In this document: piece by piece, positions 1-38,761 of the stretch | How the letters are laid out: each line of letters begins with the position of its first letter | How positions within the stretch are numbered: the first letter of the stretch is position 1 | Assembly (NCBI GenBank): GCA_029004655.1 | Contig: JAQVYP010000001.1 | Span: 1-38,761, forward strand | Direction of reading: 5' to 3' | Length of the DNA stretch: 38,761 nucleotides | DNA from: Oscillospiraceae bacterium | GTDB lineage: Bacteria > Bacillota > Clostridia > Oscillospirales > Acutalibacteraceae | Translations under genes and position numbers: made by a program | Notes under the pieces: model-generated | What the model saw: only the letters and a program-made list of their open reading frames with translations | Database searches by the model: none | What the model was told of the DNA's origin: nothing

Positions 1-89
1 TATTATAATATTTCAAGCACCTGTTGCTCGTCACGGTGAGCGGCAACCGCAAAATCTGTGCATATTATAACATTCATTCTTCGAATTTA

Positions 90-98
90 TGGTATAAT
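90..98 (+). promoter_or_regulatory. Extended -10 promoter element upstream of lgt
   Basis: TGGTATAAT (TGn + TATAAT) lies ~37 nt upstream of the lgt ATG. No convincing -35. Confidence 0.3.
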
Positions 99-134
99 AT
101 AAAATAAACTATTTTATAAAAAGGAAGTGTCAGA

Positions 135-1172
135 ATGTCAGATGTTGTTTATAATGTGACTATTTTTGGCTTGAAATTTAACATTAAACCGGTTGCATTT
201 ACATTGCCTTTTGGCGGTGGCTGGGATATTTATTGGTATGGTATTATTATCGCAACCGGTTTTTTGCTTGCAATTATTTATGCTTGGAAAAATGCCGAAA
301 GATTTAATTTAGATATTGATCGACTGATCGACGTCGTTTTGGTTTCAACCCCTGTTGCAATTTTGTGCGCTCGTTCTTATTATTTGATTTTTGATGGTGA
401 AAAACTATCTGGAATCTCCGAATTTTTCGGAATGGATGGTTCGGGATTTTCAGGACTTGCCATTTATGGCGGAGTTATCGGAGCAGCGGTTTCCGCAATT
501 ATAATGTGCAAGGTGCGCAAGGTTAATGTTTTAGATGCGCTTGATATATCCGCTCTCGGATTCTTGATTGGCCAAGGAATAGGCCGTTGGGGGAATTTCT
601 TCAATCAGGAAGCTTTTGGTTCTGCAACGGGCAGCGATTTTTGGGGCATGACAAGTGAAAATGTTGCGTCTGAACTTGGAACAGGAAAGCTTGCACATCC
701 ATGCTTTTTGTATGAATCAATTTGGTGCATTGCCGGATTCTTCCTACTCCATAAACTCAGCAAGAACCGTAAATTCTCGGGACAAATTGTGTTGGGATAT
801 GGCGTATGGTATGGCTTTGGACGCACTATAATTGAGGGATTGCGTACTGATAGTCTTTACATAGGACCTTTCCGTGTTTCTCAAATGCTTTCACTTTTGT
901 TGTGTATAACTAGTGTTGTTGTTTATACTTTAATAATCAAGCGCAGAAAAGAATCGGAAAAAGATACGGAATACGTTCCGATTTTCGGTGATCTTGATGA
1001 TATAATAGCTGTTGGTGAAGAAACCGATCAAGAGGAGACCGGCAGTGAGCCCGAATATACTTCAACCTTCGGAAGTCTTGATGATACAGTAGCTTACGGT
1101 AATAATTGTGAAGATATAGAAGAAAAAAATGAAGTCGATCAGAACACATCTGATGACACGAAAATTGATTAA
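135..1172 (+). CDS. lgt: Prolipoprotein diacylglyceryl transferase with an acidic C-terminal extension
   Basis: 345-aa polytopic ORF with the Lgt signature GRWGNFFNQEAFG. RBS AAGGAAG upstream. The last ~75 aa are an acidic non-membrane tail. Confidence 0.9.
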   Translation: MSDVVYNVTIFGLKFNIKPVAFTLPFGGGWDIYWYGIIIATGFLLAIIYAWKNAERFNLDIDRLIDVVLVSTPVAILCARSYYLIFDGEKLSGISEFFGMDGSGFSGLAIYGGVIGAAVSAIIMCKVRKVNVLDALDISALGFLIGQGIGRWGNFFNQEAFGSATGSDFWGMTSENVASELGTGKLAHPCFLYESIWCIAGFFLLHKLSKNRKFSGQIVLGYGVWYGFGRTIIEGLRTDSLYIGPFRVSQMLSLLLCITSVVVYTLIIKRRKESEKDTEYVPIFGDLDDIIAVGEETDQEETGSEPEYTSTFGSLDDTVAYGNNCEDIEEKNEVDQNTSDDTKID

Positions 1173-1225
1173 CTTATAAATTTCAGGATGAAACGCTTCG
1201 GAGCGGCAATAAGGAGATATTAAAT

Positions 1226-2077
1226 ATGGCACAGATTATTGATGGAAAAGCAATATCACAGGCAGTTAAGGATAGAGTTGGCAAAGAGGTTGCCGAGCTC
1301 AATGAAAAAAGAATAACTCCGGGCTTAGCAGTTATAATTGTCGGAGCCGATCCAGCTTCTTTGGTTTATGTCGGATCCAAAAAGCGGGCTTGCAGTGCTC
1401 TTGGTATGTATTCAGAAGAACATTCATTGCCTGAAAACGTATCTCAGGAAGAGCTTCTTGCCCTGGTGGAATGCCTTAATAACCGCAGTGATATTAACGG
1501 AATTTTGTGTCAGCTTCCACTGCCAAAACATCTTGATGAAAAGTCAGTTATAAATGCTATTTCCCCTGAAAAGGATGTGGACGCATTTCATCCGGCAAAT
1601 GTTGGTCGTATTATGATTGGAGATTACGACTTTCTACCTTGTACCCCTGCAGGTATAATGGAAATGTTGGTCGCTTCAAATATTGATGTTTCGGGTAAAC
1701 ATTGTGTTGTAATCGGTCGTTCAAATATTGTTGGCAAACCAATGGCAATGCTGATGCTGCACAAAAATGCAACCGTCACTATTTGCCATTCAAAAACAAA
1801 AAATTTGTCGGAAATATGCCGTCAAGCTGATATCTTGGTTGCGGCGGTTGGTCGTGCAAGGTTTGTAACAGCTGATATGGTGAAGCCGGGCGCAGTTGTT
1901 ATTGATGTTGGCATGAACCGTCCCGATGGCATACTTTGCGGTGATGTCGATTTTGATGAGGTTTCCAAAGTTTGTTCTTCAATAACGCCTGTTCCGGGTG
2001 GAGTTGGACCTATGACAATTGCAATGCTGATGCAAAACACCCTTACAGCAGCAAAACGTCAAAATGGGATCGTATAA
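1226..2077 (+). CDS. folD: Bifunctional methylenetetrahydrofolate dehydrogenase / methenyl-THF cyclohydrolase
   Basis: 283 aa with N-terminus MAQIIDGKAIS and FolD hallmarks VIIVGADPAS, QLPLPKHLD, VIGRSNIVGKPMAMLM and PVPGGVGPMT. RBS AAGGAGA. Confidence 0.92.
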   Translation: MAQIIDGKAISQAVKDRVGKEVAELNEKRITPGLAVIIVGADPASLVYVGSKKRACSALGMYSEEHSLPENVSQEELLALVECLNNRSDINGILCQLPLPKHLDEKSVINAISPEKDVDAFHPANVGRIMIGDYDFLPCTPAGIMEMLVASNIDVSGKHCVVIGRSNIVGKPMAMLMLHKNATVTICHSKTKNLSEICRQADILVAAVGRARFVTADMVKPGAVVIDVGMNRPDGILCGDVDFDEVSKVCSSITPVPGGVGPMTIAMLMQNTLTAAKRQNGIV

Positions 2078-2097
2078 AACCTAATAAATAAAAGGAT

Positions 2098-2835
2098 GTG
2101 ATAAAAGTGAAAAAGACAATTCTTTCAATTTTTGTCATGGCTTTATTACTATCGCTTTTTACTTTCCCAGTCCAAGCTGAAACCTATTCATTTAAACAAG
2201 AAAACCTTAGAATTGGTTTCTCGGATGAATATACAGTTTTAACCCCAAGCAATTTAAATAAAAACAGTGATATAGTTGAGGCTATTGGCCATTCAGTTAC
2301 ATCGCTTAAAACCAACATGCAAAATAACGGCATTATTTTAATGGCAGTGACAGACAAAAACCAGCACCAAATACAACTGAAATCTGCTACAACCACCTTT
2401 ACATCAGAAATTGTATCACTGTCTAGCTTATCCGGCACTCAACTCGATACTGTAGCAACCCAGCTTGTCGGAAAAGATTATGAAGTGGCATATAAAAACA
2501 ATATAGTGTTTCTTAAAATCAAAACATTAACAAGCGAGTATACTTCAGTTCAATATGTCACTGTGGAAAACGGCAAATTGTACACACTGGTGTATTACGG
2601 CGCTGATCTGTCAAGATTAGACACGGTTTTAAATTCACTTATTATAACAGAAATTAGCGGTTTTTCGTTGCTTGATGGCACAACTGTTTTGCAAATTGTG
2701 CTTATATCGATTGTCATTGTTGCTGTTATGGTTGCAGTTGTTTTATTAATTATTTCTTTTATTAAAGATTATAAAGATCGTAACGGTGAAAACGACGTTA
2801 GAGATTATATAAAAATAAAACGCAGAAAATTCTAG
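2098..2835 (+). CDS. Hypothetical exported protein with a C-terminal membrane anchor
   Basis: 245-aa ORF (GTG start; an alternative GTG is at 2107). Has an N-terminal signal-like segment (ILSIFVMALLLSLFTFPVQA), a C-terminal TM (VLQIVLISIVIVAVMVAVVLLIISFI) and a basic tail. No family recognised. Confidence 0.55.
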   Translation: MIKVKKTILSIFVMALLLSLFTFPVQAETYSFKQENLRIGFSDEYTVLTPSNLNKNSDIVEAIGHSVTSLKTNMQNNGIILMAVTDKNQHQIQLKSATTTFTSEIVSLSSLSGTQLDTVATQLVGKDYEVAYKNNIVFLKIKTLTSEYTSVQYVTVENGKLYTLVYYGADLSRLDTVLNSLIITEISGFSLLDGTTVLQIVLISIVIVAVMVAVVLLIISFIKDYKDRNGENDVRDYIKIKRRKF

Positions 2836-2916
2836 CATTTACAAACTTAATATAGTTATTTTAATATTTTAATATTTGATTAAATTATGGAAAACAATAA
2901 AGTTAAAGTATTATTA

Positions 2917-2945
2917 TTGACAAGTATATTTATTCGTGATAAAAT
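2917..2945 (+). promoter_or_regulatory. Sigma-A type promoter of the polyamine operon
   Basis: TTGACA (2917-2922), a 17-nt spacer, then TAAAAT (2940-2945). It implies a ~430-nt untranslated leader before speD. Confidence 0.5.
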
Positions 2946-3381
2946 TCTTAAATGTAGCGTAATATAAATTTTTTACAATATATTTTACTTTGCAGAATTT
3001 TGACCGCACTAATGCTTTTTTTGAAAGTATTAGGAAAAAGAGGCCGGACGGACAGCCGGGTCAAATGCCGATTGGCAACTTTGTTGCCTTATTGATTAAG
3101 CTAAAGTGCAATAATGCGTTGATGCTTACTTTTTATAAGTTGGTTACTTAAAACCGTGTGTGGAGAACACATCACACTTGTGAAACGATCAATAAGAGTA
3201 GTAAAAGTATTTTGCTTGGGCAAAAATGTGCTATATAGACTCTGATTCTTGTCAAATATTGCGTTGATTTTTCAACTCAGTAAATACGGATGAATTATCG
3301 AAGAACACAAGTGTAACCGGTTTTAAACCGTCTCTTGAGTTCTTTTTATTTGCAAATTTCTAATTAAAAGGAAGCGGTATT
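2946..3381 (+). promoter_or_regulatory. Long structured 5' leader of the polyamine operon (candidate attenuator or riboswitch, class unknown)
   Basis: No ORF of 60 aa or more on either strand. Contains several local hairpins (e.g. GGCAAC-TTT-GTTGCC at 3074-3088) and ends in a terminator-like hairpin just before the speD RBS. Confidence 0.4.
3301..3351 (+). terminator. Leader terminator / attenuator hairpin upstream of speD
   Basis: AAGAACACAAGTGTAACCGG / CCGTCTCTTGAGTTCTT forms an imperfect stem of about 14 bp, followed by TTTTTATTT. It ends ~30 nt before the speD ATG. Confidence 0.55.
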
Positions 3382-4185
3382 ATGATCAGTAATATACAAG
3401 AAAAATTAAAACTTTATGGATTTAATAATCTTACAAAGTCGCTAAGCTTTAATATTTTTGATGTTTGCTATGCCAAAACTGAGCGTGAGCAAAAAGATTA
3501 CATCGAATATATTGACGAACAATACAATTCCGAGCGTCTTACTGCAATCATCACAAATGTTGCAAAAATGATTGGCGCCACTGTTTTAAGCATTTCTCGT
3601 CAGGATTATGAGCCTCAAGGCTCCAGCGTGGCATTTTTGATTGCTGAGGAATCTGTTGCTAAGCGTTTCACCGCTAATGATGAAGAGATATTGGCTCATC
3701 TTGATAAAAGCCATATCACCGTTCATACCTATCCGGAGTTTCATCCTGGCACATCAATTTCAACTTTCAGAGTGGATATAGATGTTGCCACATGCGGTGA
3801 AATCACCCCGCTTAGCACACTGGACTATCTGATTGGAAGCTTTGATTCCGATATTATCACAATGGATTATCGGGTCAGAGGATTCACAAGGGACATGACT
3901 GGCCATAAGCTGTTTATTGACCATGAAATTACATCAATTCAGGATTACATTGACAAGAAAACACTTCAACGATATGATGCTATTGACATCAATGTTTACC
4001 AGTCCAATATTTTTCACACCAAATTGCTGATAAAGGACATTGAACTTCAACACTATCTTTTTAATACTGATGTATACGAGCTTCCGCCAAAGGTGCGCCT
4101 TGATATTTTGAACAACCTTCACCGTGAGATGATTGAAATATACAGTGGCACAAATGTCTATTTGGGTGCAGATAAAAATGAATAA
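3382..4185 (+). CDS. speD: S-adenosylmethionine decarboxylase proenzyme (E. coli-type class 1B)
   Basis: 267 aa. [24 protein letters not shown] and [11 protein letters not shown] closely resemble E. coli SpeD. The self-processing and pyruvoyl region is [14 protein letters not shown]. Confidence 0.9.
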
Positions 4186-5635
4186 TGAAGATCAAAATAA
4201 AGCCCCAATAGCTGAGGCTTTGACAAATTTTAAAAAAATGAGGGTTGTCCCATTTGACGTGCCGGGGCATAAGCGCGGTAGAGGAACGCCCGAACTTTCA
4301 AGTTTTTTAGGGAAAACCTGCCTCGAAACCGATGTTAATTCCATGAAACCGCTTGATAATCTTTGCCATCCGATTTCCGTAATTCGTGAAGCAGAAGAAC
4401 TGGCGGCAGATGCTTTTGGAGCAGTGCAAGCATTCTTTATGGTGGGTGGAACAACATCAGCCGTGCAATCCATGATTTTATCGGTATGCAAAGATGGAGA
4501 TAAAATAATTTTACCCCGCAATGTTCACCGCAGTGCAATCAACGCAATAATTCTTTGCGGTGCTATACCTGTTTATATTAATCCGCAAACCGATTGTAAT
4601 CTGGGTATTTCACTTGGCATGAAAACAGATGATGTGATTCGTGCTATGTTGGACAATCCTGATGCAAAAGCAGTGCTTGTTAACAATCCTACTTATTATG
4701 GCATTGTGTCTGATTTAAAAGCAATTACAGAGGCCGCACATAAGTTACGGATAATGGTGTTGGCAGACGAGGCTCACGGTACACACTTCTATTTTGGCGA
4801 TGACATGCCTATCTCTGCTATGGCAGCAGGCGCAGACTTTGCCGCAGTCAGCATGCATAAATCGGGCGGCTCGCTGACACAAAGTTCCTTTTTGCTTTGT
4901 GGTAAATCAGTTAATGTGGGATATGTCAGACAAATTATTAATTTAACCCAAACCACCAGCGGATCATATTTGTTGCTTTCAAGCCTTGATATTGCCAGAA
5001 AAACTTTGGCTCTTAAAGGCAGGCAAATATTTAAGCAGGTTCAAGATTTGACCACCTATGCAAGAGAAGAAATTAACCGTATCGGCGACTTTTATGCATA
5101 TTCCAAGGAAATAGTCAATGGCGATACAATATTTGATTTCGATACAACGAAGCTATCAGTCTACACTTATGATGTGGGGCTTGCCGGAATTGAAATATAT
5201 GATATTTTGCGGGATGAATTTGATATTCAAGTGGAGTTCGGAGATTTGTCCAATATTTTAGCGTATGTTTCAGTTGGCGATCGAGAACGCGATATTGAAC
5301 GACTTGTTTCTGCTCTTGCTGAAATAAGGCGTAAATATAAACGTGAAAAAGCCCATTTGCATAAATATGAATATATTAGCCCAACAGTAGCTTTGACTCC
5401 TAAAGAGGCGTTTTACAGTGATAAGAAATCAGTACCCCTTGAAACAAGTTGCGGCGAAATATGCACGGAATTTGTAATGTGCTATCCTCCGGGAATTCCG
5501 ATTCTTGCTCCCGGCGAACGCATAACCAGGGGAATTATTGATTATATTAAATATGCGAGGGAAAAAGGTTGCTCATTAACGGGACCTGAAGATATGGATA
5601 TTAATTTCATTAATATTTGCAGAAAGGGTGGCTGA
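4178..5635 (+). CDS. speA: Arginine (Orn/Lys/Arg family) decarboxylase, Bacillus SpeA type, PLP-dependent
   Basis: Has the [12 protein letters not shown] motif and the PLP-lysine motif [14 protein letters not shown] chose the ATG at 4178 (MNNEDQNK), which overlaps the speD stop (ATGAATAA), rather than the upstream in-frame ATG at 4133 inside speD. Confidence 0.85.
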
Positions 5636-5637
5636 AA

Positions 5638-6489
5638 TTGGAACTGTGGTTTTCAGAAAAGCATACCGAAAATGTTAAATTATCAATAAAGGTTAGCGAA
5701 CATCTTTTTCACGAACAAAGTGGTTTTCAGCAGATAGATGTTTTTGATTCTATTGAGTTTGGGCGTTTTTTAACTCTCGACGGTTACATGATGTTGACCG
5801 AAAAAGATGAATTTATTTATCATGAAATGATGGTTCATGTACCAATGGCCGTACATCCATCGATAAAACGTGTTCTGATTATCGGTGCTGGTGACGGCGG
5901 TGTGCTTCGTGAATTAATAAAATATGATTACATTGAAAAAATTGACTTGGTGGAAATTGACGCGGAAGTTATAAAGGTTTGCAGAGAATACTTGCCCTTC
6001 ACTGCATGCGGATTTGACGATGAGCGTGTAAACATCACTTGTCAAGATGGACTTAAGTTCATTCGACATCCACATGATGAATATGATTTAATTATTGTCG
6101 ATTCTACTGACCCATTTGGCCCCGGAGAAGGCTTGTTTACAAGGGAATTTTACGGAAACTGTTACAAGGCTTTGCACGAAGACGGAATTTTAATCAATCA
6201 ACATGAAAGCCCGTTTTATAAGGAAGATGCGGCGGCGGTAACATATATTCACAAAAGAATTGTTGAATCATTTGAAGTCGCGCGAGTCTATCAAGCACAT
6301 ATTCCGACCTATCCTTCAGGGCATTGGCTGTTTGGTTTTGCTTCTAAAAAATATCATCCGGTAAAAGATATGAGAGCTAGCGAGTGGAAATCTTTGAATA
6401 TTAAGACCAGATACTATAATACCAATCTTCATCTGGGATCTTTTTATCTGCCAAATTACGTTGAGGAGTTACTTGTTGATGTGGAATAA
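5638..6489 (+). CDS. speE: Spermidine synthase / aminopropyltransferase
   Basis: Typical SpeE N-terminus (M)ELWFSEKHTENV, nucleotide-binding GAGDGGVLRE and DLIIVDSTDPFGP. Likely TTG start at 5638, 2 nt after the speA stop, with RBS AAGGGTGG. The track ORF starts at 5617. Confidence 0.88.
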   Translation: MELWFSEKHTENVKLSIKVSEHLFHEQSGFQQIDVFDSIEFGRFLTLDGYMMLTEKDEFIYHEMMVHVPMAVHPSIKRVLIIGAGDGGVLRELIKYDYIEKIDLVEIDAEVIKVCREYLPFTACGFDDERVNITCQDGLKFIRHPHDEYDLIIVDSTDPFGPGEGLFTREFYGNCYKALHEDGILINQHESPFYKEDAAAVTYIHKRIVESFEVARVYQAHIPTYPSGHWLFGFASKKYHPVKDMRASEWKSLNIKTRYYNTNLHLGSFYLPNYVEELLVDVE

Positions 6490-7345
6490 AAATGTTGAAA
6501 CATTTATCGGTTGCGACAGCGACTACGTAGATGCTGATATTATAATGTTCGGTGCTCCATTTGACTCTACAACTTCATATCGTCCGGGCACAAGATTTGC
6601 AAGCAAAGCGATCCGTTCAGAATCGTTCGGACTTGAGACCTACAGTCCCTATCAAGATAGGGATATGAGTGAAATCAAAGTTTTTGACGGCGGCGATTTA
6701 GAGCTTTGCTTTGGTGATACACAAGTTGCCCTTTCCGCGATAAGCGAGGCTGTCCAAAAAATAATTAACAGCAACAAGCGTCCGTTTATGATTGGTGGAG
6801 AACACCTTGTTACATTGGGCGCGGTTCGGGAAACGATAAAAAAATATCCCGATTTACACATAATTCACTTTGATGCACACACAGATTTGCGTGACGATTA
6901 TCTTGGAGCAAAACTATCACATGCAACAGTTATCAGACGTTGCTACGATTTAGTCGGAGAAGGCAAAATATTTCAATTCGGAATGCGATCAGGCGAAAAA
7001 TGTGAGTTCCTATTTGCCCGAGAGCACAACATTTTTCATCCGTTTAACCTTAACGGACTTGACAAGGTTGTGGCTCAGTTGCAAGGCAAACCTGTCTATT
7101 TTACGCTTGATTTAGATGTTTTGGATCCCTCGATTTTCCCCGGCACAGGAACGCCCGAAGCCGGAGGTATTACATTTATGGAGTTGCTGAATGCAATAAT
7201 TAATATTGGACAACTTAACATTGTCGGATGCGACGTGAATGAACTTGCACCGATTTACGATCAGAGCGGCTCATCAACGGCTGTTGCATGCAAGGTTGTA
7301 AGAGAACTGTTGTTATCAATAGGCAACCGAAAGGAGAATATATAA
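6479..7345 (+). CDS. speB: Agmatinase-family ureohydrolase (agmatine or N1-aminopropylagmatine ureohydrolase)
   Basis: Arginase-fold metal motifs GGEHLVTL, HFDAHTDL and DLDVLDP. The ATG at 6479 overlaps the speE end by 11 nt. RBS GAGGAG. Confidence 0.85.
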   Translation: MWNKNVETFIGCDSDYVDADIIMFGAPFDSTTSYRPGTRFASKAIRSESFGLETYSPYQDRDMSEIKVFDGGDLELCFGDTQVALSAISEAVQKIINSNKRPFMIGGEHLVTLGAVRETIKKYPDLHIIHFDAHTDLRDDYLGAKLSHATVIRRCYDLVGEGKIFQFGMRSGEKCEFLFAREHNIFHPFNLNGLDKVVAQLQGKPVYFTLDLDVLDPSIFPGTGTPEAGGITFMELLNAIINIGQLNIVGCDVNELAPIYDQSGSSTAVACKVVRELLLSIGNRKENI

Positions 7346-7347
7346 AT

Positions 7348-8547
7348 ATGGGAAAAGCATTAATTATCGGATGTGGCGGTGTGGCAAGTGTTGCCATTCA
7401 CAAGTGCTGCCAAAATAGTGATGTGTTTGAAGAAATTATGATTGCTAGCAGAACAAAATCAAAATGTGATGCTTTGAAAGCTAAGCTTGATGGCGGGAAA
7501 ACCATAATTCACACCGCACAGGTTGATGCAGATAATACTGTGGAATTAATTAAGTTGATTGAAAGCTTTAAGCCTGACGTGGTGCTTAATTTGGCATTGC
7601 CATATCAGGATTTAACTATAATGGATGCGTGTCTGGCGACAAAAACAAATTATGTTGACACAGCCAATTATGAGCCGCTTGATACTGCAAAGTTTGAATA
7701 TAAATGGCAGTGGGATTATAAAGAGCGCTTTGAAAAAGCAGGAATAACCGCACTGTTGGGCAGTGGCTTTGATCCGGGTGTCACAGGTGTGTTCTCTGCT
7801 TATGCAATGAAGCATGAGTTTGATGAAATTAATTATATAGACATTCTCGACTGTAACGGAGGCGACCACGGCTATCCTTTTGCGACAAATTTCAACCCTG
7901 AAATTAATATCCGCGAGGTTAGCGCGAAGGGAAGCTATTGGGAAAATGGTCATTGGGTTGAAACTGAGCCAATGGAAATCAAACGTGAATACAACTTTGA
8001 TGAAGTTGGAATTAAAGATATGTATCTTTTGCATCATGAGGAGCTTGAATCTCTTGCTCTTAACATCAAGGGAATTAAGCGGATTCGGTTTTTCATGACC
8101 TTTGGTCAAAGCTATTTAACTCATTTAAAATGTCTTGAAAATGTTGGCATGACATCAATAAAACCTATCGAATTTGAGGGTAAGCAGATTGTTCCGCTGC
8201 AATTTTTAAAAGCGATATTGCCTGACCCGTCAACTCTGGGCCCACGCACTGTCGGTAAAACAAACATCGGCTGCATTTTCCGTGGAAAAAAAGGTGGAAA
8301 AGATAAAACCTATTATATTTACAATGTTTGCGACCATCAGGAATGCTATCGTGAAGTTGGCTCACAAGCGATTTCATATACCACAGGTGTACCTGCTATG
8401 ATTGGTGCAATGCTTGTTATGAACGGCACCTGGAAAGGCGCCGGCGTGTTTAACATCGAAGAATTTGATCCCGACCCATTTATGGATGCATTAAATAAAT
8501 TTGGGCTGCCGTGGCAAGAGGATTTCAATCCTACATTGGTGGACTGA
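7348..8547 (+). CDS. Carboxy(nor)spermidine dehydrogenase/synthase (saccharopine dehydrogenase family)
   Basis: 400 aa from the ATG at 7348 (MGKALIIGCGGVASVAIHKC Rossmann N-terminus). Length and architecture match CANSDH/CASDH. The gene sits directly upstream of the cognate decarboxylase. Confidence 0.8.
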   Translation: MGKALIIGCGGVASVAIHKCCQNSDVFEEIMIASRTKSKCDALKAKLDGGKTIIHTAQVDADNTVELIKLIESFKPDVVLNLALPYQDLTIMDACLATKTNYVDTANYEPLDTAKFEYKWQWDYKERFEKAGITALLGSGFDPGVTGVFSAYAMKHEFDEINYIDILDCNGGDHGYPFATNFNPEINIREVSAKGSYWENGHWVETEPMEIKREYNFDEVGIKDMYLLHHEELESLALNIKGIKRIRFFMTFGQSYLTHLKCLENVGMTSIKPIEFEGKQIVPLQFLKAILPDPSTLGPRTVGKTNIGCIFRGKKGGKDKTYYIYNVCDHQECYREVGSQAISYTTGVPAMIGAMLVMNGTWKGAGVFNIEEFDPDPFMDALNKFGLPWQEDFNPTLVD

Positions 8548-8548
8548 T

Positions 8549-9691
8549 ATGCAAAGTGTTCCGATGTTTGATTTTAAGTCTTTACCCTCACCTTGCTATG
8601 TTGTGGACAAGCGACTGCTAGTGCAAAATCTCGAGTTGTTGCATCAGGTAAAACAGAAAACAGGGGCAAAAATTTTGCTTGCACAAAAAGCGTTTGCAAT
8701 GCATTCACTTTATCCAATGATTCACGAATATCTGGACGGAACCACCGCCAGCGGATTATTTGAGGCTAAGCTCGGGGCCGAAAAAATGGGCGGAGAAACC
8801 CACGTTTTTTCACCAGCATATAATAAGAACGAGTTTTCGGAGATCTGCCAAATTTGCGACCACATAATTTTTAATTCCATGAGTCAATGGGAGAAATTCA
8901 GTGCAAGCGCCTTAGCCGCCAAAAAAAGTTGTGGATTGCGAATTAATCCTGAATGTTCAACTCAAGAACACGGAATTTATGATCCTTGTTCGCCTTTTTC
9001 TAGGTTAGGCATCACTATCGACAATTTTCCTGAAAATCTGCCACAAGGGATTGAAGGCTTGCACTTGCACACGTTGTGTGAGCAAAATGCAGATGCACTG
9101 CAAAAAACAATTGAAGCATCCGAGAAAAAATTCGGCAAATATTTTTCACAGATAAAATGGTTGAATCTTGGTGGTGGTCATCACATAACCAGAGCTGATT
9201 ATGATGTTGAACTGCTGTGCAAAACTATTGAGACAATTAAAAGCCGTTATGGGCTGGAAATATATCTTGAGCCGGGCGAGGCAGTTGTTTTGAATACCGG
9301 ATTTTTAGTTGCAACTGTGGAAGATATTATAGATAATGGAATGGAAATTGCGATTTTGGACACCTCCGCCTCATGCCATATGCCCGATGTGCTTGAAATG
9401 CCATATCGCCCTGAGATTATTGGCGCCGCGGGTTCGGGTGAGGAAGAATATACTTATCGTTTAGGCGCAAACACTTGCCTTGCGGGCGACATTATCGGCG
9501 ATTATTCTTTTGGCAAACCACTAAACGTGGGCGAGCGCCTGATTTTTTGCGACATGGCACATTACTCAATGGTTAAAAGTAATATGTTCAACGGCATAAA
9601 TTTGCCATCAATTGCAGTGATTAATATGGATGGTGAGCCGCAAATAATCCGCACTTTTGGCTACGAGGATTATAAAGAACGATTGTCATAA
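8549..9691 (+). CDS. nspC: Carboxy(nor)spermidine decarboxylase
   Basis: 380 aa from the ATG at 8549, 1 nt after the preceding stop. Alanine racemase-fold decarboxylase with LPSPCYVVDKRLL, LNLGGGHH and EPGEAVV, in the typical pairing with the dehydrogenase. Confidence 0.82.
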   Translation: MQSVPMFDFKSLPSPCYVVDKRLLVQNLELLHQVKQKTGAKILLAQKAFAMHSLYPMIHEYLDGTTASGLFEAKLGAEKMGGETHVFSPAYNKNEFSEICQICDHIIFNSMSQWEKFSASALAAKKSCGLRINPECSTQEHGIYDPCSPFSRLGITIDNFPENLPQGIEGLHLHTLCEQNADALQKTIEASEKKFGKYFSQIKWLNLGGGHHITRADYDVELLCKTIETIKSRYGLEIYLEPGEAVVLNTGFLVATVEDIIDNGMEIAILDTSASCHMPDVLEMPYRPEIIGAAGSGEEEYTYRLGANTCLAGDIIGDYSFGKPLNVGERLIFCDMAHYSMVKSNMFNGINLPSIAVINMDGEPQIIRTFGYEDYKERLS

Positions 9692-9700
9692 AATAGTATT

Positions 9701-9857
9701 ATACTAATTCCAATTAAAAAGTGACCAAGATTTGCGAGGATTTTGTTTGTGAGACAAGGCGGAGGACGAAGGCGGGCTATCGCCCGCCGAGAACGACAAC
9801 GCAGTCTCGCAAACAAAAGACCACGAAGATTGGTTGATTTTTATTTGGAATTAGTAT
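9701..9857 (+). repeat. Copy 1 of a dispersed 157-bp long-hairpin element (MITE/REP-like or structured RNA)
   Basis: Termini are ATACTAATTCCAA ... TTGGAATTAGTAT. The whole unit is an imperfect palindrome with GC-rich apex GGCGGGC-TATC-GCCCGCC. It is 97-99% identical to the copies at 14465-14621 (reverse) and 18915-19071. Confidence 0.9.
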
Positions 9858-9883
9858 TATATAATTAATTAATAGAACCGACC

Positions 9884-9922
9884 AAAAACAGGACCACCGA
9901 ATTAACCGGTAGTCCTGTTTTT
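9884..9922. terminator. Bidirectional intrinsic terminator between nspC and the PHP gene
   Basis: AAAAACAGGACCACCG - loop - CGGTAGTCCTGTTTTT, with an A-run and a T-run on either side. Confidence 0.6.
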
Positions 9923-9944
9923 CATGTATGTATTACAAAATTAT

Positions 9945-10628
9945 TTATTTAAGTATTTCTTCAAATATTTCCGCTTCACCGTTTTTTATAGCACTAATCA
10001 TATCATCCACGCTATTCAAACGTTTGCTTAGCTGTATTCCGGATAATTTCTCACATCTACCTATATGATTGTCAGTGCCTGCAGATTTTAATAAGTTATA
10101 ATTGTTTGCATATTCATTGGCCAGTTTGTTTTCAAAGTCAAGTCTGCAAGCATTTATTACTTCAACTGCATCTACTTTGCGTGGTAATAATCTAATCATA
10201 CTGATATAGCTTGCTTCGCGAAAGGGATGTGCATGGACTATAAATCCGCCATTTGCGCGAACAAGATCACAATATTCATTTGTGCTAATATCAATAATTT
10301 CAGGATGTTCCAATAGCCATTCCTTACTAAGCCCATATGTCAAAAAGTCTGTACCTCTATATGAATACTCCCATCCAAAAAATACACTGATTCCAAGCTT
10401 TTTGCCTTCTGCATAAGCATTTTCAAATCCACGACAAAATAGTTTGATGCGTTCAGCCCATTCCAAATCGCGTGGAACCGTTGTATTTCCATTTAAAAAG
10501 TGATCGGTTATACATATACCGTCATATCCACAATTTTTATAAAACTGCACTAGTTCAGCAGCATTGATCTTAGAGCATTTACTAACTTCTGATGTATGAG
10601 CATGAGTTTCATATTTAAATAAATTCAT
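9945..10628 (-). CDS. PHP-domain metal-dependent phosphoesterase
   Basis: 227 aa. The N-terminal ETHAHTSEVSKCS and later ITDHF, VHAHPFR and GTDNH are PHP-type His/Asp metal motifs. Confidence 0.7.
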   Translation of the reverse strand: MNLFKYETHAHTSEVSKCSKINAAELVQFYKNCGYDGICITDHFLNGNTTVPRDLEWAERIKLFCRGFENAYAEGKKLGISVFFGWEYSYRGTDFLTYGLSKEWLLEHPEIIDISTNEYCDLVRANGGFIVHAHPFREASYISMIRLLPRKVDAVEVINACRLDFENKLANEYANNYNLLKSAGTDNHIGRCEKLSGIQLSKRLNSVDDMISAIKNGEAEIFEEILK

Positions 10629-10793
10629 GGATTACACCCTTCCTTTACTTATGATTTTGATAATCCTAATTCATCAGCGGTAGGGTGATGAAATTGAAGC
10701 CTCATAATTCTATGACATATTTTTTAATTATACCATATTATTACAAGAGTTTAAGCATAATACGTGAAAATTGTTATCATTAATTACATAATA

Positions 10794-10825
10794 AACAGGA
10801 TTACCAAGCTAAGGGTAGTCCTGTT
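10794..10825 (-). terminator. Intrinsic terminator after the SGNH hydrolase gene
   Basis: AACAGGATTACC - loop - GGTAGTCCTGTT, with a T-rich tract on the minus strand. The stem sequence resembles the 9884-9922 hairpin. Confidence 0.5.
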
Positions 10826-10845
10826 GCTTTTATAAGCAATTAAAA

Positions 10846-11466
10846 TTATTTTAAAGATTCAATTATTGGAGCAATTGCTTCAGCGTATTTTTTGCCTATA
10901 AAATCAGCACCAAATGCTGTTGGGTGGACACCGTCTGCGGCATACTCTGTTGGATTATGACCTAGATAAGCCGCTGCAAGTAAACCATCTGTCGGCAAAT
11001 AAACACAGGCGAATTCATGTGCCAGTTTTCTTATGATTAAAATCTTTGGGAAAAGATCTTCCCAGAAAAACATCTTGTCCTCGACGGGAATTAAAAATGG
11101 CTCGAGCATCATAATTTTTGCATTTGTTTTTTCTTTTATAGCAGTCAAAACAGTGCGATATCTTTCTTCAAAAACATCGTTCGCGACCCAATCCCTATTT
11201 TCGGCATAATGCCAAGTGTCATTAACCCCTATCAAAACCGAAACTATATCGGGATTGACATTAATAAAATCCTCTTGCAACCTGGCAACTAAATCTTTGG
11301 TTTGATCTCCACTAATTCCGAGGTCAACAAATTCAAAATCTACATCCGGATAAGCTTGTTTTATATACTGTGCTGCAAACTTCGGATATCCATTACCTAA
11401 ATTATGAGAATCGCTTCTGTCTCTGCCTGCGTCGGTTATGCTGTCACCCTGAAATAATATTTTCAT
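10846..11466 (-). CDS. SGNH/GDSL-family hydrolase (lipase/esterase-like)
   Basis: Block I FQGDSITD, block III GVNDTWH and block V DGVHPT. I chose the ATG at 11466 (MKILFQGDS) with RBS GGGGGA. The track ORF extends to 11508. Confidence 0.8.
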   Translation of the reverse strand: MKILFQGDSITDAGRDRSDSHNLGNGYPKFAAQYIKQAYPDVDFEFVDLGISGDQTKDLVARLQEDFINVNPDIVSVLIGVNDTWHYAENRDWVANDVFEERYRTVLTAIKEKTNAKIMMLEPFLIPVEDKMFFWEDLFPKILIIRKLAHEFACVYLPTDGLLAAAYLGHNPTEYAADGVHPTAFGADFIGKKYAEAIAPIIESLK

Positions 11467-11733
11467 TATAAATCCCCCACAATGTATATTTCTGAACTTT
11501 ATATCCAAAAATAAGATTTTAATAAACTAGCAATAAGTATACTATTAAAACATCTTGTTTTCAAGTAGAATACACTAATTGATTTTGTGAGTTTATGATA
11601 CTTTTGCAAAATATATAAAATTTAAATTTGAATACTTTTATTAAAAAAATTTATAAAATACTATCGAATAATCTCCCTCTTTTGGCAAACAATAGAATTA
11701 CAAAATCAAGTCTATGAAAAAGGAGATTTATAT

Positions 11734-12273
11734 ATGAAAGCCACAGGTATAGTTAGAAGAATCGACGATCTCGGTCGTGTTGTTATCCCCAAGGAAATCC
11801 GCCGTACAATGCGTATTCGGGATGGAGACCCGTTAGAAATCTATACGGCAGGCGACGGCGAAGTTATTTTTAAAAAATATTCACCAATTGGAGAACTCTC
11901 CGCCATGGCTATGCAGTATGTAGATGTGTTGGTTAAATGCACTGAATTCCCAATAGTCGTTTGCGATCGTGATCATTGCGTTGCCGCGGCAGGTACATCT
12001 AAAAAAGAAGTGCTTGAGCGTCGAGTTACGACTTGGTTAGAAGATTTAGTAGAGTCAAGGAAGTCATTTATCAGCGCTAAAGGCAGCCCTGAAGGCCAGC
12101 CGCCACTTGAGGGAGTTGACCACAATGCAGCAATTGTAATCCCCATATTAAGTGCGGGCGATATAGCCGGTTCGGTAATAATGCTTTCAAATGATAGCGC
12201 GGTAATACCAAATGAATGTGATATAAAACTAGTAACAGTTGCAGCAGGTTTTCTTGGTAAACAAATGGAATAA
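11734..12273 (+). CDS. spoVT: Stage V sporulation protein T (AbrB-type N-terminus plus GAF-like domain)
   Basis: 179 aa. MKATGIVRRIDDLGRVVIPKEIRRTMRIRDGDPLEIY is the SpoVT/AbrB swapped-hairpin DNA-binding domain. The length fits SpoVT rather than the ~95-aa AbrB. RBS AAAGGAGA. Confidence 0.85.
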   Translation: MKATGIVRRIDDLGRVVIPKEIRRTMRIRDGDPLEIYTAGDGEVIFKKYSPIGELSAMAMQYVDVLVKCTEFPIVVCDRDHCVAAAGTSKKEVLERRVTTWLEDLVESRKSFISAKGSPEGQPPLEGVDHNAAIVIPILSAGDIAGSVIMLSNDSAVIPNECDIKLVTVAAGFLGKQME

Positions 12274-12280
12274 TAGTAAA

Positions 12281-12309
12281 AGCGCACTTCGAAAGAGGTG
12301 CGTTTTTTG
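12281..12309 (+). terminator. Intrinsic terminator after spoVT
   Basis: CGCACTTC-GAAA-GAGGTGCG stem with a GAAA loop, followed by TTTTTT. Confidence 0.65.
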
Positions 12310-12424
12310 CAATTTTGTGTTATTATTTTAACTTTGGAAAATAAATTAACAATTTGTTTATTGTATTATAATGGGAAAGTAGTATAATTAAATAATCAAA
12401 TATTTTAAAAAGGGATGGATCTTT

Positions 12425-14320
12425 ATGAGAAAAAAAAGCTTTAAGGCAGAGTCAAAAAGACTTCTTGATCTTATGATCAATTCAATCTATACGCATAAGG
12501 AAATTTTCCTGCGTGAAATCATTTCAAATGCAAGTGACGCCTTGGACAAACTGCATTATATTTCACTAACAGATCAGTTGGCCCGAGAAAATGCGTCTGA
12601 ACTTTCAGTCTTTATCACAGCTGATAAAGAAGCTCGCACAATAACCATCTCCGATAATGGTGTTGGTATGAACAACGAGGAGCTTGAGAATAATCTTGGA
12701 ATTATTGCTAACAGCGGTTCCTTTAAATTCAAGCAGGAAATAGACGAAAAGCAAGACGCTAAAAATGATATTATCGGACAATTCGGTGTTGGATTCTATT
12801 CTGCATATATGATTGCAGATCAAGTTACGGTTATCACAAAAAGATATGACAGTGATGTTGCTTACAAATGGAATTCCACAGGCGCAGACGGGTATACCAT
12901 CGAAGAATCTGAAAAACCCAGCTGTGGTACCGATATAATTATACATGTAAAAGAAGATACAGAAACGGAAAAATATTCTCAATACCTAGAAGAGTATCGT
13001 ATCCGCAGCTTAGTAAAGAAATATTCTGATTACATTCGTTATCCAATCAAAATGGAAACAGAAAATACAGAAAACACTGCTGAAGAGGGACAAGAACCAA
13101 AGTACGAAAAGGTTAAGTCTATTGAAACTCTTAATAGCATGGTTCCTGTTTGGCAGCGTTCAAAATCAGAGGTTTCTGACGAAGATTGTGCAGCCTATTA
13201 TAAAGAAAAATTTAGTGATATGAGCGATCCCGCGGCTATCATTCGCGTCAGTGCCGAGGGTGTCGTTTCATACAAAGCAATGCTGTTTATTCCCGGCAGT
13301 GTACCCTATGGTTACTATACCAAGGAATTTGAAAAGGGGTTGCAACTGTATTCAAGCGGCGTTTTGATTATGGATAAATGTGGCGAGCTTTTGCCCGACT
13401 ATTTCCGCTTTGTTAAGGGTGTCGTTGATTCACAGGATTTATCTCTTAATATATCACGTGAAGTTCTTCAGCACGATCATCAGCTTAAAGTTATTGCAAC
13501 AAACATTGAAAAGAAAATTAAATCAGAGCTGACAAAGCTTCTTAATAATGATTTTGATAATTATCTTAAATTCTGGAAAAACTTTGGCACACAGCTGAAA
13601 TATGGTGTTGTAAGCGACTATGGAATGCACAAAGACGTATTGCAAGATTTTTTGGTTTTCTATTCATCAGATCAAGAAAACTTAGTAACACTTAAAAGCT
13701 ATATCGAACGTATGAAAGACGGACAAAAGTATATTTATTATGCTTGCGGTGAATCTACAACAAAAATCTCAGCCCTTCCTCAGACAGAAGTCTGCCGTGA
13801 AAAAGGTTATGAGATGCTTTACCTCACCGATGATGTTGATGAGTTTGTAATTCAGTCTTTGCAGAAATATGAAGACATAGAATTCCGTTCGGTTTCGGCT
13901 GAAGATGCAGAACTGGGTAGCGATGAAGACAAAGAAAAGATTGAAAAACAGCGTGAGGAAAACAAGGATTTGTTGGAATTCGTGAAAGAAACCTTAAAAG
14001 ACAACATCGAAAGCGCAGTTGTTTCCGATAAACTTAAAACTCATCCTGTTTTTATTTCAACTCAAGGACCGATAACAATTGAAATGGAAAAATATTTCAG
14101 CTCCATTCCGGGCGAGACAGAAAAGCCAAAGGCTTCCAAAGTCCTTGAACTTAATGCAGAACATAAAACTTTTGAATCACTTAAAAGTGCATATGAAACG
14201 GATAAAGACAAAGCGGCAAAGTATGTTAAAATACTATATAATCAGGCTTGCTTGATTGCCGGATTGCCAATAGATAATCCTGTAGAATATTGCGATATGG
14301 TTTGCACACTTATGGACTAG
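12425..14320 (+). CDS. htpG: Molecular chaperone HtpG (Hsp90 family)
   Basis: 631 aa with the GHKL ATPase N-terminus: IYTHKEIFLREIISNASDALDKL, ISDNGVGM and IGQFGVGFYSAYM. Confidence 0.93.
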   Translation: MRKKSFKAESKRLLDLMINSIYTHKEIFLREIISNASDALDKLHYISLTDQLARENASELSVFITADKEARTITISDNGVGMNNEELENNLGIIANSGSFKFKQEIDEKQDAKNDIIGQFGVGFYSAYMIADQVTVITKRYDSDVAYKWNSTGADGYTIEESEKPSCGTDIIIHVKEDTETEKYSQYLEEYRIRSLVKKYSDYIRYPIKMETENTENTAEEGQEPKYEKVKSIETLNSMVPVWQRSKSEVSDEDCAAYYKEKFSDMSDPAAIIRVSAEGVVSYKAMLFIPGSVPYGYYTKEFEKGLQLYSSGVLIMDKCGELLPDYFRFVKGVVDSQDLSLNISREVLQHDHQLKVIATNIEKKIKSELTKLLNNDFDNYLKFWKNFGTQLKYGVVSDYGMHKDVLQDFLVFYSSDQENLVTLKSYIERMKDGQKYIYYACGESTTKISALPQTEVCREKGYEMLYLTDDVDEFVIQSLQKYEDIEFRSVSAEDAELGSDEDKEKIEKQREENKDLLEFVKETLKDNIESAVVSDKLKTHPVFISTQGPITIEMEKYFSSIPGETEKPKASKVLELNAEHKTFESLKSAYETDKDKAAKYVKILYNQACLIAGLPIDNPVEYCDMVCTLMD

Positions 14321-14340
14321 TACAATAGTTGTTTGAATCA

Positions 14341-14385
14341 AAAAAATCCACAGAGAGCATTTTATATGCAATCTGTGGATTTTTT
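14341..14385 (+). terminator. Intrinsic terminator after htpG
   Basis: AAAAAATCCACAGA - 17-nt loop - TCTGTGGATTTTTT. Confidence 0.6.
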
Positions 14386-14464
14386 GTCTCCCTTTTCACG
14401 GGTGATGGTGTATTACAGCCTAACGGAGGATTTGAAAGCCAATATTCTCTGTAATTATAGATTA

Positions 14465-14621
14465 ATACTAATTCCAAATAAAAATCGACCAATCTTCGCG
14501 GTCTTTTGTTTGCGAGACTGCGTTGTCGTTCTCGGCGGGCGATAGCCCGCCTTCGTCCTCCGCCTTGTCTCACAAACAAAATCCTCGCAAATCTTGGTCA
14601 CTTTTTAATTGGAATTAGTAT
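14465..14621 (-). repeat. Copy 2 of the 157-bp long-hairpin element (inverted orientation)
   Basis: Its reverse complement differs from copy 1 at only 2 positions (A>G and T>C, both in the right arm). It lies between the htpG terminator and the rpsR terminator. Confidence 0.9.
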
Positions 14622-14660
14622 AAAACTATTTTTCTGTTTTTAGTTTTTAATTTTTTGCAA

Positions 14661-14707
14661 AAAACCATCGGCGTATCAATAAAGCCCTGTTGATACGCCG
14701 ATGGTTT
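14661..14707 (-). terminator. Intrinsic terminator of the rpsF-ssb-rpsR operon
   Basis: AAAACCATCGGCGTATCAA - loop - TTGATACGCCGATGGTTT (~18-bp stem), with a T-run on the minus strand. Confidence 0.7.
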
Positions 14708-14753
14708 AATACAAAAAAAGCCGAAGCAAATATGCTCCGACTTTGATGTTTAA

Positions 14754-15002
14754 TTAGTCAGCTGTGTAAGGTAAAAGTGCAATGTAACGTGCACGCTTAA
14801 TTTCTGTTGTAAGCTCACGCTGATGACCTGCGCATGTACCGGTAACACGACGAGGAAGAATCTTTCCACGCTCTGAAACAAACTTGCGTAGTCTTGCAAT
14901 ATCTTTATAATCGATTTTCTCAACACGATCAACACAGAAATGACATACCTTTTTGCGTCCTTTACGACGATTAGGTCTTTCGCTTCTTTCTGCTCTCTCC
15001 AT
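14754..15002 (-). CDS. rpsR: 30S ribosomal protein S18
   Basis: 82 aa. KKVCHFC...IDYKD...[42 protein letters not shown] is a canonical S18 sequence. Confidence 0.95.
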
Positions 15003-15062
15003 TAAAGGCGACCTCCTTTATTAATAGTAAAACACAATGTGTTTATTTTAAAAATTCAATAA

Positions 15063-15503
15063 TTAGAATGGCAAATCGTCGTCCCCTGAAAACTCAGAGA
15101 ATTCACTGCCATCTGTATTTGCAAACGATGTCGGCGCAGCAGCCGGCTCACGACTAGCAGGAGTATATCCCGATCCACTATTGTCGCGTTTGCTTTCTGC
15201 AAAATGCACATTACTTGCCACAACTTCGAATGCTGTACGATTATTTCCTTCTTTATCCTGATACTTACGTGTCTGAATAGAGCCTTCAACAGCAACAAGT
15301 TGACCTTTTTTAAAGTAGTTGGCAACAAACTCAGCCGTTTGACGCCAAGCAACGATATTAATAAAATCAGTTTGCTTCTCTTCGCCGGCTTTAGTAAATC
15401 GGCGATCAATCGCAAGGGCGAAGCTAGTAACAGCAATGCCTGATGTTGTATGGCGAAGTTCCGGATCTGCAGTAAGTCTGCCCATTAAAATTGCAACATT
15501 CAT
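15063..15503 (-). CDS. ssb: Single-stranded DNA-binding protein
   Basis: 146 aa. OB-fold N-terminus MNVAILMGRLTADPELR and an acidic C-terminal tip DDDLPF. Sits between rpsF and rpsR as in many Firmicutes. Confidence 0.93.
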   Translation of the reverse strand: MNVAILMGRLTADPELRHTTSGIAVTSFALAIDRRFTKAGEEKQTDFINIVAWRQTAEFVANYFKKGQLVAVEGSIQTRKYQDKEGNNRTAFEVVASNVHFAESKRDNSGSGYTPASREPAAAPTSFANTDGSEFSEFSGDDDLPF

Positions 15504-15520
15504 ACTTAACCCACCTCAAC

Positions 15521-15805
15521 TTACTTTTTAATAACCATTGTGCGAAGAACACCATCAGTGATTTTCGATACACGGTCTAACTCTGCAGGGAATGAAGTTT
15601 CACTTTCAAAGTTAGTAAGAACATAGAAAGCATCATTTTGATCATCGATAGGATAAGCCAAGCGACGCTTGCCCCACTCTTCAACGCTTTCAATAGTTCC
15701 ATTTTCCTCTATGAGTTTCTTGAACTTTTCTTTCAAAGCGGTAACGTTTTCTTCACCGTCTTTCAAAGAGAAAACCATAACGACCTCATACTTGTTGGTA
15801 ACCAT
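15521..15805 (-). CDS. rpsF: 30S ribosomal protein S6
   Basis: 94 aa, YEVVMVF...WGKRRLAYPI, first gene of the rpsF-ssb-rpsR unit. RBS AAAGGAGG. Confidence 0.92.
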   Translation of the reverse strand: MVTNKYEVVMVFSLKDGEENVTALKEKFKKLIEENGTIESVEEWGKRRLAYPIDDQNDAFYVLTNFESETSFPAELDRVSKITDGVLRTMVIKK

Positions 15806-15884
15806 TTGTTTGCACCTCCTTTTGGACTTTTGGCCCCGCCTGTTGACGGAGCAAGGAGCTAAGACATTATTTTTGTCAATAGCA
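15806..15884 (-). promoter_or_regulatory. rpsF 5' leader (possible S6:S18 autoregulatory structure)
   Basis: ~79-nt leader between the predicted promoter and the rpsF ATG. It contains a GC-rich hairpin region (CTCCGTC-AACAG-GCGGGG). I could not verify a match to the described S6 leader motif by eye. Confidence 0.3.
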
Positions 15885-15890
15885 AAGTAT

Positions 15891-15919
15891 ATTATATCAA
15901 TTTATTATGTATAAGTCAA
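15891..15919 (-). promoter_or_regulatory. Sigma-A promoter of rpsF-ssb-rpsR
   Basis: On the minus strand: TTGACT (15919-15914), a 17-nt spacer, then TATAAT (15896-15891). Confidence 0.55.
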
Positions 15920-15927
15920 TAAATTTA

Positions 15928-17067
15928 TTATTTTGCAGTTGCGTCTCCATAAATCCATGTGTGTATACGGGCTGAAGCAGCATGAAGATCATACCGGTAA
16001 ACCCATGCGCCGCCATATATTCCACCTATTGGTTGATCTTCGGCAATCGGGACTGTGGTTTTTGTAAGGGTAAGATTGCCCTTTGTAACCATCGGTGAAA
16101 ATGCTATGATTTCTGAATAGCTGAGTGAAGTTTCTACATTGGAAAGAATAGATTTCAAAATTGCGGGATATTTTATGACGCTCATTGCTTTTATTTTTTC
16201 AAGCATACAGTTGAGAACTTTCCCCTGACGTTCGGAACGTACAGAATCACTATCAATTTCCCTGATCCTGGCATATGTCATTGCCTGAGGTCCGTTAAGA
16301 TGCACATTTCCTGAGCTTGCAACTTTGGTAACACCTAGATTTTCGCTGACAGCCAGGCGATTTAGTTCATTCTTTTCTGCATTGGTTATCTCCAGGTCAA
16401 TTCCGTCTAAAACATCAATTACTTTTGATAATTGCTGTAAATTAACTGTAACATAATCTGCTACATTAAGTTCGTAGTTTTGATTAATTGTTTTCATTGC
16501 TAAAGTAACGCCACCCAATGAATAGGCATGGTTTATCTTTTGCTTTTTATGCCCCTCTATCTCAACATAGCTATCGCGCAGAATTGAGGTTAATTTTAAA
16601 GTATTATCCTTAGTATTAACCGACAGTATCATAATTGAGTCGGAACGGCCTTTATCCGTAGTTGCATCGCGACTATCAACTCCAAAAAGAGCAATGTTAA
16701 TTATTTTGTTATTAAGCGACGCTGCAACATTTTGGTCAATTCCAAGATCGGAAGCGCTGAAATTAGTGCTATCGTATATCATATCGCCCATCAAATAGCT
16801 TATAGCACCAACATATGCGGTCCATAAAGTAGAAATCACCAATATAATACTTAATACCACATTCAATATTTTGCGCTGCTTTTTCTTCTTTTTTAGCAAT
16901 TCCAGTTTCTTGTTTCTTGAAAAACTGCTGATGTTGACCGACGCCGATTTTCCGGAATCAATTTTTTTAAAGAAATTATCATCTATATTATCATCGTTAG
17001 AATTACTCATAATAAAACTATCAGGTACACCGCTAAAAATATCATTGAACTTTGAGTTATTATCCAT
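15928..17067 (-). CDS. LytR-CpsA-Psr (LCP) family cell-envelope polymer transferase
   Basis: N-terminal cytoplasmic region, one TM (ILNVVLSIILVISTLWTAYVGAI), then an LCP domain with LFGVDSRD...GRSDSIMILS. I prefer the ATG at 17067. The track ORF starts at a TTG at 17082. Confidence 0.82.
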   Translation of the reverse strand: MDNNSKFNDIFSGVPDSFIMSNSNDDNIDDNFFKKIDSGKSASVNISSFSRNKKLELLKKKKKQRKILNVVLSIILVISTLWTAYVGAISYLMGDMIYDSTNFSASDLGIDQNVAASLNNKIINIALFGVDSRDATTDKGRSDSIMILSVNTKDNTLKLTSILRDSYVEIEGHKKQKINHAYSLGGVTLAMKTINQNYELNVADYVTVNLQQLSKVIDVLDGIDLEITNAEKNELNRLAVSENLGVTKVASSGNVHLNGPQAMTYARIREIDSDSVRSERQGKVLNCMLEKIKAMSVIKYPAILKSILSNVETSLSYSEIIAFSPMVTKGNLTLTKTTVPIAEDQPIGGIYGGAWVYRYDLHAASARIHTWIYGDATAK

Positions 17068-17257
17068 AATAATCACTTCCAAAATTAGAATTATACTGAC
17101 TTGTCATTATATCACACTAACAAAAACTGTGCAATATATTTAGAGTATTTGTAAAATTTTTAAATTTTTTGATGACTTTTGCACTTTACTTGATTTATAA
17201 AATAAAATAGGATAAAATAGCATTAGTAAACGTTTGTAATTAAGGAGAATATCATAT

Positions 17258-18034
17258 ATGTTGTTGACTATTGATATTGGAAACACCAACATTACTATTG
17301 GTGGATATATTGAGAATTCGCTGGTATTAACGGCCCGCTTGGCAACAGATACGCGCCGCACTGCTGATCAGTATGCTGTCGAAATTCGTGACATTTTGCA
17401 TATTTATGGGTATTCTTACAAACAGATAGACGATGTTATTATCTGCTCGGTTGTGCCAATTGTAGCGCGTGGAATCGAAAACGCTTTCAAAAATCTTTGT
17501 AATATTGAGCCTATTATATTAGGGCCCGGCGTAAAAACAGGGTTGAATATAAAAATCGATAATCCGGCGCAGTTAGGCGGAGATCTCGCTGCAGGTGCTG
17601 TCGGAGCATTGGCAATATATAAAATGCCATGTATTATTATTGATTTGGGAACAGCTTCCACTATAAGTGTTTTGGGGGGAAACGGAGACTTTTTGGGTGG
17701 CGCTATTGCCGCTGGCATTAACCTTACCAGCGAAGCCTTGGCTCAAAAAACCACGCTTCTTCCGATGGTAAGCATCGAAGCGCCCGAAAATGTTATTGGA
17801 ACAAACACGGTGGACTCCATGAAATCCGGATTGGTAATCGGAGCTGCTGCAATGCTGGACGGCATGATATCCAGAATTGAAAAGCAACTCGGTGAAACAG
17901 CCTCAGTAGTTGCGACGGGTGGCCTTGCGAAAGAAGTATTGCCGTTTTGTGAGCGTAAAATTATATTTAATGATACACTCTTGCTTGATGGATTAAAAAT
18001 CATCTATAATAAGAATAAGAAAAAGAAAAATTAA
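17258..18034 (+). CDS. coaX: Type III pantothenate kinase
   Basis: 258 aa. MLLTIDIGNTNITIG (ASKHA phosphate-1 motif), IIIDLGTAST and ATGGLA. Confidence 0.9.
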   Translation: MLLTIDIGNTNITIGGYIENSLVLTARLATDTRRTADQYAVEIRDILHIYGYSYKQIDDVIICSVVPIVARGIENAFKNLCNIEPIILGPGVKTGLNIKIDNPAQLGGDLAAGAVGALAIYKMPCIIIDLGTASTISVLGGNGDFLGGAIAAGINLTSEALAQKTTLLPMVSIEAPENVIGTNTVDSMKSGLVIGAAAMLDGMISRIEKQLGETASVVATGGLAKEVLPFCERKIIFNDTLLLDGLKIIYNKNKKKKN

Positions 18035-18093
18035 TACTATTTACAATTAAAAAGCGTCCAAAGATTTGCGTGGATTTTAGTTGGAATTAGTAT
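18034..18093 (+). repeat. Copy 3: 60-bp internally deleted, degenerate derivative of the long-hairpin element
   Basis: ATACTATTTACAATTAAAAAGCGTCCAAAGATTTGCGTGGATTTT is the left arm with several substitutions. It is joined directly to AG-TTGGAATTAGTAT (the right terminus). The ~100-bp GC-rich core is missing. It abuts the coaX stop codon. Confidence 0.75.
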
Positions 18094-18251
18094 AAAATAA
18101 TATAATGCTAACAAGGTTACAGATTAAACCATATTGCGGCGAAACAGCGTGTTTTAGCGTTTCAGCCAATGTTTTGGCTGTAGCTCGATAGCTTTTATAT
18201 ACATAATTTTGCGCTGTATTCAGTTAATGAAACAGCAGCAAGGAGAATATT

Positions 18252-18881
18252 ATGAAAAAAAACAACTCGCAAAAAACTCAGAGATTGGTATTGTTTTCAA
18301 TTTTTGCCGCTATTCTTGTAGTAATGAGTGCTACACCACTTGGATACTTGAGAATTGGTGCTTTGGCCATTTCTTTCCTTACCATTCCGGTTACTATCGG
18401 CGCAGTACTATTGGGACCCATAAGTGGTGCAACATTGGGATTATTATTTGGACTTACAAGCTTTTTCCAATGCTTTGGTTTCTTGTTTTGGCCTATAGAC
18501 CCATTGGGATCTGCACTTTTCGCAATCAATCCCATATATATGACGATAGTATGTATCGTTCCAAGGGTACTTATGGGATTACTAGTAGGATTAATTTTTA
18601 AGGCAATCCGTAAAGTTGATAAGACGGATACTATGAGCTATGCTGTTGCAAGTTTGTCCGGATCGGTTTTAAACACAATTCTATTTATATCAACTCTTTT
18701 ATTGTTTTTTTACAACACAAATGAAATCCAGGCGTATGTTACTCAACTAAACGCAAAAAATGTATTCGTATTTGCGGCGTTATTTGTTGGAATTAATGCA
18801 GTTTTTGAAGCACTCGTAGCATTCATTGTATCATTCCCAGTAACAAAAGCAGTTGCAAGATATTCAAAAAGATTTGCATAG
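18252..18881 (+). CDS. ECF transporter S component (substrate unknown; PanT-like by context)
   Basis: 209 aa with ~6 TMs and a motif region LTIPVTIGAVLLGPISGATLGLLFGLTSF typical of ECF S components. No adjacent ecfA/ecfT. Its position next to coaX suggests pantothenate, but this is only context. Confidence 0.65.
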   Translation: MKKNNSQKTQRLVLFSIFAAILVVMSATPLGYLRIGALAISFLTIPVTIGAVLLGPISGATLGLLFGLTSFFQCFGFLFWPIDPLGSALFAINPIYMTIVCIVPRVLMGLLVGLIFKAIRKVDKTDTMSYAVASLSGSVLNTILFISTLLLFFYNTNEIQAYVTQLNAKNVFVFAALFVGINAVFEALVAFIVSFPVTKAVARYSKRFA

Positions 18882-18914
18882 TTTTATCTTTACCAATCAC
18901 AACTATAATTGCTA

Positions 18915-19071
18915 ATACTAATTCCAATTAAAAAGTGACCAAGATTTGCGAGGATTTTGTTTGTGAGACAAGGCGGAGGACGAAGGCGGGCTATTGCCCG
19001 CCGAGAACGACAACGCAATCTCGCAAACAAAAGACCGCGAAGATTGGTTGGTTTTTATTTGGAATTAGTAT
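18915..19071 (+). repeat. Copy 4 of the 157-bp long-hairpin element
   Basis: Same orientation as copy 1, with 4 differences out of 157 (one in the apical loop, three in the right arm). Located 33 nt after the S-component stop. Confidence 0.9.
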
Positions 19072-19086
19072 AATACAACTTGGCAT

Positions 19087-19134
19087 AAAAAATCCCTCAA
19101 CCTCAGTTTTTTAAGCTGAGATTGGGGGATTTTT
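19087..19134. terminator. Bidirectional intrinsic terminator (ECF-S gene / VanY-like gene)
   Basis: AAAAAATCCCTCAACCTCAG - loop - CTGAGATTGGGGGATTTT, with flanking A and T runs. Confidence 0.6.
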
Positions 19135-19155
19135 ATAACATCGGATATTTATGAT

Positions 19156-20115
19156 TTAATCAACTTTATTCGTCAAATATTTAGCCCAATATTCTTCAAG
19201 GCACAAGCCTTCATCATGCATGGTTTTCGCCACTTCTTTGCCTACATAGCGATAGTGCCATGCTTCATATTGATATCCTGTTATATCAACCTTATCCTTT
19301 GGGAATCTTAGCACAAATCCATATTCATGGGCGTGGACTAGCATCCAGTTAAATTCAGCAGTATTCTCAAAATAGTTTAAATCATAGCCACCTTTTGGAG
19401 ATACGCCGCCTAAATCCATTGCCAGACCTGTTTGATGCTCGGAATATCCAGCACGTGCCGAATATGTGTCGGCAGCCGCTTTACCGTCGGTGTTTACATA
19501 ATTTGTATACAGACTGTTCTGCCAGGCATAATCACGGAAAGACGTGGTTATTTTAATGCTGAGTCCCTCTTTTGAGGCGGCAGTTCCAAGCTCATTCAAG
19601 GCGTTATTCGCCTCTTTGCGAAGCTTTGTTGAGGTTGTTCTGCCCATATATTGCGAATCCACATTAACCAAATCGTGCGGTATATATGTTGACGATAAAT
19701 AATGATATTTATTGCACAACACCAGCAAATCGTCCGGATTTTGAATTGCAGTATCATTAGTATAAAACTCATTATCAAGTCCGATATTGACTTTTAAAAC
19801 CACATCAGTATACGGCAACCCACTGTTAATCGCCTTGTACGCACGATAGCGATCAGCGTTGGCAGGCACAAAATTGGTGAGACTAGTTGCAGATTCCAAG
19901 GAATCTTCATCCACACTTTTAGATGATGTTTGACCCCAGCCGACTAAACTCGAATCAGACTGTCCTGAAGAATTATTGGCTTGCACAGAAGAATTTTCAG
20001 ATACATCCAAATTTCTACAAGATTTTATTATTAAAATTGTAATAATAACAATAATACACAAAAGAATAAATATTGGCGCTTTGCGTAAACGTCTGCGTTT
20101 TTTTCTATTAGCCAT
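19156..20115 (-). CDS. D-alanyl-D-alanine carboxypeptidase, VanY / peptidase M15B family, membrane anchored
   Basis: Basic N-terminus plus a TM (APIFILLCIIVIITILII). Zn motifs are SEHQTGLAMD and EAWHYRYVG. I prefer the ATG at 20115 (MANRKKRRR) with a GGGG RBS. The track ORF starts at a GTG at 20127. Confidence 0.82.
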   Translation of the reverse strand: MANRKKRRRLRKAPIFILLCIIVIITILIIKSCRNLDVSENSSVQANNSSGQSDSSLVGWGQTSSKSVDEDSLESATSLTNFVPANADRYRAYKAINSGLPYTDVVLKVNIGLDNEFYTNDTAIQNPDDLLVLCNKYHYLSSTYIPHDLVNVDSQYMGRTTSTKLRKEANNALNELGTAASKEGLSIKITTSFRDYAWQNSLYTNYVNTDGKAAADTYSARAGYSEHQTGLAMDLGGVSPKGGYDLNYFENTAEFNWMLVHAHEYGFVLRFPKDKVDITGYQYEAWHYRYVGKEVAKTMHDEGLCLEEYWAKYLTNKVD

Positions 20116-20325
20116 ATCCAACCCCACTTTTAATATATTTAATTATTGTAATACCTTATATTAAAATACGCAACAGTAAACAAGTAAAATATCCCGTGCA
20201 AAAAATATTTTAATGTGATATAATAACCTCATAATTGAGGTTGTTATAGATTCCGTAAAAATTTAAGCGTATTTAATATGCTTCTATTATACATCTTCTC
20301 TGCTTAAACAAGGAGTGTAAATATA

Positions 20326-22887
20326 ATGAAACTTTTGGCAATTGACGGCAACAGTGTAATAAATCGTGCTTTCTACGGTATCAAACTGCTTACTACCAAA
20401 GATGGGCAATATACGAATGGAATCTATGGTTTTGTTAATATTCTTAATAAGTTAATTGAACTTGAGAATCCCGATGCAGTTGCAGTCGCTTTTGATTTGC
20501 GCAGCCCAACCTTCAGACACAAAAAATATGCAGCATACAAGGCCGGAAGAAAAGGCATGCCTGATGAGCTCGCAGCACAGCTTCCGATTTTAAAACAGCT
20601 TTTGACAGCATTCGGTTACTCATGCCTTGAGGTCGAAAGCTATGAAGCTGATGATATTCTCGGCACGTTGTCGTTGCTTGGTGAACAATCAGGAAACGAA
20701 TGTGTGATAGCGACCGGAGACCGTGATTCATTGCAGCTTGTGTCGGACAAAACCAAGGTTTTGCTTGCCACCACGAAAATGGGCCGTCCTGATGTTACGT
20801 CATACGGTCCCGAAGAAATCATGGAAAAATACCAGGTGTCACCCAAAGGATTAATAGAAATCAAGGCACTTCAGGGAGATGCCTCAGACAATATTCCCGG
20901 CGTTGCCGGCATTGGCGAGAAAACTGCCGGTGACCTTATATCTCGTTTTGCTAACATTGATTATATATATGATAATCTTGACACTTTGGATATTAAAGAA
21001 GGTGTTCGTGCAAAGCTTGCCGCTGGACGTGACAACGCTTTCCTTAGCCGTGAATTAGGCACAATTTACCGTACCGTTCCTATTAATTCGGATTATGAGT
21101 CTTATAAAATTGCCCCCAGAGACGACAATTCTCTCGCGGGACTTTTGTGCAAGCTAGAGTTCTTTAAGCTTGCAGAAAAAATGGGGCTAACCAATATTGC
21201 GGTAAAACCTGATGAATCAGAGGCGCAAAAGCCGTTGACAATCACCGCTGACAGCCTCGAGCTGATTGCAAAAATCAAATCCTCGGGCACCTGCGACTGC
21301 GTTCTTTCTGCTGACAAAAATCAGCTTTGCATAAAAGCAAAAACAATTGTCGGCAGCTTATCTTTTTCTGATAATGTGGTTGACATAAAGCAATTGCTTT
21401 GTGATGAAAAAATTCGGAAACGTGTTCACAATTCCAAAGAACTTTTCAGATGGTGCATTAAAAACAACATTGATGTCAAAGGAATTGATTTTGACACACA
21501 GCTTGCCGCCTATTTGCTTAACCCTTCCTCAAACAATTATGATACTGACCGATTGGTTAATGAATATGCTATTAATGTTCCTCTGCTTGAGGCTGAAAAT
21601 GCTGCCCTAGCGGCCGCCCACAGTGCTGTGTGTGACTGTTTGGAAAGGAATATTGAAAGTGCCGGTCAATCATCTCTTTTGACAGACATTGAAATTCCAC
21701 TTGCCAAGGTTTTAGCAGGGATGGAACTTGAAGGGTTTTTGGTTGACACTGCCGGAATAACAGAATATGGGAATCAATTATCCGAGCGTATAAATGAACT
21801 TCAAAAATTTGTTTGGAATGAAGTTGGTTATGAGTTTAACCTTAATTCGCCTAAACAGCTTGGTGAAGCGTTGTTTGTTAAACTGGGTCTTCCGAGCAAA
21901 AAGAAAACCAAAAGCGGTTTTTCCACAAATGCCGAGGTGTTGGAGGGGTTAAAATTCGAGCATCCGGCTGTTGAGCATCTTTTGGAATATCGACAACTCA
22001 CAAAATTAAAGTCAACCTATTGTGATGGACTTACTCATTCGGTTGATGCTGATGGTAGAATTCGTTCAACGCTTAACCAAACCGAAACTAGGACAGGCAG
22101 AATAAGCTCTACTGAACCTAATTTACAAAATATTCCTGTTCGCCGTGCAGAAGGACGTCAGCTGCGCAAATACTTTAAAGCTAAAGACGGATATGTTTTA
22201 TGCGACGCCGATTATTCACAAATCGAGCTAAGGGTTCTGGCACACATAGCCAACGACACCCAAATGATTGATGCATTTAAGAACGATGTTGACATTCACA
22301 CTCTTACTGCAAGTGAAGTGTTTGATATGCCAATTGACATGGTCACACCGCTCATGAGAAGTCGCGCAAAAGCTGTTAATTTTGGTATTGTTTACGGAAT
22401 CGGAGCGTTTTCGCTTTCTAAGGATATCGGGGTTACTCGTGCCGAGGCAGATAAATATATAAAAGAATATCTTAACACTTATGCTCAAGTTAAGGAATAC
22501 ATGGTGAATGTTGTTGAAGATGCTAAAAGAGACGGTCATGTTACCACCATATTTGGCCGCCGCCGTTTGTTGCCAGAACTGCGTGGAAGCAACGGAATAA
22601 TGAGGGCGTTTGGCGAGAGAGTAGCACGCAACATGCCGATTCAAGGTGCCGCTGCCGATATTATCAAAATTGCAATGATAAAGGTCAGCAACCGCCTCCT
22701 GAAAGAACTGCCGCAGGCGCATATTATTATGCAGGTTCACGATGAACTTATTATTGAGGCACCGGAATCCAAAAGTGAGCTTGCAAGCAAAATAGTAAAA
22801 GAAGAAATGGAGAATGCTGCTAATCTCCGTGTTCCGCTTATTGCCGATGTGCATTGCGGTAAAACATGGTTTGAAGCAAAGGAGTAG
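20326..22887 (+). CDS. polA: DNA polymerase I
   Basis: 853 aa. Has a 5' nuclease domain (LLAIDGNSVINRAFY, GDRDSLQL, GVAGIGEKTA) and polymerase motifs A (DYSQIELRVLAH), B (RSRAKAVNFGIVYG) and C (QVHDEL). Confidence 0.95.
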   Translation: MKLLAIDGNSVINRAFYGIKLLTTKDGQYTNGIYGFVNILNKLIELENPDAVAVAFDLRSPTFRHKKYAAYKAGRKGMPDELAAQLPILKQLLTAFGYSCLEVESYEADDILGTLSLLGEQSGNECVIATGDRDSLQLVSDKTKVLLATTKMGRPDVTSYGPEEIMEKYQVSPKGLIEIKALQGDASDNIPGVAGIGEKTAGDLISRFANIDYIYDNLDTLDIKEGVRAKLAAGRDNAFLSRELGTIYRTVPINSDYESYKIAPRDDNSLAGLLCKLEFFKLAEKMGLTNIAVKPDESEAQKPLTITADSLELIAKIKSSGTCDCVLSADKNQLCIKAKTIVGSLSFSDNVVDIKQLLCDEKIRKRVHNSKELFRWCIKNNIDVKGIDFDTQLAAYLLNPSSNNYDTDRLVNEYAINVPLLEAENAALAAAHSAVCDCLERNIESAGQSSLLTDIEIPLAKVLAGMELEGFLVDTAGITEYGNQLSERINELQKFVWNEVGYEFNLNSPKQLGEALFVKLGLPSKKKTKSGFSTNAEVLEGLKFEHPAVEHLLEYRQLTKLKSTYCDGLTHSVDADGRIRSTLNQTETRTGRISSTEPNLQNIPVRRAEGRQLRKYFKAKDGYVLCDADYSQIELRVLAHIANDTQMIDAFKNDVDIHTLTASEVFDMPIDMVTPLMRSRAKAVNFGIVYGIGAFSLSKDIGVTRAEADKYIKEYLNTYAQVKEYMVNVVEDAKRDGHVTTIFGRRRLLPELRGSNGIMRAFGERVARNMPIQGAAADIIKIAMIKVSNRLLKELPQAHIIMQVHDELIIEAPESKSELASKIVKEEMENAANLRVPLIADVHCGKTWFEAKE

Positions 22888-22893
22888 TTGAAA

Positions 22894-23667
22894 ATGGAAA
22901 TCAAAAAGCTTTACAAATTCGGAAAATTAAAAGCGCTTACATTGAGTTATGACGACGGCACTGTTCACGACATTCGCTTGAGCAAAATACTTGATAAGTA
23001 TGGCATCAAATGCACCTTTAATCTCAATTCCTCACATGTAAAAAACCGCAATGAATCGGGCGAATTTCCTTTGGAAGTTGCAAAGGAATGTTTCAAAAAC
23101 CACGAAGTTGCCATGCACATGGTTAATCATCCGCATCCCACACAAATCGATGACCAACAACTTGAATTTGAAATTGCGGAAGATAAGCGTGCGTTAAGTG
23201 AATATTTTGATAGAGACGTTCGCGGGATGGCATATCCATTTGGAGATTACAACGACCACATAATAGCAATGCTTGAAAAATACGGTGTAGCATATTCACG
23301 CACAACAAAGAACATGTTTGACTTTTCTTTGCCGGAGAATTTTCTTGAATGGCACTCAACCTGTCACCACAACAACCCGGAATTGCAGCCGCTGGTTAAT
23401 AAATTTTTAAACAGTGACCGTGAGCTTGCTCTTTTCTATTTGTGGGGACATTCTTATGAATTTGAAAGAAACAACAATTGGAATGTGATTGAAGAATTTT
23501 GCGAATCTATTTGCTCAAAAGAAGATGTCTGGTATGCTACAAACATTGAAATTTATGATTACATACAGGCTATGAATCAGCTAATTATAACAGAAAACGG
23601 TGAAATTATTAATCCAACTGATACCAAACTTTTCGTATCGGTAGATGGAACTTTAAAGGAAGTGTAG
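22894..23667 (+). CDS. Polysaccharide deacetylase (NodB-homology) family protein
   Basis: ALTLSYDDGTVHD (the DD metal/catalytic motif), then HMVNHPH and GMAYPFG. ATG at 22894 with RBS AAGGAG. No signal peptide seen. Confidence 0.7.
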   Translation: MEIKKLYKFGKLKALTLSYDDGTVHDIRLSKILDKYGIKCTFNLNSSHVKNRNESGEFPLEVAKECFKNHEVAMHMVNHPHPTQIDDQQLEFEIAEDKRALSEYFDRDVRGMAYPFGDYNDHIIAMLEKYGVAYSRTTKNMFDFSLPENFLEWHSTCHHNNPELQPLVNKFLNSDRELALFYLWGHSYEFERNNNWNVIEEFCESICSKEDVWYATNIEIYDYIQAMNQLIITENGEIINPTDTKLFVSVDGTLKEV

Positions 23668-23675
23668 TTTGATTT

Positions 23676-24107
23676 ATGTGCGCTCTGAAAACCGTTGTTT
23701 TTGTCTGTACAGGAAACACCTGCCGCAGTCAAATGGCAGCTGCTCTTTTTTGCGACAATATGTCAGAGTTATATGCAGAGCAAGTAATGGCTTGCAGTGC
23801 AGGATTGATGGCTCACGCCGGCGACCCTCCGGCAGCAAATGCCGTTTTGGCAATGGCTCAATTAGGAATTAATATAACGGCAAATCGTGCATCTAACCTT
23901 AATGCCGAATTGTTGGAAAATACTGACCTCTTTGTTTGCATGGAGGCATCTCATGTAGAATATCTTAGGAGAGCCGGAGTTCCTGCGGAAAAACTTATGA
24001 ACCTAGATATTAGCGACCCGTATGGTGGTGATCTCGAAACTTATTTGAAATGCCGCGACTTAATTTCCTCAAAATTGCCGAGCGTTTACGAAAGGTTGGG
24101 CGTTTAA
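23676..24107 (+). CDS. Low-molecular-weight protein phosphatase (tyrosine/arginine; YwlE-like)
   Basis: 143 aa with the P-loop VFVCTGNTCRSQMA (CX5R-S) and a C-terminal DPYG (Asp loop). Confidence 0.85.
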   Translation: MCALKTVVFVCTGNTCRSQMAAALFCDNMSELYAEQVMACSAGLMAHAGDPPAANAVLAMAQLGINITANRASNLNAELLENTDLFVCMEASHVEYLRRAGVPAEKLMNLDISDPYGGDLETYLKCRDLISSKLPSVYERLGV

Positions 24108-24544
24108 TGGAATTTCGAGTCGTCGATTTCACCCCTGAAATGGCACCGGAGCTTGCAAACATTGAGCGCAGCTGCTTTTCTTCACCTTGGTCAGAGGAAA
24201 CCATAATTTCTTCATATGAATTTAATACCACTTTTTTTGTGGCATGTTTCGGCAAAGAGATAATTGGATATGGTGGCGTGCAATCGATTGCAAATGAAGG
24301 CTATATTACTAATATTGCTGTTTTACCAGAATTCAGAAATTTCAAAATCGGCACAACACTTTTTAAGCGTATTATAGATTTTTGCACTGAAAACCGGCTT
24401 TATTTGCTCACCCTTGAGGTTCGAAAATCTAACAAAACTGCCATTCATCTTTATGAAAATTTTGGTTTGTGTGATGTTGGCATTCGCAAAAACTTTTACA
24501 CAAATCCAACTGAAGACGCTGTTATCATGACCGTAAACTTTTAA
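24107..24544 (+). CDS. rimI: Ribosomal-protein-alanine N-acetyltransferase (GNAT)
   Basis: The ATG at 24107 overlaps the preceding TAA (TAATG). GNAT core ITNIAVLPEFRNFKIGTTLF. Positioned directly upstream of tsaD as in many bacteria. Confidence 0.78.
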   Translation: MEFRVVDFTPEMAPELANIERSCFSSPWSEETIISSYEFNTTFFVACFGKEIIGYGGVQSIANEGYITNIAVLPEFRNFKIGTTLFKRIIDFCTENRLYLLTLEVRKSNKTAIHLYENFGLCDVGIRKNFYTNPTEDAVIMTVNF

Positions 24545-24563
24545 CTTGAAGGACAGAATAGTT

Positions 24564-25571
24564 TTGAATATATTAAGTATTGAATCATCTTGTGACGAAA
24601 CCTCCGCAGCGATTGTTTGTGGCCGAAATGTACTGTCAAATGTCGTGGCAACACAAATCGAACGTCACAGAATTTTCGGCGGAGTTGTTCCGGAAATTGC
24701 TTCCCGCATGCATACAGAATCCATTTCTCAAGTAGTAAAACAGGCAATTGAAGAATCTGGTCTCAGCCAAAGCGACATTGACGCTGTTGCCGTTACCTTT
24801 GCTCCCGGTCTCATTGGTGCTTTATTGGTGGGTGTGAATTTTGCCAAGGGCCTTGCACTGTCTCTGGATGTGCCGCTTATTCCTGTTCATCATTTGCGTT
24901 CGCATATTGCAGCAAACTATATCGCTCACCAAGATTTAAAACCACCATTTTTATGTTTGATGGTTTCCGGGGGGAACAGTCATATAGTTGAGGTGCTTGA
25001 CTACACTAAATTTAAAATAATCGGTCGGACTCGTGACGATGCTGCCGGTGAATGTTTTGACAAAGCGGCGAGGGCTATGGGTTTACCATATCCCGGCGGC
25101 ATTATTCTGGATAAAATTGCAGATGCCTCTAAAGCCGATATGTATAAGCTTCCGCATCCGAGAGTAGAAGGCAACGAACTCGATTTTTCCTTTTCCGGAC
25201 TTAAAACGGCAGTGGTTAATTTAATTCATAATGCTGACCAAAAGGGTCAGGAAATTGATAAACCCGCCCTTGCCGGTTCTCTTAGAAAAAAAGTGTGTGA
25301 CATGCTTATAGAAAACACATTAAAAGCCGCCACGCTTACAGGTCACAAAACAATTGCTCTTGCCGGCGGTGTTTCCGCAAACAGTGAGCTTCGTGAGAGA
25401 ATGGAAACCCTGTGCGCTAAGCGTGGAATTAAGTTATATTATCCGCCTCTAAACTATTGCGGCGACAATGGTGCAATGGTTGGTGTGCAAGCATTTTATG
25501 AATTTGAATCCGGCAACATTGCCGATTCATCACTTAATGCAGCCGCTACTCTTTCTATAGATTACAGATAA
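24564..25571 (+). CDS. tsaD: tRNA N6-adenosine threonylcarbamoyltransferase
   Basis: ILSIESSCDETSAAIV, the metal site VHHLRSHI, and GGVSAN. A TTG at 24564 (RBS AAGGA) is the likely start. The track ORF begins at a TTG at 24546. Confidence 0.92.
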   Translation: MNILSIESSCDETSAAIVCGRNVLSNVVATQIERHRIFGGVVPEIASRMHTESISQVVKQAIEESGLSQSDIDAVAVTFAPGLIGALLVGVNFAKGLALSLDVPLIPVHHLRSHIAANYIAHQDLKPPFLCLMVSGGNSHIVEVLDYTKFKIIGRTRDDAAGECFDKAARAMGLPYPGGIILDKIADASKADMYKLPHPRVEGNELDFSFSGLKTAVVNLIHNADQKGQEIDKPALAGSLRKKVCDMLIENTLKAATLTGHKTIALAGGVSANSELRERMETLCAKRGIKLYYPPLNYCGDNGAMVGVQAFYEFESGNIADSSLNAAATLSIDYR

Positions 25572-25639
25572 CATTATAAAATACAGTCACCCTTTATGGT
25601 TTATTATAAATTAACTGATTATAAAAATATTATCACAAT

Positions 25640-25683
25640 AAAAATACAGCCGTGCAATCAAATGATTGCACGGCTGTATTTTT
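25640..25683. terminator. Bidirectional intrinsic terminator (tsaD / DegV)
   Basis: AAAAATACAGCCGTGCAATC-AAAT-GATTGCACGGCTGTATTTTT, a perfect ~16-bp stem. Confidence 0.75.
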
Positions 25684-25692
25684 ATAATATAT

Positions 25693-26541
25693 TTAAAAGC
25701 TTACGATTATGCCACCGTCATTGGCATAAATTGTGCTGATTCCACTTGCGCGACAAATCACAGAGAAATTAAATTTGCAACTTTCCATAATATCATCGCA
25801 AACTTTTTTTGCTCTATCATAGCAATTGCAATGAGTAATGACCAATATCCTGCTTGCAGGATCAAATTCCTTACTCTTTTTTATAACTAGTTCAACCAAT
25901 TTTGAAAGTGCTTTGGAAGTTGTAAGCGCTTTTGCTCTGACTGCAATACTACCGTCAGGCTCAGCACCCATAACCATTTTAAGTTTTAGTGTGCTTGTGA
26001 CAATTGCCTGCAAGTGGTTTAGGCGTCCACTTTTTCTAAACACACTTAAATCTTCCAGCACAAACATAGTTTCAAGTGAATCAATGAAACTTTCAACCTG
26101 TGAAACCACTTGATTAAATTCCAAACCTTTGCTTGCCAGTTCATTGATTTTAAGGCAAATATCAACTTCCCCACATGCAGCCGATCGTGAATTAAACACA
26201 TAAATGTTTTTATTAGCATCGCTCTCTTTTAGCAAATCAGCACCCAATCTGGCACTGTTGTAAGAACCACTTAGCTTTTCAGAAAGAGTAACTACATATA
26301 TATCGTCCACTCCACAATTAAATGCATCAAAATAGTCTCCTGATGATGGACAAGCCGATTTTGGGGCTGAATCAGAAGCATCCATCTTTTTTAATAAATC
26401 TAAACAATCAAGTTTATCATCGTCACGGTATTCTACACCATCAAGCCCGATTGTTAGCTGGATTTTTGTTAACCACGAAATGTCACAAGTTTCATCCGGA
26501 TAATCGCAGCAGCTGTCTGCAAAGATTTTAAAATTCGACAT
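25693..26541 (-). CDS. DegV family fatty-acid-binding protein (FakB-like)
   Basis: 282 aa. N-terminus FKIFADSCCDYP, then SACPSSGDY and the overall DegV layout. Second of a tandem pair. Confidence 0.8.
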   Translation of the reverse strand: MSNFKIFADSCCDYPDETCDISWLTKIQLTIGLDGVEYRDDDKLDCLDLLKKMDASDSAPKSACPSSGDYFDAFNCGVDDIYVVTLSEKLSGSYNSARLGADLLKESDANKNIYVFNSRSAACGEVDICLKINELASKGLEFNQVVSQVESFIDSLETMFVLEDLSVFRKSGRLNHLQAIVTSTLKLKMVMGAEPDGSIAVRAKALTTSKALSKLVELVIKKSKEFDPASRILVITHCNCYDRAKKVCDDIMESCKFNFSVICRASGISTIYANDGGIIVSF

Positions 26542-26550
26542 ATATTTAAT

Positions 26551-27423
26551 TTACCTTTCTTTTCCAACAAAAAAGAGTGCCAAGGTCCCAGGACCGGAGT
26601 GTGCCCCAATTACAGGACCGACATGATTAATAACAACATCTTTGACGCCTATATTTTGCTTGATAAGGTCAGCAAGATATTTTGCATCTTCTTCACAGTC
26701 ACCATGACTGATGAAAATAGTCTGATCAGCAGAGTTAATAACTGTTGCTTCCATTTTTTCAACCATCTTATTGATTGAAGACTTGCGTCCTCTGGTTTTA
26801 TCCACATTAATCAATTTTCCCTCATTATCAACATGAAGAATCGGTTTAATATTCAGTGCACTTCCCAAAATAGCCGTTGCTGCAGAAACTCTGCCTCCGC
26901 GTTTAAGAAAGTGTAAATCATCAACAGTAAACCAATGGCACAAGTGCAGCTTGGTTTTCTCCACATAGTCACGCACTTCTTCTATTGTTTTTCCCTTTTT
27001 CTTTTCACCCGCTGCAAGATACACAAGCATTCCCTCTCCGAGAGATGCACTAAGCGAATCGACAGCATAAATCTTACGTTCAGGATATTTCTCGGCAAGA
27101 TCGTTAGCAGCCATTGCTCCGGAATTAAAGGTTCCGCTGAGTGCAGAAGAAAATCCAATATATAAAATGTCTTTCCCGGTTTCTAACAGATTATTCATTA
27201 AAGTCGTGAATTTATCAAGATTTACAGCAGAGGTTGTTGCCATTTTTTCTTCACGAAGTTTAGAATAAAAATCCGCCGGATTGATTTCTCTTCCGTCTAA
27301 ATAATTAGTATATGTGGTACCATCAATTAAAACTGAAAGAGGTGCAACTAATAATTCTAACTCTGTTGCGAGCTTTGCAGGCAGATCACATGCAGAATCC
27401 GTTACAATAACAAAATCACCCAT
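26551..27423 (-). CDS. DegV family fatty-acid-binding protein (FakB-like)
   Basis: ATG at 27423 (MGDFVIVTDSACDLP) with RBS AAGGAGA. TSAVNLDKF, SSALSGTFNS and GPGTLALFF are typical DegV blocks. Confidence 0.85.
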   Translation of the reverse strand: MGDFVIVTDSACDLPAKLATELELLVAPLSVLIDGTTYTNYLDGREINPADFYSKLREEKMATTSAVNLDKFTTLMNNLLETGKDILYIGFSSALSGTFNSGAMAANDLAEKYPERKIYAVDSLSASLGEGMLVYLAAGEKKKGKTIEEVRDYVEKTKLHLCHWFTVDDLHFLKRGGRVSAATAILGSALNIKPILHVDNEGKLINVDKTRGRKSSINKMVEKMEATVINSADQTIFISHGDCEEDAKYLADLIKQNIGVKDVVINHVGPVIGAHSGPGTLALFFVGKER

Positions 27424-27461
27424 AAATTTATTTCTCCTTACTTCTAGCAAACTGTCTAGTG

Positions 27462-27478
27462 GGTTAACAGTGTTAACC
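27462..27478. promoter_or_regulatory. Perfect 17-bp palindrome: candidate TetR operator of the DegV pair
   Basis: GGTTAACAGTGTTAACC is 8+1+8 perfect dyad symmetry, extendable to AGTgGGTTAAC.GTTAACCtACT. It lies just downstream of the predicted -10, about 40 nt upstream of the DegV ATG. Confidence 0.5.
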
Positions 27479-27484
27479 TACTGG

Positions 27485-27513
27485 ATTTTAGCATAAAATT
27501 TACATTCTGTCAA
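27485..27513 (-). promoter_or_regulatory. Sigma-A promoter of the DegV-DegV unit
   Basis: On the minus strand: TTGACA (27513-27508), a 17-nt spacer, then TAAAAT (27490-27485). Confidence 0.5.
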
Positions 27514-27546
27514 CCATATCATGTCGAGAGCGATGATCGAAAATTG

Positions 27547-28128
27547 TCAATCCAGATCGAATTCTCTTTCAATCGCCTTTGAAATAAACTCGAAATTCTT
27601 TCCGTTATTTTCCAACTCGCCGTTGTCAATCATTATAGCCGCACCATAGATTAATGAACGAACAACAAAGGTTTTCATTATTTCTTTATCCCTTGACAAA
27701 TTGACTTGTTCACAGTATTTACGGATAAGGTTTTGTGTGCAGCAACTTAGTTCAGACTTCATATGCGCTTGACTTACATCCATTTTGCCGAAATTAAGCA
27801 TAATGATTGAGCGAAAATGCGGATTTTCAACAAGGAAACGAATATATTCCAAGCTTATTTCGGTCAATTGGCGGCGATAGTCCCCCTGAAATTTAGCTAC
27901 AACTACTTCCTGACGCTTATACCACTGCTCATTTATATACTCTATAATTGCAATAACCAGACCAAGCTTGCCATCAAAATGTTTGTATGGTGCAGCACAA
28001 GAAACCTTGCATTTTCCGGCAACTCTCCGTAGCGAAAAATACTGCACTCCATTCTGCTCAATTTCTTCAATTCCTGCTAATATCAATTTTTCCTTAACGG
28101 AAATATTACTTCCGTCTGTTATTTTCAT
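27547..28128 (-). CDS. TetR/AcrR family transcriptional regulator
   Basis: 193 aa with an N-terminal HTH (FSLRRVAGKCKVSCAAPYKHF) typical of TetR. Directly upstream of the DegV genes on the same strand. Confidence 0.8.
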   Translation of the reverse strand: MKITDGSNISVKEKLILAGIEEIEQNGVQYFSLRRVAGKCKVSCAAPYKHFDGKLGLVIAIIEYINEQWYKRQEVVVAKFQGDYRRQLTEISLEYIRFLVENPHFRSIIMLNFGKMDVSQAHMKSELSCCTQNLIRKYCEQVNLSRDKEIMKTFVVRSLIYGAAIMIDNGELENNGKNFEFISKAIEREFDLD

Positions 28129-28191
28129 GTTATCTTCCTTAAAAACGTAGCAACCGTAACAGCAAAGCCACGATATGTAATAAACCTTTAC

Positions 28192-28755
28192 TTATATATT
28201 AATAACGCCCAGACCTTCCAACAAAAATCTAACACCCATTAGGATTAAAACAATTCCACCAAACATCTCTGCCTTTGACTTGTATTTGCATCCAAACACA
28301 TTGCCGATTTTTACTCCCAAAACCGAGAAAATAAAAGTAACCGCCGCAATAAGCAAAACAGCAAAAATAATATTAACTTGCGAGGCTGCAAAGCTTACAC
28401 CGGCCGCAAGAGCATCAATACTGGTCGCAATTGCAAGTGGGAACATTGCCTTAAATCTAAATGAGCAATCAACCGATTCCGCTTTTTCCATGGATTCCTT
28501 CACCATTTTGCCACCAATAATAGATAGTAAAACAAATGAAATCCAGAAGTCGATACCTGTAATAATCGGCGCAAATCGAACTGCGAGGATATATCCAATT
28601 AAAGGCATTAAACCTTGGAATCCACCAAAATATAAGCCTACAATTATATTTTCTTTTAAATTTGATTTTTGAACTGACAGACCTTTACAAATCGAAACTG
28701 CAAAAGCATCCATTGATAATCCAATTGCTATTATAACTAAATCCAATGTATTCAT
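28192..28755 (-). CDS. mntP: Manganese efflux pump MntP family
   Basis: 187 aa, 6 TMs, with the duplicated DAFAVS / DALAAGVS motifs characteristic of MntP (DUF204 repeats). Confidence 0.82.
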   Translation of the reverse strand: MNTLDLVIIAIGLSMDAFAVSICKGLSVQKSNLKENIIVGLYFGGFQGLMPLIGYILAVRFAPIITGIDFWISFVLLSIIGGKMVKESMEKAESVDCSFRFKAMFPLAIATSIDALAAGVSFAASQVNIIFAVLLIAAVTFIFSVLGVKIGNVFGCKYKSKAEMFGGIVLILMGVRFLLEGLGVINI

Positions 28756-29003
28756 AACTATCCTCCAAATTAAAAGCGAGACTTATCCACACCATAATTT
28801 GTGTAAACAAGTCTTGTTTTTAATAAACAACCAGATTATAAAATCGCCATGTTGACTATGTTACACCAAAGGTTGATAACTATGCCTTAATTTGTATATT
28901 AAAGTAAAGTATATTATAAATATACTCTTTTTACAAGATAATTATTTGTAAAATATGTTTTTAATGCAACAACATACAATACACAAATTTGTAAATCCAT
29001 CAT

Positions 29004-29036
29004 ATTGTCAACTTAAAAATAATTTGGGTTGACAAT
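29004..29036. promoter_or_regulatory. BirA operator (bioO-like inverted repeat)
   Basis: ATTGTCAAC-N15-GTTGACAAT is a perfect 9-bp inverted repeat. It matches the TGTnAAC...GTTnACA half-site type bound by BirA repressors, and it overlaps the -35 of the birA-bioY promoter. Confidence 0.65.
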
Positions 29037-29056
29037 CGCTGTTTTTATGTTAGAAT
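29029..29056 (+). promoter_or_regulatory. Promoter of birA-bioY
   Basis: TTGACA (29029-29034), a 16-nt spacer ending in TGT, then TAGAAT (29051-29056), i.e. an extended -10. Confidence 0.5.
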
Positions 29057-29090
29057 AATATTACTTTTTAGATTTAAGGTGGTTAGATTT

Positions 29091-30071
29091 GTGAATGTTA
29101 AGCAGGAGGTTTTGAATATTTTTGAAACAAACAAAGGAACTTGTATATCCGGTGCACAGCTTGCGGCTCAGCTGGGTGTTAGCAGAAATGCGGTTTGGAA
29201 GGCTGTGAAATCACTACAGGAAGAGGGATACCGCATAACAGCAGTAACAAACAAAGGTTATACCCTTTCAAGCGATAATGACATTCTGTCCCCTCAAAGT
29301 ATTTCTAAATATCTGACTGATGATGCCGGTCCGTTTAATATAGAAGTTTATAAAACTATTTCCTCAACTAACAGTGTTCTTAAATCTCTTGCTTCCGATG
29401 GTGCAGCCGAAGGAAAAGTTATTATTTCAGGAGAACAAACGCAGGGACGCGGTCGTCTTAACAGAAGCTTTTATTCTCCAATGGGAACCGGAATTTACAT
29501 GAGCATTTTGCTAAGGCCTAAAATGACCGCCGCTGATTCATTATTTATAACAACCTCTGCGGCTGTTGCTGTTGCCGAAGCCATTGAAGCTATTGCTGAG
29601 AAAGATGCTAAAATCAAATGGGTTAATGACATTTATTGCGGTGACAAAAAGGTTAGTGGCATTTTAACAGAGGCATCACTCGATTTAGAAGGTGGTGGAC
29701 TGGAATATGCTGTTTTGGGAATTGGCATTAATGTTCTGCAACCGTGCGGTGGATTTCCCGAGGAATTAAAAGACATTGCCACATCTGTTTTTAATGATAC
29801 AAACTGTCCGGCTGATTTAAAAAGCAAGTTGGTTGCCGCTATATTAAATCGTTTTTGGAATTATTATAAATGTATAGAAAACAAAGCATTTTTGAAAGCA
29901 TATATACAGCGTTCAATGATTGTTGGAAATGAAATTTATATATTCGGGAACAACACTTGTGAACAAGCATTTGCAACCAAAATAGACGACCAATGCCGCC
30001 TATGGGTAAGAATGCAAGACGGCACAGAAAAAGCTTTGTCTTCAGGCGAAGTAAGCATAAGGAAAGGATAA
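29091..30071 (+). CDS. birA: Bifunctional biotin-[acetyl-CoA-carboxylase] ligase / biotin operon repressor
   Basis: N-terminal winged HTH (ISGAQLAAQLGVSRNAVWKAVKSLQEEGY) and a biotin-ligase core with GRGRLNRSFYSP and KWVNDIY. I prefer the GTG at 29091 (RBS AAGGTGG). The track ORF starts at a GTG at 29079. Confidence 0.9.
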   Translation: MNVKQEVLNIFETNKGTCISGAQLAAQLGVSRNAVWKAVKSLQEEGYRITAVTNKGYTLSSDNDILSPQSISKYLTDDAGPFNIEVYKTISSTNSVLKSLASDGAAEGKVIISGEQTQGRGRLNRSFYSPMGTGIYMSILLRPKMTAADSLFITTSAAVAVAEAIEAIAEKDAKIKWVNDIYCGDKKVSGILTEASLDLEGGGLEYAVLGIGINVLQPCGGFPEELKDIATSVFNDTNCPADLKSKLVAAILNRFWNYYKCIENKAFLKAYIQRSMIVGNEIYIFGNNTCEQAFATKIDDQCRLWVRMQDGTEKALSSGEVSIRKG

Positions 30072-30083
30072 AAAGAGGTTATC

Positions 30084-30641
30084 ATGAAAATAAATACAAA
30101 ATCGTCGACCAAAAACATTGCAATAATCGGTCTTTTTACCGCATTTACAATAACACTTTCACAGCTTGCCATTCCCTTGCCATCAGGAGTTCCTGTTACA
30201 TTGCAAACTTTTGCAATTGCGCTCTGTGGATATATTCTTGGTTGGAAAAGAGGACTTGCTGCAGTTTGGACATATATAATTCTGGGAGCAATCGGTTTAC
30301 CTGTTTTTTCAAACTTTGGCGGTGGTTTAGGAAAATTATTTGGAATGACCGGTGGATTTATTTGGGGATTTTTATTCCTTGTTATGTTGTGCGGAATCGG
30401 AATTAAGTCAAATAATTTTCTTACAAGCATTGCTTTGGGGATTATTGGATTGGCCCCGTGCCATTTGTTGGGGGTTGTGCAGTTTTCCCTTGTGACTTCC
30501 ACTCCAATTTTAAGAGCTGCATTTTTGGCTTCATTTCCATATTTAATCAAAGATATTGTGTCCATTGCCGGTGCTTATTTTATAGCAATTGCCGCACGAA
30601 AAGCTCTTGCTAAATCCAATATTGGAAAAGAGTTTGTCTAA
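30084..30641 (+). CDS. bioY: Biotin transporter S component BioY
   Basis: 185 aa, 6 TMs. VPVTLQTFAIAL and GMTGGFIWGF are BioY hallmarks. Co-transcribed with birA. Confidence 0.88.
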   Translation: MKINTKSSTKNIAIIGLFTAFTITLSQLAIPLPSGVPVTLQTFAIALCGYILGWKRGLAAVWTYIILGAIGLPVFSNFGGGLGKLFGMTGGFIWGFLFLVMLCGIGIKSNNFLTSIALGIIGLAPCHLLGVVQFSLVTSTPILRAAFLASFPYLIKDIVSIAGAYFIAIAARKALAKSNIGKEFV

Positions 30642-30656
30642 TCAACATTCAACAAC

Positions 30657-30689
30657 AAAATCCTTGAAGTAATAAGCTTCAAGGATTTT
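30657..30689. terminator. Bidirectional intrinsic terminator (bioY / 711-aa membrane protein)
   Basis: AAAATCCTTGAAG-TAATAAG-CTTCAAGGATTTT. Confidence 0.7.
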
Positions 30690-30707
30690 GCAATGTAAAA
30701 ATAAATG

Positions 30708-32843
30708 TTAAAAATACATCTTAATACAAACATCCCATATGCCGTTAAACAACACAAACCCGGAGACTACAAAGGCGACTGTATTATAAATAGCTTTGTT
30801 GACATTGTTTTTGATTTTAGGAAATCCTATTACAAATATAAATGGGAAAACCAGTGGAAGAAGATATCTAGGTTGGCAACCAGCAACCGAATCCGACCCC
30901 ACTGCTGTAAAGCTAATATACAATGCAGTTACAACAAGCAACACAGCAATAAAGCAAAAAAACGACGTTATAGATTTAAATAATACATTTGATGTGAGTT
31001 GGTCGTATTCGTTTTTGTCTGTTAGTGCAACACCTGTCAACAACGCTAAAAGCACAAGATGGTGATCTGACATTCCAAGATATGCTAAGAAATTCATAAA
31101 TCCGGATGATTGTTCAAAAGAAAGATATCCTTTTATGAACCTAAAAAATGTCTTTGCATATTCAAATGGATTAGCCAATATATATTTTACCTGTTCCAGC
31201 GAGTTTACATCTGTTCCACCGCGAGTATCTCCGATACCCGGTCCGACTAATATAAACGGTAATGCAAATGTAGCTAAAGGTAACAGCGCTCCTGCACAAA
31301 CGCTAAATCGAAACCATTTACACATTTTTTCAGTTTTAAATTTAGTCTTTGGCATTAACAGTAAAATGCCCATGACAACGAAATAAACCGCTTTGGATCC
31401 GACACCAATTAAAAAACTGCCAACAATTATAATCCAATCTAAGGCACTGATTTTTTTATAGGGTTCTTGAACTTCACTAAAAAAGTATGCAAATCCTAGC
31501 ATCAAAAACGATGTCACCCATGCGTCATAAGTATATGAGCTGGCAAGAAAAACTTGCGTTGGAAGTAGAGCTATTACGGTCAAAATCATCTTTCCCGATT
31601 TAAGCTTCCTAATGGCAAAATAAACCACGATGCAATATGCAATCATGTTACCTAGTCTGCCGAAAATGAATATCCATTTGAATGAAAGGCCTAAACTTCT
31701 TCCTATAAACAAACCAACCGCACATCCGGTATACCCAATTTTCCTATATTGGTCAAAAATTGTTCCACGAGCTTGAGTGTTTATTGAACCTTGAGCATAA
31801 TTCTCTTGCAGACGTTCAAAAGCTGTATCATTTTCTTGTTCAGAAAATGTAAACGGATATTTATTTGACATTATTTGCAAATCCGCTTTAGTATACATTC
31901 CATCGCCGACAAACGACATACTCAGTGCATTACTGTAATGTATTTGATCGTCCCAGCAGGAGTTAAAAGGTGCATACACACAAAGCAAGGTACCTGCACT
32001 TAAGAAAATAAGAGCAAAGAAACGTTCCGGCTTACTGCCAATATATTCTCTAAAAACAATAATTGCTGAAATTAATAAGCCTATTAAACATGCGAAAATA
32101 TAATATTGTGGCTTATTTCCTTTGTCCAAAACTTTTAAAGCCGGCTTTATTATGAGGCACATTATTCCACATGCTGCAATACTGCAAAAGAAAAAAACCA
32201 GTATTTTTAGATATCCACTAGAAATTGCCAAAGCAACTCTTTTAAAAAAATCTAATATTTTTTCTACATGCTTAAAATAAATAAGTAAACAATTAATTAA
32301 TATAAACATCAAAAACAAACAGATTACTCTGGCAGATTTAAACTGTGGTAATCCGCTTAATACTTCTAGCTTATTTGGGCTTACTTCAACACTTTCCAAT
32401 GTAAATTCCGAATTTATATCTAAGCGCAAATAATTGTATTTATCTGTAGGAAGGTTGCTCATGTATATATTTGAATAAGTCGGTGCATATAATATTTCAG
32501 AATTTGTTTCCGTAAAATTATTGCTTCTACCGTAAAACACTTGAACACTCGCCAAAAGATTAGATGTCTTTTCAAAATTAACAGATATACTGCTAATATC
32601 TAATTTATAATCTGATATATCAATAATCAGTTTCGGATCTTCTGTAGTAGGTGTGAATTTATTGCCATCAACAGTATAACCGTCAGTTGAAATATTCGAA
32701 GTCGAATAAACGTTCTTCTTATCATTTGACATCTGGTTTTGATTTATTGAGGGATTGGTGTTCATTATAACAATCTCTAATAGTACTGCGGCTATTATTG
32801 CCAATGCTATACCTATATAATACTTAAATATGACTTTTTTCAT
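30708..32843 (-). CDS. Large polytopic membrane protein, GT-C/DUF2142-like putative glycosyl- or polymer-transferase
   Basis: 711 aa. Has an N-terminal TM, a ~150-aa extracytoplasmic beta-rich domain, then more than 10 TMs. An acidic loop motif WDDQIHYSNA follows the first TM bundle, resembling the DE..H loop of DUF2142/GT-C enzymes. The assignment is by architecture only. Confidence 0.45.
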   Translation of the reverse strand: MKKVIFKYYIGIALAIIAAVLLEIVIMNTNPSINQNQMSNDKKNVYSTSNISTDGYTVDGNKFTPTTEDPKLIIDISDYKLDISSISVNFEKTSNLLASVQVFYGRSNNFTETNSEILYAPTYSNIYMSNLPTDKYNYLRLDINSEFTLESVEVSPNKLEVLSGLPQFKSARVICLFLMFILINCLLIYFKHVEKILDFFKRVALAISSGYLKILVFFFCSIAACGIMCLIIKPALKVLDKGNKPQYYIFACLIGLLISAIIVFREYIGSKPERFFALIFLSAGTLLCVYAPFNSCWDDQIHYSNALSMSFVGDGMYTKADLQIMSNKYPFTFSEQENDTAFERLQENYAQGSINTQARGTIFDQYRKIGYTGCAVGLFIGRSLGLSFKWIFIFGRLGNMIAYCIVVYFAIRKLKSGKMILTVIALLPTQVFLASSYTYDAWVTSFLMLGFAYFFSEVQEPYKKISALDWIIIVGSFLIGVGSKAVYFVVMGILLLMPKTKFKTEKMCKWFRFSVCAGALLPLATFALPFILVGPGIGDTRGGTDVNSLEQVKYILANPFEYAKTFFRFIKGYLSFEQSSGFMNFLAYLGMSDHHLVLLALLTGVALTDKNEYDQLTSNVLFKSITSFFCFIAVLLVVTALYISFTAVGSDSVAGCQPRYLLPLVFPFIFVIGFPKIKNNVNKAIYNTVAFVVSGFVLFNGIWDVCIKMYF

Positions 32844-32882
32844 ATATTATTCCCCGTAATCCTAAAAATCCTATTTGCTTTT

Positions 32883-33050
32883 TTACGATGTTGTACCGTA
32901 TATATAATGAATAATCATTATATCATTACTGCCCTTTTTGCGCAAGTAATGATTACCATTAAAATCATATAAACAAAGCAATATAAAACCACCCGAACCT
33001 ATCGCAAAAACGCCATACATCCCTCCAATTTCGTGTCCAATATAGTTCAT
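32883..33050 (-). CDS. Possible 55-aa small membrane protein (below the ORF-track cutoff)
   Basis: My own translation gives MNYIGHEIGGMYGVFAIGSGGFILLCLYDFNGNHYLRKKGSNDIMIIHYIYGTTS, with one hydrophobic segment. There is no clear RBS, so it may be non-coding. Confidence 0.2.
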   Translation of the reverse strand: MNYIGHEIGGMYGVFAIGSGGFILLCLYDFNGNHYLRKKGSNDIMIIHYIYGTTS

Positions 33051-33060
33051 AAGTTTGTTT

Positions 33061-33249
33061 TTATATATTTACACCTGAAAATATGATAAATGCAACTACA
33101 ACAGCCGCAACAATCAAAGTTAGGCAACCGCTTCCGCCTCGCGGGGGACGTTGTCCGCCACCACCGCCTTTTGTGGATCTGTTAAATGCTTGCATATAGT
33201 GAGTATATCCATCAAACCCTTTGCCATAGAATCCAAAATCTCCACCCAT
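33061..33249 (-). CDS. Tiny Gly-rich, C-terminally anchored membrane protein (YjcZ-like architecture)
   Basis: 62 aa with a strong RBS AGGGAGG. A Gly/Tyr/Phe-rich N-terminus and GGGGGQRPPRGGSG are followed by a single C-terminal TM (LTLIVAAVVVAFIIFSG). The architecture recalls tiny sporulation membrane peptides, but this is not a sequence-level identification. Confidence 0.5.
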   Translation of the reverse strand: MGGDFGFYGKGFDGYTHYMQAFNRSTKGGGGGQRPPRGGSGCLTLIVAAVVVAFIIFSGVNI

Positions 33250-33384
33250 AAAACTGCCTCCCTTTAATTTCTTTATATTACCTTCTTTATATTACTATAT
33301 TATGCTATTTGATGTACGATTAATAGGACTTAGCAATGTACCACCCCCTGTCAAGTTGACACTTTTTAGATGTTTTTTATCACA

Positions 33385-33419
33385 AAGAGAAGCACGTCGA
33401 AATTCGGCGTGCTTCTCTT
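33385..33419 (-). terminator. Intrinsic terminator after the 310-aa Cys-rich gene
   Basis: AAGAGAAGCACG - loop - CGTGCTTCTCTT (12-bp stem), followed by a T-rich tract on the minus strand. Confidence 0.6.
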
Positions 33420-33495
33420 GTTTGTCTGCTTAATACAAAATAGGTTAAAATTAAGCAATACTTATTTTTCAATCTATCATTTTACAATTAGTTAA

Positions 33496-34428
33496 TTACT
33501 TTTTGTTTTTACACTTGCAAGTTGACTTTTTACCAGAAGCGGAAAACAATTTTGCGGAATTTTTTAAACCTGTATTGGTTAAACTTGTATTGATTAAGCT
33601 TGAATTGGTTACATTTAAATTGGTAGAGCCACAATTTGTGCAAATATCTTCACTTGTAGCTTCAATACATTCTACAGATGGAGCACCGGTACTGGCAACT
33701 GAACCGAATTCAACGTTGACAGCAACACAGACATCCTGTGCCATTGTAAAGAAACAACTTCCATTAACCATTCCGGGACAAGCAGTTTCACCTGATGTTA
33801 CAACGGGAGTTCCACAACAAGTCGTGGTTGTTGTGCCCGCAGTCGCAAATGGCGTTACCGTCACGGGCACACATACCGTTGATGATTCATAAGCAGTTTT
33901 TTCGCATGTTTGTATGCTCTTACATGCAGGTCCGCAAATGCTTAATCCTGATTTAGTTTCGTTCCCACCAAACAAACATACATTATTAGGACCGATAGGA
34001 TAAGGCGTTGTCAGCTCAAAGCAAAAATTCATCACACCGCCAACCTTATTCAAGCCAAAGTCGAGTTTCAGTCCCGGACAGCCTGTCGGAGGATCCGGTT
34101 GAGCAAGTGTGCGTAATTCCACATTACCACCCGGTCCAAAAATTACTTCTTGTGGGTCGCCATCTATCGTTACAGATACATTAACAATTTCATTTTGAGC
34201 AATTTCATCGCATATTCCTAATACCAAATGACTCAAATCTTTAAATTGTGGCAGATCTTGCCCCACGCCGGTGACAATGTAACAAAAGCGTTGATTTTCA
34301 CCCGGTGAAGGATTCAAATTTGAATTTGCTACATCTAATTCTATTAAAAACGGAAGAATTACATCTCCAATAACATTGCTGTAATTGATTTGTAAATTGC
34401 AAGACAATTCTTCACTTTGCTGTAACAT
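33496..34428 (-). CDS. Cys/Thr-rich protein, long paralog (unrecognised N-domain, shared Cys-rich module, basic tail)
   Basis: 310 aa with no signal peptide. Its C-terminal half (STVCVPVTVTPFATAGTTTTTCCGTPVVTSG...ATSEDICTNCG) is paralogous to the whole upstream 108-aa protein. The tail is SLINTSLTNTGLKN...KCKCKNKK. RBS AAAGGAGAA. Confidence 0.7.
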   Translation of the reverse strand: MLQQSEELSCNLQINYSNVIGDVILPFLIELDVANSNLNPSPGENQRFCYIVTGVGQDLPQFKDLSHLVLGICDEIAQNEIVNVSVTIDGDPQEVIFGPGGNVELRTLAQPDPPTGCPGLKLDFGLNKVGGVMNFCFELTTPYPIGPNNVCLFGGNETKSGLSICGPACKSIQTCEKTAYESSTVCVPVTVTPFATAGTTTTTCCGTPVVTSGETACPGMVNGSCFFTMAQDVCVAVNVEFGSVASTGAPSVECIEATSEDICTNCGSTNLNVTNSSLINTSLTNTGLKNSAKLFSASGKKSTCKCKNKK

Positions 34429-34451
34429 AGGGATTCTCCTTTACACACAAT

Positions 34452-34778
34452 TTACAAATTGCAGTTTGTACAAATATCTTCACTTGTTGCATCACCACAT
34501 TCTACAGCCGGAGCGCCGACAGTTGCTACAGCGCCAAAATTAACAGGAACTGCAACACAAAGAGTTTGAGCAATTGTAAAGTAACAGCTTCCGTTAATTG
34601 TCCCAGCGCAGATAGTACTACCGGATGTTATAACCGGGTCACCGCAACAGGTCGTGGTTGTTGCACCAGCTGTTGCAAATGGCGTGACAACTACAGGAAC
34701 ACATACCGTTGCAGATTGATATCCTGTTGCAGGGCAAGTCTGGACAGGATCTTGGAATGCCCTTAAATTAACTGACAT
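34452..34778 (-). CDS. Cys/Thr-rich protein, short paralog (stand-alone Cys-rich module)
   Basis: 108 aa with a perfect RBS AAAGGAGGAA. Sequence: ATVCVPVVVTPFATAGATTTTCCGDPVITSGSTICAGTINGSCYFTIAQTLCVAVPVNFGAVATVGAPAVECGDATSEDICTNCNL. 10 Cys, no signal peptide. Confidence 0.7.
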   Translation of the reverse strand: MSVNLRAFQDPVQTCPATGYQSATVCVPVVVTPFATAGATTTTCCGDPVITSGSTICAGTINGSCYFTIAQTLCVAVPVNFGAVATVGAPAVECGDATSEDICTNCNL

Positions 34779-34808
34779 TTTTATTCCTCCTTTTAAACGT
34801 ATTTATAA

Positions 34809-34836
34809 TACATTATGCCAAACGGACTAGCAGTGT
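34809..34836 (-). promoter_or_regulatory. Sigma-K-like (mother-cell late sporulation) promoter candidate
   Basis: On the minus strand: AC, 17 nt, then CATAATGTA. This matches the Bacillus SigK pattern AC-N16/17-CATAnnnTA. The -10 ends ~30 nt upstream of the ATG at 34778. Confidence 0.3.
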
Positions 34837-34973
34837 TAATTTAGAACAACTGCCCCTTTAAGCTAAATATGGTTAGAACTTAAGTTTTTTGAAGAATCAC
34901 ATAAAAAGGCTATTGTTTTTATACGATTCGATTACATAAAATTTGTTTTATTATCTTCAAAAAAACAGAAAAA

Positions 34974-35013
34974 AACGTATATCTGATACTCTAATTGCAT
35001 CAAAATATACGTT
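34974..35013 (-). terminator. Intrinsic terminator after the His-rich EamA-like gene
   Basis: AACGTATAT - 22-nt loop - ATATACGTT, with a long T-run on the minus strand (an A-run at 34961-34975 on the plus strand). Confidence 0.45.
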
Positions 35014-35156
35014 CTTTTTGAGAAAGACTAACCAATAGGAGCAGAAACGAAGTAATAAAGATAAAAAGTAAGACACGATCAAACCAATTACCTTTCACCG
35101 CTAAACTGGAATCTACTGCCATTCATAAATAACACTCATAAGCTTCTTGCCCTCTA

Positions 35157-35582
35157 TTAAGATGTTTTATGATTGTGTTCATGTCCCGATATATGTCCAT
35201 GAGTGTGCTCATGGTTTTCTCCATAACTATCGCTATGGACATGCGAATGGTTATGCATATGCTCATGGGTATGAGCAACACCATCGTGCTCATGCTCATG
35301 AGTATGTGCGTGAATGTGTTTATGGATATGCTGTAATGTTATCGTATCTGTAACGGAGAAATATGTTCCGATTAACATTATGGCAAGCGCAATAAAAAAA
35401 GTAATTTCCGGCATTTCCCGGAATATCAGGAATGAGAACGCCACACCAAGAAAAGGGGCGATTGCATAATATGCGCTCGTTTTTGCCGCACCCAGATTTC
35501 TCTGAGCCAGGATGTAGAAGTATATGCTCAACCCGTAGGCAACGAAACCCAAAAGCAAGGCGGCCAATATCAATAATCGCAT
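35157..35582 (-). pseudogene. Truncated EamA/DMT-type transporter fragment (last ~3 TMs) fused to a His-rich tail
   Basis: 141 aa. Only the C-terminal part of one EamA domain is present (LGAAKTSAYYAIAPFLGVAFSFLIFRE...IMLIGTYF), followed by a 57-aa tail with ~20 His. There is no RBS at its ATG. A well-placed RBS and ATG sit 31 nt upstream (35613) in another frame. Confidence 0.5.
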
Positions 35583-35875
35583 AAGCTACTGCTGTATTAC
35601 TTTTTGATTTCATATCCTGCTCCGTCTGTTTATTGTATTAAATTTCAGTTTATTTTTATATTATACCGTGTGCCAGCTAACCTTTCAACCAAATAATAAT
35701 TATTCCGGCTGTCGATTCCTGCTAATGTTTTATCTACGGATCCTAATTTACCCTTATATGCTATGATTTTTGCTGATTTTGCCTAAAAAAGAAGAAAAAC
35801 ATTCTCTTGCCTTGATAGACACTATTATACTCTCCAGAGAAAATAGCCACAGAAATGAGGATTGTAGAAGTATTT

Positions 35876-36886
35876 TTATTTTATAAAGTGCAGTATCCCC
35901 GCTTGGGCAAACAAAGACACAAAAACTACTGAGGTGTCTATGATAATCCCTGCAATCATCGGCTTTATACCCACGCCGGCGACTTCTTTAAGACTGGTAT
36001 TCAACCCGATTGCCGCCAATGCCATTGACATAAAGAATTTTGACAGGAATGAAATTCCGGCAACGATATTATCCGGCACAAAGCCTGTGCTTCTTATACC
36101 GACTACGACGAGGAACCCAAGAATAAACCAAGGGAATATTTTGCGTATATTGACCTTGGCAGCAGTTTGCGAATCTGTTTCCTTTTTTGCGTATATCCAA
36201 GAAAAGACAAGCACAACAGGCACGATAAAAAGTGTTCTGGTAAGCTTAACAATTGTTGCCAGCAAACCTGCAGCATCGGAAAATGCATATCCTGCTGCAA
36301 CAACTGATGATGTGTCGTTAACCGCAGTACCAATCCACAATCCATATCCGGTGTCGCCAAGTCCCAATAGCCGACCTATCCAGGGAAAGGCAATTACGGT
36401 TATGATGTCAAAAATAAAAGTAGCGGATATTGCGTAAGCGATATCCCTGTTCTTTGCCCGAATGGTAGGGCCCAGCGTAGCAACAGCGGTTCCTCCGCAA
36501 ATCGCTGTGCTAATTGAAAGAAGGCTTGCTAGTTTCCAGTTAATCTTAAAAACTTTCTTACATACGTACCCCACCCCAAAAGCTGTAACAAGGGTGAACA
36601 GCATTAGTATCAGTGCATATTTGCCGGCTTTGATTACTTGTGGGAAGCTTAGTGTTATTCCGGCAATGATAATTCCCGCACGCAGAACTTTTTTGGAAGT
36701 CCAGCTGATTCCCGGATTAAGAACTTCATAGCGGCAAACCAGCGGATTCAGCAGCATACCCAGAAGCAACGCAATCAGTGTTCCTCCGAGAATACCGGCA
36801 GGGAGAACCAAACTGATCATATAAGCCATCGCAGCGATTCCGCCTGAAAGCATAACACCTGATATGTACTTTTTTACACGACTCAT
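35876..36886 (-). CDS. YeiH/UPF0324 family membrane protein (putative sulfate/anion exporter family)
   Basis: ~336 aa from the ATG at 36886 (MSRVKKYISG). Polytopic and Gly-rich, matching the YeiH layout, and divergent from a LysR regulator as in E. coli yeiE-yeiH. Confidence 0.7.
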   Translation of the reverse strand: MSRVKKYISGVMLSGGIAAMAYMISLVLPAGILGGTLIALLLGMLLNPLVCRYEVLNPGISWTSKKVLRAGIIIAGITLSFPQVIKAGKYALILMLFTLVTAFGVGYVCKKVFKINWKLASLLSISTAICGGTAVATLGPTIRAKNRDIAYAISATFIFDIITVIAFPWIGRLLGLGDTGYGLWIGTAVNDTSSVVAAGYAFSDAAGLLATIVKLTRTLFIVPVVLVFSWIYAKKETDSQTAAKVNIRKIFPWFILGFLVVVGIRSTGFVPDNIVAGISFLSKFFMSMALAAIGLNTSLKEVAGVGIKPMIAGIIIDTSVVFVSLFAQAGILHFIK

Positions 36887-36926
36887 TATAAATATAATTC
36901 CTTTCATTTAACCTTGAATTTTTATC

Positions 36927-36943
36927 TGGTATTGATTTTACCA
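36927..36943. promoter_or_regulatory. Candidate LysR-type regulator binding box
   Basis: TGGTA-N7-TACCA dyad in the 124-bp divergent intergenic region, nested within TTATC...GATAA. Confidence 0.3.
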
Positions 36944-37011
36944 TACTTATTTGATAAAATAAAATTATACTTTCTAATGTTTGTATTATTTAAATTTATA
37001 GAGGGAAAAAT

Positions 37012-37914
37012 ATGCTTGATTTCAGACACGAAACATTTATTACATTATGCTCTTGCAGCAGCTTTACAAAAGCGGCGGAGCTTTTGCACATTACGCAGCC
37101 CGCGGTATCACAACATATTAAGTATCTTGAGGAATTCTATGGATGCAAGCTTTTCGAAACAGCCAATAGAAAAATAAGACTTACACATCAAGGAGAGCTT
37201 TTAAAAGAGTTTGCAATGACTATTTTTTCAGATTCCAAGCATTTTAAAGAAAATATTCATTCAATTCAAACAGACACAATGAAGTTTTCCTTCGGTGCCA
37301 CCTTGTCTATCGGAGAATATGTTATGCCGGAAATACTCTCACGTTTGCTTTCAAAGTATCCGGAAATGAAAATCCATATGTCTGTTGCGAACACGCAGGC
37401 CCTTCTTGAACGGCTGAACAATGGCGAGCTGGACTTTATTGTTGTGGAAGGGCTTTTTGATAAATCAGAATACGATTCCACTCTTTTTAGCCTTGAAAAG
37501 TTTATTCCCGTGTGCTCACCGGAATCAGGATTTGCAAAGCAGGAAGCGAGTTTTAAAGAGCTTACACGAAGCCGCCTGATTTTGCGGGAACGAGGATCGG
37601 GCACGCGGGAAATTTTCGAAAATATATTGCAGAAAAACAATTATTCGCTCCACGCTTTTGAAAAATTGATTGAAATAGGAAATATGGCTGCCATAAAGAA
37701 AATGGTTTCGAATGGGTTAGGCATAACATTTTTGTTTGAAGTGGCTGGAAAAAGAGAAATAGAAGACGGAACCCTCTCGGTTATTAACATTCCTGGCTTT
37801 TCTGAACAGCGTGAATTTAATTTTGTTTTGTTAAAGGACAGCTTTTTTCGTGAGCGGTATATGAAAATTTATGAACTTCTGAAACAGACCTTTAATGAGA
37901 TAAGAAACGGTTAG
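37012..37914 (+). CDS. LysR family transcriptional regulator (YeiE-like by context)
   Basis: 300 aa. N-terminal HTH FTKAAELLHITQPAVSQHIKYLEEFYG, then a LysR substrate-binding domain. Confidence 0.88.
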   Translation: MLDFRHETFITLCSCSSFTKAAELLHITQPAVSQHIKYLEEFYGCKLFETANRKIRLTHQGELLKEFAMTIFSDSKHFKENIHSIQTDTMKFSFGATLSIGEYVMPEILSRLLSKYPEMKIHMSVANTQALLERLNNGELDFIVVEGLFDKSEYDSTLFSLEKFIPVCSPESGFAKQEASFKELTRSRLILRERGSGTREIFENILQKNNYSLHAFEKLIEIGNMAAIKKMVSNGLGITFLFEVAGKREIEDGTLSVINIPGFSEQREFNFVLLKDSFFRERYMKIYELLKQTFNEIRNG

Positions 37915-38081
37915 TAACATATAGCTGTAATCGTAACCCGGCATTGAAAAAGTGCTGATTCATTTTACTCAAACAAGAAACCTGCTATAATTTTATCAGG
38001 TTTATAGAAGCGCGGGATCACTTTAAAGACCACCTTGTCAACGGTTTAGCGCTATGCTCCTAATGACTCAGATTAACACTT

Positions 38082-38239
38082 ATACTAATCTCAAATAAAA
38101 ACGTAGATATCTTTACGATCTAGTTTTCGTCCCGCCGCGTTGTCGTCGGCGGCGGGCGCTAGCCCGCTGTCCTCCTCCGCCTTGCGGGACAAAAACTATC
38201 CTCGCAAATCTAATCTCCATTTTTAATTGAGATTAGTAT
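38082..38239 (-). repeat. Copy 5: divergent subfamily member of the long-hairpin element
   Basis: Termini are ATACTAATCTCAA ... TTGAGATTAGTAT, with the change compensated in both arms. It is 158 bp with the same architecture and shares the conserved blocks TCCTCGCAAATCT, CGTTGTCGT, TCCTCCGCCTT and a GC apex. Confidence 0.85.
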
Positions 38240-38320
38240 TACGCCCATAAAGAGATACACCCGGCTAATATTAATATCAAGAATGCTATCTGGCAACCGC
38301 AATAGCGAAAAGTAAAGAGT

Positions 38321-38366
38321 AAAACAGAAACGACAACTTTCTGTCGAAAATTGTCGTTTCTGTTTT
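38321..38366 (-). terminator. Intrinsic terminator downstream of tRNA-Val
   Basis: AAAACAGAAACGACAA - loop - TTGTCGTTTCTGTTTT, with a T-run on the minus strand. It starts 2 nt after the tRNA 3' end. Confidence 0.65.
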
Positions 38367-38367
38367 G

Positions 38368-38444
<77 letters not shown>

Positions 38445-38761
38445 AAATATAGCTTTGCAAATACAAAGCTATCGATTATTATTAATATTATTATATATTA
38501 CATTTTGGATAAGTCAACATTCTTTTGCTACACAATAATGATTTTATATTGTCCAACCAATAATTAATCTGTAACAAAATACTTGAATTCGACTTTGCTA
38601 AATTATTATTTTTCTTGCATAATAGATATCCTGAGATATTATTAAGATACTAAATAAATATATCATAGTTTGCCTGGCAATCCAATATATCTGACGAATT
38701 TTAAATACCAATTAAATACAGACAACTATTTATCCATATATTCAAGATATTTATTGATTAT

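Follow-up and report, generated by a model that had tools for sequence, protein, structure and literature searches.

A TNA-duplicating family of long-hairpin MITEs in an Oscillospiraceae-like lineage and its folded core module conserved across two phyla

The hairpin repeat that occurs five times in the window (the whole stretch of DNA analysed, 38,761 nucleotides of Oscillospiraceae contig JAQVYP010000001.1, assembly GCA_029004655.1) is a MITE, a non-autonomous DNA transposon, as follows from its target-site duplications (TSDs), an empty site in a sister genome, its dispersed multicopy distribution, the existence of nested and chimeric copies and the lack of a linked transposase. Taken alone, this new TNA-duplicating MITE family of an uncultured Oscillospiraceae-like lineage is ordinary. 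Its GC-rich core is not peculiar to the source genome, and belongs to a module that is conserved across two phyla. The explanation judged best, to which a probability of about 0.7 was given, is that the element is moved in trans by a transposase of the IS5/PHIS type and carries a structured passenger module selected in its single-stranded form. MITEs are usually defined by their ends, with the interiors treated as junk; here this is reversed, the ends varying and the folded interior being kept, nearly unchanged from rumen Clostridia to soil Streptomyces and with the fold of one strand preserved.

Copies in the window and their insertion at TNA sites

All five copies were found where the original prediction had placed them, and their coordinates and features were confirmed. 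The 13-bp terminal inverted repeats described for them are present, except that the outermost A and T were shown to be part of a 3-bp TSD. The element proper of copy 1 (plus strand, first given as 157 bp at 9701-9857) is 155 bp long (TACT...AGTA, 9702-9856), with termini TACTAATTCCAA/TTGGAATTAGTA and a TTA duplication at 9699-9701 and 9857-9859 (whole insertion 9699-9859); the entire element is a hairpin and has no coding capacity. It is preceded by the nspC stop codon (9689-9691) and followed by a bidirectional terminator (9884-9922). Copy 2 (14463-14623, minus strand; element 14466-14620, given earlier as 14465-14621) has a TTA on both sides when read in the orientation of the element, and it is located between the terminators of htpG (~14341-14385) and, on the minus strand, of rpsR (~14660-14707). 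Copy 3 (18913-19073, plus strand; element 18916-19070, given earlier as 18915-19071) is flanked on both sides by TAA, with the ECF-S stop codon at 18879-18881 and a bidirectional terminator at 19088-19134. Copy 4 (18032-18095, plus strand) is a 58-bp internal-deletion derivative (element 18035-18092, given earlier as 60 bp at 18034-18093) that consists of the left arm and the right terminus without the core; its left TAA (18032-18034) is the coaX stop codon and its right TSD lies at 18093-18095. Copy 5 (38080-38241, minus strand; element 38083-38238, given earlier as 38082-38239) represents a divergent subfamily, has TAA on both sides and is located downstream of a tRNA gene on the minus strand (38371-38444). 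Its arms differ from those of copies 1-3 by compensatory changes (e.g. GTGAGAC/GTCTCGC to GTCCCGC/GCGGGAC), while its core is unchanged. The copies are intergenic, as had been proposed, and lie 9 nt past the nspC stop, in contact with the coaX stop and 33 nt past the ECF-S stop; nspC was identified by homology, and coaX and the ECF-S gene by the Pfam table of a syntenic contig, L066. The four terminators beside copies 1 to 3 are of the canonical A-tract/hairpin/U-tract type, two of them being bidirectional.

The internal organisation also agreed with what had been predicted from the letters. Mutual differences between the three full copies amount to 2, 4 and 4 of 157 positions (2-4 claimed), and the central 58 nt, described as two-thirds G+C, are 64% G+C, the window as a whole having 38% and the arms 31%. 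Each unit forms one long imperfect hairpin. The predicted RNA fold of copy 1 has a free energy of -76.4 kcal/mol, versus -32.2 +/- 3.6 for shuffled sequences (z = -12.2), and none of 200 shuffles equalled it. The structure includes the 15-bp helix, the purine-rich internal loops and the apical GGCGGGC-TATC-GCCCGCC clamp that had been described. In copy 1 the conserved core spans 9756-9802 (plus strand) and reads AAGGCGGAGGA-CGAA-GGCGGGC-TATC-GCCCGCC-GAGAACGACAACGC, the apical stem being formed by 9771-9777 with 9782-9788 around a loop at 9778-9781. The core is enclosed by an inner stem (9741-9818), in which 9741-9755 pairs with 9804-9818, and immediately beneath this stem lies a tandem G.A/A.G internal loop (GGAU/AGAC). 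Inner stem and core together make up the ~90-nt module that is common to different arm families.

Evidence for transposition was obtained from the duplications at the ends of the element. The 3-bp TSDs are perfect in all five window copies (TTA, TTA, TAA, TAA and TAA, in the order of copies 1 to 5), and identical flanking trimers were seen in 37 of 47 full copies (TAA 16, TTA 15, TCA 4, TGA 2). As a control on the same 47 copies, shifted registers gave 1-11 matching trimers, and flanking 2-, 4- and 5-mers matched in 0-1. The target duplication had originally been regarded as an ambiguous TA/AT; these trimers and an empty site establish that it is 3-bp TNA. The empty site was found in L066, a contig of a sister genome that is syntenic over ~20 kb (nspC 89% identical) and carries none of the window's copies. 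It reads ...AAAAAC-TAA-AATAAGATAATGC, where the window has ...AAAAAT-TAA-[element]-TAA-AATAATATAATGC, the single TAA being the coaX stop, so that the comparison of filled and empty sites that had been proposed could be made. It applies to the spacer between coaX and the ECF gene only, as three other spacers were too diverged for alignment. Given the empty site and the matching middle base, the duplication is not the TA dinucleotide that characterises MITEs of the IS630/Tc1-mariner group. In a 99%-identical strain the site downstream of nspC is filled, and the contig of that strain stops within the element. In a more distant relative (L067, nspC 84% identical), the site after nspC holds a degraded left end at ~6105-6135, GTATTATACGAATTTTAATTAAAAGCG, which suggests either an old insertion there or an independent hit on the same site.

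Many more copies exist in other genomes, in support of the predicted dispersed, MITE-like long-hairpin family and against a local segmental duplication, which was rejected. A scan for the core pattern in one genome per species located the family in MAGs of Oscillospiraceae and Ruminococcus, and a subsequent nhmmer search yielded 81 hits; a related MAG contains at least 54 copies across 35 contigs. Nested copies and copies with chimeric arms were found. At one locus (L048, 5657-6449) three copies are clustered within 800 bp; elsewhere one copy has landed within another, at TCA or TAA, or the two arms of a copy come from different subfamilies (L001 2136-2395, L006 3-262, L013 6497-6654, L002 and L047). 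Nesting, clustering and chimerism of this kind indicate that the family has been active recently and that its subfamilies recombine. Genes can also acquire a stop codon or a new C-terminus from the element: in a related MAG (L057) the frame of prfB (release factor 2; 53-1063) enters a copy at 1040-1197, which provides its last codons and stop.

The hairpin evidently breaks short-read assembly and scaffolding. Six LXOW01 contigs of one metagenome assembly (L077, L105, L123, L124, L155 and L159) contain copies that are complete but for the core, in place of which stands NN, and many metagenome contigs begin or stop within the element, as L065 does at its end. Recognition of the family should improve both assembly and annotation in poorly sampled gut and rumen lineages.

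Distribution, fold and strand specificity of the core

The same GC-rich core was found on hairpins with unrelated arms and termini (TAGTCGCC..., CTAGTGTG..., TAGACCTCC... and GC-rich arms in a genome of 73% G+C). Similarity declines outward from the core, the inner stems being alignable between arm families and the outer arms not. As a safeguard against circularity, the pattern used to scan metagenomes fixed the apical stem and the 3' motif only, and the unconstrained 5' motif AAGGCGGAGGA (up to 2 mismatches) was recovered directly upstream in 74 of 124 hits, on contigs of 37-75% G+C. The other metagenome hits are probably fortuitous and lie in GC-rich coding sequence, and the high-GC hits of the first genome scan were, except for L051, likewise chance matches, in coding sequence reading K-A-E-E-E. 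The invariance of the GCGGGC/GCCCG stem and of ACGACAACG was partly imposed by the search patterns.

Hosts of the core comprise Clostridia, Negativicutes (Succiniclasticum) and two orders of Actinomycetota, and hence two phyla, Bacillota and Actinomycetota. One high-GC carrier was assigned to the Micrococcales by its glycyl-tRNA synthetase, and a BLAST search with the Micrococcales copy returned 41 Streptomyces plasmid records with matches at 82 places. The Firmicute variants (the window type and common ones) gave no BLAST match in phage and plasmid records, and the core was absent from viral contigs scanned by pattern. It also had no BLAST match in E. coli genomes, which, at the sensitivity of BLAST, rules out that it is a piece of rRNA, tmRNA, RNase P or SRP RNA. 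A search of Rfam 15 with the window copy and nine other, diverse members gave no hit at the gathering score, nor at E <= 10 or E <= 1, and no prior description of the family was met in the literature searched by name, sequence string and genus, in line with the original view that the element is neither a named repeat nor an Rfam family. The larger set of mobile hairpins that share the ~90-nt module is apparently undescribed.

To assess conservation of the fold, 42 non-redundant centres representing different arm families were aligned; their consensus comprises 25 pairs. Paired cells made up 89.9%, compared with 68.6% after column shuffling (none of 500 shuffles reached the observed value) and 35-50% when the partners were slid, and the covariation score was 0.54 versus 0.16. 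Compensatory changes were present in 14 of the 15 inner-stem pairs, and two pairs within the otherwise invariant core covary (C-G 25, G-C 9, U-A 5; G-C 30, A-U 6). The apical helix of the Streptomyces copies differs in sequence and still pairs (CGACGC/GCGUCG, CCAACGC/GCGUUGG, CCCCGAUAC/GUAUCGGGG), with the flanking motifs fixed. The purine-rich loops, GGAGGA facing GACGAC, are nearly invariant, and ~25 loop nucleotides stay fixed while the arms diverge. As the apical helix changes its sequence and the motifs on either side of it do not, the conserved part is the purine-rich strand pair. Placed opposite each other, 5'-GGAGGA-3' and 5'-GACGAC-3' would form a stack of G-C, G.A and A.G, repeated twice, in which the bases never vary.

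The two strands of the element are not equivalent. The strand that carries AAGGCGGAGGA folds better than its complement in all 47 copies (-76.3 vs -57.3 kcal/mol), and when the core was swapped for a tetraloop the same strand was still the better one in every one of 22 arm clusters (Wilcoxon p = 5e-7). Even for the outer arms alone, which share no sequence between families, the core strand was better in 25 of 30 families, with G.U exceeding A.C (73 vs 36, p = 5e-4) and G.A exceeding C.U (66 vs 24). The bias was the same in all six Streptomyces copies. A double-stranded palindrome gives no reason for such asymmetry, which argues for selection on a single-stranded form. Rare variants within one genome are ~3-fold sparser in the core than in the arms (p = 0.0014, for 36 copies related by descent), despite an AT-biased background that would be expected to erode a GC-rich core faster. 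These observations point to selection on the module as folded by one particular strand, and so to a nucleic acid that acts in single-stranded form.

Mobility of the element and candidate transposases

Transposition does not depend on the core. A 104-bp family and a 50-bp element, present in several copies, have the same TACT termini and TAA TSDs, no core, unrelated interiors and no long hairpin, and copy 4 of the window likewise lacks the core. Since these core-less elements transposed with the same termini, the termini suffice for mobility and the core is a passenger rather than a mobility signal. In the same MAG, core-bearing copies are far more numerous than core-less ones. Short copies in the LXOW01 contigs that seemed core-less were discounted, as they are full copies with an NN assembly gap. 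TA rather than TNA flanks other arm families that carry this core, and the module thus travels with more than one type of terminus; more than one transposase lineage may be involved, possibly including IS630.

Inspection of its gene content bore out that the window contains no transposase. A search of the window, of ~190 loci and of the plasmid records disclosed no autonomous IS whose termini match, and all-against-all clustering of ORFs from ~185 loci chosen solely for the core revealed no recurrent protein specific to the family, the clusters recovered being generic paralogues only (ABC ATPases, response regulators). All ten ORFs that had inverted repeats on both sides turned out to be host genes, and lone termini or terminus pairs at IS-like spacing enclosed nothing other than host genes between two copies. 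An IS630/Tc1-like element had been named as an example of a possible partner; the TNA duplication fits an IS5/PIF-Harbinger-like one instead, 3-bp TWA and C|TNA|G duplications being a signature of the PHIS (IS5/PIF-Harbinger) superfamily (PMC4482050). A trans-acting transposase of this type is therefore most likely, a family assignment that is drawn from the type of TSD, as no autonomous element with matching termini was found.

Two Streptomyces loci contain transposase genes or their remnants next to a hairpin element or mini-element. On a plasmid of Streptomyces cavourensis (L199, NZ_CP101398.1, 132000-136500) a hairpin element abuts an 869-bp IS of the IS5 family (DDE_Tnp_4 + HTH_Tnp_4), the sole IS5-family IS seen, whose terminal inverted repeat, AAGGTTGTTGCAGAA, is unlike the hairpin termini. 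At 866-3050 of this locus an IS630-family IS, the IS5-family IS and the hairpin element abut one another, with a single TA at every junction, and the trio looks like successive insertions, each into the TA left by its predecessor. Both ISs were rejected as partners, their termini being unrelated to those of the hairpin; as neither has the hairpin's termini, the locus is a case of co-residence and shared target preference and not of partnership. On a plasmid of Streptomyces sp. NBC_00454 (L190), a 57-bp mini-element (3501-3557) consists of two termini and nothing else. The adjoining unannotated, frameshifted DDE_5 (IS701-like) pseudogene (3580-4928) was likewise rejected, having unrelated ends.

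Under the favoured explanation, a DDE transposase supplied in trans would recognise the ~20-bp termini (TACTAATTCCAATTAAAAAG and its inverse) and insert the element at TNA with a 3-nt stagger, whereby TNA would be duplicated. Insertion at TNA would account for frequent hits in stop codons (TAA, TGA) and AT-rich 3' spacers. The interior of the element would contain a structured passenger of ~90 nt, dispensable for mobility and composed of the inner stem, the GGAGGA/GACGAC helix, the two covarying pairs and the variable apical stem-loop. The acting form would most likely be RNA, made when the element is transcribed in the sense of the core (e.g. in the 3' UTRs of nspC and the ECF-S gene), a folded DNA strand being the alternative. 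The purine-rich helix, with its non-canonical pairs, resembles a site at which a conserved factor would bind.

Explanations of the core and relation to known repeats

It is unlikely, although the location of several copies invites the idea, that the element owes its spread to a benefit in cis, acting on host transcripts as a portable terminator or as a 3'-end stabiliser or processing site in the manner of REP, ERIC, Correia or SPRITE. Terminator, stabiliser and processing roles of MITE transcripts are documented (PMC10969869). Copies 1 and 3 follow a stop codon and precede the bidirectional terminator of the same gene, a position in which they would be read in the sense of the core, copy 1 together with nspC. 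In AT-rich families the stem is bordered by A- and U-tracts that belong to the arms, and Streptomyces copies often occupy the spacer between convergent genes. The window genes nevertheless retain canonical terminators beside the copies, so that they do not depend on the element for termination, and copy 2 lies between two convergent terminators; identity with an ordinary terminator was accordingly considered unlikely. A terminator scan of the element flagged weak sub-hairpins only, and these on the opposite strand, while the part that is conserved includes invariant purine-rich loops, where a terminator or stabiliser would need a stable stem. Orientation relative to the flanking genes is unbiased (19 same, 16 opposite) although the fold is strand-specific, and no internal promoter is evident in the element; a function on host read-through transcripts alone is therefore insufficient. 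The unbiased orientation would equally be expected of an ordinary MITE with a functionless core, in which an extended inverted repeat is kept by descent and by the stability of a GC-rich stem. Transposition alone would account for the TSDs, termini, empty site and nesting, core-less relatives have transposed too, and searches seeded with the core inflate its apparent conservation. This possibility was nonetheless considered quite unlikely, as the ~25 loop nucleotides are fixed between phyla in which the arms are unrecognisable, the 5' motif was recovered although it was not required, and the apical and inner stems covary around unchanged loops. Nor would it lead one to expect the G.U and G.A asymmetry in independent arm families, or a GC-rich core with fewer rare variants than the AT-rich arms of an AT-rich genome.

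Movement as a single-stranded DNA hairpin, catalysed by an HUH or tyrosine-type enzyme as for IS200/IS605, REPIN-RAYT or integron attC, would explain why one strand is consistently better folded, why apical features are conserved and why orientation is independent of transcription. Such systems make no TSD, as opposed to the 3-bp TNA of 37 of 47 copies and the empty site; no Y1/RAYT or integrase gene is present in the window, or linked to or recurring among the loci; the copies are dispersed and form no cassette arrays; and core-less, non-hairpin elements with the same termini have moved as well. This mode of movement was accordingly regarded as very improbable, and trans-mobilisation of a MITE with a selected passenger is the reading retained. 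A further proposal, put forward tentatively and at well below even odds, is that the ~90-nt core is an unrecognised structured RNA (or folded-DNA) motif with a conserved partner or activity, that GGAGGA/GACGAC is its putative protein-binding or catalytic centre, and that several MITE lineages in Bacillota and Actinomycetota have repeatedly re-fitted it with new termini.

Among known systems, Tourist-type MITEs such as rice mPing and the IS5-derived MITEs of bacteria are likewise small, non-coding and multicopy, with terminal inverted repeats, AT-rich targets and mobilisation in trans. The 3-bp TWA/TNA duplications of PIF/Harbinger elements, in which TAA and TTA dominate as they do in the window family, are a further likeness (PMC4482050). 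Ordinary MITEs conserve their termini, whereas the interior of the window family is a single long hairpin with a strand-specific core conserved across phyla, and no parent IS with matching termini was found for it among the sequences searched. Correia elements of Neisseria, ERIC/IRU of Enterobacteria and RUP of the pneumococcus are also intergenic palindromes of 100-170 bp that form hairpins when transcribed, insert close to the ends of genes and into one another, and have no linked transposase (see also PMC10969869). They duplicate TA, in contrast to the TNA seen at the empty site, and share no sequence similarity with the window family. ERIC is conserved across genera; no Correia, ERIC or RUP element is known to have a core common to families of different termini or found across phyla. 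REP/REPIN sequences are similarly abundant extragenic hairpins without a linked transposase, for which strand-specific hairpin recognition is plausible, but they have no TSD, a conserved 5' tetranucleotide and a single-copy RAYT. A REP/REPIN-RAYT identity was rejected, as the window family has a TSD and no RAYT was seen in the window or recurring in the loci; integron attC was rejected as well, the copies being dispersed at unrelated loci with ends TACT.../...AGTA.

By analogy, the logic is that of SINEs, a structured module spread by borrowing the mobility machinery of different autonomous elements. Unlike SINEs, the present elements bear the marks of DNA transposition, inverted-repeat ends and a palindromic TSD, and show no sign of reverse transcription. 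If the proposal holds, this would be a new case in which a functional nucleic-acid module uses the transposition machinery of others to spread, a bacterial mobile non-coding module comparable in its logic to SINEs or ribozyme-bearing repeats. Should a partner or activity exist, the module would be a widespread unannotated player in Gram-positive genomes, residing in the 3' UTRs of ordinary genes.

Two other features of the window were observed. A match to the Rfam SpF59/ldcC RNA (3001-3071, plus strand; 44 bits, above the gathering score) lies just upstream of a polyamine operon, which by synteny with L066 encodes AdoMet decarboxylase, Orn/Lys/Arg decarboxylase, spermidine synthase, an agmatinase/arginase, a saccharopine dehydrogenase-like protein and nspC; the match is likely to be the cis-regulatory leader of this operon. 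Two ORFs on the minus strand (33496-34428 and 34452-34778) have no Pfam match and have in common a 267-nt repeat, D1, of 72% identity (33632-33898 and 34462-34728); tandem paralogy is one possible origin, a split repeat-containing surface protein another.

Follow-up and report, generated by a model that had tools for sequence, protein, structure and literature searches.

A recurrent pair of cysteine-rich proteins with a shared, internally repeated module in Clostridia: candidate components of the spore surface

The window analysed here, a stretch of 38,761 nucleotides from an Oscillospiraceae bacterium, encodes two adjacent cysteine-rich proteins that share a module of 95 amino acids and belong to a large and so far unannotated family of anaerobic Clostridia. 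Judging from the sequence, both proteins are probably made in the mother cell and serve as disulfide-cross-linked subunits of the spore coat, the exosporium or an appendage, with the short protein as the main block and the long protein co-assembling via its copy of the module.

The gene pair and its shared module

The pair is organised as follows, listed in the direction of transcription.

34809..34836, minus strand: candidate sigma-K-type promoter, with -35 AC at 34836-34835 or 34834-34833 and -10 CATAATGTA at 34817-34809
34785..34793, minus strand: ribosome-binding site AAAGGAGGA of the short gene (34793-34785), 6 nt before the ATG
34452..34778, minus strand: short gene, 108 aa, 10.8 kDa, pI 4.05, 10 Cys, 15.7% Thr
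34461..34745, minus strand: Cys-rich module of the short protein, aa 12-106 (BLASTP), with two internal ~50-aa units (aa 13-48, aa 63-98)
34429..34451, minus strand: intergenic spacer of 23 nt that holds the ribosome-binding site AAAGGAGAA, with no terminator inside according to the terminator scan
34442-34434, minus strand: ribosome-binding site AAAGGAGAA of the long gene, read from the sequence
33496..34428, minus strand: long gene, 310 aa, 32.4 kDa, pI 4.5, 20 Cys
33934..34428, minus strand: family-specific N-domain of the long protein, aa 1-165, with 9 Cys that all occupy nearly invariant alignment columns
33631..33915, minus strand: Cys-rich module of the long protein, aa 172-266 (BLASTP against the short protein)
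33499..33630, minus strand: low-complexity Asn/Ser/Thr tail of the long protein, aa 267-310, with the basic end KSTCKCKNKK (read from the sequence)
33385..33419, no strand assigned: GC-rich hairpin of 16 bp located 3' of the long gene (terminator scan)

Both open reading frames were recovered at the positions given by the initial annotation, on the minus strand, and the two genes, located 23 nt apart, form a bicistronic unit. The terminator scan of the region found the single hairpin at 33385-33419, which is likely the terminator of this unit, and none between the genes. The earlier assumption that each gene possesses its own terminator therefore fails for the short gene. Strong ribosome-binding sites had been noted for both genes, which is borne out by AAAGGAGGA and AAAGGAGAA, and such strong sites are found throughout the genes of the family. 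The genes surrounding the pair (DUF2142, an EamA fragment, BioY, BirA and LysR) are housekeeping or membrane genes and not sporulation genes, which counts against a role in spores. The gene spoVT, previously reported within the window, is indeed present at 11734..12273 (TIGR02851, E 1.6e-61). The 62-aa open reading frame downstream of the pair (33061..33249), taken at first for a YjcZ-style peptide, has no match to YjcZ or to any other family in Pfam or NCBIfam, and an Rfam scan of the region identified no RNA element at the gathering threshold.

The short protein consists almost wholly of the module. Its residues 12-106 align without gaps to residues 172-266 of the long protein, with 68 of 95 positions identical (72%, E 3e-37, BLASTP), and the corresponding DNA is alignable by codon with 200 of 285 identical nucleotides (70%; 78%, 85% and 47% at the three codon positions). 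The shared module of about 95 aa and its alignable DNA, both proposed initially, are thereby confirmed, as are the approximately 10 conserved cysteines with a CC doublet after a Thr run (the 10 Cys of the short protein include the doublet). The local duplication proposed initially is not a recent event, since the pair of short and long genes is also present in five or more further genomes and hence reflects an old, kept arrangement. Based on profile comparison and predicted strands, the module consists of an internally duplicated unit of approximately 50 aa: the two halves align to each other with a probability of 75% (E 2.5e-5, hhalign), the strand pattern of the AlphaFold2 models recurs at an offset of +50, and the repeat unit follows the pattern C-x5-Q-x3-V/C-x-VPV-x9-G-x5-C. 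Conservation is also strong at non-Cys residues of the beta-strands (VPVTVTPFA, FTIxQ, VPVxFGA). For some cysteines, such as those of C103-x2-C106, metal binding instead of disulfide formation is conceivable.

The N-domain of the long protein is characterised in the family alignment by the motifs NQRFCY, DLSHxVLGIC, PDPPTGCxGLKFDF and CLFGG. It occurs almost only alongside the module, has no Pfam or PDB match, and proved unrelated to the module itself (hhalign probability below 1%). The reported end of the tail, KSTCKCKNKK, is read directly from the sequence. Among 116 family members, 20 carry at least one and 8 at least two cysteines in the tail after the module.

In agreement with the initial annotation, no family could be assigned to either protein, as neither has a Pfam or NCBIfam match at E<=1. 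A search of PDB sequences gave chance matches only for the module profile (E>=0.13) and none for the profile of the long protein. AlphaFold2 models of the short protein, calculated from 32 and 150 sequences, are poor (pLDDT 58.7 and 66.3, respectively) and show the module as all-beta. Foldseek searches of the PDB with these low-confidence monomer models returned no matches for one model, and for the other a best E of 0.23 with TM below 0.33. The best of the latter are beta-hairpin stems of pore-forming toxins, regarded here as an artefact of the extended low-confidence model.

Family, hosts and fusion architectures

An exhaustive profile search yields a family of 660 clusters at 50% identity. 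In the cluster look-ups every database name is 'hypothetical protein', and literature searches for the motif strings gave no match. The phylogenetic distribution accords with the link to spore formers proposed initially: the genome matches listed are all from Clostridia or unclassified Bacillota and cover at least four orders, with hosts in the Oscillospiraceae, Anaerotignaceae, Lachnospiraceae, Christensenellales and Anaerovoracaceae. The closest named homologues are from Anaerovoracaceae. Several of the named hosts (Hespellia, Negativibacillus, Agathobaculum, Christensenella and 'Faecalibacterium' MAGs) are described as non-spore-forming, which speaks against a role in spores. No relatives were found in viral contigs, and an origin from mobile elements was rejected.

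The absence of signal peptides and transmembrane segments noted for the window proteins is confirmed by maximum Kyte-Doolittle means over 19 residues of 1.65 (short) and 1.26 (long), and it extends to the family: none of the 116 members with a complete N-terminus (0/116) has a hydrophobic N-terminal segment that would indicate export.

Family genes are often arranged in cassettes. Pairs of a short and a long gene are found in six genomes, including the window, a short gene together with a divergent second short gene in seven genomes, and a PMP fusion together with a divergent short gene at locus L082. In the window and at locus L077, the modules of both partners resemble each other closely. 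The module of the long protein in the window is 72% identical to that of its own short protein versus 53-61% to the modules of other long proteins, and the corresponding values at locus L077 are 76% versus 61-71%. This closeness fits co-evolution, as expected for co-assembling partners. Across 80 loci no neighbour is conserved family-wide, and the recurrent neighbours are clade-specific only. These are a VWA protein (12 loci), which is unrelated to the module (hhalign probability below 1%), and, in the Anaerotignum clade, the genes spoIIGA-sigE-sigG, which five loci carry at a distance of 1.6-2 kb from the gene of the family. The SigE and SigG proteins of this clade score 398.8 and 413.5 bits, respectively, and both exceed the curated cut-offs.

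Larger relatives without exception carry the module at the C-terminus. The preceding domains are Chlam_PMP repeats (7 members), FctA/Spy0128 (4 members) and DUF11 (3 members), as well as ubiquitin-like, SpaA and Cthe_2159 domains. The fusion members inspected have no signal peptide and no LPXTG motif.

Promoter, proposed role and alternatives

The promoter candidate before the short gene, already described as sigma-K-like in the initial annotation, was confirmed as an AC (34836-34833) followed by CATAATGTA (34817-34809), with a spacer of 17 nt (AC at 34836-34835) or 15 nt (AC at 34834-34833). The consensus used was that of C. difficile, in which a -35 AC and a -10 of CATAnnnTA or CATAnnAT are separated by approximately 16-17 nt; the mother-cell -10 CATAnnAT is common to sigma-E, whose -35 is ATA (PMC3789822). 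The motif AC-N15-17-CATAnnnT[A/G] is present in 48 of 70 upstream regions of the family, compared to 10 of 868 neighbouring genes from which family genes were excluded (Fisher p = 3e-53), and in its strict form it is missing from the remaining 22 family genes. It is likewise found in 33 of 52 non-redundant upstream regions (shuffled mean 0.5). Its position peaks at approximately 41 nt before the start codon, and the position matrix of the family promoters shows A(A/C)CC in the -35 and gCATAnnATg in the -10 element. Patterns of the sigma-E-like, sigma-G/F-like and sigma-A-like types are not enriched in the upstream regions of the family; for example, sigma-A-like promoters precede 13 of 70 family genes and 126 of 868 control genes. 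For the promoter in the window, 10 of 12 positions also agree with the sigma-A pattern TTAACA-16-TGgCATAAT. We infer from the motif that the pair is under the control of sigma-K and belongs to the late mother-cell regulon.

The earlier placement of the proteins on the spore surface receives substantial indirect support, short of proof, from the promoter (48/70 versus 10/868), the lack of signal peptides (0/116), the occurrence in Clostridia, the sporulation genes nearby and the fusions. In particular, the conserved promoter and the adhesin-like fusion partners suggest self-assembling building blocks of the spore surface. The unit, in the order sigma-K-type promoter, short gene, 23-nt gap, long gene and hairpin, would be transcribed in the mother cell late in sporulation, and its products, made without an export signal, would remain in the mother-cell cytoplasm and assemble on the forming spore as constituents of the coat, the exosporium or an appendage. 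The all-beta module of 95 aa would act as the unit of self-association and cross-linking, whose approximately 10 cysteines would lock the assembly by disulfides once the surroundings become oxidising, for example after lysis of the mother cell. The 108-aa protein is the presumed main building block; the 310-aa paralog would be incorporated into the assembly through its module copy, adding the N-domain and the Cys-containing basic tail. For relatives with PMP beta-helix, DUF11, isopeptide-pilin-like or ubiquitin-like domains, the module may serve as an anchor that displays the passenger on the spore. Going further, we tentatively consider that the module might represent an unrecognised, disulfide-locked and self-assembling spore-surface polymer (a fibre or a lattice) of largely uncultured gut and digester Clostridia, with a fold unrelated to CsxA/SPOCS, ExsY and ENA, and with a C-terminal plug that grafts adhesin-like passengers without secretion or sortase.

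It is unlikely, but worth weighing, that the module or the N-domain is instead a very distant member of the SPOCS/DUF3794 fold represented by CsxA, CsxC and CdeC. The proteins would then form a crystalline two- or three-dimensional exosporium or parasporal lattice, and not a new kind of assembly. In mass and cysteine content CsxA (approximately 33 kDa, 25 Cys) is close to the long protein (32.4 kDa, 20 Cys), the all-beta module of about 90 aa has the size of a SPOCS domain, and the pairing of DUF11 with a CsxA-like domain in F-Anchor-3 has its counterpart in the relatives that pair DUF11 with the module. However, neither window protein matches the SPOCS/DUF3794 profile at E<=1, and none of 150 diverse members (0/150) matches this or another spore-protein family even at E<=10, the only Pfam matches among them being N-terminal passenger domains. 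Because CsxA and CsxC were themselves placed in SPOCS by AlphaFold3 and Foldseek, and not by sequence, this negative Pfam result is weak evidence against membership. The empty profile searches of PDB sequences also speak against it, as does the lack of a Foldseek match in the PDB, for which the models are too poor to decide. A further argument is the architecture of the module, a tandem repeat of a 50-aa unit; we know of no description of such a repeat in SPOCS domains.

Rather improbable is a product of the mother cell without structural function, such as a store of cysteine or metal, a redox buffer or a protein of parasporal inclusions. Any mother-cell product may combine a sigma-K-type promoter with a missing export signal, binding of Zn or Fe is conceivable given approximately 9% Cys and a CxxC at the C-terminus, and the parasporal layers of CsxC in C. 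sporogenes are known crystalline deposits outside the envelope. Fusions to adhesin-type and stalk-type domains (PMP, DUF11, isopeptide pilin-like), however, would be hard to explain in a protein for storage or redox buffering, and the conserved two-gene cassettes with co-evolving modules point to hetero-assembly. The strong conservation of non-Cys residues in the beta-strands likewise argues against such a function.

A role unrelated to sporulation, as a vegetative cytoplasmic metal-binder or a SCIFF/ranthipeptide-type precursor, is very improbable: the Cys/Thr-rich composition resembles that of some RiPP precursors, the window promoter has the sigma-A extended -10 likeness given above and some host taxa are described as non-spore-forming, but the sigma-K-type and not the sigma-A-like promoter is enriched, the proteins, 108-310 aa long, combine a conserved core rich in beta-strands with large fused domains, and the RiPP identity is rejected because no radical-SAM protein or other maturase is a conserved neighbour (window and 80 loci) and no NCBIfam model, including those for SCIFF, is matched.

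Spores are the route between hosts for many strictly anaerobic gut commensals. To our knowledge, descriptions of spore-surface proteins are almost entirely restricted to Bacillus, Clostridium sensu stricto and C. difficile. If the preferred reading as spore-envelope subunits is true, the 660 unannotated clusters would offer, for four orders of Clostridia, a first candidate major component of the spore envelope, one that combines a clear regulatory signature with the modular display of adhesin-like domains. The family could also mark a cryptic ability to sporulate in taxa described as non-spore-forming. Cultured hosts exist, for example Anaerotignum lactatifermentans DSM 14214, Pseudoflavonifractor phocaeensis and Negativibacillus massiliensis.

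Comparison with known spore-surface systems

The established route for building the spore envelopes of clostridia and Bacillus is self-assembly of Cys-rich proteins, for example CsxA, CsxC, CdeC and ExsY. The first three of these, exosporium and parasporal proteins from Clostridium and Clostridioides, likewise occur in spore-forming Clostridia, are very rich in Cys and have no signal peptide. Within the mother cell they form, by self-assembly, arrays stabilised by disulfides, as is proposed here for the module. The SPOCS beta fold, which SipL and the CotE-like fold also represent, forms strand-swapped trimers. A CsxA-like domain also acts as anchor in F-Anchor-3, where it accompanies DUF11 domains and is predicted to insert into the lattice of the exosporium. 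No similarity to CsxA, CsxC or CdeC is detected by Pfam, NCBIfam or PDB profiles, and whereas the CsxA homologues described in the papers considered are from Clostridium species, the module family is found in the five host groups named above. Unlike in the CsxA group, the unit here has 95 aa, is internally duplicated and also occurs as a stand-alone protein of 10.8 kDa.

Endospore appendages (ENA), namely S-ENA (Ena1A/Ena1B, DUF3992) and F-ENA (DUF4183) with F-Anchor and F-BclA, show similarities in composition and gene order. The subunits are small (96 aa and 10 kDa in F-ENA), beta-rich and without signal peptide. Partner genes are adjacent as well: F-Anchor-3 is encoded beside the major F-ENA-3 subunit and shares the DUF4183 domain with it, and in accessory proteins the same domain is fused to other parts and docks them into the polymer. 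F-ENA-3a has been seen on spores of Anaerovoracaceae, and images exist of spores from a bacterium of this family (PMC12357932), to which the closest named homologues belong. ENA assembly is covalent or very stable, and S-ENA are described as disulfide-linked pili. The window proteins and the 150 diverse members have no Pfam match to DUF3992 or DUF4183, and the N-terminus of the short protein, MSVNLRAFQD, departs from the F-ENA hook M-P-psi-psi-x-P-psi (PMC12357932). In S-ENA, Ena1A/B carry a Cys-bearing N-terminal connector. The short protein has no connector of this type, because its first cysteine is C15, and only 21 of 79 short family members have a Cys in the N-terminal extension. The cysteines here are spread through the core, in contrast to their confinement to the connector in Ena.

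The module family has no sequence relationship to the exosporium and crust proteins ExsY, CotY and CotZ of Bacillus, since the window proteins and the 150 diverse members match no spore-coat family of Pfam, and the class of these Bacillus proteins, Bacilli, is a different one. The likeness to these proteins lies in being Cys-rich and, as proposed here, made in the mother cell and self-assembling; ExsY, CotY and CotZ form disulfide-cross-linked lattices. In Bacillus, ExsY, CotY and CotZ also occur as paralogous tandem genes.

The gene pair and its candidate promoter

The two genes are arranged head to tail on the minus strand, and their products share a cysteine-rich module of about 95 residues. 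The features of the pair and of its surroundings in the window are:

35157-35582, minus strand: 141-aa ORF that matches only the C-terminal half of the EamA transporter domain
34836-34833 (AC) and 34817-34809 (CATAATGTA), spacer 15 or 17 nt: promoter candidate of the short gene, from sequence reading
34452-34778, minus strand: short gene, 108 aa
33496-34428, minus strand: long gene, 310 aa
33385-33419, 3' of the long gene: terminator-like hairpin, the sole one from the terminator scan
33061-33249, minus strand: 62-aa ORF with a Gly-rich N-terminal half, a C-terminal hydrophobic segment and a strong RBS (AAAGGGAGG)
30708-32843, minus strand, further 3' than either the pair or the 62-aa ORF: multi-pass membrane protein of 711 aa (DUF2142)

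The short protein aligns over residues 12-106, without gaps, to residues 172-266 of the long protein (68 of 95 identical, 72%; BLASTP E = 3e-37), and the module DNA of the two genes is 70% identical (78%, 85% and 47% at codon positions 1, 2 and 3, respectively). The short protein (10.8 kDa, pI 4.05) contains 10 Cys (9.3%) and 15.7% Thr, the long protein (32.4 kDa, pI 4.5) 20 Cys. Neither has a hydrophobic segment (maximum 19-residue Kyte-Doolittle means of 1.65 and 1.26), and the initial annotation of the pair as tandem Cys-rich paralogs with a common module is borne out.

The sequence 5' of the short gene is TTAACACTGCTAGTCCGTTTGGCATAATGTA, with an RBS (AAAGGAGGA) 3' of the promoter candidate (sequence reading). 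The short stop codon and the long ATG are 23 nt apart; this gap carries the RBS AAAGGAGAA, and the terminator scan found no hairpin within it. Since the only hairpin follows the long gene, both genes form one bicistronic unit. A terminator had been assigned to each gene; that of the long gene stands, that of the short gene does not.

Upstream regions of the family genes (all relatives carrying the module) of 80 loci and the window were aligned, with neighbouring genes as control. Their common layout is g-n-A(A/C)CC, about 15 nt, and gCATAnnATg, the CATA beginning about 41 nt 5' of the start codon. The motif AC-N15-17-CATAnnnT[AG] precedes 48 of 70 family genes versus 10 of 868 neighbours (Fisher p = 3e-53); its strict form is missing from 22 of the 70. 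It occurs in 33 of 52 non-redundant upstream regions, with a mean of 0.5 matches in shuffled sequences. The respective counts for family and neighbours are 2/70 and 2/868 for sigma-E-like (ATA at -35), 0/70 and 1/868 for sigma-G/F-like, and 13/70 and 126/868 for sigma-A-like patterns. In C. difficile, the -10 sequence CATAnnAT is common to sigma-E and sigma-K promoters, and the -35 is AC for sigma-K and ATA for sigma-E (PMC3789822). Given the match to the C. difficile consensus and the family-wide counts, we read the family promoter as sigma-K-type by motif; the window copy fits, in agreement with the sigma-K-like -10/-35 proposed earlier for the short gene. The window bases alone also fit a sigma-A extended -10 pattern, and it is the comparative data that decide for the sigma-K-type reading.

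Oscillospiraceae loci conserve the 5' UTR that follows the sigma-K-like -10, A.AATGGCnnnnGCCAGAAAGGAG (loci L003-L080, e.g. L031:7920-8000). It forms a 4-bp inverted repeat, TGGC/GCCA, that abuts the RBS, is absent from the window and could stabilise the mRNA or act in translation. The 62-aa ORF is preceded by a mother-cell-type -10 (GCATAATATAG) without AC at -35; its former label 'YjcZ-style' finds no support, there being no Pfam or NCBIfam match. At its C-terminus the 141-aa ORF has a long tail rich in His, with HxH repeats; the ORF may derive from a transporter gene that was truncated or split.

Module architecture, gene arrangements and fusions

Near-invariant positions of the module are the beta-strand motifs VCVPVTVTPFA, CCG, NGxCxFTIxQ and CVAVPVxFGA as well as the cysteines (alignments). 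The module itself is a tandem duplication: residues 12-60 of the short protein match 61-108, pairing C15..C45 with C65..C94 (hhalign, probability 75%, E = 2.5e-5), and the strand pattern of the AlphaFold2 model recurs at an offset of +50. C15, C44, C65 and C94, at equivalent repeat positions, are the best-conserved cysteines (89-97% of members); the other six are kept in 68-89%.

The N-domain, about 165 residues at the start of the long protein, is a separate and strongly conserved unit in the family alignment, with motifs including NQRFCY, DLSHxVLGIC, PDPPTGCxGLKFDF and CLFGG and with 9 of 9 cysteines near-invariant. It has no match in Pfam or PDB and no relation to the module detectable by hhalign, and is nearly confined to module-bearing proteins of 260-300 aa. 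In P0364, a 238-aa relative from a metagenome contig, it is followed by a helical segment (...ALEQTALSHILNAEGEK...) in place of the module, which may reflect either a genuine alternative partner or an artefact of frameshift or assembly; the source annotation PF26595 was not reproduced with the local Pfam copy.

Short and long genes also follow each other in this order, 9-14 nt apart, in five other loci (L001, L002, L038, L046, L077). In seven further loci a short gene precedes a divergent second short paralog (9-15 Cys), in L082 such a paralog follows a PMP-fusion gene, and the majority of Oscillospiraceae loci have one short gene only. From this recurrence the tandem arrangement is old and conserved, and the local duplication proposed initially is not a recent event. 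The long-protein module is more similar to its own short protein than to other long-protein modules (72% versus 53-61% in the window, 76% versus 61-71% in L077), which suggests concerted evolution or co-evolution of the partners. The divergent short class (100-119 aa, 9-15 Cys, motif SQYADVSVP..LKPYA..G....CCGEP; L016:8372-8710, L055:7573-7911, L056:8336-8695, L058:8336-8638, L064:4005-4331, L073:5490-5822, L075:3670-3984, L082:1454-1807) lies in each case directly 3' of a canonical family gene, the stop codon of the first gene often overlapping the start codon of the second.

Larger relatives carry the module invariably at the C-terminus. Its N-terminal passengers are Chlamydia-PMP beta-helix repeats in 7 members, isopeptide-pilin-like domains (Spy0128/FctA) in 4 and DUF11 repeats in 3, of which the relative P0160 has four copies; others are ubiquitin-like, SpaA-like or Cthe_2159 carbohydrate-binding-like domains. 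No signal peptide and no LPXTG motif is present in the fusion sequences inspected, and 0 of 116 members with a complete N-terminus have a hydrophobic N-terminal stretch. Surface-type passengers devoid of export signals would be understandable if the mother cell deposited the proteins on the spore from its cytoplasm.

A 457-aa VWA protein (PF00092, E = 2.9e-21) with a Cys-rich C-terminal half (L040:6432-7805, minus strand) is encoded divergently to the family gene, about 150 nt away, in 12 loci (L040, L006, L007, L010, L011, L017, L018, L023, L031, L032, L041, L050). It has no signal peptide and no relation to the module by hhalign. In L011, L031 and L040, the three copies that the motif scan detected, its gene is preceded by an AC-N16-17-CATAnnATG box of its own and a strong RBS; the product is probably another mother-cell spore-surface protein.

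Distribution and database matches

Neither window protein matches Pfam or NCBIfam at E <= 1, and PDB sequence profile searches found nothing. For the short protein the word-indexed search returned 31 close relatives and for the long protein 335, all unnamed or 'hypothetical' and none with a Pfam domain. An exhaustive HMMER search of 1.84 billion representatives with the family profile gave 660 clusters at E <= 1e-3, 341 of them at E <= 1e-10. In GTDB (one genome per species) 253 stretches encode a relative. Among the matches listed (80 of 253), all are Clostridia or unclassified Bacillota from at least 4 orders, with hosts in Oscillospiraceae and relatives, Anaerotignum (Anaerotignaceae), Lachnospiraceae (Hespellia), Christensenella and Anaerovoracaceae. 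The nearest named relatives come from Anaerovoracaceae MAGs; the search of viral contigs yielded no relative.

Proposed function and known spore-surface systems

We favour, with moderate confidence, a late mother-cell operon whose Cys-rich products build the spore envelope, as part of the coat, the exosporium or an appendage. The module would act as a unit of self-association and disulfide cross-linking and the short protein as main subunit, while the long paralog, and the fusion proteins of other genomes, would co-assemble via their own module copy.

That the family is a very distant relative of the SPOCS group (the DUF3794 fold of CsxA, CsxC and CdeC), likewise Cys-rich, is unlikely. With 32 sequences AlphaFold2 predicts eight beta-strands for the short protein (pLDDT 58.7, pTM 0.23), the run with 150 sequences gave pLDDT 66.3 and pTM 0.35, and Foldseek searches of the PDB with these low-confidence models gave nothing significant. 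Subunits that fold only within an oligomer commonly give poor monomer models, which is not counted as evidence here. A non-structural mother-cell product would share the sigma-K-type promoter, and is quite improbable beside the fusions, the two-gene cassettes and the conserved non-Cys strand residues.

SpoVT is encoded in the window, as noted initially (TIGR02851, E = 1.6e-61). In the Anaerotignum clade, five loci (among them A. lactatifermentans DSM 14214) carry a spoIIGA-sigE-sigG operon 1.6-2 kb downstream of the family gene (L012:10197-12973; equivalent region in L014, L015, L024 and L030), hence these genomes encode sporulation sigma factors. Several named hosts are described as non-spore-forming; given the promoter counts, a function unrelated to sporulation is very improbable. 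Cryo-EM images exist of spores from an Anaerovoracaceae bacterium (PMC12357932).

By sequence the family belongs neither to the CsxA/SPOCS group nor to the endospore appendage (ENA) group. CsxA, CsxC and CdeC have the SPOCS fold, are rich in Cys and self-assemble into lattices stabilised by disulfides. In ENA systems, accessory proteins dock through a domain shared with the subunit, and F-Anchor-3 combines DUF4183, four DUF11 copies and a CsxA-like domain (PMC12357932). Both precedents show the assembly logic that is proposed for the present family.

Follow-up and report, generated by a model that had tools for sequence, protein, structure and literature searches.

A Hairpin-Forming Repeat and Its Divergent Copy

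Towards one end of the window (the whole 38,761-nucleotide stretch of DNA analyzed here), the interval 38082-38239 (ATACTAATCTC...GAGATTAGTAT) can fold back on itself, and both of its arms differ in a matched way from those of another copy in the same orientation. The locus therefore raises the question of whether it is a selected structure, and in which molecule and on which strand this structure would act, or a mobile element. An earlier note on this DNA had proposed a structured RNA or a protein-recognised DNA cruciform, and had set this against the neutral decay of a dead mobile element.

The interval is a divergent copy (copy 5) of a 155-158 bp repeat, and can be aligned end to end with copy 2 (14465-14621). 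A copy does lie where the earlier note had placed it, although the exact element spans 38083-38238 and has a TTA duplication on either side. A repeat search related it to 157-170 bp repeats at 9690-9866, 14457-14632 and 18913-19081; copy 5 is 72-80% identical to these three, which are 96-98% identical to each other. With an internally deleted derivative, the window contains four full copies and one deleted copy, five in 38.7 kb:

9702-9856, plus strand: copy 1, subfamily W1, between TTA duplications at 9699-9701 and 9857-9859.
14466-14620, minus strand: copy 2, subfamily W1, between TAA duplications at 14463-14465 and 14621-14623.
18035-18092, plus strand: copy 3, a 58-bp internally deleted derivative with a TAA duplication on both sides.
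18916-19070, plus strand: copy 4, subfamily W1, between TAA duplications at 18913-18915 and 19071-19073; absent at the same site in contigs L076 and L077.
38083-38238, minus strand (the better-folding strand, with purine-rich loops): copy 5, 156 bp, divergent subfamily W5, assigned by alignment, RNA minimum free energy and covariance model R1.

Copy 1 starts 10 nt past the stop codon of the ORF at 8501-9691, copy 2 is located between the htpG stop codon and a terminator, and copy 3 retains both ends and one conserved block. The covariance model R1 scores copy 5 at 111.6 bits on the minus strand. The parts of copy 5 are as follows:

38080-38082, no strand: left target-site duplication TTA (sequence and TNA statistics).
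38083-38101, plus strand: left terminal inverted repeat TACTAATCTCAAATAAAAA, partner of 38220-38238 (inverted repeat; the same ends occur in the IS630-family elements of L147, L094 and L145).
38109-38120, plus strand: conserved block ATCTTTACGATC, a short conserved helix and a GA-type internal loop with 38198-38211.
38121-38135, plus strand: 5' arm of the 15-bp inner helix, partner of 38184-38198 (covariation).
38136-38147, plus strand: conserved block CGCGTTGTCGTC; its minus strand, GACGACAACGCG, is one side of the purine-rich internal loop.
38148-38169, plus strand: GC-rich apical hairpin GGCGGCGGGC-GCTA-GCCCGCTG (folding).
38170-38184, plus strand: conserved block TCCTCCTCCGCCTTG; its minus strand, CAAGGCGGAGGAGGA, is the other side of the purine-rich internal loop.
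38184-38198, plus strand: 3' arm of the inner helix, GCGGGACAAAAACTA.
38198-38211, plus strand: conserved block ATCCTCGCAAATCT (five window matches against 0.44 expected).
38220-38238, plus strand: right terminal inverted repeat TTTTTAATTGAGATTAGTA.
38239-38241, no strand: right target-site duplication TTA (sequence and TNA statistics).

The earlier comparison of copies 2 and 5 stands in all its sequence details. In the terminal repeat, ATTCC/GGAAT is replaced by ATCTC/GAGAT, and a check on the sequence found both pairs compensated as claimed. In the inner helix (38121-38135 with 38184-38198), TTTTGTTTGCGAGAC/GTCTCACAAACAAAA of copy 2 becomes TAGTTTTCGTCCCGC/GCGGGACAAAAACTA of copy 5, which indeed amounts to seven pairs swapped for other Watson-Crick pairs and one C:A in each version. 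The next helix out is re-paired as well, but its plus strand pairs at just 4-5 of 6-7 positions. The blocks ATCCTCGCAAATCT, CGTTGTCGT and TCCTCCGCCTTG and the apex GGCGGGC..GCCCGC are identical in the two copies. The claimed invariance of the loop blocks thus holds for this pair, but not for the most divergent subfamilies, where they vary, partly by compensation.

The Repeat Is Almost Certainly a Non-autonomous Transposon

One genome per species was scanned with two of the conserved blocks, which retrieved at least 75 loci. Among the 75 loci listed, 71 belong to 25 assemblies of Oscillospiraceae, Acutalibacteraceae, Ruminococcus or "Clostridia," and the other four are chance matches in GC-rich genomes. 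A profile search of the window and the at least 75 loci then recovered at least 81 full-length copies, some of them with no match to the search pattern, which form 11 subfamilies at 90% identity. One cultured carrier is Ruminococcus sp. zg-924, with a copy at L023:4391-4548. All copies among the matches listed are intergenic, with none inside an ORF.

The size of the element (155-158 bp), its lack of coding capacity and its terminal inverted repeats (19-27 nt, with at least 89% complementarity in the window copies) are those of a miniature transposon (MITE). Its sole ORF is a chance frame of about 40 codons on the purine-rich strand that is not kept between subfamilies, since indels in the apex shift the frame. 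A coding remnant was rejected, as these indels and the compensated stems favor structure. The middle base of the flanking TNA is the same on the left and right in 66 of the 81 copies among the matches listed, so the element proper is TAC...GTA and duplicates TNA. Transposition as a single strand of the IS200/IS605 or REPIN type is ruled out by the same count.

The copy 4 site gives direct evidence of movement. Contigs from other samples encode an ECF-transporter protein identical to that of window positions 18252-18881, and two of them (L076 and L077) do not have copy 4. The empty site reads ATTGC-TAA-TACAACTT (beginning TACAAC) and the filled site of the window ATTGC-TAA-[TAC..155 bp..GTA]-TAA-TACAACTT, which indicates recent movement within the window's species. 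The TA duplication expected for an IS630-type element is ruled out by this empty site and by copies flanked by TGA or TCA. An origin in phages or plasmids was likewise discarded, because blastn against 50,697 phage and 72,556 plasmid records gave 0 matches; the core pattern had one match in IMG/VR, coding and by chance.

It is thus almost certain that the repeat is a MITE mobilised by a transposase of the IS630 family. The earlier note was right that it does not look like neutral decay, but it had argued against a dead mobile element where TNA duplication, an empty site and an IS630-family partner point to a live one. "Mobile element" and "selected structure" are therefore not alternatives.

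An IS630-Family Partner in Metagenome Contigs

A partner was sought by scanning metagenome contigs for the terminal repeat followed by non-core sequence. This uncovered 1.1-kb elements with the ends of the MITE (ATACTAATCTCAA.TAAAA) at L147:584-1680, at L094:4573-5685 (identical in L172) and in L145, together with a shortened copy of about 0.8 kb in L122 that bears the transposase. There are three distinct full-length elements with non-identical flanks. The intact element of L147 encodes a 172-aa helix-turn-helix ORF, then an A7 run, then a 169-aa DDE ORF; these ORFs match Pfam DDE_3 (2.6e-24), HTH_33/HTH_23 and the NCBIfam model NF033545 transpos_IS630 (136 bits against a cut-off of 100, 1.7e-39). 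By tblastn the IS630 transposase is found in five loci only (L147, L094, L172, L145 and L122), all of them metagenome contigs. A scan for terminal-repeat pairs, an all-against-all megablast and tblastn detected no partner in the window or in the at least 75 genome loci, as is expected of a non-autonomous element.

The insertion sequence and the MITE have about 20 bp in common at each end, and the insertion sequence contains nothing resembling the core. The IS630 family is usually said to duplicate TA, and MITEs with these ends duplicate TNA instead. Either this is a variant within the IS630 family, or the usual definition of the family is too narrow. An IS5/Harbinger-type partner, first guessed from the TNA duplication, was dropped once the IS630 elements were found. 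A three-base duplication by an IS630-family element is of small interest for transposon mechanics.

The Core Covaries as Strongly as the Ends

Copies 2 and 5 each fold as one rod of about -68 kcal/mol as RNA (z about -10.5), and none of 200 shuffled sequences folded as well. The claim of covariation was upheld by RNAalifold on 64 copies, which predicted 39 pairs, 26 of them with double changes. Over the whole element, 37 of 53 pairs are compensated among 72 distinct trimmed copies. Sliding the 3' partners lowers the covariation score from the observed 0.371 to no more than 0.066, and shuffles score at most 0.117; 0 of 500 shuffles reach the observed value, a control that overstates significance because the copies are related.

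The simpler explanation for compensation in the terminal repeats is that both ends match the same transposase. Since compensation in the outer 20 bp could follow from this, the 115-nt core was counted separately. Compensation is seen in 23 of the 34 core pairs, 96.6% of the core cells pair, and the core score of 0.466 compares with at most 0.083 for slid partners and is reached by 0 of 500 shuffles (again of related copies). By helix, the inner helix (helix 3) has 10 of 13 pairs compensated, five of the six pairs of the apex (helix 5) covary between subfamilies, and helix 2, formed by the block ATCTTTACGATC, is 98.5% paired. Even the conserved helix TTTGCG/CGCAAA has been exchanged in two subfamilies, for TTTCCG/CGGAAA in the first and for UUAUCGG/CCGAUAA in the second.

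Invariance was built into the two blocks by which the copies were retrieved. ATCTTTGCGGTCT and GCGTTGTCGTC lie outside the search pattern, as does CGCGTTGTCGTC of copy 5 (38136-38147), and the first two are still at least 90% conserved. The view of the hairpin as a selected secondary structure with sequence-conserved internal loops is supported by core covariation away from the transposase-bound ends. An independent fold-back origin for each subfamily was ruled out, because all subfamilies carry the same asymmetric loops. A search of Rfam 15 with both strands gave no match at gathering score, and only chance matches of snoRNA type at E up to 10, so that the element is not a known riboswitch, ribozyme, 6S-like RNA or other family.

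The Fold Is Very Probably Selected on One Strand

The earlier note had written out the hairpin on the plus strand of copy 5, but it is the opposite strand that folds best: the RNA minimum free energy of copy 5 is -80.3 kcal/mol for the minus strand and -66.8 kcal/mol for the plus strand. Across the family, the strand carrying the purine-rich loops averages -74.8 kcal/mol against -56.3 kcal/mol for its complement, and is the better one in 72 of 72 copies. In the window, this better strand is plus in copies 1 and 4 and minus in copies 2 and 5. The asymmetry is equally present with DNA parameters (-43.8 against -36.1 kcal/mol).

The mismatches point in the same direction. In helix cells read on the strand of the earlier note, A·C (G·U on the other strand) outnumbers G·T by 345:29, and by 53:6 in the 11 subfamily consensuses. 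Circularity was avoided by folding the consensuses with wobble pairs forbidden and classifying the symmetric mismatches. The A·C to G·T ratio was then 31:2 in 1x1 and 2x2 loops and 36:3 when 3x3 loops were included, with pyrimidine·pyrimidine to purine·purine at 66:4. This excess of A·C and pyrimidine·pyrimidine identifies the opposite strand, where they become G·U and purine·purine, as the folded one; on that strand, every departure of the palindrome from perfect pairing is a G·U, a G·A or an A·A.

The internal loops of the folded strand are AUUUGCGAGGAU / AGACCGCAAAGAU and CAAGGCGGAGGAC / GACGACAACGC. The large one has a G:C at every third position with tandem purine·purine mismatches between (5'-G AG G AC G / 3'-C AA C AG C), and in three divergent subfamilies its GGAGGA and GACGAC sides are swapped.

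We consider it very probable that a strand-specific fold is under selection. A double-stranded cruciform, or any double-stranded site, predicts no strand bias and is disfavored. Homogenisation of the palindrome is disfavored as well, since it predicts no bias either and would erase the asymmetric loops. Of the two molecules offered by the earlier note, the double-stranded cruciform thus loses ground, and what remains is RNA or single-stranded DNA.

Inserted Copies and Their Neighbors

Orientation appears random with respect to genes. Among the matches listed, the purine-loop strand is sense in 18 and antisense in 26 tandem contexts, while nine copies have convergent and 12 have divergent neighboring genes. 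There is no orientation bias in these matches relative to genes, or to replication with tandem contexts as a proxy, and about half of the copies would consequently be read through as the poorer-folding strand. No consistent or conserved -35/-10 promoter was recognized within the element.

Two observations bear on what happens after insertion. In the genome with the largest burst, singleton substitutions are mostly pair-breaking and show no depletion in stems, with 27 in 106 paired and 11 in 58 unpaired columns. Individual copies thus seem to be decaying neutrally, a sign that selection may act when copies propagate. On the other hand, three insertions occupy the same site in different species and have diverged less than the mostly coding sequence on either side (identities of 98.1% against 84-87%, 98.7% against 94% and 96.8% against 93-95%), which could reflect either constraint in place or gene conversion among copies.

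RNA or Single-Stranded DNA

In the explanation that we propose, an IS630-family DDE transposase, provided in trans by the insertion sequence of about 1.1 kb, would bind about 20 bp at each end, and insertion would proceed by cut-and-paste into TNA with its duplication. The 115-nt core, which does not derive from the insertion sequence, would extend the terminal repeats into a single 157-nt rod in which the helices vary, two purine-rich internal loops keep their sequence and a GC-rich hairpin forms the apex, and selection would act on the fold of the purine-loop strand only. Usually placed in 3' or 5' untranslated stretches, the element would become RNA by read-through from neighboring genes. 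The GA/GGA-rich loops of the folded rod may then form a protein-binding (or ribosome- or SD-mimicking), nuclease-resistant module. Such a rod might make insertions tolerated or useful, so that the core would be kept and carried by more than one transposon backbone. Taken as a whole (a MITE, an IS630 partner and a one-strand fold acting as RNA), this explanation seems to us somewhat more probable than its negation. Given a selected fold, we lean slightly toward RNA rather than DNA as the folded molecule, because the core is independent of any one transposase, because it is kept in place across species, and because IS630-type transposition has no known single-stranded step.

The main rival holds that the selected single strand is DNA, on a lagging-strand template or in a transposition intermediate. 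The rod would aid mobilisation or copying, for instance by bringing the two ends together or through recognition of its purine-rich loops, and would serve the spread of the element only. This is possible, but we hold it to be the less probable reading. It is the main competitor because orientation is unbiased, individual copies decay and DNA parameters show the asymmetry equally. It accounts well for a strand asymmetry that belongs to the element itself, whichever way the neighboring genes run, and for singletons that break pairs at the rate of loops, as expected if only propagating copies are selected. G·T and sheared G·A pairs are stable in DNA hairpins too. The core-bearing family is, moreover, by far the most abundant MITE with these ends among the matches listed. 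REPINs offer a precedent: compensatory changes maintain their hairpin, and they have been proposed to move as single-stranded DNA (PMC3116915).

Against a DNA role, unrelated interiors are found between the same ends and TNA duplications in other MITE families of 53-500 bp, which have spread without a long hairpin (L011:2708-2815, its relatives L054:6601-6710 and L088:6398, and two in a viral contig), so the transposase does not need the rod. Transposases of the IS630/Tc1-mariner type work on double-stranded ends, and to our knowledge no single-stranded step is known for them. Besides, the core also sits on a second backbone with unrelated ends, and is thus not tied to one transposase. This is a 157-bp element with ends GGTCACCTCTAAAAAC...GTTTTTAGAGGTGACC (GGTCACCTCT..) and a TAAA duplication in 3 of 3 copies, whose homologous core scores 49.8 bits with covariance model R1. 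L029:2209-2375 is a chimera of the two backbones with its junction at the apex. Finally, a role in propagation only does not predict orthologous copies more conserved than the flanking genes, and the unbiased orientation in tandem contexts (18:26 among the matches listed), our proxy for replication direction, also speaks against it.

The apical loop has the classical stable form, GNNA, on the strand opposite to the folded one, an observation that was counted against the RNA reading.

That no single-stranded fold is selected at all appears improbable. Recognition would then be double-stranded, with the conserved blocks as sites for the transposase or a host DNA-binding protein, and the arms would be complementary through shared protein sites together with template switching or gene conversion within the element. 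Transposase co-evolution is indeed expected to produce compensation in the outer 20 bp or so; the subfamilies with different ends (ATACTAATTCC, ATACTGCTCTC, ATAGTCGATTAAC...) fit this reading, and the subterminal TTTGCG/CGCAAA is equidistant from both ends, like an inner binding site. Correction of quasi-palindromes is also an established mutational mechanism. However, the core covaries as strongly as the ends, and homogenisation would have erased the asymmetric loops, which are conserved. G·T and A·C should be equally frequent on double-stranded DNA or in a cruciform, against the observed 36:3 (and 66:4 for pyrimidine·pyrimidine to purine·purine). The blocks are, in addition, missing from the insertion sequence and from the other MITEs with the same kind of ends.

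Least of all do we expect the rod, a GC-rich hairpin between an A-tract and a T-tract, to be mainly a bidirectional intrinsic terminator or transcript-end stabiliser gained by the host with each insertion, even though AAAAA upstream and TTTTT downstream of the core are kept in all subfamilies, the window's four full copies all lie downstream of genes (three between convergent ones), function in either orientation would fit the lack of orientation bias, and REP, ERIC and Correia elements affect mRNA ends (PMC3184786). The T-runs flank the rod in both directions, paired with A-runs, but these tracts belong to the transposase-bound ends and are present in the insertion sequence too. Neither the conserved purine-rich loops nor the strand bias is required for termination, and 12 copies among the matches listed lie between divergent genes. 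The element does not seem to be needed as a terminator, because the empty site of copy 4 has its own, retained after insertion, and copies 2 and 5 likewise adjoin separate canonical terminators (14651-14718 and 38321-38366).

Relation to Known Elements

We thus return to a MITE whose core is very probably selected to fold on one strand, favored as RNA. Its general kind is already known, as it is Correia-, RUP- or bcr1-like. What sets it apart are conserved purine-rich loops, a quantified strand bias, an exchangeable backbone and a three-base duplication.

Correia (NEMIS) elements of Neisseria resemble it in size (about 105-157 bp), in having terminal inverted repeats and a short A/T target duplication, in numbering hundreds of intergenic copies, and in forming a hairpin from the whole element in transcripts. 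They differ in their TA duplication, IHF site and promoter elements, in having no known transposase, and in belonging to another phylum. We know of no description of conserved asymmetric purine-rich loops or of a strand-specific wobble bias in Correia elements. The RUP element of Streptococcus pneumoniae, mobilised by IS630-Spn1, is, like ours, an intergenic, non-coding Firmicutes MITE with ends matching an IS630-family element. Unlike the present repeat, it is 107 bp long, duplicates TA and has no long structured core, whereas here TNA is duplicated and the core is unrelated to the insertion sequence.

In the Bacillus cereus group, the bcr1 repeat is about 155 bp long, mobile with direct repeats and non-conserved in its distribution between strains, and compensatory changes keep its structure at the RNA level (PMC3184786). 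However, bcr1 duplicates 5 bp, folds with two stems into a cruciform-like shape and has no known transposase. It shares no sequence similarity with our family, which forms a single rod whose GA-rich internal loops are conserved and for which an IS630 partner has been identified. REPINs and their RAYT transposases share compensation on both arms, and single-stranded folding has been proposed to matter for their propagation (PMC3116915). They have no target duplication, a tyrosine HUH transposase and conserved sequences in the stems, in contrast to the DDE transposase partner, TNA duplication and conserved internal loops found here. No RAYT was detected in the window, and the TNA duplication and DDE-transposon ends are foreign to a REPIN/RAYT system, whose REP palindromes have a head of the GTAG/CGTC type.

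MITEs of the Stowaway and MiHsmar1 type (Tc1-mariner) are also short hairpin-forming derivatives, served by transposases of the same superfamily (IS630-Tc1-mariner); they differ in being eukaryotic, in duplicating TA, and in that their hairpins feed small-RNA pathways absent from bacteria. The family of copy 5 is not described in a general review of MITEs (PMC10969869), and a full-text search of the literature returned nothing specific on MITEs in Ruminococcus or on IS630 elements with TNA duplication.

Implications

Beyond this explanation, we tentatively raise a further possibility that goes against the more probable course of things: the 115-nt core may be a mobile structured module in its own right, a new RNA class with GA/GGA-rich loops that was spread through gut Clostridia by at least two unrelated backbones and then kept by its hosts. 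An RNA of such a class might serve as a protein sponge or as an SD mimic, or might even be a small ribozyme. Were this true, the core would be a "mobile non-coding RNA gene" rather than transposon filler.

For those who annotate these genomes, a covariance model is now at hand for a repeat whose share of them is probably about 1-2% and which breaks their assemblies. MITEs that form hairpins have been described in Neisseria, pneumococci, enterobacteria and the Bacillus cereus group, and it has rarely been clear whether their structure is selected and in which molecule. In the gut and rumen Clostridia, which are abundant and poorly studied, this family is an unusually clean case, with dozens of compensated pairs, two conserved purine-rich loops, a strand bias of about 14:1, an IS630-type partner and two backbones. 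The purpose of a MITE hairpin is therefore directly testable in it, by swapping strands and by mutating the loops.

The core on a second backbone and its apical loop

A core homologous to that of the studied MITE is carried by a second MITE backbone, where it was recognized by the covariance model of the studied element (model R1, 49.8 bits). This backbone, with ends GGTCACCTCTAAAAAC...GTTTTTAGAGGTGACC, is flanked by a TAAA duplication in all three copies, and the two backbones also occur joined in a chimera (L-numbers denote loci from other genomes and metagenome samples).

L005:1071-1227 and L088:3301-3457, second MITE backbone, 157 bp
L029:2209-2375, chimera of both MITE backbones, junction at the apex
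Window 38158-38161, apical loop of copy 5

In all copies of the studied MITE (columns 77-85 of their alignment, A3), the apical loop reads G-N-N-A (GTCA, GATA, GCTA or GCCA) on the pyrimidine-loop strand and U-N-N-C on the purine-loop strand, which otherwise folds better and was taken as the folded one. The form of this loop is the sole feature that speaks against that strand assignment.

Shared ends and IS630-family elements

The ATACTAATCTCAAATAAAA ends and the TNA duplication recur in numerous further MITE families, 53-500 bp long, whose interiors are unrelated; one pair of such MITEs is carried by an IMG/VR viral contig. Matching ends are also found on IS630-family insertion sequences.

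L011:2708-2815, L054:6601-6710 and L081:10103-10400, MITEs with ATACTAATCTCAAATAAAA ends and unrelated interiors
Among L082-L196 (e.g., L165:1792, L102, L119:936), further such MITEs
L147:584-1680, L094:4573-5685 and L145, IS630-family insertion sequences with MITE-matching ends

The usual target duplication of the IS630 family is TA; the MITEs sharing ends with these insertion sequences duplicate TNA instead. Left and right flanks differ in the three distinct full-length IS630-family copies (TGA/TCA, TTA/TCA and TTA/TGA). Between the HTH ORF and the DDE ORF lies an A7 run, suggestive of programmed frameshifting.

Surroundings of the copies in the window

Window 9698-9727, minus strand, outward-facing promoter-like pair (TGGTCA, 18 nt, TATAAT; 10/12 matches)
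Window 38368-38444, minus strand, tRNA-Val(CAC)
Window 38321-38366, minus strand, terminator with a 20-bp stem, after the tRNA
Window 3001-3071, plus strand, SpF59/ldcC RNA, Rfam match (44.2 bits; gathering score 37.2)
Window 33632-33898 and 34462-34728, direct repeat of 267 nt (72% identity, spacing 830 nt)

The -10 box of the promoter-like pair arises from the element end GTA together with the TNA duplication and the bases that immediately follow in the flank. Copy 5 lies approximately 80 nt beyond the tRNA-Val terminator, and transcription from the tRNA side would therefore reach it only by read-through. Elsewhere, the SpF59/ldcC RNA match is upstream of a polyamine-synthesis gene cluster (3382 to 9691), and the direct repeat overlaps two neighboring ORFs, one of 310 aa that is rich in cysteine and threonine (33496-34428, minus strand) and one of 108 aa. 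Their products appear to be paralogs, small and secreted or spore-coat-like.

Occupied insertion sites

Window 18035-18092, internally deleted MITE derivative of 58 bp, both ends and one conserved block retained
L014:5821-5978 / L043:4435-4592, L007/L037 and L026/L041, insertion sites shared between different species

The 58-bp derivative has TAA on either side and is immediately preceded by a pantothenate-kinase gene. The intergenic distance is the same (218 bp) in L076, a contig lacking copy 4, which suggests that the derivative may be present there as well. At L014/L043, a gap of 10-12 nt separates the end of the MITE from the ribosome-binding site of the downstream gene. At the three sites shared between species, the MITE is 97-99% identical, compared to 84-95% for the flanks.
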